Assembly: GCA_050115675.1 (NCBI GenBank) | Contig: JASFQB010000005.1 | Coordinates: 88,556-127,392 of the forward strand | Source of the DNA: Candidatus Woesebacteria bacterium | Lineage (GTDB): Bacteria > Patescibacteriota > Saccharimonadia > Saccharimonadales > EFPC-124 | Direction of reading: 5' to 3' | Length of the DNA: 38,837 bases | Shown: positions 1 through 38,837 of the stretch, one piece after another | How positions within the stretch are numbered: position 1 is the stretch's first letter | How the letters are laid out: each line of letters starts with the position of its first letter | The notes under the pieces: generated by a model | What the model saw: the letters and a program-made list of their open reading frames with translations, nothing else | Databases searched by the model: none | Told to the model about the DNA's origin: nothing | Position numbers and translations under genes: made by a program

Positions 1-1
1 T

Positions 2-169
2 TTCATTCAAATAAGCCCAGCTGTTGAGGCGCTTGTTCACATTACCGAATTGGGTGAAGGTGAAGGTGCTGATCCAGAAAAAATCTTTAAAGTTGATGAG
101 AAAAAGAAATTTATTGTCTTGGGTATAGAAAAAGACAATCGAAAGATTTCTCTTAGCTTAAAAAAATAA
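2..169 (+). CDS. rpsA: S1-domain protein, probably 30S ribosomal protein S1 (3' end only)
   Basis: Manual translation of frame 2 gives FIQISPAVEALVHITELGEGEGADPEKIFKVDEKKKFIVLGIEKDNRKISLSLKK*, an S1 OB-fold pattern (VEALVHI..L...KISLSLK). Partial at the window edge. Confidence 0.75.
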   Translation, partial: FIQISPAVEALVHITELGEGEGADPEKIFKVDEKKKFIVLGIEKDNRKISLSLKK

Positions 170-211
170 CATAACAATTGGCAGTGATGCCGCCAGAAAG
201 GACGGATATAC

Positions 212-1978
212 ATGGCGAAAAAGATGGTTATCGCTGATATGATCACCGTAGGCGAGCTGGCGGCTCAGCTTGATTTGCCAGTAACGAAATTAATTGGAGA
301 GCTGTTTAAGAATGGCGTAATGGCCACGGTTAACCAGCGAATTGATTTTGAAACTGCGCAGATTATTGTTGAAGAGCTTGGTTTAGATGTTGATCTTGAA
401 AAGAAAGTTGGCACAGAAGCTGCACCAGCTACTAAAAGCGAGCGAGTATTAAGCGAAAAAGCAGCGTCTAGACCTCCTATTGTTGCTGTTATGGGACATG
501 TTGACCACGGAAAGACTTCACTTTTGGACGCCGTTTTGGATACAAAAGTCGTAAGTGGTGAAGCAGGCGGGATTACGCAGCATATTGCTGCTTATCAGAC
601 CAAATATAATGGTCGTCCAATAACTTTACTAGATACTCCTGGCCACGAGGCGTTCAGCGCGCTGCGTCAGCACGGCGCAGCGTTGACTGACGTTGTTATT
701 ATAGTTATTGCTGCAGATGATGGCGTTAAGCCGCAAACTGTAGAGGCAATTAAATTTGCGCAACAGGCAAATGCAAAAATTGTTGTTGCAATAAACAAGG
801 TAGATAAACCAGACGCCGATGTTAACCGTGTTAAAACTCAGTTGGCCACAGATTACAACTTAGTTCCAGAAGAATGGGGTGGCAATACGGTCATGGTTGA
901 GGTTTCGGCTAAGACTAAACACAATTTAGACAAGCTGCTTGAGCTTGTTTTGCTTGTTTCTGACCTTGAAGATTTGCGTGCAGAGCTGGATGTTCCGGCA
1001 GAGGGCTTGGTGATTGAGTCGCATATGGAGCAAGGCCGGGGCGCTGTTGTATCTCTTTTGGTGGAGCACGGAAATCTGAAGCCAGGAAGTTATATCGTGG
1101 CTGGTAGCTCCCATGGTAGAGTTAGAACATTGTTAGATTACGCGGGCAGGCCGCTTAAGCAGGCTGGTCCTTCTACTCCAGCTACTGTTACTGGATTTAA
1201 AGAGCTTCCTCAGTTTGGTGATAGGTTTACTGTGCATGCTAATGAAAAGGCAGCTAGGCGCGCAACAGAAGAGCACAAGCAGGCTCATAAACAAGATGTC
1301 ACAACGTCAAATATTTCTAGTACAGAACTATTAAGTATGATTGATAGGCGCAAAGAAAAGCAGTTGGTTAATATTATTGTTCGGGCTGATGTGCAGGGTT
1401 CGTTGACCTCTGTGATTGATAGTTTGCGGTTGCTAGAAAATGATGAGCTTGCTTTGCGAATTATTAGCTCAGGTGTTGGAAACATCTCTGAAAACGACGT
1501 TCGTTTGGCAGAAACCAGCGATGCTGTAATTTATGGCTTTAATGTGCAAATGCCGCCAATTGTCAAGCGCCATGCTGTGGCGGCTAAAGTTCCTGTAAGG
1601 ATCTTTACTATTATTTACGAGTTAATAGATGACGCCAAGACAATGCTAGAGGAATTGCTTTCGCCTGATATTGTAGAGGCTGAGATTGGTAAGCTGGTGG
1701 TTAAGGGCGTGTTTAGGATTGCCAAAGAGGATGTCATTTGTGGTGGTCAAGTCACAAAAGGCAAAATTGAGGCAGGTTTGCTTGCTCGTGTTGTTCGTGG
1801 CAAAGAACAGATTGCCGAAGTTGAAGTAAAGCTAGTCCAGCGAGAAAAACAAGAAGCCAAAGAGGTATTTGAAGGCGAAATGTGTGGCTTGCAACTTAAA
1901 ACAAAAGGACGCCTAAACGTTGAAGAGGGCGATAAGTTAGAATTCTTTAGGCGTGATTTAGTTAAGCGAAAACTATAA
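212..1978 (+). CDS. infB: Translation initiation factor IF-2 (short form)
   Basis: GHVDHGKT, GGITQHI, DTPGHEAF and NKVD GTPase motifs; one IF2_N-like segment at the N-terminus; SD-like GAAAGGACGG upstream. Confidence 0.98.
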   Translation: MAKKMVIADMITVGELAAQLDLPVTKLIGELFKNGVMATVNQRIDFETAQIIVEELGLDVDLEKKVGTEAAPATKSERVLSEKAASRPPIVAVMGHVDHGKTSLLDAVLDTKVVSGEAGGITQHIAAYQTKYNGRPITLLDTPGHEAFSALRQHGAALTDVVIIVIAADDGVKPQTVEAIKFAQQANAKIVVAINKVDKPDADVNRVKTQLATDYNLVPEEWGGNTVMVEVSAKTKHNLDKLLELVLLVSDLEDLRAELDVPAEGLVIESHMEQGRGAVVSLLVEHGNLKPGSYIVAGSSHGRVRTLLDYAGRPLKQAGPSTPATVTGFKELPQFGDRFTVHANEKAARRATEEHKQAHKQDVTTSNISSTELLSMIDRRKEKQLVNIIVRADVQGSLTSVIDSLRLLENDELALRIISSGVGNISENDVRLAETSDAVIYGFNVQMPPIVKRHAVAAKVPVRIFTIIYELIDDAKTMLEELLSPDIVEAEIGKLVVKGVFRIAKEDVICGGQVTKGKIEAGLLARVVRGKEQIAEVEVKLVQREKQEAKEVFEGEMCGLQLKTKGRLNVEEGDKLEFFRRDLVKRKL

Positions 1979-2032
1979 CTATTTTGCCAGCATGCTGTAT
2001 AATTAAAATCACAATAGGGTGAGAAATACAAA

Positions 2033-2335
2033 ATGCAGCAAAGTGACGCAGCGAACAAATTTGTAGATAAAATTTTAGAGCAAAAGGGTGTTGATGGTGT
2101 TGATGAAAATATCGTAAAACAAATGCGCGAGGATTTGTTGTCTAGCTTAGATGCTATGATAAATAAGGCGATTATTGATTCGCTATCGGCGGAGCAACGG
2201 ATTAAACTTGAGCATTTAATTGACACCAACCAGATTGACAAAGTGCAGTCATATGTACAGAGTGTGGGAGTAAACGTTTCTGGAATTGTAGCCAGGTGTA
2301 TGATGCAAATCCAAAGAGATTATTTGGGGGTTTAA
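2033..2335 (+). CDS. Small helical protein, DUF5663-like
   Basis: 100 aa, amphipathic-helical pattern similar to 6713..7021. TATAAT at 1998-2003 upstream; the stop is immediately followed by the next ATG. Family call is recognition only. Confidence 0.55.
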   Translation: MQQSDAANKFVDKILEQKGVDGVDENIVKQMREDLLSSLDAMINKAIIDSLSAEQRIKLEHLIDTNQIDKVQSYVQSVGVNVSGIVARCMMQIQRDYLGV

Positions 2336-5300
2336 ATGACTAAGCCGCCAATGGGTCCAAGCCCGTCTAATTCAGAACTACTACCACATGGCGAGTATCT
2401 ACATGAGGGGCGCCTTAAAATTGTTATTGCAGGACTTGATAAAAACGTGCGGGCCCATGCAATGGAGGCGGCTAATCAAAGGCTTTCTGATAAACTGGGC
2501 GAGAATGGTTTTAAGGGGTTTTTGAATAAAATTTGGCACGGTGGTTTTGCGCGTGAGCATTATTTGCTAAAGTATGCAAAAGAGGCAAAAGCAGATATTG
2601 TTGAGTCTGATAATTTATTTGAAAACGAAGGCTTAAGCGCGGAAGAGTACAAAGTTGCAACAACTTTACGCTTTGCCCATGAATATGACGGTCTTGTCCA
2701 TGAAGAAGTTGGTGAGCATAGACACGTAGTTGATCGAAATGAAGACGGTTCTGTAGATGTTGAGGGGTACGAGCTTAAGCATCACCTTTTTGATCTTGTG
2801 AGTCAATATGCGGCTGGTGAATTTGATGGTCCAACCCCTGACGATACTGAACGAAACTTTAACGAAGAGGCGAGTCGTCTTATAACTGAGCTTATTGAGC
2901 GAGGGGTGATTTCTAAGGACCATGTGGGTGAGGCCAGGGTTAGGCTAGATAATTTGTATCAAGTTAGTCAGAATGTGCGTGTAATGGTTGATCATGGAGT
3001 TGGTCTTGATGAGATCGCTCACAATACAGACATCGTGCTTGGAGAGGCTAAGGTGGGGGCAAGAACCGAAGCTGATACTACTCGAGCCGAGAGGATGGTC
3101 GAGAAGCTGTCAGGCAAAGCTTGGATAAATGAGGGTACAGTTATACCTGCCGTTACGATTGCTATGAGTACGGCCAATTTTGCTGCAAAGGCTGGGGCAA
3201 GTGCAGCCGTTGCAGCTGTTGCTGGTATTGCTGTTCCCGGAGCATTGGCCGGTGTTTGGGCGGGAATGCGCGAGTCGGCTAGGTCAAAAAGAGAACTTAC
3301 TGAGCTTAAGAGGGGTATTGAAACGGGAAAAATAGAAAACCCAGAGTCTAGTATTATGCGTTCGGCAGAATCCCTTATAGACCAGTTAGGCGTTCTTTAC
3401 GATGACAATGGTGAGCTTAGGATAAGCGACGAAGATAGTATGTACGGAGTGTTGGCGACGATTGCTGAATGCGATTCTCGTATTTATCTTACAAATGTTA
3501 GCGAGCCGTTAATATCTGATGCCTCTGAAATGGATCGTTATGATCTTTATGTTGCTTTGGCAAAGGCAAAGAGTGATGTGGCTGACTTTATTCAGATGTC
3601 AAGTGATTCTCAACTTAGACAATTGGGCTATGATGACGTTGCGATTGCAGAACTTAGGCAGAGTGATGATTTAGTAGATGCAATTTTGGCTCCGTATATT
3701 GATGCCGAGGATGGTGTTTTAAGTAAAGAGATTACAAGTAATGCGCGCTTAGAGCGCAAAGCTCATCTGAAAAGAGTGGGGCTTGCGGCTCTCCAGGGGT
3801 CCGCGTTAGGAATATTTGCTGGTGGTGTCTCGCAAGAGCTTTACTCTTTGATGAACGATGAGATTCAGGGTGTTGTCGAGGGGAGATTAAATGCTAACTC
3901 TGATGCCAGGCAGACATTTTATCAGAACTTTATGGGTCGTGGCGAGGGCTCACATGAGGCTTTTGCGGATTTAACTAACTCTAATCGTACTGAATCTATT
4001 GGTTCTAGAGTGAATATCCAATTGCCGGAGGGGTTCAGTTTTGTTCGAGAGGGAGATGTGGCAACAGTAACGGGTCTAGATGGTTTTCGTGTTGAAAATC
4101 TATCCTTAACTGAAGATGGTCATTTTACTCCTGCTGCCGAACAAGCACTTGCTTCAAAAGGACTAAACCTAATAAGGTTCGAAGATATTTCGCCTGTAAA
4201 TGTCGAAAAAGAAACCGTAGTTTCGGCCAGAGAGTTTTTAGACAATCATCAAGATAATGTAACAAAAGTAACGCGCGATTTTTGGTACACAAATGCCATA
4301 GAAGGGCGTGCTGATGGTGCAGAATTGGGTATTAGCCAGGTGCGCGTAGATGCTGACGGCAATTATGTCGTTGATTTATCTGGCATGGGCGAAAAATCTT
4401 TTACATCCAATGGTCAAGAAGTTGACTGGCGGCAAGCGGCAAGCGAAGGTAAGCTATCTTTGGTTCTAAGTGCATCCAGCGGGAGTCAGTCGGAAGCTAT
4501 TATGCTAGACATTGATCCGTCGGGTCCTGTTGTTGTTGACAAGGATAGCTTTGCGGCTTCGATGTTTAGCCAACATGATGGCGAAGCAGCGATTAAGGGT
4601 AAGTTTTTGGAAGTGGTTGAGGTTGCTGGTCAAGATGAAGATGGAGTTACGCATATACGGCCTTTGGCTACTGCCGTTGGCGAGGGAGCTGACGTTTTTC
4701 AGGATAAGCTGCAAGTTGTTGAAAACGTGCAGTCTACTTTGTATAGTGCGGAGTATACTGCCCCTGAAGGCAATGCATCGCAAGTTGCTATTCCGTATGT
4801 TTTGCCTGTTTCTATGACGGGCTGGCAGCCGAGTCTAGGTAGGCGCAAGGAGTCTGGTCAGCCACTGACTACCGAAAACTCTAGAACTGAGCCTTACGAT
4901 AACGAGGCTTATAAATCTATGCCTAATGGCTTTGATAATGAGAATTATTTTGGGACTGAGTTTGATAACTTTGAAGACGATGACTTTGATAACGAAGCTC
5001 GGGCAGAGGCAGAGGCAAAAGTAGAAACAAAAACGCCCGAGGCAAACCACCAGTCTGTAAATGTTCCTGAGCTGGTTGTAGAGTTGCCTCCAGATAAATT
5101 CCAGCCTGCTGAGAATTTTAGGCAGCAATGGGAGTTTGAGATGTCTCCTACTTTGGAAGAAAATCCCGATGCGCAATTAGATATTAACGAAGAACTAGAT
5201 CGTTACATAGCCGACCAAGTAATAAGACATGGTCGTGAGTATGCAAATAATATTGAGAGTCAAAATAATACAATTGGCCTAAGTGAGCTCATTACTTCTG

Positions 5301-6709
5301 ATACTGAAGCAATTGTCTGCGCAAAGATCGAGGTGAGTGACAGCGGCATTCCTATTCGCGACATTGTATCTGCATATGCAAGGCAGGGCGAGGAGGCTGT
5401 GAGTAAGTCAGTATTTTTGATTGATATTGCATGGTCTGCTGATGTTAGCTCCGATGAGGATGCTGCAGCGTTGTTTTCTAGGGTTAATTCTGAGTTTGTG
5501 CGTGCGCGAGCTGAGTTTCCAAGCCTTAAAGTTACCGCTTATGCTAGGGACTGGCATGAGCGTGGCTCAATGACAGAGAATGAACACGCAAAAGAACGCT
5601 ACGACGTGGCTGCATTTGCAGCAGAAGCAGCTATAAGTGCTGGAAAACAGAACTCACTTGGTGATCTGTTGATAGTCTCAAACGACGCCAATGCTACAAG
5701 CATACCTGCAGACTACCTAGGCTCTTATATTAAGGAATTTGAAGCAAATCCAGAAACAGACGTCTTTACGGGAGCTTATGTAAGACAGGGAGCTGCCACT
5801 CCGGACTATCCTGGCTATGATGTAGTTATGTCGTTTTTGTCTAATTTAGAGGTTGAGCATCAGCAAGACAATCCGGCAATGACTGGATACGTTATACAAA
5901 ATGGATCAAACATGGCGTTTAGAATGTCAGCATATGCCGCAGTAGGTGGTTGTGCGGGCGAGGCTGTTAGGGCAGACGACGAGATCTGCCAAAGGGTAGT
6001 TAACGCTCGTCAGGGGTCAATTGGCGGTAGGCCTGTTGTGCAGCACGTTGCGGATGCGCAAGTTACCGCTACGCTTGAAACTGATGAATCGTTAGAGCAG
6101 TATAGGCGTGGCAATTGGGTTGCAGAGCCAGTATACGCTGGTGAGCAAAATGGTGCAATGATCAACGCAGAAGACCCGCAAAGCGATCTTAGCGGCATAG
6201 TTGACCGTATTGAGCTCAACGTAAACTCGTACATTGCTAACATACCTAGCAAGCCTGAAATTGTCGAGGATGCCTTGGTTAAGACGTTTGGCCCAATAAG
6301 TGGAAGTAAGGCGGCCTTTGTAATGCGTTGGAGTAGGGATTATACTAAGGCGCAATTTAATTTAACAAATATTGGTCGTCAGATGTTGTTGCAAAAGTTG
6401 ACTAATCCGAACACCGAGGAACCTGCAGAGTTGCCCACAGTGGAGTCTGTTGCAAATGGTGGTGTCGAAATAGAAAATAGCGAGATTACTCCTAGTGTAC
6501 CAAGCGTCAAGCCTAAAATTGGCGATATTTTGGTGTCTTCCTCTGGCATGCGTCTTAAGATAGATGGCACCGATGGTCGTGGCATGACTTGGTTTAAGTC
6601 GCTTATGCCAGACAATATTACGCCTTATCCTACACAGCCCCAAATTCGAGTTAACGAGCGTAAATTATCAGACATGTTAGTTTCGGGCGAATATAAAGTT
6701 TTGCGATAA
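2336..6709 (+). CDS. Giant multidomain protein: Gly/Ala-rich hydrophobic segments, beta-rich middle, acidic linker, degenerate GT2/GT-A-like domain
   Basis: Uninterrupted 1457-aa ORF. Hydrophobic segments at about 3140-3268 and 3776-3829. GT-A-like motifs LLIVSNDANATSIPADYL and GSNMAFRMSAYAAVGG. Confidence 0.7.
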   Translation: MTKPPMGPSPSNSELLPHGEYLHEGRLKIVIAGLDKNVRAHAMEAANQRLSDKLGENGFKGFLNKIWHGGFAREHYLLKYAKEAKADIVESDNLFENEGLSAEEYKVATTLRFAHEYDGLVHEEVGEHRHVVDRNEDGSVDVEGYELKHHLFDLVSQYAAGEFDGPTPDDTERNFNEEASRLITELIERGVISKDHVGEARVRLDNLYQVSQNVRVMVDHGVGLDEIAHNTDIVLGEAKVGARTEADTTRAERMVEKLSGKAWINEGTVIPAVTIAMSTANFAAKAGASAAVAAVAGIAVPGALAGVWAGMRESARSKRELTELKRGIETGKIENPESSIMRSAESLIDQLGVLYDDNGELRISDEDSMYGVLATIAECDSRIYLTNVSEPLISDASEMDRYDLYVALAKAKSDVADFIQMSSDSQLRQLGYDDVAIAELRQSDDLVDAILAPYIDAEDGVLSKEITSNARLERKAHLKRVGLAALQGSALGIFAGGVSQELYSLMNDEIQGVVEGRLNANSDARQTFYQNFMGRGEGSHEAFADLTNSNRTESIGSRVNIQLPEGFSFVREGDVATVTGLDGFRVENLSLTEDGHFTPAAEQALASKGLNLIRFEDISPVNVEKETVVSAREFLDNHQDNVTKVTRDFWYTNAIEGRADGAELGISQVRVDADGNYVVDLSGMGEKSFTSNGQEVDWRQAASEGKLSLVLSASSGSQSEAIMLDIDPSGPVVVDKDSFAASMFSQHDGEAAIKGKFLEVVEVAGQDEDGVTHIRPLATAVGEGADVFQDKLQVVENVQSTLYSAEYTAPEGNASQVAIPYVLPVSMTGWQPSLGRRKESGQPLTTENSRTEPYDNEAYKSMPNGFDNENYFGTEFDNFEDDDFDNEARAEAEAKVETKTPEANHQSVNVPELVVELPPDKFQPAENFRQQWEFEMSPTLEENPDAQLDINEELDRYIADQVIRHGREYANNIESQNNTIGLSELITSDTEAIVCAKIEVSDSGIPIRDIVSAYARQGEEAVSKSVFLIDIAWSADVSSDEDAAALFSRVNSEFVRARAEFPSLKVTAYARDWHERGSMTENEHAKERYDVAAFAAEAAISAGKQNSLGDLLIVSNDANATSIPADYLGSYIKEFEANPETDVFTGAYVRQGAATPDYPGYDVVMSFLSNLEVEHQQDNPAMTGYVIQNGSNMAFRMSAYAAVGGCAGEAVRADDEICQRVVNARQGSIGGRPVVQHVADAQVTATLETDESLEQYRRGNWVAEPVYAGEQNGAMINAEDPQSDLSGIVDRIELNVNSYIANIPSKPEIVEDALVKTFGPISGSKAAFVMRWSRDYTKAQFNLTNIGRQMLLQKLTNPNTEEPAELPTVESVANGGVEIENSEITPSVPSVKPKIGDILVSSSGMRLKIDGTDGRGMTWFKSLMPDNITPYPTQPQIRVNERKLSDMLVSGEYKVLR

Positions 6710-6712
6710 TGT

Positions 6713-7021
6713 ATGTTTCAAATAGATGATATATTTTTGCTAGAAGTTGGGCTAGAGTCTTTGTCAAATGATGAAAAAGAGGGGCTGTTGCTTTGTGTTG
6801 AAGAAGAGCTGCAAGTTAGAATCGGGGCGTTATTATCAAGTAATATGGATGACGAGCAGCTTGCTCACTTTGAGTATCTGGTGGCTCAAAATCAGCAGCA
6901 ACTTGCCATAGAGTGGTTGAATAGTAACTGTTCAGATTACAAACAGATTGTTGCTCATGAGGTTGATAAACTAAAAGACGAAATTAAAAATAATAAAGAC
7001 GTAATTTTAGGTGGAGGCTAG
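6713..7021 (+). CDS. DUF5663-like small acidic helical protein
   Basis: MFQIDDIFLLEVGLESLSNDEKEGLL..VEEELQVRIGALLS..MDDEQLAHFE...WL...DYKQIVAHEV resembles the CPR DUF5663 family pattern. Its stop overlaps the fmt stop (CTAG at 7018-7021). Confidence 0.7.
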   Translation: MFQIDDIFLLEVGLESLSNDEKEGLLLCVEEELQVRIGALLSSNMDDEQLAHFEYLVAQNQQQLAIEWLNSNCSDYKQIVAHEVDKLKDEIKNNKDVILGGG

Positions 7022-7920
7022 CGATCTTTTTTGTAGCCGCGCAAAAAAGCCTCTGAGTCCATATTGCGACCGCTTGGAGCAGTTACTTCTTGTATTTCGA
7101 TAAAACCTTGCCTGCATGGCATAACTAAGTGTCCGTCAAACTCGTTTTTGGCTTGCCTAGCTTTTACGATAGTAATATCGTGACCAAAAATATTAGTGCG
7201 TGATTTTGGCCATTCGGCGTATGCTCTGATTTTTCTTTCAATAAGCTGAGCTGGCTCTTGCCAGTTGACTATGCCGTCTTGTTTCTTGATCTGTTTGGTA
7301 AAGCTGGCTTTTGTTTCATCTTGTGGTGTAGGGGTCGCTTTATTCTGGAGTATGTCTGGCAAAACTTTTAGCAACAGTTCGCCTCCTATGTTTAGTAGGT
7401 GCTCTGAGAGCTCTTGCTTTGTCTCTTTTTGATTTAGCTTGATTTCTTTTTGCGTATAAATTGGACCCGCGTCCATGGCTTTGACTAGGCTCATAATTGT
7501 TACCCCCGTTGTGGCCTTGCCATCAATAATGGCTTGCTCAATTGGAGTTGAGCCGCGATATTCTGGCAGGAGAGAGGGGTGTATATTTAAAATTCCATGC
7601 GGAAAGATATCGATAATTGATTGAGGTATGATCTTCCCGTAGGCGACAAGTATCCCGGCTGCTGCATCGTATGACCGCAGCTGATCGTAAATTTCGGCTG
7701 GCTTTTCTGGTAGAAGAACTGGTATGCCGTGCCGTTTTGCAACTTCGGCAATTTCAAGCTTGCGAGCTTTGCGCGAGGTGCCTTTTTCGTAATTTGCTGC
7801 AACTGCAGCTATATTGTAACCGTTGTCTATTAGGCGCTGTAGCGTCGGTGCGCCGTTTGGCAAAAAACCCGTGCTTAAGCGTTCGTTACCAAAGAATATC
7901 AGACTTGATGATTTCGTCAT
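7018..7920 (-). CDS. fmt: Methionyl-tRNA formyltransferase
   Basis: VAYGKII, NIHPSLLPEYRGSTPI and MDAGPI motifs; directly downstream of def. Confidence 0.96.
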   Translation of the reverse strand: MTKSSSLIFFGNERLSTGFLPNGAPTLQRLIDNGYNIAAVAANYEKGTSRKARKLEIAEVAKRHGIPVLLPEKPAEIYDQLRSYDAAAGILVAYGKIIPQSIIDIFPHGILNIHPSLLPEYRGSTPIEQAIIDGKATTGVTIMSLVKAMDAGPIYTQKEIKLNQKETKQELSEHLLNIGGELLLKVLPDILQNKATPTPQDETKASFTKQIKKQDGIVNWQEPAQLIERKIRAYAEWPKSRTNIFGHDITIVKARQAKNEFDGHLVMPCRQGFIEIQEVTAPSGRNMDSEAFLRGYKKDR

Positions 7921-8455
7921 GTGGAATCTTCTCTAGTTCACCTTCGTCATTCAGCTTGTAAAAAGCATCGTCGTTTTTTATGTGGTCAATAAATACTATT
8001 CCGTTAGTATGATCAACTTCGTGCTGCAAAATTCTTGCTAAAAAGCCTTCGGCTTTAAATTTTACTTCTTTTCCGTCTGCATCTAAAGCTTCTACGCGAA
8101 CTTTACTATACCGCGGGACTAAGCCGTATATATCTTTTACGCTTAAGCACCCCTCGTGATCATATTCTATCTTGCCTTCGTATTTAACTATTTTAGGATT
8201 AATTAGCGCAAGAAAGTCGCGATCATCTTTGTTGTCAAAATCGTTTCTAATAATAACAACGCGATGTGCATCGTCAATTTGAATAGCAGCGAGCGCAACA
8301 CCTAGTTCGTGTGGCCTGCTGTCCTCCCAGTCTAGGGTGGCAGCTTCCATGTTTTTGATTAGTTTTTTGACTTCATCGGTAATAACATGCACGCGTTCGG
8401 ATTTTTGACGCAGATGTGCATTGGGTAGGGTGATAATATTGTCTCGAGTCATCAT
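7886..8455 (-). CDS. def: Peptide deformylase
   Basis: GVALAAIQI, EGCLS and QHEVDH motifs. Confidence 0.97.
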   Translation of the reverse strand: MMTRDNIITLPNAHLRQKSERVHVITDEVKKLIKNMEAATLDWEDSRPHELGVALAAIQIDDAHRVVIIRNDFDNKDDRDFLALINPKIVKYEGKIEYDHEGCLSVKDIYGLVPRYSKVRVEALDADGKEVKFKAEGFLARILQHEVDHTNGIVFIDHIKNDDAFYKLNDEGELEKIPHDEIIKSDILW

Positions 8456-8497
8456 ATAAGGTATATTATACGCTAAATTGTCTCTGTTGGGTAGGTT

Positions 8498-10429
8498 TCA
8501 AAGTAGACTGCTGGGATCTAGGTCAACTTGCCAGTTGGCGGGCATGTCCGATGTGATATCTACAAGAGTTTTGCGGTTATTGCTTTTTACTAAAATTTGC
8601 CAACGGTAGTTTCCACCAAGTCGCTCATAAAATGCTGGAACCGGATTCGATACTTCGACGTTGGCCCATGTTTTTCTGATAGTTGTAGACATTATTTGCG
8701 CAGCTTTAATTGCATTAGCCTCTGTCTTATAAACGCAAACCAATTTTAAAATATGAGCAAAAGGAGGCAAGAACTGTTGCTGACGTTGTTTTATATGAGT
8801 TGCAAAAAAATCATCATAATTACGCCTAGAGGCCAGCTGAATTGTGGGGTGACTAGGTTGAAATGTTTGAATAACAACATGACTTTTGTTCTTGTTACGG
8901 CCAACTCTACCGGATATCTGATGTATTAATTGAAACGTTCGCTCTTCGGACATATAGTCTGGTAGATTAAGCCCGCAGTCTGCTTGTATAATCCCAACAA
9001 CACCTAGGTGTGGTAAATCTAACCCTTTGGCAAGTATTTGAGTTCCGATTGCGATGTTAATCTTACCATCGTACAAGTCTTGATATTTAGCCGACAAGGT
9101 CTCGTCTTGGTTGTTGTCTGCGTCGAAGCGACTAACAATTGCTTTTGGAAAGATTTTCTTAATTTCAGACTCAAGCATTTTTGTGCCCACGCCTTTAAAT
9201 GCTATGTCGGGAAAGCCACAATCGGGGCAGCAGGGCGGAACGTTTTGTTGGTCGCCACATAAATGGCAAAGCAATTTATGCTTGTCGGCATGAAGTGTAT
9301 TTGGCGTTAGGCATTTTGCACATAAAGAAGTCCACCCGCATTTAGTGCAAAGTGACATAGGGGCAGTGCCGCGCCTGTTGTGAAAAAGTATTATCTGTTG
9401 ATTATCCGCTAGACTATTCCGAATTGAGGCTAATAATACATCTGAAAATATGTGATGCTCTTTATGGTTATCGCGTTTTTTACTGTCAATAATACTTACA
9501 ACAGGGGGTTCTGCCTTTTTTGCAGTGTGTTGTATTTTTAGTATAGAGTTGCTAGTTTTTTGAGCCAGGTAATAATCAGCAATTTGCGGCGTAGCGCTTC
9601 CAAAAACGGCAGTGGCTTTGTGAAGCTTGGCTAATACGCTTGCTGCTCTTAGTGCGGAATACTTTGGCGATTGATCTTGCTTAAAGCTTGCTTCGTGGCA
9701 TTCGTCAATGACAATCAACCCCAAGTCTATTACGGGCATAAATAGTGCCGAGCGTGGCCCGATAATGATTACAGGCAGGGGGTTGTTTAGAACTTCCATC
9801 CAAGCCATGTGTCTTTCCGCTTCGGTCATTCGTGAGTGTGTCAAAATAATGTTATTAAAATGTTTTGAAAACTCAGCTACAAGCTGCGGAGTAAGGGATA
9901 TTTCGGGAACAAGTATTATACTAGAGCGTCCGCTGTCTTGAGCGTTTTTGGCTGCTTCGATGTATACTTGAGTCTTGCCACCTCCAGTTACTCCATGCAA
10001 TAGAAGTGTCCCGGTCTTTTTGTTAGTTATAGCTTTTAGCGCAACGGCTTGTTCGGAATTGAGTACAATATTTGTTCGTTCGCGCGTGACATGCAAGGCC
10101 GTGCTGTTTGTACTACGTCTTTTTTTATGCAGTCCAGTCGGTAGAATTGTTTGCAGAACATGAGGCAGAGGCGTGGAATAATATTCGCTAATCCAATGGG
10201 CTAGATTGATAAGCTGCTTGGGTATCGGCTTACTGCTAAGTGTGCTAATGATGGGCTTCGTTTTGAATGCTGGTTTGTCAACAGCCTTCAGGATTATGCC
10301 GTTGGATTCTTTTTTGCCAATACTAACTTTCACTATCGTGCCAACTGCAAGCTTACCTTGACTATGATAGGTGAAGGCATGTTCGTCTTTTCGGATAATG
10401 ACGGTCGGTGCAATAAGATAGTAATACAT
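8498..10429 (-). CDS. priA: Primosomal protein N' (replication restart helicase)
   Basis: GVTGGGKT, LVPEISLTPQ, DECHE, NRRG, paired CxxC Zn motifs, GTQILAKGLD, GRVGR. Confidence 0.97.
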   Translation of the reverse strand: MYYYLIAPTVIIRKDEHAFTYHSQGKLAVGTIVKVSIGKKESNGIILKAVDKPAFKTKPIISTLSSKPIPKQLINLAHWISEYYSTPLPHVLQTILPTGLHKKRRSTNSTALHVTRERTNIVLNSEQAVALKAITNKKTGTLLLHGVTGGGKTQVYIEAAKNAQDSGRSSIILVPEISLTPQLVAEFSKHFNNIILTHSRMTEAERHMAWMEVLNNPLPVIIIGPRSALFMPVIDLGLIVIDECHEASFKQDQSPKYSALRAASVLAKLHKATAVFGSATPQIADYYLAQKTSNSILKIQHTAKKAEPPVVSIIDSKKRDNHKEHHIFSDVLLASIRNSLADNQQIILFHNRRGTAPMSLCTKCGWTSLCAKCLTPNTLHADKHKLLCHLCGDQQNVPPCCPDCGFPDIAFKGVGTKMLESEIKKIFPKAIVSRFDADNNQDETLSAKYQDLYDGKINIAIGTQILAKGLDLPHLGVVGIIQADCGLNLPDYMSEERTFQLIHQISGRVGRNKNKSHVVIQTFQPSHPTIQLASRRNYDDFFATHIKQRQQQFLPPFAHILKLVCVYKTEANAIKAAQIMSTTIRKTWANVEVSNPVPAFYERLGGNYRWQILVKSNNRKTLVDITSDMPANWQVDLDPSSLL

Positions 10430-10437
10430 ATACCAAG

Positions 10438-10459
10438 ATTATAAGCGGTCTGTTAAACT
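10438..10459. promoter_or_regulatory. Back-to-back -10 elements for priA (-) and the PRTase gene (+)
   Basis: TATAAT on the - strand (10438-10443) is 8 nt before the priA ATG. TGnTAAACT on the + strand (10451-10459) is 9 nt before ATG 10469. Intergenic gap is 39 bp. Confidence 0.6.
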
Positions 10460-10468
10460 TTAGGCAGT

Positions 10469-11110
10469 ATGTATTTTAATTCCCGTCAAGAAGCAGGTCA
10501 ACGGCTTGCGTCAGAACTAGCTAGTTACATTAATTCCAATTGCACAGTAATTGCACTCAGCGAGGGTGCTGTGCAGGTTGGAGAACAAATCGCGATTTAT
10601 TTAAATTGCGGCCTGGATATATTGCTTAGTGAAGAAATCAAGCTTCCTGGTGAGCCTGGCGCCATTGGTGTTGTTTCTCAGGATGGTAGCTTCGTTTATA
10701 ATCATATGTATTCTGCTGGAGAGATTGAGGAGTATTACTCTGAATTTCATGCTTATATTGACGACCAAAAACGTCAAAAATTTGCCGAAATAAATAGACT
10801 ACTTGGTTGTGGCGGCTTGCTTGATCCAAAGTCACTCCACGACCATGTAATAATTCTTGTGTCAGATGGCTTAAAAAATGGAATGTCGCTTGAGGCTGCA
10901 AAAGAATTTTTAAAACCCGTTAGAATTAGTCGTCTGGTTGTTGCAACTCCAATTGCGTCAGTTCAAGCTGTCGATAAGATGCACGTCTTAGCAGATGAGC
11001 TGCATTGTTTGGCGGTAACCAATAATTATATAAAAACAGACCACTACTACACCGTGAACGACATGCCAACACGCGAACAAGTTATAGAAAAGATAAAAAA
11101 CTACACATAA
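10469..11110 (+). CDS. Phosphoribosyltransferase-family protein with a divergent PRPP loop
   Basis: N-terminal F.SRQEAGQRLA..L, VIILVSDGLKNG and LVVATPIAS...ADELHCL match the stand-alone PRTase family. Confidence 0.8.
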   Translation: MYFNSRQEAGQRLASELASYINSNCTVIALSEGAVQVGEQIAIYLNCGLDILLSEEIKLPGEPGAIGVVSQDGSFVYNHMYSAGEIEEYYSEFHAYIDDQKRQKFAEINRLLGCGGLLDPKSLHDHVIILVSDGLKNGMSLEAAKEFLKPVRISRLVVATPIASVQAVDKMHVLADELHCLAVTNNYIKTDHYYTVNDMPTREQVIEKIKNYT

Positions 11111-11193
11111 TACCATCTATAGCCCTTGTGCGAGAGCTGTAGAAATTGTAGAATTATTATCAACAGGTAAACGATAACGAGGCTAATAAAAAC

Positions 11194-11478
11194 ATGCTGG
11201 ATGTATTCATCACTTCTCGAGTGCGGCGCAAAATTGTTGTCGTGTATGCCAAATATCCAGATTTTAAGACCCACGTAAGAGGGTTGGCTAAATTGATTAA
11301 GGAAGATCCGGGCAATATTCAACGCGAGCTTAAAAAACTTGAAAAAGTTGGTTTTTTACATGCTGAGAGGCAAGGAAATACTAAGATATACTCAACAAAT
11401 AAGACTTTTATTATTTTTAAAGAGCTTCAAAGTATTGTATTAAAATCTCAGCAAGCTCAGCAAAAAACTAAGCGTTAA
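11194..11478 (+). CDS. Winged-helix DNA-binding protein
   Basis: ITSRVRRKI...HVRGLAKLIKEDPGNIQRELKKLEKVGFL..ERQGNTKIY is an ArsR/MarR-like wHTH pattern. Confidence 0.8.
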   Translation: MLDVFITSRVRRKIVVVYAKYPDFKTHVRGLAKLIKEDPGNIQRELKKLEKVGFLHAERQGNTKIYSTNKTFIIFKELQSIVLKSQQAQQKTKR

Positions 11479-11483
11479 TTGGC

Positions 11484-13148
11484 GTGTCTGCTGCAATGAT
11501 GCAAATCGGTGGCGATATTTTTGATAAAATATTAAAAAAACGAGGACTAAATAGCGAAAGTTCTATTAGTGATTTTTTGCATCCAGATTATCAATTATCG
11601 CAGCACGATGCATATTTGTTGCCAGATATGAAGACGGCGGTAGATCGTATAATTCTTGCCCACAAAAATGGTGAATGTGTCTACATCTATGGCGATTACG
11701 ACATAGACGGTCTAACTGCAACAACGATTTTACTTGAATCTTTAGCAAAATTTGGACTTAACGTGGATGCTTTTATTCCAAATCGTTTTGTTGATGGCTA
11801 CGGCCTAAGCAAGCGAGCAATAAAGGCCTTAGCCCAAAAGGGTGCGCAATTAGTCGTTACTGTAGATTGTGGTAGTTTATCCCATTCAGAAATTGATTTA
11901 GCTAACGAGCTTGGTGTGGATGTTATCGTGACGGATCATCATAGTGTTGCAGATGTTATGCCTAATGCTATTGCGATTATTAACCCAAAGCGTAAAGATC
12001 ATGATTATCCATTTGTTGATCTGGCTGGTTGTGGAGTTGCGTTTAAATTGGTTCAAGCTTTGCAAAAACATCTAGACGGTCTACCTGATGGACAAGAAAA
12101 ATGGCTACTAGATTTGGTGGCTCTGGGTACAGTTTGTGATGTAGTTACTCTTTTGGGCGAAAATCGCGCAAATGTGCTGTGGGGATTAAAAGTTTTTGCT
12201 AAAACTAGACGACCAGGACTAGCGGCACTGGCATCGATAATAGATTTAGATTTAAACAAAGTGACAGCAAAAAGTTTAGGGTTTGGAATTGGCCCACATC
12301 TTAATGCGGCGGGTCGCTTAAAAACTGCACAACTAAGTCTAGATCTTTTAGTAGAAAAAGATCAAAAAACTGCTTTGCAAATTGCGCAAAAACTGCACGA
12401 ACTAAATATTGCGCGCAGAACAGAGCAGGACAAAATAGCAAAAGAAGCATCCTTGCAAGCGCAAAATTACAAGGATGACCCAGTTTTAGTTTTATCTCAT
12501 TCCTCGTGGTCGCATGGAATAATTGGCATTGTTGCGGCTAAAATGCTCGAAAAATTTAAAAAGCCAACATTTGTCTTGCAAGAAATAGGTGACGAAACAA
12601 AGGGGTCGGCCAGAAGCTACGGCGATTTTAGTGCAGTAGAGGGAATCAAGGCGTCTGAGAAATGGCTGATAAAGGGAGGTGGTCATAAATTGGCCGCGGG
12701 TGTAACACTAAGAACTTGCAACATCCCTAATTTTAGGCAGTCAATTAATGAATTTTATAAAAGTCTAAAACTACAAGATCAGCTTGCGTATTTAAAGCCT
12801 AAAGCAGATGTTGATTTAGATGGATTCGCAGGTTTAGGCTTTGATTTAATAAAAAATCTTGCGCAGCTTGAGCCATATGGGCATGGTAACCCCGAGCCAA
12901 TTTTTTGCTTGCGCAGAGTACAAATTAAAGATCGTCGAGAGATGGGTAGCGACAATCAGCATCTAAAACTTATTTTTATAGATGACAATAAAAAAAGTTT
13001 TACCACTGTTGGTTTTAATTTGTCTTCAGAAATTTCTGCAAAAGTTGGCGACTTAGTGGATGTTTGGCTTTGTCTGACAGAAAATGAATGGAAGGGTTTT
13101 TGTTCTGTTGAGGGAAGGCTTTTGGGTGTTGAGTACTGTAAAAAATAA
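11484..13148 (+). CDS. recJ: Single-stranded DNA exonuclease RecJ
   Basis: YGDYDIDG, TVDCG, TDHH and GGHKLAAG (DHH/DHHA1 motifs). The start may be ATG 11496 or 11499. Confidence 0.97.
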   Translation: MSAAMMQIGGDIFDKILKKRGLNSESSISDFLHPDYQLSQHDAYLLPDMKTAVDRIILAHKNGECVYIYGDYDIDGLTATTILLESLAKFGLNVDAFIPNRFVDGYGLSKRAIKALAQKGAQLVVTVDCGSLSHSEIDLANELGVDVIVTDHHSVADVMPNAIAIINPKRKDHDYPFVDLAGCGVAFKLVQALQKHLDGLPDGQEKWLLDLVALGTVCDVVTLLGENRANVLWGLKVFAKTRRPGLAALASIIDLDLNKVTAKSLGFGIGPHLNAAGRLKTAQLSLDLLVEKDQKTALQIAQKLHELNIARRTEQDKIAKEASLQAQNYKDDPVLVLSHSSWSHGIIGIVAAKMLEKFKKPTFVLQEIGDETKGSARSYGDFSAVEGIKASEKWLIKGGGHKLAAGVTLRTCNIPNFRQSINEFYKSLKLQDQLAYLKPKADVDLDGFAGLGFDLIKNLAQLEPYGHGNPEPIFCLRRVQIKDRREMGSDNQHLKLIFIDDNKKSFTTVGFNLSSEISAKVGDLVDVWLCLTENEWKGFCSVEGRLLGVEYCKK

Positions 13149-13173
13149 ATTATACATTGTTACTCTGTATATA

Positions 13174-13202
13174 TTGCATGATTGTCTCTGTTCTGCTAAA
13201 AT
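13174..13202 (+). promoter_or_regulatory. Sigma70-type promoter of rpsU
   Basis: TTGCAT-N17-TAAAAT with TGn extension; ATG 9 nt downstream. Confidence 0.7.
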
Positions 13203-13211
13203 ATCAGGTAT

Positions 13212-13427
13212 ATGATTCAAGTTACACGTAAAGACCCAAACGAAGCGAACGAAAACCTTATTCGTCGTTTTAATCGTAAGGTTCAGCAATCTGGTGTTCT
13301 TGCTGTAGTCAAGGGCCTTCAATATTTTGAAAAGCCAATTAGCAAGACTGAGCGCCGCAAGAAAGCTATCTTACGAAAAGCCCGCAAAGCCGAGAAGTTA
13401 AAACGCATTCGTCTTGGTGGCCGGTAA
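13212..13427 (+). CDS. rpsU: 30S ribosomal protein S21
   Basis: NENLIRRFNRKVQQSGVL...YFEKPISKTERRKKA; adjacent to yqeY as is usual. Confidence 0.92.
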   Translation: MIQVTRKDPNEANENLIRRFNRKVQQSGVLAVVKGLQYFEKPISKTERRKKAILRKARKAEKLKRIRLGGR

Positions 13428-13873
13428 TGCTAAAAGCGCAAATTGAGGCCGATTTAAAAGCCGCCATGCTTGGTGGCGAAAAAAAACGCGTAGAAGTGCT
13501 ACGTGGTCTTAAAAGCGCTATTTTGTACGAAGAAGTTGCTCAAAATGCACGCGAAACAGGCTTGAGCGACGATGCCATTTTAAAAGTCATTGCGCGAGAG
13601 TCTAAAAAAAGAGCAGAGGCTTCAGAGCTGTATAAAAAGTCAGGTTCTGCTGAGCGCGCCGATGCTGAGCTTTTAGAAAAAAAGATTATCGATGTCTATT
13701 TACCTAGCCAGCTTAGCGATGATGAGCTAGGAAAGATAATAGAAGAAGTCATCGCAAATTTGGGCAAAAACGCCCAAATGGGCGCTGTTATTGGTGCTGT
13801 GCGTGCTAAGGTTGGGGTAGCTGCAGATGGTTCACGAATTGCTGCAACAGTTCAAGGTAGGCTGCGCGGCTAG
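13427..13873 (+). CDS. yqeY: GatB/YqeY domain protein
   Basis: DLKAAM...ESKKRAEASELY...YLPSQLSDDEL...MGAVIG...ADG. Confidence 0.92.
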   Translation: MLKAQIEADLKAAMLGGEKKRVEVLRGLKSAILYEEVAQNARETGLSDDAILKVIARESKKRAEASELYKKSGSAERADAELLEKKIIDVYLPSQLSDDELGKIIEEVIANLGKNAQMGAVIGAVRAKVGVAADGSRIAATVQGRLRG

Positions 13874-13897
13874 AGTAAGAAAGGATATCTACCTAGA

Positions 13898-14443
13898 ATG
13901 ATTATTTTTTTTGGTCCGGCAGGTGCCGGAAAAAGTGTGCAGGGGCAAATGCTCACTGCTAGACATGGCTGGAGATGGCTATCTACTGGTCAGCTTTTTC
14001 GAGATACCCACGATGCTGAGCTTTTAAAAAGAATGAGCAGCGGCGAATTGATTGATGATGAAACAACTAAAAAAGTATTTGGAGATGCGCTAGAACGTGC
14101 AAAAGATATTGATCACGTTGTTTTAGACGGTTTTCCTCGTACACTAAAGCAAGCGGAATGGCTTGTGGATGCTCAAAAAAAACATGGGCGCTCGATGAAC
14201 TTAGTGATTGTTCTTGAGGTTCCACAAAGCGAGATTTTGCGACGCTTGCAATTGCGTGGCCGCATTGACGATACTCCAGAAACTGTTGCAAAGCGCATGA
14301 ATATTTATCGTCAAGAAATTTATCCAATTTTAACCTATCTTACGAATCAGCATGTTCGGATTGTTCATATTGATGGCACGGGCAGCGTCGGTCAGGTTCA
14401 CGATAAAATTGAGGACGAACTAGAATCATGTTCACTCGCGTAA
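13898..14443 (+). CDS. adk: Adenylate kinase (short, LID-less type)
   Basis: GPAGAGKSVQ, LSTGQLFR, LDGFPRT, RGRIDD. Confidence 0.9.
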   Translation: MIIFFGPAGAGKSVQGQMLTARHGWRWLSTGQLFRDTHDAELLKRMSSGELIDDETTKKVFGDALERAKDIDHVVLDGFPRTLKQAEWLVDAQKKHGRSMNLVIVLEVPQSEILRRLQLRGRIDDTPETVAKRMNIYRQEIYPILTYLTNQHVRIVHIDGTGSVGQVHDKIEDELESCSLA

Positions 14444-15189
14444 AAACGCCGACAGAGATCGAATCTATGCGCACTAGCGGCAAAATGCTAGCTTGTATAT
14501 TGCAGCTTATTGACAAGACTGTTGTGCCGGGTATGACTGGCAAGGATGTGTCCGAACTTGTTGTAAAAGAGTTAAAGGCTTTTGGTGCCAAGGCTAGCTT
14601 TTTGGGCTATGCAGGCTTCCCGGCTGTTATTTGTATATCTGTTAACGACGAGGTAGTTCATGGTATTCCAAGTGCCGCGCAGTTTAAAGAGGGCGATGTT
14701 GTTGGCTTTGACTTTGGCGTGACTTACAACGAAATGATAACTGATAGTGCCTTTACTTTAATTGTTGGTGGCAAAGATACTCAAAATAGCGATGTAATAC
14801 GACTTGTAGAAAAAACAGAACAATCTTTGTATGCAGGTTTAGACAAGGTTAAAAATGGTGTACGCGTGGGTGACATTGCATCTGCAATTCAACGAGTACT
14901 AGATAGAGAGAAGCTAGGTATTGTAAGAGAGCTTGTAGGTCACGGTGTTGGTCATGAAGTCCATGAGGACCCAAATATTCCAAATTATGGAACAGCTGGC
15001 ACTGGTTCTGTGCTTAAAACAGGCATGACCGTTGCGATTGAGCCAATGGCTACACTGGGCAAGCATCAAATTACCGTTGATGAAGATGGCTGGACTATTC
15101 GAACAAAAGACAACAGTATAAGCGCGCATTTCGAGCACACGGTTTTGATTGCCGACAAAGGCTGCGAAATCCTTACAGCTTGGCAGTAG
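14428..15189 (+). CDS. map: Methionine aminopeptidase type I
   Basis: CISVNDEVVHGIP, GHGVG..VHEDP, AIEPM, SAHFEHT. Confidence 0.97.
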   Translation: MFTRVKTPTEIESMRTSGKMLACILQLIDKTVVPGMTGKDVSELVVKELKAFGAKASFLGYAGFPAVICISVNDEVVHGIPSAAQFKEGDVVGFDFGVTYNEMITDSAFTLIVGGKDTQNSDVIRLVEKTEQSLYAGLDKVKNGVRVGDIASAIQRVLDREKLGIVRELVGHGVGHEVHEDPNIPNYGTAGTGSVLKTGMTVAIEPMATLGKHQITVDEDGWTIRTKDNSISAHFEHTVLIADKGCEILTAWQ

Positions 15190-15241
15190 CAGTATAAAGC
15201 TGCATTTATAGCGCTTTTTTTGATTTTGATCAAAGCAAACA

Positions 15242-15270
15242 TTGAGCAACTCGAGCATAAACGCTATACT
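15242..15270 (+). promoter_or_regulatory. Sigma70-type promoter of ftsA
   Basis: TTGAGC(15242-47)-N17-TATACT(15265-70); ATG 7 nt downstream. Confidence 0.6.
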
Positions 15271-15277
15271 AGAACTT

Positions 15278-16543
15278 ATGCAAGAACACACTCGCTATGG
15301 CGTTGGCATAGATGTCGGCACTATGGAAATACGCTGCGTCATAGGACATATGGACGGAAATAACTCGGCGCCAAATATTATTGGCGTGGGTAGCGCGTCA
15401 AACACAGGTATGCGCAAAGGCATGGTTGTAAATATTGTAAATACGGCACAGGCTATTGATAAAGCTCTGGAAGAAGCCGAGCGAATGTCTGGTCACCAGG
15501 TTGATCGTGCTACGGTTAATATCAATGGCGCGCACGTTACTGCCATGAGCTCACGTGGTGTTGTCGCTGTTGGTTCACAAGATCACGAAATTACAGACAT
15601 TGATTTAGAGCGCTGCGAAGAAGCTGCGACGGTGGTGCAGCTGCCAGCTAATCGCGAAATTTTGCAGGTTACTCCGCGGAGCTACCAGCTTGATGGTCAA
15701 GAAAATATTAAGGACCCACTTGGAATGCAGGGCGTGCGACTTGAAGTAGACGCGCATGTAATAACTGCACTAAGTCCACATGTAAAGAACTTATTAAAAA
15801 GCGTTGAAATGACCGAGACTGGTGTTCAGCGCTTTGTGGTGTCGGTTTTGGCAGCGGCGCGTGCAGCTTTGACTTCTCAGCAAATGGAAAATGGCGTTGC
15901 TATTGTTGATTTGGGCGGTACGACCACAAGTGTGGCTGTATTTGAGGAGGGTGATTTGCAGCATGTTGCGGTGTTGCCGATTGGTAGTGTAAATATATCT
16001 AATGACCTAGCAATAGGTTTGCGCACAGATTTGGATGTGGCCGAAATGATTAAACTAAAGCACGCCACGGCCGTGCCTGTAACGGGCAAGGATAAGCCCA
16101 AAGAGGTAGAAGTCGCTCGCGGTCAGGAAAAACTCAACTTTAAGGTTAAAGATATTGATATGATTGTCGAGGCTCGTCTTGACGAAATATTTGAACTTGT
16201 AGACAAAGAACTAAAGCAAATCGATCGCTCTGGCAAGCTGCCTGGCGGAGTCGTTTTGGTTGGTGGCGGCGCAAATATGCGCAATATTGACGAGTACGCC
16301 AAAGAAAAGCTACGTTTGCCTGCTAGAGTGGCTAAAATGAATGGTTTTACAGGTGTTAGCGACAAAGTCAGTGGGCCTGAGTTTGCGGTTTCTGTTGGTT
16401 TGATGTTAATGGATTTTGAGCAAGAAAATGCAGTCAGCGTGCCAGCGGGTAGATTGACTCAAAAAGCAGTTCAGGGCGGTGGCAAAGCTGTAAACATTTT
16501 TATGCAGCGCGCTACAGACATGATAAAAAAATTTAAAGTTTAA
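15278..16543 (+). CDS. ftsA: Cell division protein FtsA
   Basis: GIDVGT, GMRKG, GVRLEV, DLGGTTT, VLVGGGA; upstream of ftsZ. Start moved from the ORF-track TTG (which is the -35 box) to ATG 15278. Confidence 0.96.
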   Translation: MQEHTRYGVGIDVGTMEIRCVIGHMDGNNSAPNIIGVGSASNTGMRKGMVVNIVNTAQAIDKALEEAERMSGHQVDRATVNINGAHVTAMSSRGVVAVGSQDHEITDIDLERCEEAATVVQLPANREILQVTPRSYQLDGQENIKDPLGMQGVRLEVDAHVITALSPHVKNLLKSVEMTETGVQRFVVSVLAAARAALTSQQMENGVAIVDLGGTTTSVAVFEEGDLQHVAVLPIGSVNISNDLAIGLRTDLDVAEMIKLKHATAVPVTGKDKPKEVEVARGQEKLNFKVKDIDMIVEARLDEIFELVDKELKQIDRSGKLPGGVVLVGGGANMRNIDEYAKEKLRLPARVAKMNGFTGVSDKVSGPEFAVSVGLMLMDFEQENAVSVPAGRLTQKAVQGGGKAVNIFMQRATDMIKKFKV

Positions 16544-16628
16544 TTTTAAGATAACAAAACGAACAAACGATTGTTACATGCTCACGAAGAGTGTATACTA
16601 AATGTGAACAATTGAGGGAATTTACCAT

Positions 16629-17813
16629 ATGCCAGAAATTAAGCCAGCTGATATTCAAACATTTGCAACAATTAAAGTTGTTGGTGTTGGTGGCGCCGGC
16701 GGTGCGGCAATTAACCGCATGATTGACGCTGGTGTGCATGGTGTTGAATTTATCGCCATAAATACTGACGCGCAAGCGTTACATAATTCTAAGGCAGAAA
16801 AAAAGATACATATTGGACGCTCAACAACAAGGGGGCTTGGCGCTGGAGCGGATCCATCTGTTGGTCAGCAGGCTGCAGAGGAGTCTCAAGAAGATATTAA
16901 AAAGCATCTTGAGGGCGCAGACTTAGTGTTTATTACAATTGGTGCGGGTGGCGGCACTGGCAGCGGTGCTGGTCATGTTGTGGCAAGTATGGCTCACGAT
17001 TTGGGTATTTTGGTGGTTGGTGTTGCTACAAAACCGTTTAGCTTTGAGGGCGAAAAGCGACGTCAGAATGCAGAATGGGCAATTACTCGCTTGGGCCAAC
17101 AAGTTGATACTTTAATCACTATTCCTAACGACAGATTATTGCAAACAATTGACCGCCGCACTCCGCTTTTAGAAACTTTTAAAATTGCTGATGATGTTTT
17201 GCGACAGGGTGTTCAGGGTATCTCTGAGCTTATTACAGAGCACGGCTTGATTAACCTAGACTTTGCTGATGTTAAGACCATTATGCAAAATGCGGGGTCG
17301 GCTTTGATGGGTATTGGCCGCGCTAGCGGTGAAAACCGTGCAGTTCAGGCTGCGCAGCAGGCTATTGAGTCTCCATTGTTAGAAGTTTCTATTGATGGCG
17401 CCCGGGGAGTGTTGTTTAACATTACCGGTGGCTACGACATGTCTATGCACGAGATTAATGAGGCGGCCGAAGTAATTACTAATGCGGTTGCTCCTGACGC
17501 TAACATAATTTTTGGTGCTACATTAAAGCCAGATCTTGAAGATGAGTTAATCATTACTGTAATTGCAACTGGGTTTGACTCTGCATATTTTCACCGCAGT
17601 CCGCAAACCGAAGATGCGCCTGAACCTGAAGAAGATTCAAGCGACAAAGTCCAAGAAGAGGACATGAACAAGATCGACATGAGTTTGAATGAAAAAAAAT
17701 CTACTTATGATGATTTTGCAAAAGATGAAGCTCCAAAAAGTATTTGGAACTACGATAACGAAGCTGACACGCCCGCCTTCTTGCGTCGTCGCAAAAAAAC
17801 TGATGACGAGTAG
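16629..17813 (+). CDS. ftsZ: Cell division protein FtsZ
   Basis: GGGTGSG signature, NLDFAD, C-terminal DTPAFLRR peptide. Confidence 0.99.
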
Positions 17814-17827
17814 CGCTTAGACTCTCG

Positions 17828-17881
17828 CCACTATATGTTGTATAAAAAACGATTGAAGCTCACTATATGTAGGGTTATACT
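17828..17881 (+). promoter_or_regulatory. Two tandem NrdR boxes overlapping the nrdR-nrdJ promoter
   Basis: CCACTATATGTTGTAT (17828-43) and TCACTATATGTAGGGT (17860-75), 32 bp apart, match acaCwAtATaTwGtgt. The second lies in the spacer of TTGAAG(17853-58)-N17-TATACT(17876-81). Confidence 0.88.
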
Positions 17882-17947
17882 AATAGCAGCTACACATGAG
17901 AGATTGAGTGTAGAGGTACTAAATAGGGATGCCTTAGCGTAAAAATC

Positions 17948-18409
17948 ATGAAGTGTCCACACTGCCAACAAGCCGAAACTAAGGTAATTGAATCTCGAGA
18001 TGTTGCGAATGGGGAGAGCATTCGCAGGCGGCGAGAATGCTTAGTTTGCCAATATCGTTTTACTACATACGAAAGATTGGAAAGACCTAGCATAACTGTT
18101 ATCAAAAAGGATGGCACTCGGCAAATGTATGATCGTGCAAAACTTGTAACAGGTTTACAAAAAGCGTGTGAGAAGACAAAAATAACAGGGGCAAAGTTTG
18201 AAGAATTGGTAGCGCAAGTTGAAAAAGATATCTACGATTGTGGTGATGCGGAGATATGTTCTGAAAGAGTAGGCTCAATTATAATGGGTGTTCTTGCGCG
18301 CACTGACCAGATTGCATATGTGCGATTTGCCAGTGTTTACCGAAATTTTACAGACTTAGAAAGTTTAGAAAAAGAGCTTTCAAGATTAAAAATGCGCTGT
18401 ATTCCTTAG
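17948..18409 (+). CDS. nrdR: Transcriptional repressor NrdR
   Basis: MKCPHC..KVIESR..IRRRRECLVC..RFTTYE Zn ribbon, ATP cone, AYVRFASVYR. Confidence 0.98.
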   Translation: MKCPHCQQAETKVIESRDVANGESIRRRRECLVCQYRFTTYERLERPSITVIKKDGTRQMYDRAKLVTGLQKACEKTKITGAKFEELVAQVEKDIYDCGDAEICSERVGSIIMGVLARTDQIAYVRFASVYRNFTDLESLEKELSRLKMRCIP

Positions 18410-18524
18410 CTAGTACTAAAAATAAAACAAAAAATCACGACTGTTTTGATTTGATTTGCCATGTGCTGGAGGGTAGATGGCAAGCTTATCTTAGGCTTTT
18501 GTGGTAAACAATTAAGGAGGGTAT

Positions 18525-21296
18525 GTGGCCATGGCGCAAAATACGGCAGCGCTTAAATTAAAGCGGCATTTTACAGAGGAAGATACGCATCCATACGACA
18601 TGCTGAGGTGGGTGACCACGGACTCAAAAATTACCAATCCAGGCACAGGAGAAACTGTTTTTGAGCAAAAACAGGTAAGCTTTCCGGATACCTGGAGTCA
18701 GAACGCAATAAACATTGTGGCTCAAAAGTATTTTTATGGCACCCCTGGTACGAATCAGCGGGAGTCGTCGTTGAAGCACCTTATTAACAGAGTAGCTGAT
18801 ACGATAACTACGCATGGTTTAGAGCAGGGTTATTTTATTGACGAAGGCGAATCTAAAATTTTTAGCGATGAGCTTAAGTACGTTTTAGCTACACAGCGCG
18901 CAGCATTTAACTCGCCCGTTTGGTTTAATATTGGTGCCCCTGATCGTGCACAGCAGGCTAGTGCGTGCTTTATCTTGAAGGTAGAGGATAGCTTGCCTTC
19001 TATTTTAAACTGGTACCGCGAAGAGGGAATGATTTTTAAGGGAGGCTCTGGTGCTGGCTTAAACATAAGTGAGATCCGATCATCCTACGAGCGGCTAAGT
19101 GGTAGTGGAGGAAAGGCTTCTGGTCCAGTTAGCTTTATGCGTGGCGCAGACGCATCCGCCGGTACTATTGCCAGTGGCGGCAAGACCCGTCGTGCCGCAA
19201 AAATGGTTATTTTAAACATTGATCACCCTGATGTAGAGAAGTTTATTTGGTGTAAGGCTCGCGAAGAGCGCAAGTCTCGCGTGCTAAAAGAAGCAGGCTT
19301 TGACATGGGGCTTAATGGTGAGGATGCGATTTCTATTCAGTACCAAAATGCTAACAACTCCGTACGCGTAACAGATGACTTTATGCGCGCAGTAGAAAGC
19401 GACGATGATTGGGGCTTAGTAGGCGTAAAAGACAAAAAAGTCTACAAAACAACGCGCGCTAAAGATTTGTTTCGTCAAATTGCCGAAGCTGCATGGGAAT
19501 GCGCTGATCCAGGTATGCAGTTTGACACAACTGTTAATGACTGGAATACAACTCCAAAAGCTGGTAAAATTAATGGCTCAAACCCCTGTTCTGAGTACAT
19601 GCACCTGGATAACACTGCATGTAACCTGGCCAGTTTAAACCTGCTTAAATTCTTAAATGACGATGGAAGTTTTGATTTTGAAGGCTTTAAGCATGTAACC
19701 CAAATTATATTTTTGTCGCAAGAAATACTGGTTGGTTATTCTAGCTATCCTACAGAGTCGATTGATAAGGGTGCGCGTGCGTACCGCGAACTAGGAATTG
19801 GTTATGCCAACTTGGGCGCAATGCTAATGGCTCGCGGTTTGCCGTACGACAGCGACGAAGGTCGTGCGTTGGCCGCTGCTGTAACTGCTTTGCTAACTGG
19901 ATATTCGTATGCAACAAGCGCCAAGATTGCAAAACGTGTGGGCTCGTTTGCGGGATATCACAAAGACAAAGAGGGTGCAATTCGCGTACTTAAAAAACAT
20001 CGCAATGCTGTTGATGACATAAACTCAAAATATGTTGAGAAAGACTTGCTAAAAGCTGTGTCCGAGGTTTGGAACGAGGCTGTAGAGCTTGCCGAAATGT
20101 ACGGAGTGCGCAACGCCCAGGCATCTGTTTTGGCACCCACGGGCACAATTGGTTTAATGATGGACTGCGACACTACCGGTGTTGAGCCTGATTTTGCGTT
20201 GATTAAGCACAAAAACTTAGTTGGCGGTGGCTCTATGGCGATTGTTAACCAAACGGTTTCGCGTGCGCTTAAAACTTTGGATTACAACAAAGAACATAGT
20301 AAAGAAATTGTTGATTACATTCACGAGCACAACACAATTGTGGGCGCCCCGCATCTTAAAGATGAGCACCTTGGCGTGTTTGCCTGTGCAGTTGGTCAAA
20401 ATTCAATTCATTATTTGGGCCATGTTAAGATGATGTCTGCGGTCCAGCCGTTTATATCTGGTGCAATTAGCAAAACTGTCAACATGCCACAAGAAGCAAG
20501 CGTAGAAGATGTTGAACAGCTTCATATGGATGCATGGAAGATGGGAATTAAGGCTATTGCAATTTATCGCGACGGTAGTAAAGTGGGACAGCCTTTAAGT
20601 AGTAAAAAGCAAAAAGAGGCAGCCAAAAAAGATGCACCTCAACAAGAGCCGGTGGTAAGTTTGCCGGTAGTAGTAAAAGGCGCAGTTAAGCGGGAGTTGC
20701 CACGAATTAGAAACAGTCGGACTTTTGAATTCCACGTTAGCGACTTAAAGGGTTATGTAACGGTTGGCGAATACGAAGACGGTACTCCTGGCGAAGTGTT
20801 CTTTAGGATCTCAAAACAAGGATCAACCTTGTCTGGAATAATGGATAGTTTGGCAATTAGCGTTAGCCATGGCTTGCAATACGGTGTACCTCTAAAGAGT
20901 TACGCCAAGGCAATGATTAATACAAGTTATGCGCCGGCTGGCATTACGGATGATCCAGAAATCCGAACGGCTTCAAGCATCACAGACTATATCTTTCGTC
21001 GTTTAGCGCTAGAGTACCTAAATTTTGACGACAGGCTAGAGTTGGGGTTGGCATCTTTTGATGATCTTGAGGCAGAAACTCAAGCAAATCAAATAAGTTT
21101 ACTTGAGCAGCCGGTCGTTGGTCAAAAAAACACACCAATTTTAGAGCAAAAAACTGTAGAAGTTAAAATGGCAACGGCGAAGATCGAAGTTAGTGCTTCG
21201 GATTCACCATTGTGCAGTAATTGCGGAAACATCACAAAACCGTCTGGTAGTTGTCATGTTTGCACAAGTTGTGGTTCTACTACAGGTTGCAGCTAA
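18525..21296 (+). CDS. nrdJ: Class II (adenosylcobalamin-dependent) ribonucleotide reductase
   Basis: FNSPVWFN, SACFI, NPCSEY, APTGTI, GAISKTVN, YRDGSK and a C-terminal Cys-rich tail. SD AAGGAGG at 18514-20; start is GTG 18525 or ATG 18531. Confidence 0.96.
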   Translation: MAMAQNTAALKLKRHFTEEDTHPYDMLRWVTTDSKITNPGTGETVFEQKQVSFPDTWSQNAINIVAQKYFYGTPGTNQRESSLKHLINRVADTITTHGLEQGYFIDEGESKIFSDELKYVLATQRAAFNSPVWFNIGAPDRAQQASACFILKVEDSLPSILNWYREEGMIFKGGSGAGLNISEIRSSYERLSGSGGKASGPVSFMRGADASAGTIASGGKTRRAAKMVILNIDHPDVEKFIWCKAREERKSRVLKEAGFDMGLNGEDAISIQYQNANNSVRVTDDFMRAVESDDDWGLVGVKDKKVYKTTRAKDLFRQIAEAAWECADPGMQFDTTVNDWNTTPKAGKINGSNPCSEYMHLDNTACNLASLNLLKFLNDDGSFDFEGFKHVTQIIFLSQEILVGYSSYPTESIDKGARAYRELGIGYANLGAMLMARGLPYDSDEGRALAAAVTALLTGYSYATSAKIAKRVGSFAGYHKDKEGAIRVLKKHRNAVDDINSKYVEKDLLKAVSEVWNEAVELAEMYGVRNAQASVLAPTGTIGLMMDCDTTGVEPDFALIKHKNLVGGGSMAIVNQTVSRALKTLDYNKEHSKEIVDYIHEHNTIVGAPHLKDEHLGVFACAVGQNSIHYLGHVKMMSAVQPFISGAISKTVNMPQEASVEDVEQLHMDAWKMGIKAIAIYRDGSKVGQPLSSKKQKEAAKKDAPQQEPVVSLPVVVKGAVKRELPRIRNSRTFEFHVSDLKGYVTVGEYEDGTPGEVFFRISKQGSTLSGIMDSLAISVSHGLQYGVPLKSYAKAMINTSYAPAGITDDPEIRTASSITDYIFRRLALEYLNFDDRLELGLASFDDLEAETQANQISLLEQPVVGQKNTPILEQKTVEVKMATAKIEVSASDSPLCSNCGNITKPSGSCHVCTSCGSTTGCS

Positions 21297-21315
21297 AACG
21301 AAAAAAGTTTTGCGC

Positions 21316-21340
21316 AAAAGCGGGCCTTTGGCCCGTTTTT
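21316..21340 (+). terminator. Intrinsic terminator after nrdJ
   Basis: AAAA-GCGGGCC-TTT-GGCCCGT-TTTT. Confidence 0.85.
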
Positions 21341-21427
21341 GTATAAGTTTGGAGTTGGAGCTGCGTTATTGAGTGCAGCGCTCTGGTAGCTTGTTTAATC
21401 GATCAAGCATTTGTTATATTTAAAGTA

Positions 21428-21694
21428 ATGAGAACGTTACTATTTTACAGGCCAAATTCTGAGCATTCTACGGCGGTAGAGGACTACTTGCGAGAGTTTA
21501 CGGCGCGCACAAATAAGGCGCTGCCAACTGTTGATGTTGACACAAAAGGTGGAATTGAAATGTGTCAGCTTTACGGAATTGTTAGTTACCCAACAATCAT
21601 TGCCATAGACGACAAAGGCCAAGAGTTGCAGCGCTGGGACGGTCCAATGTTGCCTCAGATTAGCGAAGTTAGTTATTATTTACCGCAAGATTAG
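21428..21694 (+). CDS. Thioredoxin-like fold protein lacking CxxC
   Basis: VDVDT...LYGIVSYPTIIAIDDKGQELQRW.G is the Trx C-terminal pattern with the cis-Pro. The active-site position reads FYRPNSEHS. Confidence 0.7.
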   Translation: MRTLLFYRPNSEHSTAVEDYLREFTARTNKALPTVDVDTKGGIEMCQLYGIVSYPTIIAIDDKGQELQRWDGPMLPQISEVSYYLPQD

Positions 21695-22091
21695 TTTGGT
21701 AGGCCTCATAAACTAATTTTTCTGCTCTTTTTTGGCTATTTTTGTATTGAGTCACATCAATAAAGTCAACCTTGGTTACTTCTGGGCCGGGTGATATCTC
21801 GTGCAAGTCATCGGAGCGTACCTGGTATACTACCCACATTAGCCAAGCATTTTTTTCTTCTAAAAACACGGTATGTGTTGAGGAGGGCAGTGCGAGTGTA
21901 AAGTTTTTTAAGTTTATTTCCTCAACTAGTTCACGGCGCAGTGCATCTAGCGGAGTTTCTCCGTGGTTGATTCCACCTCCTGGCAGGCTCCAGTTGTTGG
22001 AATTTTCTTTGCAAAGCAAAACTCTTCCGGTCGAATCTTTAATTAATGCTTTAATTGATACTCTGTAAAATGTATTAGGATACTTGCTCAT
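21669..22091 (-). CDS. NUDIX hydrolase
   Basis: Nudix box WSLPGGGINHGETPLDALRRELVEEI. Start moved to ATG 22091, which has TAAAAT 7 nt upstream. Confidence 0.9.
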   Translation of the reverse strand: MSKYPNTFYRVSIKALIKDSTGRVLLCKENSNNWSLPGGGINHGETPLDALRRELVEEINLKNFTLALPSSTHTVFLEEKNAWLMWVVYQVRSDDLHEISPGPEVTKVDFIDVTQYKNSQKRAEKLVYEAYQTNLAVNNN

Positions 22092-22120
22092 GTAAGTTAT
22101 TTTATGTCGTTTTTTGCCTC

Positions 22121-22149
22121 TTGCCAATCTCTATTTTTGTGGTTATAAT
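22121..22149 (+). promoter_or_regulatory. Sigma70-type promoter of the ileS leader
   Basis: TTGCCA(22121-26)-N17-TATAAT(22144-49). Confidence 0.8.
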
Positions 22150-22155
22150 TACGCT

Positions 22156-22370
22156 ATACATGCGCTCTAGCTTGGCTAGATTAGCGGTTATCAGCCGTAA
22201 AGCAGCAAGAAGAAATTACCCTAAAAGGTAAAATTAGACCTTGACGGACAAGCGACCCGTAAGATTGCAAAATAAGCGCTAAAAGAGTCATCTCTTTTGG
22301 AAACCGGATGGTACCGCCCGTATGGGTTCCGGTAGACAAAAGTGATGACTTTTATTATTTAGGAGTAAAA
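22156..22370 (+). ncRNA. T-box riboswitch (ileS, ultrashort Stem I, probably translational)
   Basis: Discriminator domain ACCGGA-[UGGUACC]-GCCC-GUAU-GGGU-UCCGGU (22303-22333). Stem III AAAAGAG-UCAU-CUCUUUU (22281-98). Stem I GCGGUU-AUC-AGCCGU with the Ile codon in the loop (22190-92). Stem II and IIA-like hairpins lie between. No GC-rich terminator before SD AGGAG (22361-65). Confidence 0.88.
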
Positions 22371-25238
22371 ATGTCAGAGGTTAAAAAGTCTCAACTAGCC
22401 CAAGCCGAAGAAGAAGTGATGGCTTTATGGCGCCAAGAAGACACATTTAAAAAAAGTTTAGACAACCGCAAAGATGGTCCAGTTTTTAGTTTTTACGACG
22501 GGCCGCCATTTGCAAACGGTTTGCCGCATTTTGGACATAGTTTGGTGACCAGCATCAAAGACTCTTTTGGGCGTTACAAAACTATGCGCGGATATTACGT
22601 TCCGCGCCGTAACGGGTGGGACTGTCACGGTTTGCCGGTAGAATTTGCCATAGAAAAAGAATTTGACGTAAGCGGCAAAAAGCAAATTTTAGATTTAGGT
22701 CTAGACAAATTTAACCACGCCTGTCGCGACTCGGTGTTCAAATACAAAGGTGAGTGGGAAGGTTTTTTTGAGCGCATTGGCCGCTGGACCGATACCGAAC
22801 ACGCCTATGCCACCATAAATCGTGACTACACAGAAAGCGTTTGGTGGGTAATGAAGCAAGTCCACGACAAAGACCTTTTGTACAAAGGTTACAAAAGTAT
22901 GCCGTACTGCCCGCGCTGCGCCACGCCGCTGTCTAACTTTGAGCTTAACGAAGGCTACCGCGACAACGTGCCGGACCCAAGCTTGTTTGTTAAATTTAAA
23001 CTTGCTGACGAAGACGCATATTTGCTGGGCTGGACAACTACCCCGTGGAGCTTGCCAGGTAACGCCGCAATAGCCGTAAATCCGCACGAGCAATACGTTT
23101 ATGTAGAAACCGATGGGCAAGTGCTAATTTTAGCCAAAAAACGCCTAGAGGCCGTAATGAAAGACGAGCGTCAATTTAAAGTCTTAAAAGAGGTAGAAGC
23201 AGCCGAACTAGTTGGTAAAAAATACCTACCGTTGTTTGAGCTAGATAATTTGCAAAATCTTGCAGGTCACGAAAACTTTTATAAAATTTGGCCAGCAGAT
23301 TTTGTAAGTGTTGATGACGGTACTGGTGTTTTGCACGTTGCGCCAGCATTTGGTGAGGACGACCTAAAACTAGGGCAAGAAAATAACATTCCCGTCAGAA
23401 AAACCGTTGACGAAGCCGGAAAAATGATGGACGACATTGGCTTTGCAGACATCGCAGGCATGTTCTTTAAAAAGGCCGACCAACATGTAATTGAGCATCT
23501 ATCTAAACAAGGTTATGTTTTTGCGGCGGAGACTTTTGAGCACACATATCCGTTTTGTTACAGATGTGACAGTCCGTTATTTTACTACTCAATCAATACT
23601 TGGTTTGTGCGTGTTTCGGCAATTAAAAAACAATTGCTAAAAACCGCTCAAGAAATTAATTGGACGCCAGAACACATTAAAGAAGGTCGCTTTGGTAAGT
23701 GGCTGGCTGGCGCGCGTGACTGGGCGATTAGCCGCAATCGTTATTGGGGCGCACCAATGCCAGTTTGGGCAAATGTGGAAGACGAGAACGACTACATTGT
23801 GATTGGAAGCATTGACGAGCTTAAGACTTTGGCAGGTGACGATATTGATGTTACAGATTTGCATCGCCCAAATATCGACCAAATTACCTTTACTAAAGAT
23901 GGCAAAACTTACAAGCGTATCGAAGAAGTAATTGACTGCTGGTTCGAATCTGGCAGCATGCCCGTCGCGCAGCAGCACTATCCGTTTGAAAACAAAGAGG
24001 TTTTTGAAAAATCTTTCCCAGCAGATTACATTGGCGAAGGCCTAGATCAAACGCGCCTATGGTTTTACGTTCAACACGTAATTGCCACAATTTTATTTGA
24101 CCGCCCAGCGTACAAAAACGTTGTTGTAAACGGAATGATAATGGCGGCAGACGGACAAAAATTAAGCAAGCGGCTTAAAAACTATCCGCCAGTTGACGAT
24201 GTATTTTCTACCGAAGGCGCAGACACTTTGCGCATGTATCTTTTGAGCAGCACGCAGGCAACCGTAAGTGCAGACTATATGCGCTTTAGCCGCGACGCCA
24301 TGAAGGATCTAAACCGCAATGTGTTTGGGCGCTTGCAAAACAGCTACCGTTTTTACAAAATGTACGCCGACATTGACGGCTTTAAGCACGAGGGCGAACT
24401 GACCGATCCACAAAGCGAAAATCCGTTAGACACATGGATGGTTTCTAGAGTAAATCAGGCCGTTGCCGAGGCTACTCGCCAGGCAGATGACTTTAAAATT
24501 GCCCATGCAATTGCACCAATTTATGCGTTAATAGACGACATGTCAAACTGGTTTATTCGGCGTAGCCGCCGCCGTTTTTGGAAGAGTGATGACGATGGAG
24601 ACAAGCAATCCGCTTACCAAACCTTGCACTTTACGCTAGTGCGAACCTGTCAGCTTCTGGCACCGTGGGCTCCATTTTTAAGCGACAAATTGTATCGCGA
24701 GCTAATGAACGGGCAATCCGTACATCTTAGTAGCTGGCCAGAGGTGGGTGAGGTAAGCCAAAATGTTGTTGACGATATGGCGCGTGCTCGCGACTATATA
24801 AACGAAGGTTTAAGCCAGCGTGCTGCTGCAAAAATTAAGGTTCGACAACCGCTTACTGGCGTTATCGTTCCGCAATTACCAGAAGAGTACAAAGATGTTT
24901 TGGCAGACGAGCTAAACGTTAAAGAGGTAAAATGGGGCGACCAAGTTGGGTTGGACACAAACATTACTCCCGAGCTAAAAGCCGAAGGCCTAATGCGTGA
25001 CGTAATTAGATGTGTTCAAAACGCCCGAAAACAAGCGGACTTGCAGGTTGATGACCGAATAAAACTTGGCCTAAAAACAGACGACTCCGAACTTGCTGCG
25101 GCAATAAGAACTCACCAGCAAACCATAATGGCAGAAACCTTAGCAGCTCAACTTACGACTGACGCAGATTTTGAACACAAGTTACAAGTAAAAATTGAAG
25201 GTGTTTTGTTAGATATCTCGTTAGAAACTTTAAAATAG
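22371..25238 (+). CDS. ileS: Isoleucyl-tRNA synthetase, type 2
   Basis: DGPPFANGLPHFGH, GWDCHGLPVE, WTTTPW, WAISRNRYWG, KLSKR; no C-terminal Zn-binding motif. True start is ATG 22371 behind AGGAG; the ORF-track start 22308 lies inside the T-box. Confidence 0.97.
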   Translation: MSEVKKSQLAQAEEEVMALWRQEDTFKKSLDNRKDGPVFSFYDGPPFANGLPHFGHSLVTSIKDSFGRYKTMRGYYVPRRNGWDCHGLPVEFAIEKEFDVSGKKQILDLGLDKFNHACRDSVFKYKGEWEGFFERIGRWTDTEHAYATINRDYTESVWWVMKQVHDKDLLYKGYKSMPYCPRCATPLSNFELNEGYRDNVPDPSLFVKFKLADEDAYLLGWTTTPWSLPGNAAIAVNPHEQYVYVETDGQVLILAKKRLEAVMKDERQFKVLKEVEAAELVGKKYLPLFELDNLQNLAGHENFYKIWPADFVSVDDGTGVLHVAPAFGEDDLKLGQENNIPVRKTVDEAGKMMDDIGFADIAGMFFKKADQHVIEHLSKQGYVFAAETFEHTYPFCYRCDSPLFYYSINTWFVRVSAIKKQLLKTAQEINWTPEHIKEGRFGKWLAGARDWAISRNRYWGAPMPVWANVEDENDYIVIGSIDELKTLAGDDIDVTDLHRPNIDQITFTKDGKTYKRIEEVIDCWFESGSMPVAQQHYPFENKEVFEKSFPADYIGEGLDQTRLWFYVQHVIATILFDRPAYKNVVVNGMIMAADGQKLSKRLKNYPPVDDVFSTEGADTLRMYLLSSTQATVSADYMRFSRDAMKDLNRNVFGRLQNSYRFYKMYADIDGFKHEGELTDPQSENPLDTWMVSRVNQAVAEATRQADDFKIAHAIAPIYALIDDMSNWFIRRSRRRFWKSDDDGDKQSAYQTLHFTLVRTCQLLAPWAPFLSDKLYRELMNGQSVHLSSWPEVGEVSQNVVDDMARARDYINEGLSQRAAAKIKVRQPLTGVIVPQLPEEYKDVLADELNVKEVKWGDQVGLDTNITPELKAEGLMRDVIRCVQNARKQADLQVDDRIKLGLKTDDSELAAAIRTHQQTIMAETLAAQLTTDADFEHKLQVKIEGVLLDISLETLK

Positions 25239-25252
25239 AATCTAAATAAAAA

Positions 25253-25308
25253 ACGGGTTTTATGCTCATCTTGGCGTGTTATGCCCAAAATAATAGCGTA
25301 AAACCCGT
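25253..25308. terminator. Long hairpin between convergent ileS and kinase genes
   Basis: ACGGGTTTTATGCT (25253-66) pairs with AGCGTAAAACCCGT (25295-308); followed by a T run on the - strand. Confidence 0.65.
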
Positions 25309-25314
25309 AAGGAG

Positions 25315-25770
25315 CTACTCGTCGTAGATAATGGCTCCTGGGTATGACTCCCAAAGAGAGATCATTTCCTTAATTACTTCAATAGGCGTTCCGTGCAGGT
25401 TGCGTCTAGCGGCCGTGGCGGGGTCGGGGTGTGGCATCTCGATCACAGTTACAGTGTATCCGTGCTCTGTTGCTGCAGCTATGTACGGTTCCATGTGCCA
25501 GAGCTGAACGTTAGTGTTGTCGCAAGCTACTACCTCGTGACCATCTTGCAGGCTCCTTTTAAACGCTGCCAGATTACGTGCATGATATTCGGGCAATCGA
25601 GTAGCATCAAATCGGTAAACGCCGTCAACTACAAAGTATTCATCTGTTGAATGTAAAGCTCCAGCTGGACCGGTCAGTCTGCGAGCCGCGGTGCTTTTGC
25701 CGCTGCCGGGGATTCCTCGCATAATGTAAGCTGTTCTCATTTTATAAAACCCCTCTGTCTTGAATGCCAT
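25315..25770 (-). CDS. P-loop kinase, AAA_33 / N4BP2-like polynucleotide-kinase family
   Basis: IMRGIPGSGKST, HSTDEYF, DNTNVQLWHMEPY, RNLHGTP. Confidence 0.85.
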   Translation of the reverse strand: MAFKTEGFYKMRTAYIMRGIPGSGKSTAARRLTGPAGALHSTDEYFVVDGVYRFDATRLPEYHARNLAAFKRSLQDGHEVVACDNTNVQLWHMEPYIAAATEHGYTVTVIEMPHPDPATAARRNLHGTPIEVIKEMISLWESYPGAIIYDE

Positions 25771-25835
25771 AGCGCTAGTAATTATATAATATTTTTAAAT
25801 ATGCTGCGACTTATAGCACTTGCGTAAAATTAAAA

Positions 25836-25863
25836 CGCCTTGCAATAAAAACATTGCAAGGCG
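25836..25863 (-). terminator. Intrinsic terminator of the small lipoprotein gene
   Basis: Perfect 11-bp inverted repeat CGCCTTGCAAT-N6-ATTGCAAGGCG, followed by TTTT on the - strand. Confidence 0.8.
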
Positions 25864-25870
25864 CAGGTTG

Positions 25871-26101
25871 CTACAAAATAGTCCATGATCCATCTGGGTG
25901 AATGGCCACAACGCCAGACAGAGTGAACTGTTGCATAGTGCGCTTCTTTGGCCTCTTCTTGCGGCGGGTGCTTGTGTCGTCATCGTCATCATCGTAGTCG
26001 ACGGTTCCGCTAGGTGCGCCACAAGCACTAATTGCAGCTACTGTGGTTAGCAGCCCCAAAAACAAAAAGACGTAAACTAAGGCCTTTGAAATGCTCTTCA
26101 T
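25871..26101 (-). CDS. Small putative lipoprotein
   Basis: MKSISK, hydrophobic stretch, lipobox-like ISA-C; SD GGGAG upstream; has its own terminator. Confidence 0.6.
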   Translation of the reverse strand: MKSISKALVYVFLFLGLLTTVAAISACGAPSGTVDYDDDDDDTSTRRKKRPKKRTMQQFTLSGVVAIHPDGSWTIL

Positions 26102-26222
26102 TGCTGCTCCCTTTGCAGAAGGTGATTATTATTTATAACATTTTTTTGTGCGCGAGTAAACAATATTGACAAAATCGCGTGTTAGTGCTAATGTTAAAGC
26201 ATAACTAAATAAAACAAAAAAT

Positions 26223-26432
26223 ATGGCAAAAATAAAACTTCCACAATTATTTAACCAAAAATTAACCTTTGAGCCTGTTTTAAACGAGGACGACGAGTTA
26301 ATTAAAGATATTAGCAACGATCCTGTTACTCACGATAACGTATGGCAACTAAAAGAAGAAATAAATGCTGATGATTTAGATAAGTTTTGGGATCAAACAC
26401 TAACCGAAATGCGCAGCGAAGAAACCAAGTAA
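26223..26432 (+). CDS. Small acidic hypothetical protein
   Basis: 69-aa ATG ORF filling the gap before rplU; TTGACA upstream at 26166-71. Confidence 0.65.
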   Translation: MAKIKLPQLFNQKLTFEPVLNEDDELIKDISNDPVTHDNVWQLKEEINADDLDKFWDQTLTEMRSEETK

Positions 26433-26515
26433 AGTTGGCATTGCTCTTTACAGAGGTAGCTAAAACTGATAAAATACTACAGAAATAGTAAATAAATCTT
26501 TAGAAGAGTTTTATA

Positions 26516-26824
26516 ATGAAAGCAGTCATTCAAGTTGGCGGCAAGCAATATGTTGTTGCCGAAAAAGAGACCCTATTGGTGGACCACCTCCAAGAAGGCG
26601 CAAAAGAGCTCTCGCTTGAACCACTGATGGTTTTTGACGCGAAAGACGTAAAAATTGGCACCCCAGTTGTTGCTGGTGCTAAGGTAACCGCAAAGGTTAT
26701 TGAATCTTTGGTGAAAGGCGAAAAAATTCGTGTTGCCAAATTTGAGGCCAAAAAGCGCGTTAAGACCATTAACGGACATCGTCAGCAGTACAGCAAAATT
26801 GCTATCGAAAAGATTAGCCTTTAG
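26516..26824 (+). CDS. rplU: 50S ribosomal protein L21
   Basis: MKAVIQVGGKQY...KGEKI...GHRQQY. Confidence 0.97.
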   Translation: MKAVIQVGGKQYVVAEKETLLVDHLQEGAKELSLEPLMVFDAKDVKIGTPVVAGAKVTAKVIESLVKGEKIRVAKFEAKKRVKTINGHRQQYSKIAIEKISL

Positions 26825-26834
26825 TTTATTCTAA

Positions 26835-26875
26835 AAAACAAAAAGCTTCGTCTAAAAACGGGGCCTTTTTGTTTT
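26835..26875 (+). terminator. Probable intrinsic terminator after rplU
   Basis: AAAACAAAAAGCTTCGT-CTAAAA-ACGGGGCCTTTTTGTTTT, an imperfect hairpin with a T tract. Confidence 0.65.
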
Positions 26876-26929
26876 CACAGACGCCTAAAACTGTTACAAT
26901 AACCATGAACGAGAGGTAAAAATACACAA

Positions 26930-27694
26930 ATGGCAGGAAGCATTATAGCGGTCACAAACCAGAAGGGCGGAGTTGGCAAAACCACCACTGCTGTTAATGT
27001 TGCCTATTTTTTAACCAAACATGGCAAAAAGGTTTTGCTTGTAGACTTTGATCCACAGGGCAATGCTACTAGTGGGCTGGGAGTAAACAAACAAGAGCTT
27101 GCGCGTACAGTAATTGACGCTATTTTGGATGGTGTTCCGACTATCGAATGTATAGTGCCAACTAAACACAAAAATCTTGATTTATTGCCAGTCACGCCAC
27201 ATCTTGCCAATGCCGAGGTGGAGCTTGCTAAGGCTGAACATCGTTTTACAAGGTTAAAAAGTGCTTTATCGGGGCACAATTACGATTACGTTATAATTGA
27301 TTGTCCGCCATCATTAAGCTTGCTCACCGTAAACAGTTTAATTGCGGCTCAGTATATTTTATTGCCCGTGCAGGCCGAGTTTTATGCACTTGAGGGTCTG
27401 GGGCAGTTATTGGAGACCATGCAGCTGGTTCGCAAGGGGCTAAACCCTGATCTTGAACTTTTGGGCGTTGTGTTAACTATGGTAGACGGTCGCACTAGCT
27501 TATCTGGTCAGGTTCACGAAGAAGTTAAAAAACATTTTCCTGGCAAGGTATTTGATACAATTATTCCACGCAACGTTCGTTTGGCAGAGGCGCCAAGCCA
27601 TGGTCTGCCAGTTGGTGCCTACGACAGATGGTCCAAGGGCTCCAGGGCGTATAAGGGCCTGGTAAAAGAGCTAAAAATTCGTGTAGAAAAATAG
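26930..27694 (+). CDS. parA: Chromosome partitioning ATPase ParA/Soj
   Basis: NQKGGVGKTTT, DPQGNATSGLG, IIDCPPSL, IPRNVRLAEAPSHG. Confidence 0.97.
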   Translation: MAGSIIAVTNQKGGVGKTTTAVNVAYFLTKHGKKVLLVDFDPQGNATSGLGVNKQELARTVIDAILDGVPTIECIVPTKHKNLDLLPVTPHLANAEVELAKAEHRFTRLKSALSGHNYDYVIIDCPPSLSLLTVNSLIAAQYILLPVQAEFYALEGLGQLLETMQLVRKGLNPDLELLGVVLTMVDGRTSLSGQVHEEVKKHFPGKVFDTIIPRNVRLAEAPSHGLPVGAYDRWSKGSRAYKGLVKELKIRVEK

Positions 27695-27712
27695 AAAGTA
27701 TAGGAGCGGTAA

Positions 27713-28591
27713 ATGGCAGTAAAACGGGGTTTAGGACGGGGTTTTGATGCATTAATTCCAACACAATTATTGGATGAAGAGTTTGACCCAACTAGTCAGC
27801 AAGACGAAAAATCATCTAAGCTTAAAAATCTTAAAATTATCGATGTTGTTCCTAATGATGATCAGCCACGTCGTCATTTTGACGAATCCGCTTTACAAGA
27901 GTTGGCAGAGTCAATAAAAGAACACGGAATCTTATTGCCGTTGGTGGTTGTGCCTAAGGGCGAAAAATTTGAAATAGTGGCAGGTGAGCGACGCTGGCGT
28001 GCCGCGCAAATAGCAGAGCTAAAAGAAGTGCCAGCATTGGTGCGAACTTTAACGGATCAGCACAAGCTAGAACTTTCTTTAATAGAAAACTTGCAGCGTC
28101 AAGATCTAAACCCACTCGAAACCGCAACTGCGTATCTTAAGCTCCATCAGCAGTTTAACCTTACATACGAAGAGATTGGCAAAAGAGTGGGCGGTAAGGC
28201 CATTAGTACAATAAGCAACATTTTGCGCCTGCTGGCTCTTCCAAAAGACGCAAAGCATGCGTTGGTAGAAGGTAAAATAACTGAGGGGCACGCACGGCAG
28301 ATCTTGGCAATAAAAGAGCCAGAAGTGCAAACAGAATTGCTGAATCTAATTATAAAAAACGAATGGTCGGTACGAAAAACCGAGCAATTTGTAATTGGTT
28401 ATAAAGAGGGTGAAAAAGACAAAAAAGTTGCAGTTGCAAAAGTGCAAACCCAGACTCCACAAACCAAGGCAATTTCGAAACGCTTAAATGCCGATGTAAG
28501 CATAAAAAATATGGCAAAAGGTGGCCGGCTGATGATTACTTTTAAAGACAACGATGACTTAGCGCGAATTGCCGAATTGCTAACAAACTAG
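27713..28591 (+). CDS. parB: Chromosome partitioning protein ParB/Spo0J
   Basis: GLGRG, QPRRHF, AGERRWRA, IENLQRQDLNP. Confidence 0.97.
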   Translation: MAVKRGLGRGFDALIPTQLLDEEFDPTSQQDEKSSKLKNLKIIDVVPNDDQPRRHFDESALQELAESIKEHGILLPLVVVPKGEKFEIVAGERRWRAAQIAELKEVPALVRTLTDQHKLELSLIENLQRQDLNPLETATAYLKLHQQFNLTYEEIGKRVGGKAISTISNILRLLALPKDAKHALVEGKITEGHARQILAIKEPEVQTELLNLIIKNEWSVRKTEQFVIGYKEGEKDKKVAVAKVQTQTPQTKAISKRLNADVSIKNMAKGGRLMITFKDNDDLARIAELLTN

Positions 28592-28592
28592 A

Positions 28593-29279
28593 CTAAAAGC
28601 TGTCAACTTTATTAAACGGAAAAATACGAAGCGCCAAGCGGCCGTCTATTTTGTTTAGCTCGACTGGGCCAAAAGATCTTGAGTCAAACGAGCCATTCAT
28701 AACGCGGTTGTCGCCTAGAACATAAATGCAATCTTGTGGTACGACTATGTCAATAACTGACGTGGTGTATGTTGGTTCAAGCTTAAGGTTAAGCTCTGAG
28801 TCCACGCTAAGACCTTGGGGATTTTCTGAATTTTTTACGGTAACGATGCCGTTTTCAATATGTACGGTTTCGCCAGGTAGGCCAATTACACGCTTAATTA
28901 GCTGCTCGTTGTGTCCGTATTGGTCCAGTATGCTTGTGTCTAGCACTACGATATCTCCACGTTTTGGAATATATGGTTTACCCTGAATAGCTGCGGAGGT
29001 TTTACTAACCTTTTCTATTATTAGTCGATCGTTGTTTTGTAAAGTTGGCGTCATGCTTGTGCCGTCCACGTAGTATGACTGAAAGATAAATTGATTTATA
29101 AGCGTAGCTGCAATTGCCACAGTGGCAATAAAGGCGGCAAATGATAGAATATTTTTTAGTGTCTCAAAAAAAGCCCTTTTTTTGTCGTGTTTTTGGGCAG
29201 TTTCTAGTATTTTTGCCTCTTGTGCGGGATCTTCAGATTGGCCGGGTAAATTCTCAGGAAATTGTTGTTCCATAAACAT
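28593..29279 (-). CDS. lepB: Signal peptidase I
   Basis: TM helix, GTSMTPTL (Ser), LIKRVIGLPG (Lys), GDNR...SFDSR. Confidence 0.95.
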   Translation of the reverse strand: MFMEQQFPENLPGQSEDPAQEAKILETAQKHDKKRAFFETLKNILSFAAFIATVAIAATLINQFIFQSYYVDGTSMTPTLQNNDRLIIEKVSKTSAAIQGKPYIPKRGDIVVLDTSILDQYGHNEQLIKRVIGLPGETVHIENGIVTVKNSENPQGLSVDSELNLKLEPTYTTSVIDIVVPQDCIYVLGDNRVMNGSFDSRSFGPVELNKIDGRLALRIFPFNKVDSF

Positions 29280-29359
29280 AATAATATAACGAAAACCTAA
29301 GAATTACTACGGTTTACGTGCGAGCATAAACGCGATATAGTGAGTATTACTGAGATTAT

Positions 29360-31087
29360 ATGAAAGACGACATAAAAAACACAGACGGTATTTTTAAGCG
29401 CCGCCAGAGTGCTACGGTTTCTGGTAGGCGAGCCCCTGACATGCAGGTGCCGTCGCACTATTTAGCTGACAATCAAAAGGTTCAAAATGGCAAACCTCCA
29501 GTTTTAACGCGCAGTAGCGGGCCATCTCTTCAAGGCAGTGTCGGGTCAAAAAGTTCAGCACATAGCGGCACGAAAGCACTTGATATAGATTTATCTTTAG
29601 ATGACGAAAAAGACAAAAAAAAGCCATCAAAAGACGGCAAAAGAAAGCGAAAATGGGGCCTAAAAGCTATTAAAGAATGGCGTCCTACAAAAAAATTCTT
29701 TAAGCGCTTGGCCATTGTAATTGGCGTTATTTTGTTGTTGCTGGCTGGCTATTTTGCCTACAAGGTATTTATTGCTTCTGGTAATATGTTTCGTGGTGGT
29801 GGGCAGTCTGTGCTTAACGGCAGCGGAATAGATAAAAGTAAGCTCCAGCACGAAGGCGATGGCCGTGTAAATATATTGTTGGCGGCTACTTCCGAAGACG
29901 ACGGCAGCCACCCAGGCGCTACCTTGACGGACAGTATTATGATTGCAAGTATCGACCCTGTAAACAAATCAACAACATTGGTCAGCATCCCTCGTGACCT
30001 ATGGGTAGAAATACCAGATTGTAGCATGTACTACCGCGAAAAAATCAACGCTGTGTACCAGTGTGGCGAAACAGATGGATTTAAAGAAGACGGCTTGCCA
30101 GATGGTGGTATGGGCTTACTACAAAAAGTCATACAAGAAGTCACAGATCTTAATATTAACTACTACGCAAAAATTAACTACGCAGCATTTAGAGAGGCAG
30201 TCGACTCTGTTGGTGGCATTGACGTAAACATAGAGAGCCCTGATCCTCGTGGAATTTACGACCCCAACTTTGACTGGATTTGTAACTACACCTGCACAAA
30301 AGTTAAATGGCCAAATGGCGTTGCTCACTTGGATGGAGAGCATGCTTTATACCTGGCTCGCTCGCGTAACAGCGCTGGCGGTTATGGCTTGCCACGGGGC
30401 GACTTTGACAGAACCATGTATCAACGCCTAATGTTGATTGCTTTAAAAGATAAAGCCGTAAGTCTAGAGACTCTTGGCAACCCAATTAAAGTCAGTTCGT
30501 TAATTGATTCTATAGGTAATAACGTTGTTACAAACTTTAGCCGCGATGATATTTTAAACCTATATAATGTTGCAAAAGACATTCCTTCAGATGATATGAA
30601 GTCTATTGGCTTGGCAGATGAAGACGTTGCATTGTTAACTACAGGATCAGCTGGCGGCGCCTCGATAGTTCAGCCAGTGGCAGGATTGTTCGAGTACGGC
30701 GATTTGCAAATGTACTTGCGAAGTCAGTTAGTCGACCCATATATAATAAAAGAAGCCCCAACAATTGCGTTATATAATGGCTCGGGCATATCAGGTTTGG
30801 CTGCAGGGCAAAAAGAGGTTCTAGAATCTTACGGATACAACGTAGTTTTAGCAGAAAGTGCTCCTACCCAAGACTTTAGCTCGACAGAATTTTACGACAC
30901 CGAAGACGGTCAAAAAGAAATAACAATTCAATACCTGCAAAATAGATACGGCACTTTGGCTACAACCGATGCTTTGCCAGAAGGTATCTTAGGTGAGTAC
31001 GACTCTGGCGAAGTAGACGAACAGGGTAATCCTATAATAAAAACAGCCGACTTCGTGATTGTATTAGGCAGTAACTTTCAAGATTAG
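29360..31087 (+). CDS. LCP (LytR-CpsA-Psr) family protein with C-terminal LytR_C-like domain
   Basis: TM helix, NILL, TDSIMI, SIPRDLWV, KINA, ARSR, DFDR...QR; C-terminal YNGSGISGLA...ADFVIVLGSNF. Confidence 0.93.
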   Translation: MKDDIKNTDGIFKRRQSATVSGRRAPDMQVPSHYLADNQKVQNGKPPVLTRSSGPSLQGSVGSKSSAHSGTKALDIDLSLDDEKDKKKPSKDGKRKRKWGLKAIKEWRPTKKFFKRLAIVIGVILLLLAGYFAYKVFIASGNMFRGGGQSVLNGSGIDKSKLQHEGDGRVNILLAATSEDDGSHPGATLTDSIMIASIDPVNKSTTLVSIPRDLWVEIPDCSMYYREKINAVYQCGETDGFKEDGLPDGGMGLLQKVIQEVTDLNINYYAKINYAAFREAVDSVGGIDVNIESPDPRGIYDPNFDWICNYTCTKVKWPNGVAHLDGEHALYLARSRNSAGGYGLPRGDFDRTMYQRLMLIALKDKAVSLETLGNPIKVSSLIDSIGNNVVTNFSRDDILNLYNVAKDIPSDDMKSIGLADEDVALLTTGSAGGASIVQPVAGLFEYGDLQMYLRSQLVDPYIIKEAPTIALYNGSGISGLAAGQKEVLESYGYNVVLAESAPTQDFSSTEFYDTEDGQKEITIQYLQNRYGTLATTDALPEGILGEYDSGEVDEQGNPIIKTADFVIVLGSNFQD

Positions 31088-31130
31088 TTTTTGCGCCAAC
31101 AGCGTGCAGTAATGTATAATAAAGGGCAAT

Positions 31131-31895
31131 ATGGAACTGTTAGGTTTACGAGTTCGTAAAGGAAAACTAGGCGAGATAGCTTACGCTGGCATTAACGCTC
31201 TTATCCCTGTTGTATTATTGCTTTTAATACACGGATTTGATTCGATATATCCGGCTTTAGCCTTGGTGTTTTTGAGCAAATGGCGTATTTTATCGTTGCG
31301 TCCGCGTTTTTGGTGGATAAACATTAAAGCCAACTCGGTAGATTTGCTTGTTGGTATGAGTGTTGTAGGCTTATTGTATCTATCTATGACATCGTTGATT
31401 TTGCAGCTAGTAATTGTTTTGCTGTACGGATTTTGGATGCTGTATCTAAAACACAGGTCTGGTATAAGCTCAATTCATTGGCAGGCGGGAATTGCTCAAT
31501 TTTTTGCGCTAACAGTATTGTTTAGCTTATCTACTACTGTTAATGATTTTTTGATTGTGCTTGGCTGCTGGGTGATAGGCTATTCTGTTGCAAGACATGT
31601 TACAAGTGCCTACGACGAAAACTCAGTTGAGCTGCTAAGTGGGCTTTGGGGATTATTGACCGCGCAATTTGGTTGGATATTGTACTACTGGACTACGGCA
31701 TATGATTTGAGTTTGCCAATTATGATTCCTCAAATTGCGTTAGTCATGCTTGTTTTATCGTATGCGGCGACCCGTCTTTATTCGGCTGCAAAAAAAGACC
31801 AACTTTCTGTTGCGCTTGTTCGCCTAACCTCAATATATAGTATTTTGTTAATGCTTGTTATATTGCTATTTTCGCACTGGAGCGTGGTAATATAA
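31131..31895 (+). CDS. Polytopic membrane protein of unknown function
   Basis: 254 aa, almost entirely hydrophobic helices; TTGCGC-N18-TATAAT 10 nt upstream of the ATG. Confidence 0.75.
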   Translation: MELLGLRVRKGKLGEIAYAGINALIPVVLLLLIHGFDSIYPALALVFLSKWRILSLRPRFWWINIKANSVDLLVGMSVVGLLYLSMTSLILQLVIVLLYGFWMLYLKHRSGISSIHWQAGIAQFFALTVLFSLSTTVNDFLIVLGCWVIGYSVARHVTSAYDENSVELLSGLWGLLTAQFGWILYYWTTAYDLSLPIMIPQIALVMLVLSYAATRLYSAAKKDQLSVALVRLTSIYSILLMLVILLFSHWSVVI

Positions 31896-31945
31896 GCTGT
31901 TTCTCAGATTTAGACCTTAAGCTAAAAATAAGGACTGTTTAGCAA

Positions 31946-33172
31946 ATGATCAACTCTCACGAAAAACAAGAAAACAAAGAAGTTGTCAGCATCGAAGTTG
32001 GCAAAAAAAGTCGAGACCTACACTTGCCCAAAAAGCCTAAAATAAATCACAGATTTTTTGTTTTGGTAAGGAACTTTTTTGGACTACTACTATTGTGCGT
32101 AGCAGCCAGCAGTATTACTGCTTGGATAATAATTGGCTCGGGTTGGTTTGGGCAAAATGCAGCGCAAACTATTACCGAAAATCGCGAAAAAATTGTACTT
32201 CAAGAAGGCGAAATTGTATCGGACGTGTTTGAAAAAGTTAGCCCAAGTACCGTATCTATAACAACCCAAGCAATTGTGGCAAGTAGCTATTATAGTTCAT
32301 CTAGCGTTCAAGAGGGTGAGGGTAGTGGCATAATTGTGTCTAGCGACGGGTATATTTTAACAAATAAGCACGTTGTGCCAGATGGGACTTCAAAAGTTAC
32401 AGTAGTACTACATGACGGACGTGAATTTAGCGCCCAAGTTGTTGGGCGAGATCCGCTAAACGACATTGCATTTATTAAGGTAAATGGTGTAGATGATTTG
32501 ACTGCTGCAACGCTTGGGAATTCTGACGAAGTCAAGCCCGGGCAAAAGGTAATTGCAATCGGTAACGCATTGGGAGAATTTAGCAACAGCGTAACCGCGG
32601 GCATTGTGTCTGGTATTGGCAGGCCGGTAGAGGCAACAGATGATTTGGGTGGATTAGAGACTTTAGAAAATCTTATTCAAACAGACGCCGCAATTAACCT
32701 TGGTAACTCTGGTGGTCCGTTGTTAAACCTAAAAGGCGAGGTTATTGGTATAAATACGGCCATTGCCGAAGAATCACAGAGCATTGGCTTTGCCATTCCA
32801 ATCAACGACGCAAAAGGCTTAATGGAAAACATGCTAAAAACCGGCAAAGTAGAAAGACCATACCTTGGGGTGCGATACATATCGTTGACTTCAGATATTG
32901 CCAAACAACTAGGAACAGATCAAACGCAGGGAGCTTATTTGTCTGCTGAGTCTGATCAGCAGTCCGCAGTTGTAACTGACAGCCCAGCAGATAAAGCTGG
33001 CTTAAAACAGGGAGATGTTATAAAAAAAGTTGGCGATATTAACATCGACCAAACAAACACGCTAGCGTCACTTTTGGCCAGATATTCTCCTGGCGACAGC
33101 GTAAAACTAACATACATACGCGATGGCCAAGAAAAAACTGTAGAAGTAACCTTAAGCACATACCAAAGCTAG
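31946..33172 (+). CDS. htrA: HtrA/DegP-family serine protease with a PDZ domain
   Basis: TM anchor, TNKHVV, DIA, QTDAAINLGNSGGPL, C-terminal PDZ. Confidence 0.95.
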   Translation: MINSHEKQENKEVVSIEVGKKSRDLHLPKKPKINHRFFVLVRNFFGLLLLCVAASSITAWIIIGSGWFGQNAAQTITENREKIVLQEGEIVSDVFEKVSPSTVSITTQAIVASSYYSSSSVQEGEGSGIIVSSDGYILTNKHVVPDGTSKVTVVLHDGREFSAQVVGRDPLNDIAFIKVNGVDDLTAATLGNSDEVKPGQKVIAIGNALGEFSNSVTAGIVSGIGRPVEATDDLGGLETLENLIQTDAAINLGNSGGPLLNLKGEVIGINTAIAEESQSIGFAIPINDAKGLMENMLKTGKVERPYLGVRYISLTSDIAKQLGTDQTQGAYLSAESDQQSAVVTDSPADKAGLKQGDVIKKVGDINIDQTNTLASLLARYSPGDSVKLTYIRDGQEKTVEVTLSTYQS

Positions 33173-33994
33173 TTATTTGTTAGTTAAAACTACGCAGTAA
33201 TCAACAATTTTAATCAATTTTAAGCCATTTTGTTTGGCGTAAAGGGTAATTTCTTCGTGCTGGCAGGGGTCGGCCTCAAGAATTATATAGCCAGGCGCAT
33301 TAAGATATGTTACGCTTTGACTAAGTAGTTTTTTGATTAGCTTAAGCCCATTGTCTTCGGCAAAAAGAGCTGTTGAGGGCTCGAAGTTTGTTTCTGGCGA
33401 GCGTTGCCACTGCGGGTTAACATAAGGTAAATTAGCTACAATAAAATCGTATTTTTTTGTGCAATCGTCTAGCAAATTGCCTTGGTAAAAATCAATATTT
33501 GAACCTAGATTTTTAGCATTTTGCCTGGCAGTATCTAGTGCCTTTTTGCTAATATCGGTTGCAAAAACGTTTAATTTTGGTAGCTCAAGCTTTGTGGTTA
33601 TGGCAATAGCACCCGATCCAGTGCCAACGTCTATTAAAGTACCAGTGCTGTTTTTTGCAAGTTTAATAACTTCATCTACTAAAGTCTCGGTCTCTGGGCG
33701 AGGTATTAAAACGTCGCTATTTACCTTAAAAGTACGGCCATAAAACTCTTGGTGCTTTAAAATATACGCCATGGGCTCGTGGTTTATGCGTCTTTTTAGT
33801 AAAGCTTGCAGCTGGTTTTGGTCTTTTTGATCTAGACAATCGTTTTCGTGTGCTAGTAGGGCAGCTCTGTTGCGTTTGGTAACTTCGCACAGTAGTAACT
33901 GTGCGTCTAGTCGCGCACTTTTAGAGCCACTTTGCAACAATAAAGCAGTGGCGTTGCCTAACCACTGGTTTATGGTTATTGTTTGCAAAGACAT
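33173..33994 (-). CDS. prmC: Release factor glutamine methyltransferase
   Basis: EPMAYI, VLIPRPETE, DVGTGSGAI, NLPY. Probable start is ATG 33994, just after the prfA stop. Confidence 0.95.
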   Translation of the reverse strand: MSLQTITINQWLGNATALLLQSGSKSARLDAQLLLCEVTKRNRAALLAHENDCLDQKDQNQLQALLKRRINHEPMAYILKHQEFYGRTFKVNSDVLIPRPETETLVDEVIKLAKNSTGTLIDVGTGSGAIAITTKLELPKLNVFATDISKKALDTARQNAKNLGSNIDFYQGNLLDDCTKKYDFIVANLPYVNPQWQRSPETNFEPSTALFAEDNGLKLIKKLLSQSVTYLNAPGYIILEADPCQHEEITLYAKQNGLKLIKIVDYCVVLTNK

Positions 33995-33995
33995 A

Positions 33996-35069
33996 TCAGT
34001 CAGATGCTTCTTGGGCTTTGAGTTCACGCTCGTATGCCTGCAAATGTTTTATTACGTCGTCAATTTCGCCGTTTAGTGCAGCCGGAATGTTGCTACGAGA
34101 ATAACCAATGCGATGGTCGGTAATGCGGTCTTGCGGAAAGTTGTATGTTCTAATTTTTTCGGATCTATCGCCAGAGCCAATTAAGTTGCGTCGTTCGGAT
34201 GCTAATTTTTGCTGTTCTTCTTGCAACTTCATGGCTAACAAACGGCTTCGCAAAACGCCCATGGCTTTATCTTTGTTTTTGATTTGAGACTTTTCGTCCT
34301 GGCAAGTAACAACAAGATTGGTTGGCAGGTGAGTGATGCGCACGGCAGAATCTGTGGTGTTTACGCTTTGACCGCCGTGGCCACCAGATCTAAACACATC
34401 AATGCGCAAATCGTTTGGGTTAATCTGAATATCAGACTCCTCGGCCTCTGGTAAAACTGCTACGGTTGCAGTAGAGGTGTGAATTCGGCCAGAAGATTCT
34501 GTAGACGGCACGCGCTGTACGCGGTGAACGCCAGACTCAAACTTTAGTGAGCTATAAACGTCTGCGCCACGCACCGCAAAAATAATTTCTTTAAAACCGC
34601 CAACCTCTGATGGACTTTCGCTAATAAGCTCAGTTTTAAAACCGTGTGCTTCGGCGTAGCGAATGTACATTCTGTAAAGCTCCGCTGCAAACAGAGAGGC
34701 CTCGTCGCCGCCAGCGCCAGCGCGAATTTCTACAATAACGTCTTTTTCGTCGTTGGGGTCTTTTGGTGTTAACAACTCAAAAAGCCGCTCGTTAATGTCG
34801 GCAAGTTCTTGCTCGATTTCGGGAATTTCGGACTTGGCTAGCTCTGCAAGATCACTGTCAGAGCTTGTAGAGAGTTCGCGTGCTTCTTTAAGGTGGCCTG
34901 CAAGGTCGTTTTGGCGCTCAACAAGCTGTAAAATATCGTCAAGCTCGCTTGCGCGCTTGGTTTTTTTTGTAAAATCCGGGTCAGAATAAGCATCCGGGCG
35001 CGACAAAAAAGCCTGAAGCTCATTGTGTTCGGACTTAAGCGCTTGCTCGTTAAGTTGAATCTGCGCCAT
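33996..35069 (-). CDS. prfA: Peptide chain release factor 1
   Basis: RVQRVPSTE (PxT motif), [22 protein letters not shown]. Confidence 0.98.
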
Positions 35070-35105
35070 TTATTTTGCCCCCGGAGTGGACGGTTCCGCC
35101 CGTAG

Positions 35106-35438
35106 TTACTTTTTGTCTGCAGCAGCAGCTTTTTTGCTAGAAGTAGCAATTGCCTTTTTAGCTTTGTTAGCCAAAGCTTTTTTGCGGTCTTCGGCAGCTT
35201 TCATGCGAGCAGCAAAGCGGTCTAGGCGACCTTCGGTGTCGATTAGTTTTTCTTGGCCTGTAAAGAATGGGTGAGAGGCGCTAGAAATATGAACCTTTAT
35301 AAGAGGATATTCGTTGCCGTCTTCCCACTTTATTGTTCCGTCAGCTTTAGCTGTTGAGCTAGTTAAAATAGCAAAATCAGCAGCAATGTCCTGGAAGACA
35401 ACTGGGCGGTAGTCTGATGGGTGTAAGTCTTTTCTCAT
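35106..35438 (-). CDS. rpmE: 50S ribosomal protein L31 type B (Zn-free) with a Lys/Ala-rich tail
   Basis: [11 protein letters not shown]...WEDGNEYPL...SASHPFFTG...GRLDRF; no Cys. Confidence 0.95.
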
Positions 35439-35448
35439 AATTAAATCT

Positions 35449-35477
35449 ATTGTATCTGTTATTTAAGGATATGTCAA
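35449..35477 (-). promoter_or_regulatory. Near-consensus promoter of rpmE-prfA-prmC
   Basis: TTGACA(35477-72)-N17-TACAAT(35454-49); ATG 10 nt downstream. Confidence 0.85.
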
Positions 35478-35768
35478 CTATTTACCGACGTTGAGTTGGA
35501 ATCTGGAGCTGTACCAAGACTCATTATTCGACGGCTCCCTCCCCGTAGCCCCATGATCACAAACCTTCACAGCCCCAGCTTCTATTAAGCTTTTTTCTAT
35601 TGGCTTAGCAACTTCCTCAGCTCTGTTAGTAGCAAAAGGGTTGCCGTTAAACGCTATGGTTAAGAATCCCCAATACACCAACCAACCCACAACAACAGGC
35701 ACTAATACTATTAATAGTATCTTGAACGAACACTTTAAAATATTTTGTATAGGTTTACTTTTTATCAT
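35478..35768 (-). pseudogene. Array paralog A, C-terminally truncated membrane-anchored protein
   Basis: 96 aa versus 189-191 aa for its paralogs; ends QLNVGK* where paralog B continues QLNVGKDQ. Confidence 0.75.
35560..35629. repeat. 70-bp direct repeat shared by paralogs A and C (copy 2 at 36778-36847)
   Basis: Manual alignment gives 69/70 identical. Confidence 0.9.
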
Positions 35769-35786
35769 GTTGTTGGTGATTATATA
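35665..35786. repeat. 122-bp direct repeat, copy 1 (copy 2 at 37512-37633)
   Basis: Manual alignment gives 121/122 identical. Covers the -10 box, start codon and N-terminal/TM coding region of paralogs A and D. Confidence 0.92.
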
Positions 35787-35805
35787 CCAAGTAGGGTGGT
35801 TGGGG

Positions 35806-36381
35806 CTATTTTTTACGTTCAGGTAGGCTTATACCCAAAGATATAGCAGTATGAGTATCATCGCCAATTAAGTACATACCGTTGCTACAAGATATCTTAC
35901 TTCTGTCTGTGTTGACATGTAAGCTCACTCCCAACTCAATATCCCCCTCCGCTAAATCACCATACGTACTAGGTTTGCGTGCTCCAAAGTTAAGAATAGA
36001 GTCGTAATAGTAATAGCTTAAATCATCTTGGCGCTCTAGATTATACTCATTATCCGCTGCCACTTTTTTAACAATCTCTATAGCCTGATCTTTACCGACG
36101 TTGAGTTGGTAGTAACCGGAGTAGTACGGAGTGCGTGTGTTCAAAGAACTCGTCCCATTACTCTCATTGTCACAAACTTTTGTAGCTCCAGCTGCAAGCA
36201 ATGATTTTTCTATGGGTGTTGCTGCGTCTTTGGCAGGATTGGAGATGAAAGGGTTATTGAATTGTAAAGAAAAAACAAAGACCGCCATGCAAACAACGGA
36301 TACTGTAATCGCAAGCGACAGAGAAACGACACTTATTGGTGTTTTTAAACTAAACTTTTTTAAGGATTGATCTTTTTTCAT
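35806..36381 (-). CDS. Array paralog B, membrane-anchored exported protein
   Basis: Basic N-terminus, TM helix, NPF..N.A...A.PIEKSL..AGA.KVC core, second Cys, C-terminal SLPERKK. Confidence 0.8.
   Translation of the reverse strand: MKKDQSLKKFSLKTPISVVSLSLAITVSVVCMAVFVFSLQFNNPFISNPAKDAATPIEKSLLAAGATKVCDNESNGTSSLNTRTPYYSGYYQLNVGKDQAIEIVKKVAADNEYNLERQDDLSYYYYDSILNFGARKPSTYGDLAEGDIELGVSLHVNTDRSKISCSNGMYLIGDDTHTAISLGISLPERKK
36172..36243. repeat. 72-bp direct repeat shared by paralogs B and D (copy 2 at 37406-37477)
   Basis: Manual alignment gives 72/72 identical, with further similarity on both flanks. Confidence 0.9.
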
Positions 36382-36413
36382 ATTATCTAAGAGTAGAAGG
36401 AGGTGATTTGAGG

Positions 36414-36983
36414 TTATTTTTTACGTTCGGGTAGGCTTACAGACAGCCCGAAAGTAGTACTGCCATCCTCCAGCCCGTCCGCATTAGTTTGGGCGCAATT
36501 TCCATTAGAGGCGGATACGTCATAATGTGTAAGTAAGTTAATGTTAAAAGCTATCCCTATGTCTCCGTTGTCAAGATTGGAGTATTCACTAGTCTTGCTT
36601 GCGCCAGCGTAGGAATAATAATCGTTTTCTTGCGTAAAGGCATCAAGGATATATCCATTATCCTTGGCTGCGGTGGATACTGTCTCTTGAGTTTCTTCCA
36701 CTGTGCCGTCAATTTTAAACGTTGCACTATACCAAGGTATTCTATTTGTAGCTTCGTATCCAGTGGCTCCTCTGCTGCAAACCTTCACAGCCCCAGCTTC
36801 TATTAAGCTTTTTTCTATTGGCTTAGCAACTTCCTCGGCTCTGTTAGATACAAAAGGATTATTATACTGTAAAAATAATGACACAAAAGGAGTAATCACA
36901 ATAACAGCAAGAACACACGTAGTAATTACTACAGCTCTACCTATTGAGGTTTTTAAAATTGGTGTGGTTAGTGGGTTTTTCAT
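36414..36983 (-). CDS. Array paralog C, membrane-anchored exported protein
   Basis: Same architecture; core NRAEEVAKPIEKSLIEAGAVKVC; C-terminal SLPERKK. Confidence 0.8.
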   Translation of the reverse strand: MKNPLTTPILKTSIGRAVVITTCVLAVIVITPFVSLFLQYNNPFVSNRAEEVAKPIEKSLIEAGAVKVCSRGATGYEATNRIPWYSATFKIDGTVEETQETVSTAAKDNGYILDAFTQENDYYSYAGASKTSEYSNLDNGDIGIAFNINLLTHYDVSASNGNCAQTNADGLEDGSTTFGLSVSLPERKK

Positions 36984-37039
36984 AGTGTCTAGGTTTAAGA
37001 GGGAGTGCTTTGGTTAGGGCTAAATTTGATTTGATAGAA

Positions 37040-37615
37040 TTACTTTCTGGGAGGAAACGACAAAGTAAGTCTAACGCCAGTATGATTAGTATCCCCAACT
37101 AGATTAATTGGACTACCTCCACTAAATGGACATGGCAAGTTCTTAGCCTCAGTGTTCGTATATAAATCTATAGACAATCTTTCGTCACCTTCTTTGAGAT
37201 CTTTATCTATACTCGATCGCGTGCCATCGTAGCTAAATACAGATTCGTAAAGCTGCGCACCAAGACTTAAGCTAAAACCACTATCCTTTGTAGCTTTCGT
37301 TATTTCGCTATAGACTTGGTCTTTACCGACATTGAATTGGTAGTAACCTGAGTAATACGGTGTATGCGTATTATCCAAAGGATTCGTCCCATTACTCTCA
37401 CTACTACAAACTTTTGTAGCTCCAGCTGCAAGCAATGATTTTTCTATGGGTGTTGCTGCGTCTTTGGCAGGATTGGAAATGAAAGGATTATCACTAGACA
37501 CGGCAAATACAAATCCCCAATACACCAACCAACCCACAACAACAGGCACTAATACTATTAATAGTATCTTGAACGAACACTTTAAAATATTTTGTATAGG
37601 CTTACTTTTTATCAT
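37040..37615 (-). CDS. Array paralog D, membrane-anchored exported protein
   Basis: Same architecture; core NPAKDAATPIEKSLLAAGATKVC; C-terminal SFPPRK. Confidence 0.8.
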   Translation of the reverse strand: MIKSKPIQNILKCSFKILLIVLVPVVVGWLVYWGFVFAVSSDNPFISNPAKDAATPIEKSLLAAGATKVCSSESNGTNPLDNTHTPYYSGYYQFNVGKDQVYSEITKATKDSGFSLSLGAQLYESVFSYDGTRSSIDKDLKEGDERLSIDLYTNTEAKNLPCPFSGGSPINLVGDTNHTGVRLTLSFPPRK

Positions 37616-37633
37616 GTTGTTGGTGATTATATA
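37512..37633. repeat. 122-bp direct repeat, copy 2
   Basis: Matches 35665-35786 with one mismatch. Confidence 0.92.
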
Positions 37634-37700
37634 TTAGTTAACAAAAAATCGCAAAAACCCCATTATGCCTATTGCGCGCGTGGGGAGCCTGTGCTAAAGT
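37626..37700. promoter_or_regulatory. Divergent promoters for the paralog array (-) and the cutinase gene (+)
   Basis: On -: TTGCGA(37654-49)-N17-TATAAT(37631-26). On +: TTGCGC(37672-77)-N17-TAAAGT(37695-700) with TGn extension. Confidence 0.65.
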
Positions 37701-37798
37701 ACTTTTAACGTCAAGGCCAAACCTAAGTAACCTTGATTAGCACTTTAAGATCAGACATCTGTTTTTGAGTAAAGAGAGGGTGATTAGGAGTGCGCGTA

Positions 37799-38837
37799 AT
37801 GCAAAGGCCTAAATGGCAAGCATTTTTACTTAGTATGGTAATGCTTGCTTGCTCGCTAATGGCTGTAGTGCTGCCTGCCAGTCCTGCACATGCGGACCCA
37901 GGTTGCCAGCGTGAGGGCTACTATGTAATTTATGCACGTGGTGCTACGGCGCCGTTGTTTTCTGCCGAGCAAAAAGAAGCCCTAAAGCATATTCACCATT
38001 TGTTGCCTGGTGCGGCCTGGGCTGAGCTTGGGAATATTGATGGCACAGTGCACGAAGATACAGACCCAAAAAACAACGTGCCCGACAGCAAGGTTAATGA
38101 TGAATACCCAGCATCAGGCTTTACCTATCCTATTAGTGTGAACATTGGTGTTAACGAGCTTGTAAAGCATCTTAACGATCGCTACAACCGCGCGGCCTGC
38201 GCCACTGAAACGCTGATTCTTGTGGGATATTCTGAAGGCGCTAATGTTGTTGGCGAAGCTATGAATCGTTCTGACTTGTCTAGCAGTGCAAAAACGCATA
38301 TTGGTTATGTTGCACTTTTTGGTGACCCTAAGTTTAAGGGGTACTTCTCTGGAGTTCCAGCTTGGGCAAAAGGAACTGCCAAATCCGACCATAGCAGTGG
38401 GTTTCTTTTTGCTCGTAACCCCTATGTTCCCGATTGGCTGACAGGCCGGCTGGGAAGTTGGTGCGATGATGAAGATGGCTTTTGTAATGGATATCCTTGG
38501 ATGGGCAACCACGGCTCCATCTACCGCGAATACTGGTTTAGGCAATCTGCTGCTACCATTGTGGCTATGGCAAAGCTAAAGAAGTATCAGCTCACTAATA
38601 GTCACTCGATCTCGTTATTTACAACTCAAGAAATTGCTCTTTTAAGTTCAGAATTGGCAAAGTACGGCACACTGCCTTTTGCGGTTCCTGCCGAAATTGC
38701 GTCTAAGGATTTCCCCGGCGACCCCTTCCGCCCCACCGCCATCAAACGCGACTCGGGCAATATGGAAGTCTTTTACAAAGACACCGCAGGTAACCTTATC
38801 GCACGCGGCTGGAGCGTAACCAGCGGCTGGAACTACC
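37799..38837 (+). CDS. Secreted cutinase-family alpha/beta hydrolase followed by a lectin-like beta-propeller repeat (3' incomplete)
   Basis: Manual translation, open to the window end. SD AGGAG 37786-90; signal peptide ending PAHA-D; C..VIYARG, GYSEG (38225-39), VALFGDP, WCDDEDGFC, NHG; then NMEVFYKDTAGNLIARGWSVTSGWNY. Confidence 0.85.
   Translation, partial: MQRPKWQAFLLSMVMLACSLMAVVLPASPAHADPGCQREGYYVIYARGATAPLFSAEQKEALKHIHHLLPGAAWAELGNIDGTVHEDTDPKNNVPDSKVNDEYPASGFTYPISVNIGVNELVKHLNDRYNRAACATETLILVGYSEGANVVGEAMNRSDLSSSAKTHIGYVALFGDPKFKGYFSGVPAWAKGTAKSDHSSGFLFARNPYVPDWLTGRLGSWCDDEDGFCNGYPWMGNHGSIYREYWFRQSAATIVAMAKLKKYQLTNSHSISLFTTQEIALLSSELAKYGTLPFAVPAEIASKDFPGDPFRPTAIKRDSGNMEVFYKDTAGNLIARGWSVTSGWNY

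Follow-up and report, generated by a model that had tools for sequence, protein, structure and literature searches.

The DUF5663 gene and the giant gene that follows it between infB and fmt form a conserved two-gene module (Table 1), found here in a window of 38,837 nucleotides of a Candidatus Woesebacteria genome and recurring across the Patescibacteria. The unit is this pair and not the sandwich of a large protein between two chaperones proposed in an earlier note on the same DNA. From sequence features, the DUF5663 protein is tentatively read as a cognate chaperone and the giant as a polymorphic, membrane-inserting, host-directed carrier, a reading to which we give slightly less than an even chance. 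No description of a DUF5663-giant module was found in the literature.

Table 1. Features of the infB-fmt interval and of the giant gene (positions are those of the window).
Feature	Position	Strand	Remarks
infB	212..1978	+	Left border of the variable interval; recognised from translation and conserved synteny
TATAAT hexamer, candidate -10 box for the module	1998..2003	+	From sequence
Upstream DUF5663 subfamily gene, 100 aa	2033..2335	+	Likely chaperone, dedicated to the giant
Giant carrier-plus-payload gene, 1457 aa	2336..6709	+	
Conserved N-terminal carrier region, residues 20-520	2393..3895	+	Profile coverage in homologues; helical by sequence pattern
Hydrophobic stretch, likely hairpin, residues 262-312	3119..3271	+	Gly/Ala 52% in its second half, family-wide
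Further hydrophobic segment, residues 481-503	3776..3844	+	Follows a strongly basic patch; Gly/Ala 39% family-wide
Conserved middle domain, residues 545-815	3968..4780	+	Beta-rich by sequence pattern
Conserved Pro-rich uncharged motif, then basic residues	4781..4840	+	C-terminal limit of the conserved carrier
Acidic low-complexity linker, not conserved	4841..5107	+	
GT2-like (GT-A) payload domain, degenerate in the window copy	5108..6415	+	Relatives match PF13641/PF13632/PF00535
Family DxD-type motif position	5681..5692	+	NDAN in the window copy; NDAD in 86/125 members
Short C-terminal module	6491..6706	+	Closest relatives only; one motif look-alike in locus L155
Core DUF5663 gene of Saccharimonadales, 102 aa	6713..7021	+	PF18908 E 2.7e-12; neighbour of fmt
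fmt	7018..7920	-	Closes the variable interval on the right, convergent; recognised from translation and conserved synteny

A neighbourhood survey upheld the recurrent linkage anticipated in the earlier note on the upstream side and not on the downstream side. Phylum-wide, a gene of the upstream subfamily lies just before the giant in 42 of 46 loci (at a distance of 70 nt or less in 37), while a core DUF5663 gene follows it in just 3. The upstream gene was also found in 20 of the 24 loci outside the profile-building set; among 401 genomes of the phylum it occurs in 21 of the 22 that carry a giant and in 15 of the 379 that do not. The giant itself is patchily distributed (24/301 and 22/401 genomes), and one locus (L158) has a giant without a partner gene. 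Genes of the subfamily precede giants with GT-A, GT9, kinase/PP2C or unassigned C-termini as well as payload-less forms, and by these sequence comparisons the partner goes with the carrier whatever the payload. Tandem arrays of carriers occur at L039 and L195, the latter with two DUF5663 copies of equal length and profile scores, each placed before an identical 420-aa carrier, the payloads being different. A third small family lies downstream of 12 of the 46 giants; having no consistent Pfam match and not being adjacent to the giant in the window genome, it was left out of the module described here.

Both small proteins had been taken for DUF5663-like. The downstream one scores above the Pfam gathering cut-off of PF18908 (47.5 against 23.7 bits), whereas the upstream one falls below it singly (14.4 bits) and is placed in the family at subfamily level: 20 of 22 subfamily members match PF18908 at E<=0.05 (best 1.4e-9), the subfamily profile aligns with the core DUF5663 profile (HHalign 97.6%, E 3.9e-12) and in the ESM Atlas one member has DUF5663 clusters as its neighbours. 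Their supposed mutual likeness is likewise present between the family profiles and absent from a direct BLAST comparison (E 0.094). Three candidates were scored in the window genome, and these two genes are its only DUF5663 matches. The core gene is near-universal in Saccharimonadales (290/301 genomes) and sits in the infB-fmt interval even where nothing is inserted; it is not specific to the giant but an incidental neighbour. DUF5663 divides into two groups, a single-copy core gene and paralogues linked to a partner. A literature search for DUF5663 (PF18908) gave no paper recording a function. Resemblance to chaperone domains is weak at the sequence level: Trigger_C is matched by 3 of 22 subfamily members and residues 251-310 of trigger factor at E 0.069, neither of them significant, and trigger-factor-C and LTXXQ labels appear in Table S2 of PMC10633639.

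The three ORFs are tightly coupled, as had been noted, all being on the forward strand with gaps of 0 and 3 nt. Their position between infB and fmt also stands, except that fmt, encoded on the opposite strand, is convergent with the module and not co-transcribed with it. The hexamer proposed as promoter is present in the sequence but is absent from the promoter-scan list and has no -35 partner; promoter-like elements in the region are near chance frequency (13 against 9.6 +/- 2.9 in shuffles). GC content shows no sign of recent transfer. A search of genome contigs for related loci returned only 4 loci.

The family of the giant, 1,422 clusters at 50% identity, is unannotated; its members have in common a front end of about 800 aa and vary at the C-terminus, the pattern expected of a polymorphic effector. 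Searches with the giant and its carrier of Pfam, NCBIfam, PDB sequences and the ESM Atlas gave no match. A signal-like N-terminus was found in 0 of 166 family members, in agreement with the lack of signal peptide reported for the window protein. The two Gly/Ala-rich hydrophobic segments described earlier were also located (Table 1), the first of them covering residues 280-312 (nt 3173-3271) and the second residues 481-499 (nt 3776-3832) in the window giant itself. Such segments contain 28-52% Gly/Ala, against 20% in ordinary hydrophobic windows of the same genome. The middle region and the short C-terminal domain are predicted to be beta-rich from sequence pattern. Charge asymmetry, under the positive-inside rule, suggests that the last hydrophobic segment places the middle domain outside; for the payload to be inside again, the short Pro-rich motif would have to span the membrane. 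This motif has a median uncharged run of 9 residues (130 sequences) and is followed immediately by at least 2 K/R in 75% of them; a normal transmembrane helix is not supported here, the motif being too short and too low in hydrophobicity.

Payloads are usually GT2-like, otherwise GT9, or with an added kinase or phosphatase. These enzymes require cytoplasmic substrates, namely NDP-sugars or ATP. The GT-A-like domain assigned earlier to the window giant is recognisable through its relatives, 7 of 14 of which match PF13641, while the window region has no profile match of its own. Against PDB, the broader GT profile (A10) retrieved one weak GT2 entry (6yv7, E 0.0079) and the narrower one (A8) none; a single-sequence model of residues 886-1457 reached a pLDDT of only 35.9, and its fold search, with matches no better than TM about 0.2, carries no meaning. 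The window domain retains 15 of 24 conserved residues, against a family median of 23, and lacks an intact DxD-type motif while its carrier stays conserved. By these sequence criteria the window GT is probably inactive, so that what the protein keeps would be its role as a carrier or in binding.

The same data bear on whether the giant is simply a glycosyltransferase of the cell envelope or an adhesin, anchored in the membrane, next to which the small genes lie by chance. A GT2-like domain occurs in 134 of 166 homologues, GT domains related to the payload also exist as stand-alone proteins and the downstream small gene does fit the description of a chance neighbour. However, the upstream gene does not (42/46 loci), GT-A is absent from 32 of the 166 homologues, some members have GT9 or kinases instead of it or besides it, and the window GT has decayed on a conserved carrier. 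Already weakened by linkage and payload swapping, this explanation seems improbable.

Extra DUF5663 copies also pair with other large proteins, unrelated to the giant, that contain hydrophobic hairpins; in 13 of 13 further genomes from outside Saccharimonadales such a copy lies beside an unrelated large protein. A filter for hairpin architecture was passed by 21 of 33 Saccharimonadales partners against 2 of 411 large ORFs of the window genome, figures to be read knowing that the filter was defined after the partners were seen and that related genomes are not independent; on acidity, even the window giant does not pass it. HHalign detected no homology of the giant to two other partners, nor did profiles to 33, except for weak matches in L193 and L194, and the common architecture may reflect analogy or remote homology. 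DUF5663 copies without a large partner occur at G562 (L204), L179, L167 and L171. The infB-fmt interval appears as a hot spot with turnover of unrelated DUF5663 partners.

A real possibility, though well short of an even one, is that the giant is a polytopic, receptor-like protein of the epibiont's own membrane, with DUF5663 as insertion chaperone or cytoplasmic partner. The N-terminal region would lie in the cytoplasm, the middle domain would be exposed on the outside to sense or bind the host surface, and the enzyme would be back in the epibiont cytoplasm. The N-in, middle-out topology suggested by charge asymmetry fits such a protein as well as it fits the host-directed carrier; no export signal would be required, and enzymes of the payload types (GT, kinase, phosphatase) would be apt for signalling or for glycosylating the cell's own envelope. 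In several other DUF5663 partners the C-terminal part is preceded by an extra hydrophobic segment, and in one a sortase-like domain lies between the hydrophobic segments. In contrast, the segments of the giant are unusually rich in Gly/Ala and poor in Leu/Ile/Val/Phe relative to ordinary hydrophobic windows of the genome, a one-to-one small partner gene is rare for ordinary membrane proteins, and patchy distribution, hot-spot turnover of partners and payload swapping resemble host-interaction genes.

Published Tn-seq data for Southlakia epibionticum (PMC10633639 Table S1) list as essential on the host both the large gene SEML1_0161 and SEML1_0162, the DUF5663 gene beside it. They occupy the same infB-fmt position as the window module and were matched to the giant by position alone. 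SEML1_0221, dispensable and with small genes on both sides, is an exception to the pattern of large partners. The essentiality of the pair agrees with the host-directed reading, but in an obligate epibiont it is no proof of host targeting, and polarity may be involved. The pair, which is not discussed in the sections of PMC10633639 seen, nevertheless offers a testable case in a genetically tractable strain.

Alternatively, by analogy with polymorphic toxin systems, DUF5663 could protect the producer cell from a toxic partner, serving as its inhibitor or immunity protein. The close coupling of the genes, the variable C-termini and the essentiality of SEML1_0162 agree with this. Immunity proteins nonetheless go with the payload, whereas one and the same DUF5663 subfamily is found with payloads of unrelated kinds and also where there is no payload, the two copies of L195 match each other in front of two different payloads, and SEML1_0161 is itself essential, unlike a dispensable toxin. 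We consider an immunity function quite unlikely. The giants do have in common with polymorphic toxin systems a conserved N-terminal carrier, swappable C-terminal enzymes and tandem arrays; they differ in that the small gene goes with the carrier and not with the payload, and does not therefore behave as an immunity gene.

In the window genome (99.65% complete) no match was found to the type III marker FHIPEP (SctV/FlhA), to WXG100 of type VII or to TssC/VipB of type VI, nor was there an LXG match in the giant or a Pfam match to PAAR or Eag in the three proteins. Since these markers were not found, the comparison with type III and type VII systems made earlier is reduced to analogy. Type III translocators with their chaperones, and the Inc proteins of Chlamydia, combine a hydrophobic hairpin after a helical region with a signal-less N-terminus and a small acidic partner. 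The giant resembles them in all these respects and differs in the lack of FHIPEP in its genome, the absence of a sequence match and an enzyme fused at the C-terminus. LXG/WXG100 systems, in the excerpts of PMC13622651 consulted, also place a helical gene of about 100 aa beside a polymorphic large protein, but the giant has one dedicated partner instead of two, hydrophobic segments in the carrier and no WXG100. Type VI effectors with prePAAR and Eag, according to the extracts of PMC7773334 examined, similarly join a small cognate chaperone to a signal-less effector with N-terminal transmembrane segments and a C-terminal enzyme; the window module differs in having no PAAR, Eag or TssC/VipB, in payloads that are GTs, kinases and phosphatases, and in belonging to a monoderm epibiont.

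A VirB4-like ATPase is encoded in the window genome and in 17 of 18 giant-bearing genomes of other lineages, a co-occurrence that is not discriminating because such genes are common throughout the phylum (PMC12102498, in part). In the loci read, the giant never adjoins a T4SS locus. An array in the T4SS locus of Saccharibacteria had been proposed to encode host-directed 'effectors', which are small, carry signal peptides and are now interpreted as VirB2-like pilins (PMC7427843, 10.1101/2022.03.25.485537, PMC12592800 and PMC12857230, in the passages available); the giants occur in the same organisms and are unrelated to them in size, location and architecture.

For the chaperone-carrier pair, DUF5663 would bind the Gly/Ala-rich hydrophobic segments of the giant and hold it soluble. 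The giant would then leave the cell by a signal-independent route, for which the Patescibacteria T4SS is the sole candidate machine found, and its hydrophobic segments would enter the host membrane, so that the payload, in the host cytoplasm, could work on host molecules with NDP-sugars or ATP. The T4SS of Patescibacteria is essential, and no substrate of it is named in the parts of PMC10633639, PMC12102498 and PMC12857230 that were consulted.

The module therefore offers a candidate class for the action of Patescibacteria on their hosts, its marker being an extra DUF5663 gene beside a large, signal-less, hydrophobic-hairpin protein. Rather doubtful is the broader proposal that membrane proteins delivered to the host, every one having a DUF5663 chaperone gene to itself, form a hitherto undescribed class that spans the phylum and represents the missing secretion substrates of these epibionts, inserting into the host membrane and installing GTs, kinases, phosphatases or proteases. 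If true, DUF5663 paralogues would be a genomic flag for the host-manipulation arsenal of epibionts. Even if the giant resides in the epibiont's own membrane, a first role for DUF5663 would be obtained and a large, unannotated family of modular membrane enzymes defined.

The three ORFs lying between infB and fmt, their gaps and the hydrophobic segments of the giant protein proved, on re-reading of the sequence, to be as first described, with fmt convergent to the three-gene set; the TATAAT ahead of them exists, but no better than expected by chance. Both small proteins had been called DUF5663-like in the earlier note; the downstream one scored over the HMM cut-off of DUF5663 (PF18908) and the upstream one under it, and profile comparison indicated that the two families are homologous. 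The genome bearing the window is 1.18 Mb in size and 99.65% complete.

Matches to the downstream-type profile occur in 290/301 genomes of Saccharimonadales (a tally that counts one genome flagged unpublished, which enters no other result), and this gene is also found between infB and fmt without any other insert (loci L110, L113 and L114), while it directly follows the giant gene in only 3 of 46 giant loci. The proposed sandwich of two chaperones is thus replaced by a two-gene module inserted ahead of a core gene. The small genes thus differ in kind: the upstream one is the dedicated partner of the giant. Core DUF5663 proteins of some lineages carry a ~40-aa insertion; those of other lineages have a long C-terminal extension (L036, L039, L101, L113, L114; L167, L171).

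The giant profile matches 33/301 genomes of the order (24 with the N-terminal part, 9 with the glycosyltransferase (GT) part only) and 22/401 genomes across the phylum. Recurrent linkage, as had been anticipated, was borne out by a neighbourhood survey of 46 giant loci (one duplicate removed): an upstream-type gene lies within 1.5 kb of the giant in 42 and within 70 nt in 37, L159 falling below the score cut in this count though its upstream gene sits 24 nt upstream. Three of the four loci without such a gene are cut by a contig end, and L158 is a true miss. Linkage was 20/24 among loci outside profile building, and at E<=1e-9 the upstream subfamily occurs in 21/22 giant-bearing versus 15/379 other genomes of the phylum; owing to the kinship among the genomes, these counts carry no p-value. 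A third small helical family is encoded just 3' of the giant in 12/46 loci (L036, L037, L038, L039, L040, L042-L044, L046-L048, L052), once on the opposite strand. Locus L055 (DATLJN010000099.1) is titled Magnetospirillaceae, yet the same 11,088-nt contig occurs in a genome of the family to which the window's organism belongs, and the title looks wrong.

The DUF5663-partner rule extends beyond the giant. From 38 giant-less genomes of the order with at least two DUF5663 matches, 27 regions were examined and, together with 9 partners from infB-fmt intervals, yielded 33 neighbours in the same orientation. This set does not include L162 (core copy), L188, L097, L101 and L105 (contig ends), and L167 and L171 (extra copy adjoining the core copy, without partner). 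An acidic N-terminus without hydrophobic segment characterizes 31/33 neighbours versus 77/411 large ORFs in the window's genome, and the same plus a late Gly/Ala-rich hydrophobic stretch 21/33 versus 2/411, by a filter that was chosen after the data had been seen and whose acidity part the window giant fails. A Pfam scan of 34 such partner proteins gave no match. In 13/13 further genomes from outside the order, the neighbour of the subfamily gene is a protein of 706-2143 aa with comparable segments, and genome G562 has the gene without such a large neighbour. Proteins of 460-620 aa with a single, terminal C-terminal hydrophobic segment adjoin DUF5663 genes in L162, L173, L178 and L181, in three cases lying between infB and the core DUF5663 gene. 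A second recurrent site (L168, L176, L177, L183, L185) comprises, in this order, a partner, a DUF5663 paralogue and a conserved ~430-455-aa gene.

Coordinates of features in the window and in other loci (L) or the window's genome (G000)
Feature	Location	Strand	Remarks
infB	212-1978	+	
Upstream gene	2033-2335	+	100 aa, DUF5663 subfamily
Giant	2336-6709	+	1457 aa
Downstream gene	6713-7021	+	102 aa, core DUF5663
fmt	7018-7920	-	
Ribonucleotide reductase genes	17948-21694	+	NrdR, class II enzyme with TSCPD domain, small thioredoxin-like gene
Three tandem ORFs	35806-37615	-	189-191 aa, no Pfam match; paralogue array possible
Sole third-family homologue in window's genome	G000:C3:144670-144900		179-aa protein convergent with groEL
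Tandem giant modules in infB interval	L039:4825-13910		own upstream DUF5663 each; GT in one, non-GT tail in other
Giant split near N-terminus (3 genomes)	L048:450-5587; L049:1-3320; L052:3609-8415		one across assembly gap; may be real breaks or assembly errors
Array	L195:4652-17598		four DUF5663-like genes, two identical carriers, GT2-TPR gene, third hairpin protein
DUF5663 partner	L200:4654-8388		sortase-like domain (PF04203, E 1.7e-7) near last hydrophobic segment

A profile of giant residues 20-830 recovered 1,422 clusters (50% identity), of which 977 reached E<=1e-30, and this region has no match in Pfam, NCBIfam, PDB or Atlas. The expected conserved N-terminus with variable C-termini was recovered: the same GT-like C-terminal domain is present in 134/166 homologues and absent from 32/166, some of which are truncated. 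Pfam scanning of 27 of these 32 and of 8 long-tailed homologues identified GT9 (4 proteins), an additional Ser/Thr kinase (3) and DUF362 (1), and NCBIfam one further kinase; other lineages have GT, kinase and PP2C (L155) or GT9 (L159). By inspection of the sequences, L153 and L154 contain HEXXH motifs, and L039 and L051 HPD-like ones; these would mark a zincin and a J-domain, respectively, and have no Pfam match. L195 has two matching DUF5663 copies, each ahead of a carrier of 420 aa; the two carriers are identical, with the same GT family at the end of one and a metallophosphoesterase at the end of the other, the assembly of the repeat being taken as deposited. The giant consists of a carrier and a swappable payload, the common payload being GT2-like as judged by its relatives. 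The GT domain also occurs stand-alone, without carrier or nearby DUF5663, in proteins of about 430-550 aa (7 loci, L026-L032, two split by a stop). The window copy retains 15 of 24 conserved residues (family median 23) and reads NDAN at the DxD-type site, versus NDAD in 86/125 members; its two closest relatives are likewise degenerate, and its GT is probably inactive. An ordinary envelope glycosyltransferase, to be set beside both the prevalent GT domain and the GT-less homologues, seems improbable.

Two regions of giant-family proteins are hydrophobic, a long one at residues 262-312 and another at 483-503, the latter preceded by about +4 net charge; Gly/Ala content of the segments is 28%, 52% and 39%, versus 20% in the genome's ordinary hydrophobic windows. 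The absence of a signal peptide holds across the family (signal-like N-terminus in 0/166 homologues). By positive-inside logic, the middle domain would lie outside, whichever membrane holds the giant. At its end the conserved part has an uncharged, Pro-rich run with a median length of 9 residues, after which come basic residues. Since the payloads need cytoplasmic substrates, this motif may bring the chain back inside or be a processing site, or the C-terminus may be translocated. These competing options are the main reason why a receptor-like enzyme of the epibiont's own membrane is kept as a possible, if rather doubtful, reading.

In Southlakia epibionticum, the part of PMC10633639 consulted gives the order infB, SEML1_0161 (hypothetical, 2,304 nt), SEML1_0162 (weak DUF5663), SEML1_0163 (DUF5663), fmt, with Tn-seq calls of GD/ES/ES, GD/ES/ES and NE/GD/GD, respectively; insertions in SEML1_0161 fell from 99 in the input to 0 after passage, and a third DUF5663 gene, SEML1_0221, is dispensable. 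SEML1_0161 is the counterpart of the giant by position only. That DUF5663 is an immunity protein is quite unlikely. For SEML1_0163, Table S2 of the same source records structural neighbours named after trigger factor C, together with assignment to the LTXXQ family. Our own searches of DUF5663 against trigger factor returned weak matches only. The LTXXQ family includes the chaperone Spy.

The term DUF5663 appears in no main text of the literature searched and no description of the module was found, although subscription papers and bioRxiv supplements, outside the scope, could bear on this; the portions consulted of 10.1101/2022.03.25.485537, PMC12592800, PMC13622651, PMC12419801, PMC7427843, PMC12857230 and PMC12102498 do not describe it. 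The two-gene system is real and widespread, and apparently undescribed so far. A VirB4-like ATPase in the window's genome and in 17/18 other giant-bearing genomes permits, without indicating, T4SS export. Our tentatively favoured reading, at somewhat under even confidence, is that the small DUF5663 protein is a candidate cognate chaperone of a putatively exported carrier that would then insert into a membrane. Markers of T3SS, T6SS and T7SS were not found in the window's genome, and the module is not a member of these families; it would work like the Eag-bound TMD effectors as portrayed in the consulted part of PMC7773334.

Follow-up and report, generated by a model that had tools for sequence, protein, structure and literature searches.

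An ultrashort-Stem-I T-box leader upstream of ileS in a Saccharibacterium, with a probable transcriptional output through Stem III

The closest described relatives of the leader studied here are the actinobacterial ileS T-boxes, for which structures from Mycobacterium tuberculosis (PDB 6UFG) and Nocardia farcinica (PDB 6UFM) are given in the available part of PMC7583486. According to that part, transcriptional T-boxes generally need an elbow-binding platform, or long Stem I, and the tRNA end cannot be bound without Stem III and its purine string. In the available part of PMC12647780, Stem III is described as undocking when the tRNA is charged. The accessible portion of the TBDB paper (10.1101/2020.06.17.157016) lists Firmicutes, Actinobacteria, Chloroflexi and Deinococcus-Thermus as ancestral T-box carriers. 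No report of T-boxes in Saccharibacteria, the candidate phyla radiation (CPR) or Patescibacteria was found in a literature search that subscription papers and the TBDB table lay outside, and neither a Stem III terminator nor an ultrashort T-box for an amino acid other than Ile is described in the titles and abstracts searched.

The window, i.e., the whole 38,837-nt stretch of DNA analysed, comes from a genome of 1.18 Mb. The leader lies between a divergent NUDIX gene and ileS (22371..25238, + strand, 955 aa), which encodes a type-2 (MupA/MupB-like subfamily) isoleucyl-tRNA synthetase (IleRS) and is identified by TIGR00392 with 869 bits against a cut-off of 621. A sigma-70-type promoter-like element, TTGCCA-17-TATAAT (22121..22149, +), agrees with the consensus at 11 of 12 positions and would place the transcription start near 22156; the promoter scan is weak alone, as it found 4 sites against 2.1 in shuffles, and similar -10 boxes are seen by eye upstream of homologous leaders. 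The -35 boxes of this promoter and of the NUDIX gene promoter on the opposite strand overlap in a near-palindromic TTGCCAA (22121-27, within 22099-22149). Elsewhere in the window, a 1457-aa ORF (2336-6709) has no NCBIfam or Pfam match, neighbouring ORFs of about 190 aa at 35478-37615 match no family, and nrdR adjoins a vitamin B12-dependent ribonucleotide reductase (17948-21296); a cobalamin riboswitch was not found in the window at the Rfam cut-off, nor were tRNA genes found within it.

All the leader parts named in an earlier note on this DNA are present, on the + strand. The ultrashort Stem I spans 22161..22204 and consists of a lower pairing of UGC 22161-63 with GCA 22202-04, assigned by eye, an extra hairpin within the 5' strand of that lower part (22166-80), and an upper helix GCGG/CCGU (22184-87/22195-98), which is 100% paired in 21 aligned leaders of relatives. 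Its apical loop carries the specifier AUC, for Ile, at 22190..22192; AUC is found in 97/97 matches of the covariance model R1 described below, a model itself trained on AUC leaders. The four-pair helix and the AUC of the earlier drawing of this stem hold, whereas the two extra pairs that it placed around a 3-nt loop are not conserved, the loop in relatives having 7 nt (YYAUCAM). The K-turn region of Stem I is degenerate in the source leader, with UA/AA plus the inserted hairpin where many relatives have GA/GA. The source leader has no interdigitated T-loop platform and bears its specifier in the apical loop, the arrangement that defines an ultrashort Stem I.

Stem II (22206..22243, +) pairs 22206-09 with 22240-43 and 22216-20 with 22227-31 around an S-turn (AAGAAA / AAUUAGAC), whose strings AGAA and UAGA are invariant in 21/21 aligned leaders; the position of its bulged G is a U in the source leader. 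The region 22244..22268 holds Stem IIA (22244-47/22257-60, +; 87% paired in the alignment) and a candidate IIB pseudoknot (22252-55/22265-68, +), for which four pairs are possible and only 48% pair in the MAFFT alignment. Within 22274..22302 follow the purine string AAGCG (22274-78, +), of the form RRRxG found in 83/94 leaders, and Stem III (22279-87/22292-300, +) with loop UCAU, flanked by an AA that is present in 91/94. The A1/A2 domain (22303..22333) comprises helix A1 (22303-08/22328-33, +; 97% paired), the T-box bulge UGGUACC (22309-15, +; the same in 88/97 leaders) and helix A2 (22316-19/22324-27, +; 96% paired), at whose base G22316 and U22327 form a wobble pair, G-U in 17/21 rows of the hand-set alignment and in 51/97 of the model alignment. 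A Shine-Dalgarno (SD)-like AGGAG lies at 22361..22365 (+). The earlier note does not list the IIB candidate, the purine string, the hairpin inserted in lower Stem I, or the arm and U-tract described below, which together with Stem III give a terminator-like helix.

These parts agree with one another in the way the earlier note had proposed: AUC is an Ile codon, the bulge UGGU is complementary to the ACCA in which the source genome's tRNA-Ile(GAU) gene ends, and the downstream gene is ileS. Its reading of the element as an ultrashort-Stem-I, Ile-specific T-box upstream of ileS in a Saccharibacterium is likewise upheld, the closest named IleRS relatives being Saccharibacteria/Saccharimonadia in a pattern-limited search with 0/77 actinobacterial loci. 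A match to a covariance model, which the note had proposed as a check, was obtained in part: RF00230 matches 22178-22334 with 34.2 bits (E 6.5e-6), a score under the gathering cut-off of 93 bits, and the alignment deletes the model's long Stem I. At gathering scores Rfam gives 0 matches in the whole window; SAM-II and snoRNA matches, with E about 6, were dismissed as chance.

The relatives compared are kin and not independent samples. A motif search over 30 ileS loci, from the source genome and its relatives, recovered 23 leaders, of which 21 were aligned and two omitted for long insertions. In these 21, 88% of the cells of a hand-set structure of 36 pairs can pair, against 75% after column shuffling and 31-47% in slid controls, and two-sided changes occur at 27/36 pairs. 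Stem I, Stem II, the base of Stem III, A1 and A2 are each 88-100% paired, with two-sided changes. The source leader has a folding z of -3.5, and 0/200 shuffles are as stable. Long hairpin insertions, possibly mobile repeats, occur in the A2 loop or Stem II of six leaders (L012, L015, L159, L162, L345 and L348), the first two being those omitted from the alignment.

The model R1, built from the aligned leaders, matches 109/121 genomes of the class Saccharimonadia and 62/150 genomes of a phylum sample (55/142 outside the order), counts that refer to T-boxes of any specificity and not to ultrashort ones only, some of them controlling other synthetases. R1 is indeed not specific for a short Stem I, as it matches 32/61 Bacillota genomes at 27-61 bits, and all 12 of the 12 Bacillota matches inspected are long-stem T-boxes. 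In the source genome, RF00230 and R1 each match the ileS leader only, and T-boxes upstream of valS, thrS and aspS were not seen by eye.

Sixty-six R1 matches were read by eye; 52 came from other classes of Patescibacteria, 11 were secondary matches within the class, and 3 belonged to the order. In 56 of them a short hairpin has, at the end of its loop, a codon that fits the synthetase encoded downstream: AUC with ileS in 21, GUC with valS in 15, GAC or AAC with aspS in 13, ACN with thrS in 6 and GGC with glyS in 1. The others comprise a single thrS leader whose Stem I is long and nine leaders left unassigned. Thirteen of the synthetase genes were confirmed with NCBIfam; the remaining ones, glyS included, carry putative names based on N-terminal motifs. 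A script that is blind to the gene recovered the cognate codon in 39/61 cases, and most of its misses chose another hairpin. Among the 61 assigned matches, the bulge reads UGGU for Ile in 20/21 and for Val in 16/16, UGGA for Thr in 10/10 and for Gly in 1/1, and UGGC for Asp in 9/13. The discriminators of the source genome's tRNAs (U for Thr, G for Asp, A for Ile and Val) match the fourth bulge base, which in these sequences tracks the tRNA discriminator.

Agreement between specifier and gene is a classic comparative sign of function, and what the leaders compose, as judged by sequence comparison, is a lineage-wide, multi-amino-acid T-box family in Patescibacteria with five synthetase types. 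Ultrashort T-boxes for Val, Asp/Asn, Thr and Gly were noted at loci L145, L150, L152-155, L160, L165, L170-188 and L333-352. Stem II is reduced or missing in Thr leaders, and four leaders of the aspS type read AAC (Asn) and not GAC. The long Stem I of the one exceptional thrS leader (L349) is Bacillota-like, so that both types of Stem I occur in the phylum.

Given the agreement of specifier and gene across the family and the covariation, the T-box is judged genuine, and the ileS leader is almost certainly a functional Ile T-box, for which tRNA binding is predicted. The alternative that it is a decayed relic without function, or a recent, host-derived passenger of ileS, is very improbable. Decay is what the degenerate GA pairs of the K-turn and the U in place of the S-turn G would suggest for the source copy, yet the core positions are intact and covarying, and in the available part of PMC7583486 the G-to-U change in the S-turn bulge weakens binding by only 2.4-fold. 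A passenger might be expected from the single IleRS subfamily that actinomycetes and CPR share; against this, as against a relic, stands an element that occurs across the class at the frequency given above and lies upstream of three IleRS clades within one family, and a clade formed by the query and actinomycetes is rejected in the trees described further on.

With regard to output, folding points to a terminator nested on Stem III. The segment 22270-22340 folds into Stem III plus A1/A2 at -23.2 kcal/mol (the ON fold). Folding to 22360 yields -33.9 kcal/mol (z -5.4; the OFF fold): A1/A2 are kept, and a terminator arm (22337..22353, +) pairs with 22283-22299, covering the Stem III loop and 3' strand, in a helix around the intact A1/A2 domain that ends on UUUUAUUAUUU. 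The two folds are mutually exclusive as computed, and in prefix folding, prefixes that end at 22346 or earlier take the ON fold and those that reach 22351 take the OFF fold. The last G-C pair of the OFF helix is immediately followed by a U-rich tract (22350..22360, +; 9 U in 11 nt), which is interrupted (UUUUAUUA), and the terminator loop is a folded domain of roughly 37 nt, which is unusual. The OFF fold is the more stable by 10.7 kcal/mol in the source leader, with a median of 10.4 across leaders. Such a difference implies that the switch must be kinetic, with tRNA binding that is fast without an elbow-binding platform.

The same architecture recurs in relatives. R1 matched 97 of 100 Saccharimonadia loci, which had been picked near ileS or from earlier matches and include the 21 training rows. 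Fold classes were counted from the R1 alignment, a regex-based classification having missed some leaders and taken false ones, and they comprise 81 nested, 7 canonical and 9 other leaders. In 92/97 leaders the OFF helix has a U-tract no more than 3 nt away, whereas a similar test on ordinary source-genome genes with an SD finds a helix plus U-tract in 24/268, and U-rich stretches alone upstream of 51/268. The OFF fold loses all Stem III pairs in 73/80 nested leaders. The Stem III region of these leaders forms a duplex of median -13.8 kcal/mol with its own arm, against -6.1 with swapped and -5.1 with shuffled arms. The own arm is the single best partner in only 25/80 swaps and among the top five in 58/80, a ranking to which sequence shared among relatives contributes. 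In the MAFFT alignment, where this region is variable, pairing of the enclosing helix reaches only 75%. Even where the start codon lies at a distance, the U-tract remains beside the helix, and the same tract is present in relatives whose terminator is of the ordinary type. Nested terminators are not confined to the class (e.g., family f51).

The source genome encodes nusA, no match to rho over the cut-off was found in it, and terminator-like sites follow 63/466 of its gene ends, compared with 16-28 in shuffled and 33 in reversed sequence. At seven loci (L007, L143, L151, L162, L174, L343 and L347), at least one unrelated small gene lies between T-box and synthetase, which fits control at the operon level, i.e., transcriptional control.

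Based on these folds, we consider transcription termination the likely output, and attenuation of transcription by a switch in Stem III the best reading, one that is rather probable. That Stem III is indispensable for binding the tRNA end and undocks with charged tRNA makes it plausible as a switch. During transcription, Stem III and A1/A2 would form first, as computed. By analogy with the solved actinobacterial structures, the AUC of the Stem I loop would pair with the GAU anticodon and the Stem II S-turn would latch onto the tRNA. The uncharged ACCA end may then pair with UGGU, and the docked purine string would lock Stem III. With charged tRNA or none, the emerging arm 22337-53 would nucleate on the Stem III loop (UCAU with AUGA) and displace the 5' strand of Stem III, giving a 16-bp helix around intact A1/A2, which is computed and covarying, and RNA polymerase would presumably release at the U-tract.

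Three other outputs have to be weighed against attenuation through Stem III. The earlier note had assumed translational control as in Actinobacteria, in which case the OFF fold would hinder ribosome loading at AGGAG. The aptamer does match the actinobacterial one, to the extent that a Tsukamurella leader scores 41 bits with R1; the OFF helix stops about 8 nt short of the SD, whose first bases a marginal extension (22279-83/22358-62) can cover; and members of a GC-rich CPR family (L157, L161 and L164) lack a U-tract and have a hairpin over GAGG. In the source leader, however, the SD lies outside the main OFF helix, which ends on a U-tract, and folding yields no sequestrator from the A1/A2 3' strand over the SD. 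The SD is also not more open in the ON state: its unpaired probability is 0.10-0.29 when the ON fold is imposed and 0.18-0.92 in the unconstrained ensemble, where OFF dominates, which is the opposite of what an ON switch requires. As the U-tract is, moreover, tied to the helix at the frequency given above, compared with 0/13 actinobacterial-type leaders in the regex-based classification, translational control is unlikely here. Among GC-rich CPR ileS leaders, five (L156, L157, L161, L164 and L168, from families f55 and f77) are mostly without a U-tract; the three with a hairpin over GAGG are probably translational, which would make a third output for the same aptamer.

In a canonical transcriptional switch, the 3' strand of A1/A2 would find its new partner downstream, and the pairing with Stem III would have no role. 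Many other CPR leaders fold in this way, as do the 12 Bacillota controls, read by eye, and the seven canonical leaders of the class. For the source leader such a switch is highly unlikely, as the best fold of this type, from 22320 onward, reaches only -6.1 kcal/mol, A1/A2 stay fully paired in the -33.9 kcal/mol fold, and the arm is complementary to the leader's own Stem III. The enclosing helix might instead stabilise the RNA, take part in its turnover or mark a pause, with regulation through decay or in a mixed mode, and the interrupted U-tract and the large enclosed loop would suit such a role. Yet the terminator geometry, a last G-C pair followed by U's, is alike in nested and canonical versions, and the helix destroys a part that is needed for tRNA binding; we regard this option as improbable. 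Attenuation through Stem III remains our preferred reading of the platform.

As regards origin, the earlier note had raised possible acquisition from the host lineage together with ileS, which, as a recent event, is contradicted. The two observations that the note itself would count against host transfer, an element widespread in CPR and an IleRS that does not group with Actinobacteria, have largely been made. Besides the T-box matches throughout the class and beyond the order, the query IleRS falls in a Saccharimonadia clade with full support, in a FastTree phylogeny of 109 rows and in an IQ-TREE (LG+G4) phylogeny of 55 rows, from which the E. coli outgroup, four divergent CPR rows and some others had been removed. 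A tree constrained to place the query and its nearest relative with the actinomycete IleRS is rejected (AU p about 1e-100), the actinomycete group consisting of two named records plus metagenome relatives. On these comparisons the element looks native to its lineage and recent host transfer is rejected; an ancient exchange with Actinobacteria, in either direction, is possible.

In the 55-row tree, the actinomycete IleRS stand beside another Saccharimonadia clade (support 93/99), a placement that hints at transfer from CPR to actinomycetes. A nesting of the actinomycete IleRS within Saccharimonadia was considered and is not established, given that neither CPR monophyly (p 0.195) nor a grouping of clade A with actinomycetes (p 0.122) is rejected. 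In a 257-row tree, unlabelled sequences and one protein labelled Alphaproteobacteria intervene, and Borrelia belongs to the same subfamily. The IleRS2 groups concerned are L189, L273 and L193-L272 on the actinomycete side, and L305, L306, L309 and L011-L021 on the Saccharimonadia side.

Three IleRS2 clades, with about 42%, 50% and 70% identity to the query, occur in one family under the same leader (L002-L030), even within a single genus, g9. This suggests replacement of the IleRS gene beneath a fixed T-box. An ultrashort T-box seemingly without Stem IIA/B was also observed in Nonomuraea (L274:600-800), upstream of a different type of IleRS. The three clades and the Nonomuraea case together indicate that leader and gene are not inherited as one unit. 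Taken alone, the existence in Patescibacteria of a multi-amino-acid, transcriptional, Stem III-switching class of ultrashort T-boxes has, in our estimate, slightly better than an even chance. That Patescibacteria are the home of the ultrashort-Stem-I T-box, with the actinomycete ileS T-box and its IleRS an old offshoot from an epibiont lineage, is quite doubtful, and reverse transfer is the weak link of that reading.

A Stem III terminator of this kind would break two rules found in reviews, namely the dependence of transcriptional T-boxes on a long Stem I and the building of the terminator out of antiterminator 3' strands, and an RNA of roughly 200 nt would allow both to be tested in one single-round transcription assay. 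The natural Val, Asp/Asn, Thr and Gly variants show how a minimal anticodon reader may be re-specified, and they would widen a T-box toolkit that, in the portion of the literature available, is small and rests on Ile examples. The family would also represent amino-acid-responsive gene control in host-dependent CPR bacteria, missed by Rfam at its cut-off, and CPR would join the ancestral carriers that TBDB lists.

In comparison with known systems, the leader shares with the actinobacterial ileS T-boxes (6UFG, 6UFM and Tsukamurella) the AUC apical loop, a 4-bp upper Stem I, the lack of elbow-binding T-loops, the Stem II S-turn, Stem IIA with a candidate IIB pairing, the RRRxG-Stem III-AA arrangement, the UGGUACC bulge and ileS as the regulated gene. 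It differs in a Stem I loop of 7 nt instead of 6, in the hairpin inserted in lower Stem I, and in its predicted U-tract terminator on Stem III, whereas the actinobacterial leaders are translational, with an SD sequestrator from the A1/A2 3' strand and no U-tract. Specifiers for Val, Asp/Asn, Thr and Gly occur in the CPR family besides Ile, while actinobacterial T-boxes occur only upstream of ileS in the part of PMC1262725 available.

With the transcriptional T-boxes of Bacillota (RF00230; B. subtilis glyQS and tyrS), the discriminator domain, the G-U wobble at the A2 base, a U-tract output, aminoacyl-tRNA synthetase genes as targets and the use of several specifiers are held in common. In the Bacillota leaders Stem I is long and bears an AG-box and T-loops (12/12 controls), which the source leader does not have, and their terminator takes the A1/A2 3' strands, according to the available parts of PMC7583486 and PMC10907184, whereas in the fold predicted here A1/A2 are kept and it is Stem III that supplies the strand. 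A ligand-protected helix contested by a downstream strand that nucleates on a toehold is also the principle of strand-exchange platforms, as described in the accessible part of PMC10907184; here a tRNA would serve as the ligand and Stem III as the invaded helix, and the available portions of the reviews do not present Stem III as a switching strand. Altogether, the ileS leader is a variant of the well-known T-box family that combines an actinobacterial-type aptamer with a probable transcriptional output via Stem III.

Follow-up and report, generated by a model that had tools for sequence, protein, structure and literature searches.

A patchwork tandem array of membrane-anchored paralogs beside a cutinase-like esterase gene in a Saccharibacteria genome

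The closest described counterpart of the gene array reported here is the lpl tandem paralog cluster of the Staphylococcus aureus nuSa-alpha island, where recombination is reported at a conserved stretch internal to the ORFs (Tsuru and Kobayashi 2008, PMC2568036). The lpl genes are same-orientation tandem paralogs for exported, membrane-tethered proteins, homologous recombination occurs at a nucleotide stretch that is highly conserved in every ORF, and the 5′ and 3′ variable parts of a single ORF have incongruent histories; our array is alike on each count, its own conserved stretch being a putative site of exchange. A second array in our genome may share a further trait with lpl, in that the 3′ end of a gene, the spacer and the next 5′ end seem to travel as a unit (104 bp at 90%), whereas array 1 keeps such a unit weakly (43 nt at 81%). 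The systems differ in other ways: the protein families are unrelated, the anchor here is a transmembrane helix and not a lipobox, the organism is a Saccharibacteria with a 1.18-Mb genome, and our comparison covers one genome and two related proteins, against the many strains available for lpl.

Near-identical blocks common to neighbouring surface-protein genes are also a feature of diversity-generating retroelements (DGRs), of pilE/pilS silent-cassette systems and of invertase shufflons. The present locus departs from each of them. It has no adjacent reverse transcriptase with differences at adenines, which, with a template repeat, marks a DGR target, and its blocks, with 0–1 mismatches, cover the anchor and conserved core; no promoterless silent copies feed a single expression site as in pilE/pilS; and the inverted repeats and invertase of a shufflon are lacking.

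Another comparison is invited by the neighbouring enzyme gene. In type VI Tle/Tli loci a gene for a lipase effector is paired with its immunity gene and tandem paralogs of the latter. These loci resemble ours in that a secreted lipolytic alpha/beta hydrolase gene adjoins one or several small paralogs whose products face the enzyme's compartment, and in that the genes are lineage-restricted and fast-evolving. Here, however, there is no type VI system, a Sec signal peptide is present on the enzyme, most of the genes diverge and do not form one operon, binding and protection by the family are putative, and known Tli families show no relation to ours in sequence and no clear one in fold. Lipase-specific foldases (Lif), which combine an N-terminal anchor with an all-helical domain (the Pfam lipase chaperone family), were rejected as a match: the anchor is present in our proteins, but no Pfam family scores over threshold and the predicted domain is mixed alpha/beta.

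The window that we analysed is a 38,837-nt stretch of the genome, a 10-contig draft of 1.18 Mb whose contigs end in repeats. It holds four same-strand paralogs, A to D, separated by spacers of 32–56 bp (Table 1). The first-pass annotation had described them as sharing a transmembrane anchor and the motif NPF..N.A...A.PIEKSL..AGA.KVC, and both ORF coordinates and alignment confirm this: the hydrophobic N-terminal helix is common to all four proteins, the motif corresponds to invariant alignment columns, each gene has its own start codon and anchor, and a second Cys is kept in B, C and D, as had also been noted.

Table 1. Coordinates of the array, its shared blocks and flanking features within the window
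Feature	Position	Strand	Remarks
Copy A	35478-35768	-	ORF, 96 aa; truncated paralog
Copy B	35806-36381	-	ORF, 191 aa; full-length paralog
Copy C	36414-36983	-	ORF, 189 aa; full-length paralog
Copy D	37040-37615	-	ORF, 191 aa; full-length paralog; first gene of the array
A/D block in A	35665-35786	-	122 bp, 1 mismatch to 37512-37633
A/D block in D	37512-37633	-	pair of 35665-35786
A/C core block in A	35560-35629	-	TNRAEEVAKPIEKSLIEAGAVKVC; 70 bp, 1 mismatch to 36778-36847
A/C core block in C	36778-36847	-	pair of 35560-35629
B/D core block in B	36172-36243	-	NPAKDAATPIEKSLLAAGATKVC type; 72 bp, identical to 37406-37477
B/D core block in D	37406-37477	-	pair of 36172-36243
A/B identity (QLNVGK)	35481-35499	-	19 bp, identical to 36091-36109; at the truncation point of A
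B/C 3′ end (SLPERKK)	35807-35831	-	25 bp, 1 mismatch to 36415-36439
Promoter-like site of D	37626-37654	-	TTGCGA-17-TATAAT, 10/12 consensus match
Promoter-like site of rpmE	35449-35477	-	TTGACA-17-TACAAT, 11/12; directly past the stop codon of A
Cutinase-like serine esterase gene	37790-38837	+	PF01083, E 2.5e-14; signal peptide; divergent from D

Copy A retains the anchor, core motif and first strands, and stops directly after QLNVGK. Its full-length counterpart is P0002, a protein of 193 aa from another assembly, with 81–94% identity over the anchor and core segments of A; by this alignment A is evidently what remains, after truncation, of a gene that a relative keeps in full. The N-terminus of copy B is its own, its core is of the D type, and its C-terminal half is nearest to a second related protein, P0004 (65–80% identical), which is A-like in its N-terminal half (77% in the core). 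Copy C has an A-type core, and over the whole protein it is closest to copy G, in the second array; a whole-protein tree pairs C with G (support 100/94) and places B, D, P0002 and P0004 in one clade (support 100/100).

The block lengths and mismatch counts first recorded for A/D, A/C, B/D and A/B, and the shared end of B and C, are correct to the base. The A/D block comprises 18 bp upstream, including TATAAT, then the start codon and the first 104 nt, which encode the anchor. An 83-nt repeat family, the conserved core stretch, occurs in all four copies at 61–94% identity to the reference copy. The core comes in two distinct types that are 61% identical to each other, each common to a different pair, and both core blocks occupy the same stretch of the gene (about nt 139-210). 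A resembles D over its first 104 nt and C in the core. By blastn the B/D similarity extends to 172 bp at 88%; the flank of the B/C 3′ end goes on at 81% over 43 nt, and a further 3′-spacer-5′ stretch of array 1 covers 37 nt at 73%. Outside the blocks identity drops to 27–57% (30-nt windows), in agreement with the divergence between blocks pointed out in the first-pass annotation.

We applied a GENECONV-like test in which 183 polymorphic ungapped sites were permuted 5000 times. The longest concordant runs were 68 sites for A-D and 29 for B-D (global p 2e-4 each) and 21 for A-C (global p 6e-4), so this recombination test, of a kind proposed at the outset, puts these three blocks far above chance. 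The longest A-B run, of 13 sites, has a pairwise p of 2e-4 and a global p of 0.07 and is not significant alone; B-C and C-D runs were not significant in the same permutations. Alignment is uncertain in the diverged parts, which weakens the precise tract boundaries; outside the blocks the copies have drifted too far apart for a confident codon alignment. From this one genome and the two related proteins, P0002 and P0004, we infer exchange between the array copies, a different block combination being present in no strain seen. The windowed identities, the permutation test and the P0002 and P0004 segments all favour the original reading that simple duplication is insufficient and that repeated recombination or gene conversion best accounts for the pattern.

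One could suppose instead that no exchange took place, the copies being recent duplicates whose blocks were held by purifying selection while the rest diverged fast under positive selection. The blocks do fall on constrained parts, namely the promoter, the start, the anchor and the most conserved family motif. Yet the two core types are each found in a different pair, so constraint does not fix the core nucleotides, and the identity outside the blocks is near saturation, far past what selection on recent duplicates would give. Identity of A with D in one block and with C in the next is moreover incompatible with a single tree, and the combinations of parts differ between relatives (P0002, P0004). 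We consider this account quite unlikely.

A mosaic could also be an assembly artefact, if the assembly of this genome from a metagenome had gone astray at short repeats. The draft state of the genome, with contig ends in repeats, is in keeping with this, as are the k=31 unitigs of the best-matching run, which break at every block. Against it, these unitigs break nowhere but at the repeats, and the shared blocks exist under any assembly path and, at 70–122 bp, are shorter than the 151-nt pieces available from other studies. With 0 differences, such pieces, drawn from three separate studies, cross junctions in B, C and D and the C/D spacer; among these are the stretch of D from the B/D to the A/D block, including the discriminating mismatch, and, in copy B, the left boundary of the B/D block. 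One 151-nt piece from another study (X3, 37466-37616) bridges the A/D block in D unchanged, and another (X4, 36715-36865) spans the whole A/C block in C. A single unitig joins the A/C and A/D blocks through 35 bases private to A. The unchanged bridging of junctions by pieces from three studies makes mis-assembly unlikely, and we give an artefact almost no credence. The same pieces, in which alternative block combinations might have appeared as had been envisaged, leave the arrangement unchanged; being 100% identical and about 2x deep, they represent the same strain and say little on variation, and where runs X2-X4 leave the stretch uncovered, no absence is implied.

The explanation that we find probable as a whole is lineage-specific tandem expansion together with general homologous tract exchange, without dedicated diversification machinery. 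An uncharacterised protein family specific to one Saccharibacteria family would have expanded in tandem, giving copies that would by now be old and highly diverged. Short tracts (about 70–170 bp) would be swapped between them by general RecA-type recombination, both as gene conversion and as unequal crossing-over. Exchange would begin at the PIEKSL..AGA.KVC core, the best-conserved part of each gene, and at the shared 5′ end, and the divergence flanking these conserved stretches would limit tract length, leaving a patchwork; dedicated diversification machinery would not be involved. RecA is present in the genome. A mosaic is the textbook outcome of recombination among tandem paralogs, and no new mechanism is indicated.

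The first-pass annotation had gone further, to an undescribed cassette system that diversifies variable exposed segments between conserved anchors, that is, programmed shuffling to supply an immunity, adhesin or receptor repertoire. The patchwork identity would suit such a system, as would outer-face proteins in an epibiont lineage and the common start and end positions of the core blocks; these boundaries coincide because the ends of the only well-conserved stretch lie there. The near-identical blocks, however, are confined to the 5′ third of the genes, over anchor and core, and at the 3′ side the one ‘anchor’ is the 25-bp end common to B and C, so that the genes are not variable segments set between two conserved anchors. 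No copy is a silent cassette, each being a complete gene, and there is no expression site fed by cassettes. The earlier remark that no recombinase is in view holds: a scan of the window's 32 other ORFs turned up no recombinase, integrase, invertase or reverse-transcriptase domain. The sole reverse-transcriptase match (PF00078, C1:153210-153828) lies ~150 kb from array 2 and on another contig than array 1. Neither silent cassettes nor a retroelement were found nearby, and the inverted repeats there amount to four short pairs, none meaningful. There are no spare copies elsewhere in the genome, alternative joints were not seen in the contigs examined (contigs drop rare variants), and three of the four relatives' arrays (those of G015, G018 and G013) have no such blocks. 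Nor is the pattern undescribed, the same evolutionary pattern having been published for the lpl cluster (PMC2568036). A dedicated system is thus very improbable in our estimation, and general exchange among tandem copies remains our preferred reading.

The genome-wide search for more copies that had been suggested turned up a second array on another contig (C1:1400-3065), consisting of E, F, G and a 5′ fragment on one strand, and nothing further, for a genome total of seven genes and one gene fragment. Its E/G block is 141 bp at 96%, and the 104-bp unit mentioned above matches the E end and F start with the G end and fragment start. Near-identical blocks occur within arrays only; between array 1 and array 2 the copies share just 75–78% in the core, which fits proximity-dependent exchange.

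A sequence search recovers 211 clusters of family members at E<=1e-3, and over 58 aligned members the residues N, P, E, L, G, C, G, P, G, L, L, G, C, L, P are near-invariant. The proteins A to D match no Pfam or NCBIfam family, and a PDB sequence search gave none either. We found the family in 10 of 18 genomes of one Saccharibacteria family and in 0 of 300 other genomes of the phylum. Scans of genome contigs with B and with alignment A3 gave no confirmed relative, and a scan of metagenome contigs with A3 gave nothing; with alignment A7 the metagenome contigs yielded three loci, of which one is too short to judge and another is a single family gene with no esterase within 7.5 kb (contig L036). 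Two small anchored ORFs in the arrays of relatives (L020:9983-10531 and L024:429-974) were rejected as members (profile comparison probability 8–11%), and a pilin-like PsbP_2 neighbour is unrelated to the family. Literature searches on Saccharibacteria cutinases, mycolic acid and esterase, gene conversion, and lipase and immunity protein gave nothing on the family.

The predicted product of each gene is an N-terminal membrane anchor followed by an exported alpha/beta domain, about 140 residues long, whose two conserved cysteines are predicted to form a disulfide. A confident AlphaFold2 model of C (pLDDT 88.2, pTM 0.75) has a mixed alpha/beta sheet domain. Structure comparison returned 40 chains at Z>=5 and 0 at Z>=8, and matches with Z < 8 may reflect a mere common arrangement. 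The best are actinobacterial envelope lipoproteins of the alpha/beta sandwich type (LppA, LpqN, MTC28, DUF4853 and DcrB-like), which have no sequence similarity to the family: 2v7s at Z 7.8 (107 residues aligned, rmsd 3.5), below the caution line of 8, followed by 4mjg (Z 6.3), 6e8a (6.1), 6e5d (5.1) and 4pws (4.9). Foldseek had no PDB match at E<=1e-3. Look-alikes in the Atlas, leads only, are unnamed secreted Actinomycetota proteins, LppJ and DUF4853 (scores 0.79–0.90).

Copy D is transcribed divergently from the cutinase-like gene, which scores 54 bits against a PF01083 cut-off of 25.9. It carries GYSEGA, D and H motifs, which we take to be the catalytic residues; GYSEGA aligns with GYSQGA in relatives, and the protein also keeps the conserved D..C and H columns. 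The gene runs off the contig into a repeated C-terminal region, with a repeat at the contig end, and relatives carry FG-GAP/VCBS repeats. A secreted esterase gene stands beside the family in 8 of 12 assessable loci (PF01083 cutinase in seven, GDSL in one), these being both arrays here and 6 of 10 loci in relatives (G015, G013 twice, G008 twice and G014). At these loci the PF01083 or GDSL gene lies within 1.3 kb of family genes and the other flanks differ; the esterase neighbour is absent at the remaining 4 of the 10 loci in relatives and on the 7.5-kb metagenome contig L036. Most family/esterase pairs are divergent, not co-directional, in which they depart from typical effector-immunity pairs. 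Presence of family and of esterase agrees in 16 of 19 genomes (kin not independent). Complex prediction for the cutinase-like domain (residues 36-285, an alignment of 9 rows) and the exported domain of D (residues 46-191, an alignment of 58 rows), run without controls, gave 0.01, 0.41 and 0.10 against a mark of 0.32, which speaks neither for nor against a complex.

Because the family adjoins secreted cutinase-like or GDSL genes in most loci, we lean, on this adjacency, towards its proteins working with the esterase at the outer face of the membrane. Our best guess at a role, a tentative one, is that they are inhibitors or immunity proteins guarding the producer's own membrane; the alternative that they capture lipid released by the esterase seems to us doubtful. 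The immunity repertoire put forward in the first-pass annotation may gain indirect support from the divergent cutinase-like gene beside the array, a neighbour that it had not mentioned and that recurs in relatives. A fuller reading, which we think unlikely as it stands, would make the anchored proteins dedicated esterase partners (an immunity or inhibitor repertoire, or lipid capture) of environmental Saccharibacteria that target lipid-rich actinobacterial host envelopes, possibly containing mycolate or trehalose esters, with array recombination creating new specificities; its lipid-capture variant would nourish a cell that cannot synthesise fatty acids itself. It fits the esterase adjacency, the trehalase genes found near two esterase-less loci and the actinobacterial envelope lipoprotein look-alikes. 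It also fits the dependence of one Saccharibacteria parasite on host mycolic acids, as reported in PMC11880426. Literature searches on cutinase and on lipase and immunity protein gave no description of a family-esterase link in Saccharibacteria.

What our analysis adds is the second array, the esterase adjacency, and an unmodelled family limited, among the genomes searched, to one Saccharibacteria family. A reduced genome that devotes seven genes and a fragment to one outer-face family and keeps reshuffling them suggests that the family is important for the cell's surroundings or host interface. If the tie to the esterase is functional, it opens to experiment the question of how these epibionts can attack host envelopes, or feed on them, without self-harm.

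A promoter scan gave 7 sites against 5.9 +/- 2.4 in shuffles, not above expectation, and the promoter-like sites of Table 1 are consensus matches only. The 3′ end of A abuts the site assigned to rpmE. At the other end of the array, the −10 element of the D site ends 10 nt before the ATG, a distance from which the D mRNA may be leaderless.

The window is the final 38.8 kb of contig C5, from a genome of 1.18 Mb that is held in 10 contigs and is 99.65% complete. It contains array 1, four head-to-tail ORFs (A to D) for an unnamed family of membrane-anchored, outer-face proteins, with rpmE, prfA and prmC downstream of A. The remaining genes are housekeeping genes (IF-2, fmt, def, priA, recJ, ftsA, ftsZ, nrdR, class II ribonucleotide reductase, ileS, parA and parB), together with those for signal peptidase, an LCP protein and an HtrA-like protease. 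Pairs of array copies have near-identical DNA tracts in common, here termed blocks, and exact re-comparison confirmed every block size and mismatch count of the first-pass annotation.

Positions of genes, shared blocks and other features (window coordinates unless a contig or locus is named; G000 is the genome under study, other G numbers are relatives, L numbers are extracted loci or contigs)
Feature	Position	Strand	Size or remark
A	35478-35768	minus	96 aa
B	35806-36381	minus	191 aa
C	36414-36983	minus	189 aa
D	37040-37615	minus	191 aa
E	array 2, C1:1400-3065		195 aa
F	array 2, C1:1400-3065		169 aa
G	array 2, C1:1400-3065		182 aa
A/D block	35665-35786 = 37512-37633		122 bp, 1 mismatch
A/C block	35560-35629 = 36778-36847		70 bp, 1 mismatch
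B/D block	36172-36243 = 37406-37477		72 bp identical; extends to 172 bp at 88%
A/B block			19 bp identical
B/C block	3' end		25 bp, 1 mismatch
TATAAT segment, D	37616-37633
TATAAT segment, A	35769-35786
TATAAT segment, E	G000:C1:1380-1399
ORF between IF-2 and DUF5663 genes	2336-6709		1457 aa; no Pfam match at E<=1e-5
Cutinase-like gene, array 1	37790-38837	opposite to D	PF01083, E 2.5e-14; runs off contig end
Cutinase-like paralog, array 2	G000:C1:1-1102 (L010)		PF01083, 7.4e-12
DsbA-like gene	G000:C1:3471-4142 (L031:2434-3105)	minus (L031)	Thioredoxin_4, 9e-29
Reverse-transcriptase match	G000:C1:153210-153828		PF00078; split over two frames or ORFs
Longer family member	G017:C58:13103-14047 (L027:7103-8047)
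Small anchored ORF	L020:8320-8769
Small anchored ORF	L020:9983-10531
Small anchored ORF	L024:429-974
Small anchored ORF	L023:10707-11249
Small anchored ORF	L029:6594-7124
PsbP-like fusion	L024:2170-2805 (G008:C16)		PF18933, 1.3e-8
Trehalase	L036:1814-3403		PF01204, E 1e-131
Trehalase	L021:11497-13053 (G018:C63)		PF01204, E 6e-135
Trehalase	G000:C1:20062-21483		17 kb from array 2

The A/D block takes in the first 104 nt of the gene, from the start codon on, and 18 bp of upstream sequence that contains a TATAAT. Outside the blocks, identity is 27–57% (30-nt windows). The longest concordant run per pair was evaluated over 183 polymorphic ungapped sites with 5000 permutations: runs were significant for A-D (68 sites, global p 2e-4), B-D (29 sites, 2e-4) and A-C (21 sites, 6e-4), that of A-B (13 sites, 0.07) is not significant alone, and those of B-C and C-D are not significant. 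The core, the stretch encoding PIEKSL..AGA.KVC, occurs in two types, one common to A and C and the other to B and D; since these are only 61% identical to each other, motif constraint is ruled out as the cause of the identities. All strong blocks fall within the 5' third of the genes and the exported domain is diverged throughout its C-terminal two thirds, so that the genes are not, as had been pictured, variable segments between two conserved anchors.

An assembly artefact, which could produce a false mosaic from repeats, is unlikely. In a run with 96% of the sampled words of the stretch, which may be the source sample, the places where unitigs break coincide exactly with the blocks, as k=31 would lead one to expect, and the A/C and A/D blocks are joined in one unitig through 35 bases private to A. 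Further cover comes from 151-nt pieces, with 0 differences, from three runs of three other studies, which bridge the block junctions: 36715-36865 spans the entire A/C block in C; 37466-37616 runs from the B/D block through bases private to D into the A/D block, past the single discriminating mismatch; 36081-36231 crosses the left edge of the B/D block in B; and 36962-37112 crosses the C/D spacer. Being about 2x deep and identical, the pieces derive from the same strain; they back the assembly and say little on variation. No alternative joints were listed in the contigs of the runs examined, and contigs drop rare variants.

A genome search for more copies, proposed at first pass, revealed a second array on contig C1 (E, F and G, then a 5' fragment that matches E over its first ~20 codons); beyond these two arrays, neither blastn nor tblastn detected a copy in the genome. 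Array 2 has an E/G block of 141 bp at 96%, a match of 104 bp at 90% between the end of E with the start of F and the end of G with the start of the fragment, and several shorter blocks; its E-G and E-F runs are significant in the permutation test. The best match between the arrays is only 75–78% over about 70 bp, so recent exchange is restricted to within an array. In each array the last copy is truncated, with a 5' end like that of the array's first gene (A resembles D, the fragment resembles E). The start codons of D, A and E are each preceded by a TATAAT that ends 10 nt upstream of the ATG, so the mRNAs may be leaderless or near-leaderless; no Shine-Dalgarno-like sequence is visible upstream of these three genes.

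Two related proteins bear on the history of the copies. P0002 (193 aa, from another assembly) is a full-length counterpart of A: identity is 81% in the anchor (the N-terminal hydrophobic helix) and 94% in the core. Over its C-terminal half it is nearest to B (50–62%). In P0004 the N-terminal half is A-like (77% in the core), and the C-terminal half is 65–80% identical to B. The lineage of A was thus formerly complete, with a B-type C-terminal half. In the present genome a D-type core precedes that half, in B, and A breaks off exactly at the QLNVGK site that it shares with B. The whole-protein tree groups C with G of array 2 (support 100/94) and unites B, D, P0002 and P0004 in one clade (100/100). 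Judged from these sequences, the history needs several exchanges and at least one deletion.

The simplest reading is general homologous recombination between neighbouring paralogs, by gene conversion and unequal crossing-over. Exchange would begin in stretches that keep enough similarity between copies, namely the core and the common 5' end, and would end at the onset of divergence; this accounts for the limits that both core blocks have in common. Recombination or gene conversion had been proposed at first pass, and the significant A-D, B-D and A-C runs and the mixed relationships to P0002 and P0004 support it. The further proposal of an undescribed diversifying cassette system is not supported. 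RecA is encoded in the genome, which counts in support of general recombination, and none of the 32 other ORFs in the window has a recombinase, integrase or reverse-transcriptase domain, in keeping with the earlier remark that no recombinase was in view. The only reverse-transcriptase match of the genome lies about 150 kb from array 2 and on another contig than array 1. Inverted repeats are limited to four short pairs, one a 16-nt palindrome inside the A/D block. Among relatives' arrays, blocks occur only in the gene pair of G007 (50 bp identical) and are absent from the three-gene arrays of G015 and G018 and from the pair of G013, so exchange is not a built-in property of the family. The lpl tandem lipoprotein-like cluster of S. 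aureus shows the same mosaic pattern: each ORF contains a conserved stretch at which recombination takes place, reshuffling the variable parts on the 5' and 3' sides (Tsuru and Kobayashi 2008, PMC2568036). Array 1 adds a further case of a known evolutionary process, here acting on a protein family that has no name.

A phmmer search with C returned 211 clusters at E<=1e-3 (80 of them <=1e-10), mostly of 170–200 aa. An alignment of 58 members has a basic N-terminus and a single hydrophobic helix, followed by the conserved motif N-Y/P-A-x-E-x-A-x-P-L/I-E-x-x-L-x-x-x-G-A-x-K-x-C, a conserved loop G-D-x-G-x-G-x-D-N-x-x-P-W-Y, a conserved second Cys and a conserved C-terminal L-P-x-x-K. No Pfam family scored above its threshold, NCBIfam gave nothing for C (any model was matched by at most 3 of the 58 members, all weakly), and the PDB sequence search gave no match. 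Structure prediction of the exported domain, another first-pass suggestion, yielded a confident AlphaFold2 model of C (pLDDT 88.2, pTM 0.75): a long N-terminal helix, then an alpha/beta domain made up of two helices plus an antiparallel sheet. Foldseek found nothing at E<=1e-3 with this model. The best matches from an exhaustive aligner were M. tuberculosis LppA (2v7s, Z 7.8), PA1624 (6td9, 7.6), SciW (6xrb, 7.2), DUF4853 of Actinomyces odontolyticus (4mjg, 6.3) and DcrB (6e8a, 6.1), all below the aligner's caution line of Z 8, so the fold class is taken as a lead only.

Within the genome's own taxonomic family, 10 of the 18 others searched matched the protein family at E<=1e-3 (9 at 1e-5), as did 0/22 genomes from other families of the order and 0/300 further genomes of the phylum; the unpublished genome G001 is among those without a match. 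The nearest structural cluster of C in the ESM Atlas is labelled mostly Candidatus Saccharimonadota. Longer members (314–391 aa; P0007, P0008 and one in G017) have several extra N-terminal transmembrane segments and repeated 'LSLY.D..NP' motifs before the usual anchor and domain. Relatives also have further small ORFs, each with one hydrophobic helix at the N-terminus, that adjoin the family genes or lie between them. Two of these match the family profile weakly across the N-Y-A motif and G-Y helix (hhalign probability 8–11%), and one has E 2e-4 with the family HMM; such ORFs may be highly diverged members.

What merits follow-up is the family's link to secreted esterases. Upstream of D lies a cutinase-like esterase gene with a signal peptide, and array 2 is divergent from a paralog. 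Both genes enter the same collapsed repeat: read on the opposite strand, the 127 bp at the end of C5 match the 127 bp at the start of C1 exactly, and unitig depth is 119 at this place versus about 45 nearby. With protein-level matches to the cutinase-like C-terminal region also near the ends of contigs C9, C7 and C4, a repeated C-terminal module probably breaks the assembly in several places. Esterase relatives carry FG-GAP/VCBS repeats behind the catalytic domain.

Leaving out three loci that begin at a contig end, a secreted esterase gene lies within 1.3 kb in 6 of 10 assessable relatives' loci, or 8/12 with both arrays of the present genome. Cutinases (PF01083) stand beside family arrays or single genes in G015, G013 (two loci), G014 and G008 (an N-terminal fragment), and a GDSL lipase adjoins a second G008 locus; an esterase neighbour is absent at four loci (G018, G005, G017 and one in G014) and on metagenome contig L036. 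The other-side flanks differ (rpmE at array 1, a DsbA-like gene at array 2, others elsewhere), so the conserved unit is the pair of esterase and family gene. Presence of the two agrees in 16 of 19 genomes; since these are kin, the agreement does not amount to a statistical test; the only genome with a cutinase and no family member is G001, where the match is weak. The DsbA-like thiol-disulfide oxidoreductase gene directly follows array 2, adjoining genes for exported two-cysteine proteins. In G008, a family gene, the cutinase fragment and an M23 peptidase lie beside a gene whose product joins a prepilin-type methylation motif at its N-terminus to a PsbP-like domain.

From the outer-face location, lineage specificity, fast evolution and pairing with a secreted lipolytic enzyme, we infer a functional tie to the neighbouring esterase, at slightly better than even chances. 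The tie could take two forms of nearly equal weight, each by itself less likely than not: the proteins may be inhibitors or immunity proteins shielding the producer's membrane, slightly the likelier form, or they may capture lipid freed by the enzyme. Against the immunity form stand the mostly divergent, not co-directional, pairs and the absence of the enzyme at four loci. Full-text literature searches on Saccharibacteria together with cutinase, with mycolic acid and esterase, with gene conversion and with lipase and immunity protein brought up nothing on the family or the esterase link; the cutinase papers appeared to be plastics studies or reviews. One Saccharibacteria parasite depends on host mycolic acid synthesis, according to the part examined of PMC11880426, which does not mention cutinases. 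At two esterase-less loci a trehalase gene lies 0.3–2.3 kb downstream of the family genes; such neighbours would fit, speculatively, the use of trehalose esters from a host envelope.

Follow-up and report, generated by a model that had tools for sequence, protein, structure and literature searches.

The window, a 38,837-nucleotide stretch of the 1.18 Mb genome G000 (10 contigs, 99.65% complete), ends with contig C5, inside a gene that starts at position 37799 on the forward strand and encodes a predicted secreted cutinase. Because this reading frame is open to the contig end (37799-38837, +), the gene is missing from a stop-to-stop list of open reading frames. Divergent from it lies an array of four small genes, and the features of the two are as follows.

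37799..37894, + strand: Sec-type signal peptide, residues 1-32, with cleavage predicted after AHA and before D (by eye; the leaders of relatives are similar)
37895..38593, + strand: CE5 cutinase-fold domain (Pfam PF01083, triad conservation and fold comparison)
38231, 38474 and 38510, + strand: catalytic triad S145, D226 and H238, respectively (alignment)
Within the cutinase domain: cysteines 36/134 and 222/229 (sequence); oxyanion positions A49 and E146 (alignment)
38594..38710, + strand: linker, unrelated to that of the paralog on contig C1 (DNA comparison with the start of C1)
38711..38837, + strand: first of seven PLL-like propeller repeats, its 127 nt identical to the C1 paralog
37626..37654, - strand: candidate sigma-70 promoter for the partner array, 10/12 match
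37040..37615, - strand: partner gene 1 (family A), 191 aa, N-terminal membrane helix and α/β outer domain
36414..36983, - strand: partner gene 2 (family A), 189 aa
35806..36381, - strand: partner gene 3 (family A), 191 aa, its DNA 87% identical to that of gene 1 across 187 nt
35478..35768, - strand: partner gene 4, truncated, 96 aa

The first-pass annotation had described a signal peptide ending PAHA-D, and the translation indeed carries this leader, with the predicted cleavage before D33 as judged by eye. It had also called for the rest of the gene, which extends about 840 nt past the end of C5 and was found intact as P0283, a 625-residue protein from another assembly and in the same 90% cluster that is identical to the window protein over all 346 residues. 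P0283 consists of the CE5 cutinase domain followed by seven repeats, so the C-terminus is the anticipated repeat propeller, and its last 48 residues are identical to the end of contig C6; the same two-domain layout is found in P0178, an independent homolog. A frameshift beyond the window is ruled out by the full length of P0283. A word-based search with the 346-residue fragment returned itself and the C1 paralog, and nothing else. The C5 and C1 cutinases are 44% identical in the enzyme domain and near-identical in propeller DNA, which accounts for the break in the assembly at this point. In the wetland metagenome run X1, possibly the origin of this DNA, a 946-nt record of depth 119 starts at 38711 and continues beyond the contig, compared to a depth of 48 for the unique part of the gene, and the other entry into this record is the linker of the C1 paralog; the small-share runs X2-X4 hold only short pieces of the locus. 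The central part of P0283 may therefore be a blend of the C5 and C1 propeller copies. The gene lies downstream of rpmE-prfA-prmC with no phage lysis cassette, and a scan of viral sequences gave two distant matches only. Directly after its end, on contig C6, is a secreted-looking α/β hydrolase (L007:5503-6606, - strand; Abhydrolase_6, 38 bits).

The seven Trp repeats of P0283 are each about 45 residues long, six of them recognised by sequence pattern and the seventh, around residue 367, by eye. This propeller matches Photorhabdus PLL2 (E 9.8e-13) and three more PLL-family entries, with tryptophans recurring in the alignments, and scores 37.5 bits against the NCBIfam PLL-type profile, far under its cut-off of 350. 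The earlier view of the repeats as a lectin-like propeller therefore stands, as a PLL-type one, but not as a fucose lectin in the AAL/RSL sense: Fungal_lectin PF07938 has no match in P0283 at E<=0.05, and reaches 14.4 bits (cut-off 25.3) on the last repeats of a paralog. The Photorhabdus lectins PLL, PLL2, PLL3 and PHL are seven-bladed and share the seven Trp-rich repeats, whereas here the propeller is the C-terminal module of an enzyme. PLL lectins are described as binding fucose as well as O-methylated sugars, among them a mycobacterial disaccharide (PMC6943638). A stand-alone, divergent propeller-repeat protein of 355 residues without evident leader is encoded on contig C4 (L006:5761-6825, + strand), inserted with the EF-G gene on one side and genes that lead to EF-Tu on the other.

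The enzyme domain scores 54.1 bits against Pfam Cutinase PF01083 (cut-off 25.9), and every cutinase hallmark listed by the first-pass annotation is present in the translation, namely C36, ARG (followed by A49), GYSEG with S145, LFGDP, C222-x3-D226-x2-C229 and H238. An AlphaFold model covering residues 34-264 (pLDDT 81) is closest in fold to acetylxylan esterase II (AXE II; 1bs9, Z 19.5, rmsd 2.6, 189 aligned residues), followed by two fungal cutinases (Z 18.9 and 17.4), the T. reesei cutinase (Z 15.9), mycobacterial MSMEG_6394 (3aja, Z 15.8) and mycobacteriophage D29 LysB (3hc7, Z 15.6, rmsd 3.0, 172 aligned), with the remaining hydrolases at Z 12.8 or less. Profile and structure searches thus agree on a CE5 assignment. 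Fold and Ser-Asp-His triad are common to CE5 cutinases and acetylxylan esterase II (1bs9, 2czq, 7cc4) and to mycobacterial cutinase-like proteins (3aja, Rv3802c), as are the four cysteines and the GxSxG and GDP motifs; the protein here differs in an Ala/Glu pair in place of Ser(Thr)/Gln, in its fused propeller and in its linked partner array. For one mycobacterial cutinase-like (CE5) protein, phospholipase A activity is on record (PMC2625445).

GYSEG had been noted as a small variant of the common motif. It is present as described, but it is not isolated, being paired with a Ser to Ala change at the second oxyanion position, so that both residues are substituted in the window copy (S49A and Q146E). 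As a Ser or Thr together with Gln is conserved in cutinases (PMC8577158), the active site of the window copy is changed; the C1 paralog retains the canonical pair (ARGS, GYSQG). Across 43 aligned rows the triad S145/D226/H238 is kept in all 43, while the oxyanion pair is S/Q in 39, A/E in three, a gap in one and mixed in none. The A/E rows are the window protein, P0188 and P0189, relatives at about 50% identity, and they cluster on the cutinase tree, suggesting the pair may reflect a single event. The loss of both canonical oxyanion side chains could mean that the window copy is a weakened or dead enzyme serving as an adhesin or decoy, with the C1 paralog as the active one. We give this very little credence, as the triad is intact and the A/E pair recurs in two relatives, and the all-or-none distribution of the pair suggests a retuned site, though possibly one event. 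A natural Ala/Glu oxyanion variant of CE5 is in itself one product of the analysis.

The first-pass annotation had named mycolates among the lipid esters that such an enzyme might attack. A LysB-like esterase (for LysB substrates see PMC7246905) would strip mycolates or other wall esters and open the actinobacterial envelope, with the partner acting as a tether or folding helper. LysB and MSMEG_6394 are indeed among the six CE5-like fold matches, PLL-family lectins bind the mycobacterial disaccharide mentioned above (PMC6943638), mutations in the mycolic-acid pathway protect Gordonia from a Saccharibacteria parasite (PMC11880426), and members of the enzyme's clade occur in Amycolatopsis and Streptomyces. 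The fold is nevertheless nearer to the lid-less AXE and cutinases (Z 19.5-17.4) than to LysB, and mycolate as the specific substrate is possible but unsupported. Sequence likeness between D29 LysB and the window cutinase is slight (phmmer E 0.048), and what they share, a cutinase-like α/β hydrolase with a GXSXG serine, is common to all CE5 members; the protein here is cellular, bears a signal peptide, is fused to a propeller and lies outside a phage lysis cassette. An enzyme directed at a lipid absent from its producer would moreover leave the diversified partner arrays and orphan copies described below unexplained, and we consider this reading unlikely.

Each of the four family A paralogs beside the window's cutinase gene has one membrane helix and an α/β outer domain. 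DNA comparison shows the array genes to be mosaics, most clearly the truncated gene 4, which combines gene 1 (99% over 122 nt) with gene 2 (94% over 83 nt). The promoter match is not significant alone, as eight sigma-70 sites were found compared to 6.8 +/- 2.9 in shuffles. Genome G000 holds seven family A copies, all divergent to cutinases, four at the C5 locus and three at C1, and none elsewhere beyond these two arrays. The family comprises 406 clusters at 50% identity. No partner family has a convincing Pfam, NCBIfam or PHROG counterpart: partner gene 1 is without a Pfam or NCBIfam match, and a Zot-like PHROG match of a partner (E 2.5e-4) spans the membrane helix region. The partner model gave matches to LppA (LppA / DUF4853-like fold; Z 8.0, rmsd 9.5, 127 aligned) and PA1624 (Z 7.6, rmsd 3.3, 107 aligned), both within the range of common arrangements, and START-domain matches in Foldseek (TM about 0.2) were rejected. 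Complex prediction for the cutinase domain with the partner gene 1 ectodomain gave a score of 0.01, which is uninformative either way. Partner gene 1 is a candidate cognate immunity protein.

Two further gene types show what the partner follows. Five genes of G000 run into the propeller repeat at contig ends: the cutinases of C5 and C1, and three genes with another head, at the ends of C4 (L005:7607-8665, + strand) and C7 (L004:7689-8645, + strand) and at the start of C9 (L003:2-991, - strand). This second head is about 200 residues long, with an invariant E-x-D-F, two more Asp and Cys residues, in a protein of secreted type. The C4 protein is whole in P0286 (581 aa), the propeller of which is 69% identical to that of P0283. 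The E-x-D-F head has no match in PDB sequences, Pfam or NCBIfam, no Atlas match above 0.88 and no profile likeness to the cutinase; neither it nor family A was found in viral contigs. It is a candidate new enzyme or toxin domain. Beside the three genes are arrays of a further family, C (L005:5633-7381, + strand; L003:1069-2432, + strand; G000:C7:99674-100458, - strand), small single-helix membrane proteins of which 9/9 copies in G000 lie beside E-x-D-F genes only. Families A and C are unrelated (hhalign 0.9%). Since propellers of the same type are accompanied by family A where the head is a cutinase and by family C where it is the E-x-D-F head, the partner tracks the head and not the propeller. 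The presence of a non-esterase head on the same propellers also speaks against the LysB-like explanation. The first-pass annotation's single-gene reading was right as to an intact gene of Saccharibacteria for a secreted cutinase-fold enzyme with a lectin-type propeller, but missed the divergent array and the five-locus modular system, and these favour an effector accompanied by an array of immunity genes.

The association extends beyond G000. Of the 19 genomes of the family, eight have a cutinase match (E below 1e-70) and all eight contain family A somewhere. Cutinase queries recovered ten unbroken genes of the close clade; nine of these have family A or B no more than 2.5 kb away, and the tenth is situated some 300 bp from where its contig ends. 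A single broken gene is without such a neighbour. Families A and B are related (hhalign 92%), though most family B matches had served as seeds for that profile. When metagenomes were scanned using only family A, three loci were recovered, two of them having a divergent cutinase. At L151:3549-6597 the divergent neighbour of a family A gene encodes a secreted protein that ends in an SGNH/GDSL lipase, and the N-terminal part of this protein resembles, by eye, that of a C-terminal cutinase in G001. The other family genomes contain 12 family A loci: six adjoin a lipolytic gene or a piece of one, four are orphans and two are at contig starts. The E-x-D-F head occurs in 4/19 family genomes with family C adjacent in 4/4 and tails drawn from the same pool, and family C is also found in two genomes without a match to the head. 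A common partner family beside two unrelated lipase folds is odd, as it would be unexpected for a strictly cognate inhibitor. Nor do enzymes and neighbours clearly diverge together: A and B partners are intermingled on the cutinase tree, and enzyme and neighbour identity correlate weakly (Spearman 0.41, p 0.053, seven pairs, one close pair driving the value).

A survey of the order's 401 genomes gave cutinase matches in 52 and family A in 14; in four genomes, in addition to the orphan loci above, family A occurs without any cutinase match. We sampled 20 cutinase loci across the score range from the 43 order genomes outside the family; a related small membrane protein (family D) is adjacent in 13/20, nine of these being profile seeds and four not, and the rest comprise two lookalikes by eye and five loci without a partner. 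Families B and D are related (hhalign 96.5%). Other Saccharimonadales families have a cutinase-vWA-PKD gene with a single co-oriented partner, for which a chaperone or subunit role fits equally well. At L215-L227, L234, L035 and L038 the cutinase-vWA-PKD protein, which in many cases ends in a membrane helix, is encoded downstream of the small membrane-anchored gene, and these pairs are often beside yidC/jag-like or glycosyltransferase genes; at L216 the pair is beside PlsY- and CdsA-like genes, as judged by eye.

Outside the order, the isolate Amycolatopsis sp. NPDC051102 encodes a cutinase and, divergent to it, a family A gene (L034:3121-5851); GC is lower in this stretch, and a DNA methylase is adjacent. 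Family A is found in 2/147 Amycolatopsis genomes, the second case being weak, beside a kinase-like gene and with no lipase adjacent. The Amycolatopsis and Streptomyces pluripotens (P0168) enzymes fall within the 24-row clade (support 100/95) that holds the enzymes of the family, and the simplest reading would be transfer into Actinobacteria. At 74 distant cutinase loci of other bacteria no partner-type neighbour was detected (0/74), with profiles derived from Saccharibacteria that could miss remote forms. The tails of relatives vary, including other propellers, CBM-like and Ig-like repeats, B_lectin, PF26607 and FG-GAP, and heads are also swapped. These carbohydrate-binding-type tails (B_lectin, PF26607, FG-GAP), with acetylxylan esterase II as the best fold match, would suit an enzyme that deacetylates or deacylates cutin or the polysaccharides of plants, fungi or host surfaces, with the propeller as its carbohydrate-binding module. 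Such a polymer de-esterase has no role for a conserved adjacent membrane protein that is absent at the distant loci, and we regard it as improbable.

The lipid metabolism of the producer bears on a further possibility. No ketoacyl synthase match was found in G000, in agreement with the earlier claim that fatty-acid synthesis is missing, and PlsX, PlsY, PlsC, DegV/FakB and AMP-binding ligases are likewise without matches in this genome; each of the profiled families had matches in between 6 and 14 of the 14 control genomes. As genes for fatty-acid synthesis, activation and acyl transfer are all without matches, feeding on free fatty acids is unlikely, and the proposed harvesting of lipids in that form is not borne out. 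The enzyme might instead free or transfer acyl lipids which the membrane-anchored partner catches for the cell's own membrane. The missing synthesis would fit, as would the PlsY- and CdsA-like genes beside the L216 pair in one other genome and a weak START-like likeness of the partner (Atlas TM 0.57, under the bar; Foldseek TM about 0.2). START domains have a long C-terminal grip helix, whereas the partner model ends in a strand; no route for using free fatty acids was found in G000, and the separate partner family of the E-x-D-F head is left unexplained. We consider this form of lipid acquisition quite unlikely.

We therefore prefer, at a probability of about 0.5, a reading in which the locus encodes an effector, secreted via Sec and directed to a glycan, that attacks lipids and is accompanied by immunity genes in an array, similar to staphylococcal TslA/Til. 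The leader would export the protein, and the seven-blade PLL-like propeller would bind a surface glycan of the target cell, concentrating the enzyme there. The cutinase domain would then hydrolyse acyl esters of envelope lipids, the likeliest substrate being glycerolipids in the membranes of the host or of competing epibionts. The divergent membrane-anchored proteins, on the outer face of the producer, would inhibit the enzyme. The immunity protein TipC is also membrane-anchored. The producer would need such an inhibitor because a membrane of probably host-derived lipid bars discrimination between self and target, and attack on the host envelope is compatible with a requirement for immunity. 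Extra and orphan partner copies, shuffled by recombination, may cover the variant enzymes of neighbours. Effector heads and propellers are traded as modules. As in polymorphic toxin-immunity systems, a variable effector domain, cutinase or E-x-D-F head, sits on a shared targeting module, and the adjacent small gene is specific to the effector type and has tandem and orphan copies; against that model, the enzyme is N-terminal behind a Sec-type leader and no secretion-marker Pfam domain is present.

The closest known parallel is TslA with TilA/Til1 (DUF576) of Staphylococcus aureus, where the lipolytic domain is also N-terminal and the adjacent paralogs are described as attached to the outer face of the membrane, variable in copy number and shuffled by recombination, with mosaicism reported for the til1 immunity genes of this lipase (PMC10730906). 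TslA depends on a type VII system and helical partners, whereas the protein here has a leader of Sec type and ends in a lectin-type propeller, the enzyme belongs to CE5 and the partner to an unnamed family with a membrane helix. Toxicity and inhibition are shown for TslA (PMC10730906). TelC/TipC of Streptococcus intermedius likewise pairs an extracytoplasmic enzyme toxin with a dedicated immunity protein, as proposed here, but TelC is a lipid II phosphatase exported by a type VII system (PMC6193138).

Tentatively, we extend this reading to Saccharibacteria of the family, which may possess a toxin-immunity system without an injection machine, in which effectors exported by Sec, namely an SGNH lipase, a lipase of cutinase fold and a new enzyme domain, are directed to host or rival cells by exchangeable lectin propellers and are each neutralised by an immunity family of their own, the pair having been acquired by some Actinobacteria. 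If true, and within the reach of our searches, Patescibacteria would thereby gain their first described antagonism system, and the E-x-D-F head would be a new toxin domain. The family of every assigned domain and the logic of toxin and immunity are known already; none of the matches listed describes, for Patescibacteria, a CE5 head that combines Sec export and lectin-type targeting with unnamed partner families bearing a membrane helix. Within the open article texts searched, no work on Saccharibacteria cutinases or toxin-immunity pairs was among the matches listed, and papers naming both cutinase and Saccharibacteria concern, by their titles, plastics, wastewater, soil or biofilms. The word 'cutinase' is absent from the article texts, as distinct from supplementary gene tables, of PMC10633639, PMC11880426, PMC13278184 and PMC13622651 and from the first 300,000 characters of PMC3482391. 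Hosts are described as deploying secreted Esx effectors against Saccharibacteria in a 2026 preprint, which mentions neither cutinases nor lipases (PMC13622651).

The locus bears on how Saccharibacteria harm their hosts and obtain lipids, and it supplies an enzyme that is soluble and expressible, together with candidates for its inhibitor and for its targeting lectin. Attack, self-protection and the range of targets thereby become accessible to separate experiments that need no culture of the organism. The result would reach past one genome, since 52 of the order's 401 genomes have cutinase matches, in many cases accompanied by a partner gene, and it adds two unnamed membrane-protein families and one secreted domain without a database match.

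Other parts of the genome gave minor observations. Within the window, a 1457-residue open reading frame at 2336-6709 (+ strand) has no Pfam match at E<=0.05, and a class II (B12-dependent) ribonucleotide reductase is encoded at 18525-21296 (+ strand) with NrdR upstream. Contig C10 of G000 (4687 bp) has a GC content of 60%, compared to 43-45% elsewhere, and phage-tail-like repeats by eye, and may be a contaminant or a mobile piece.
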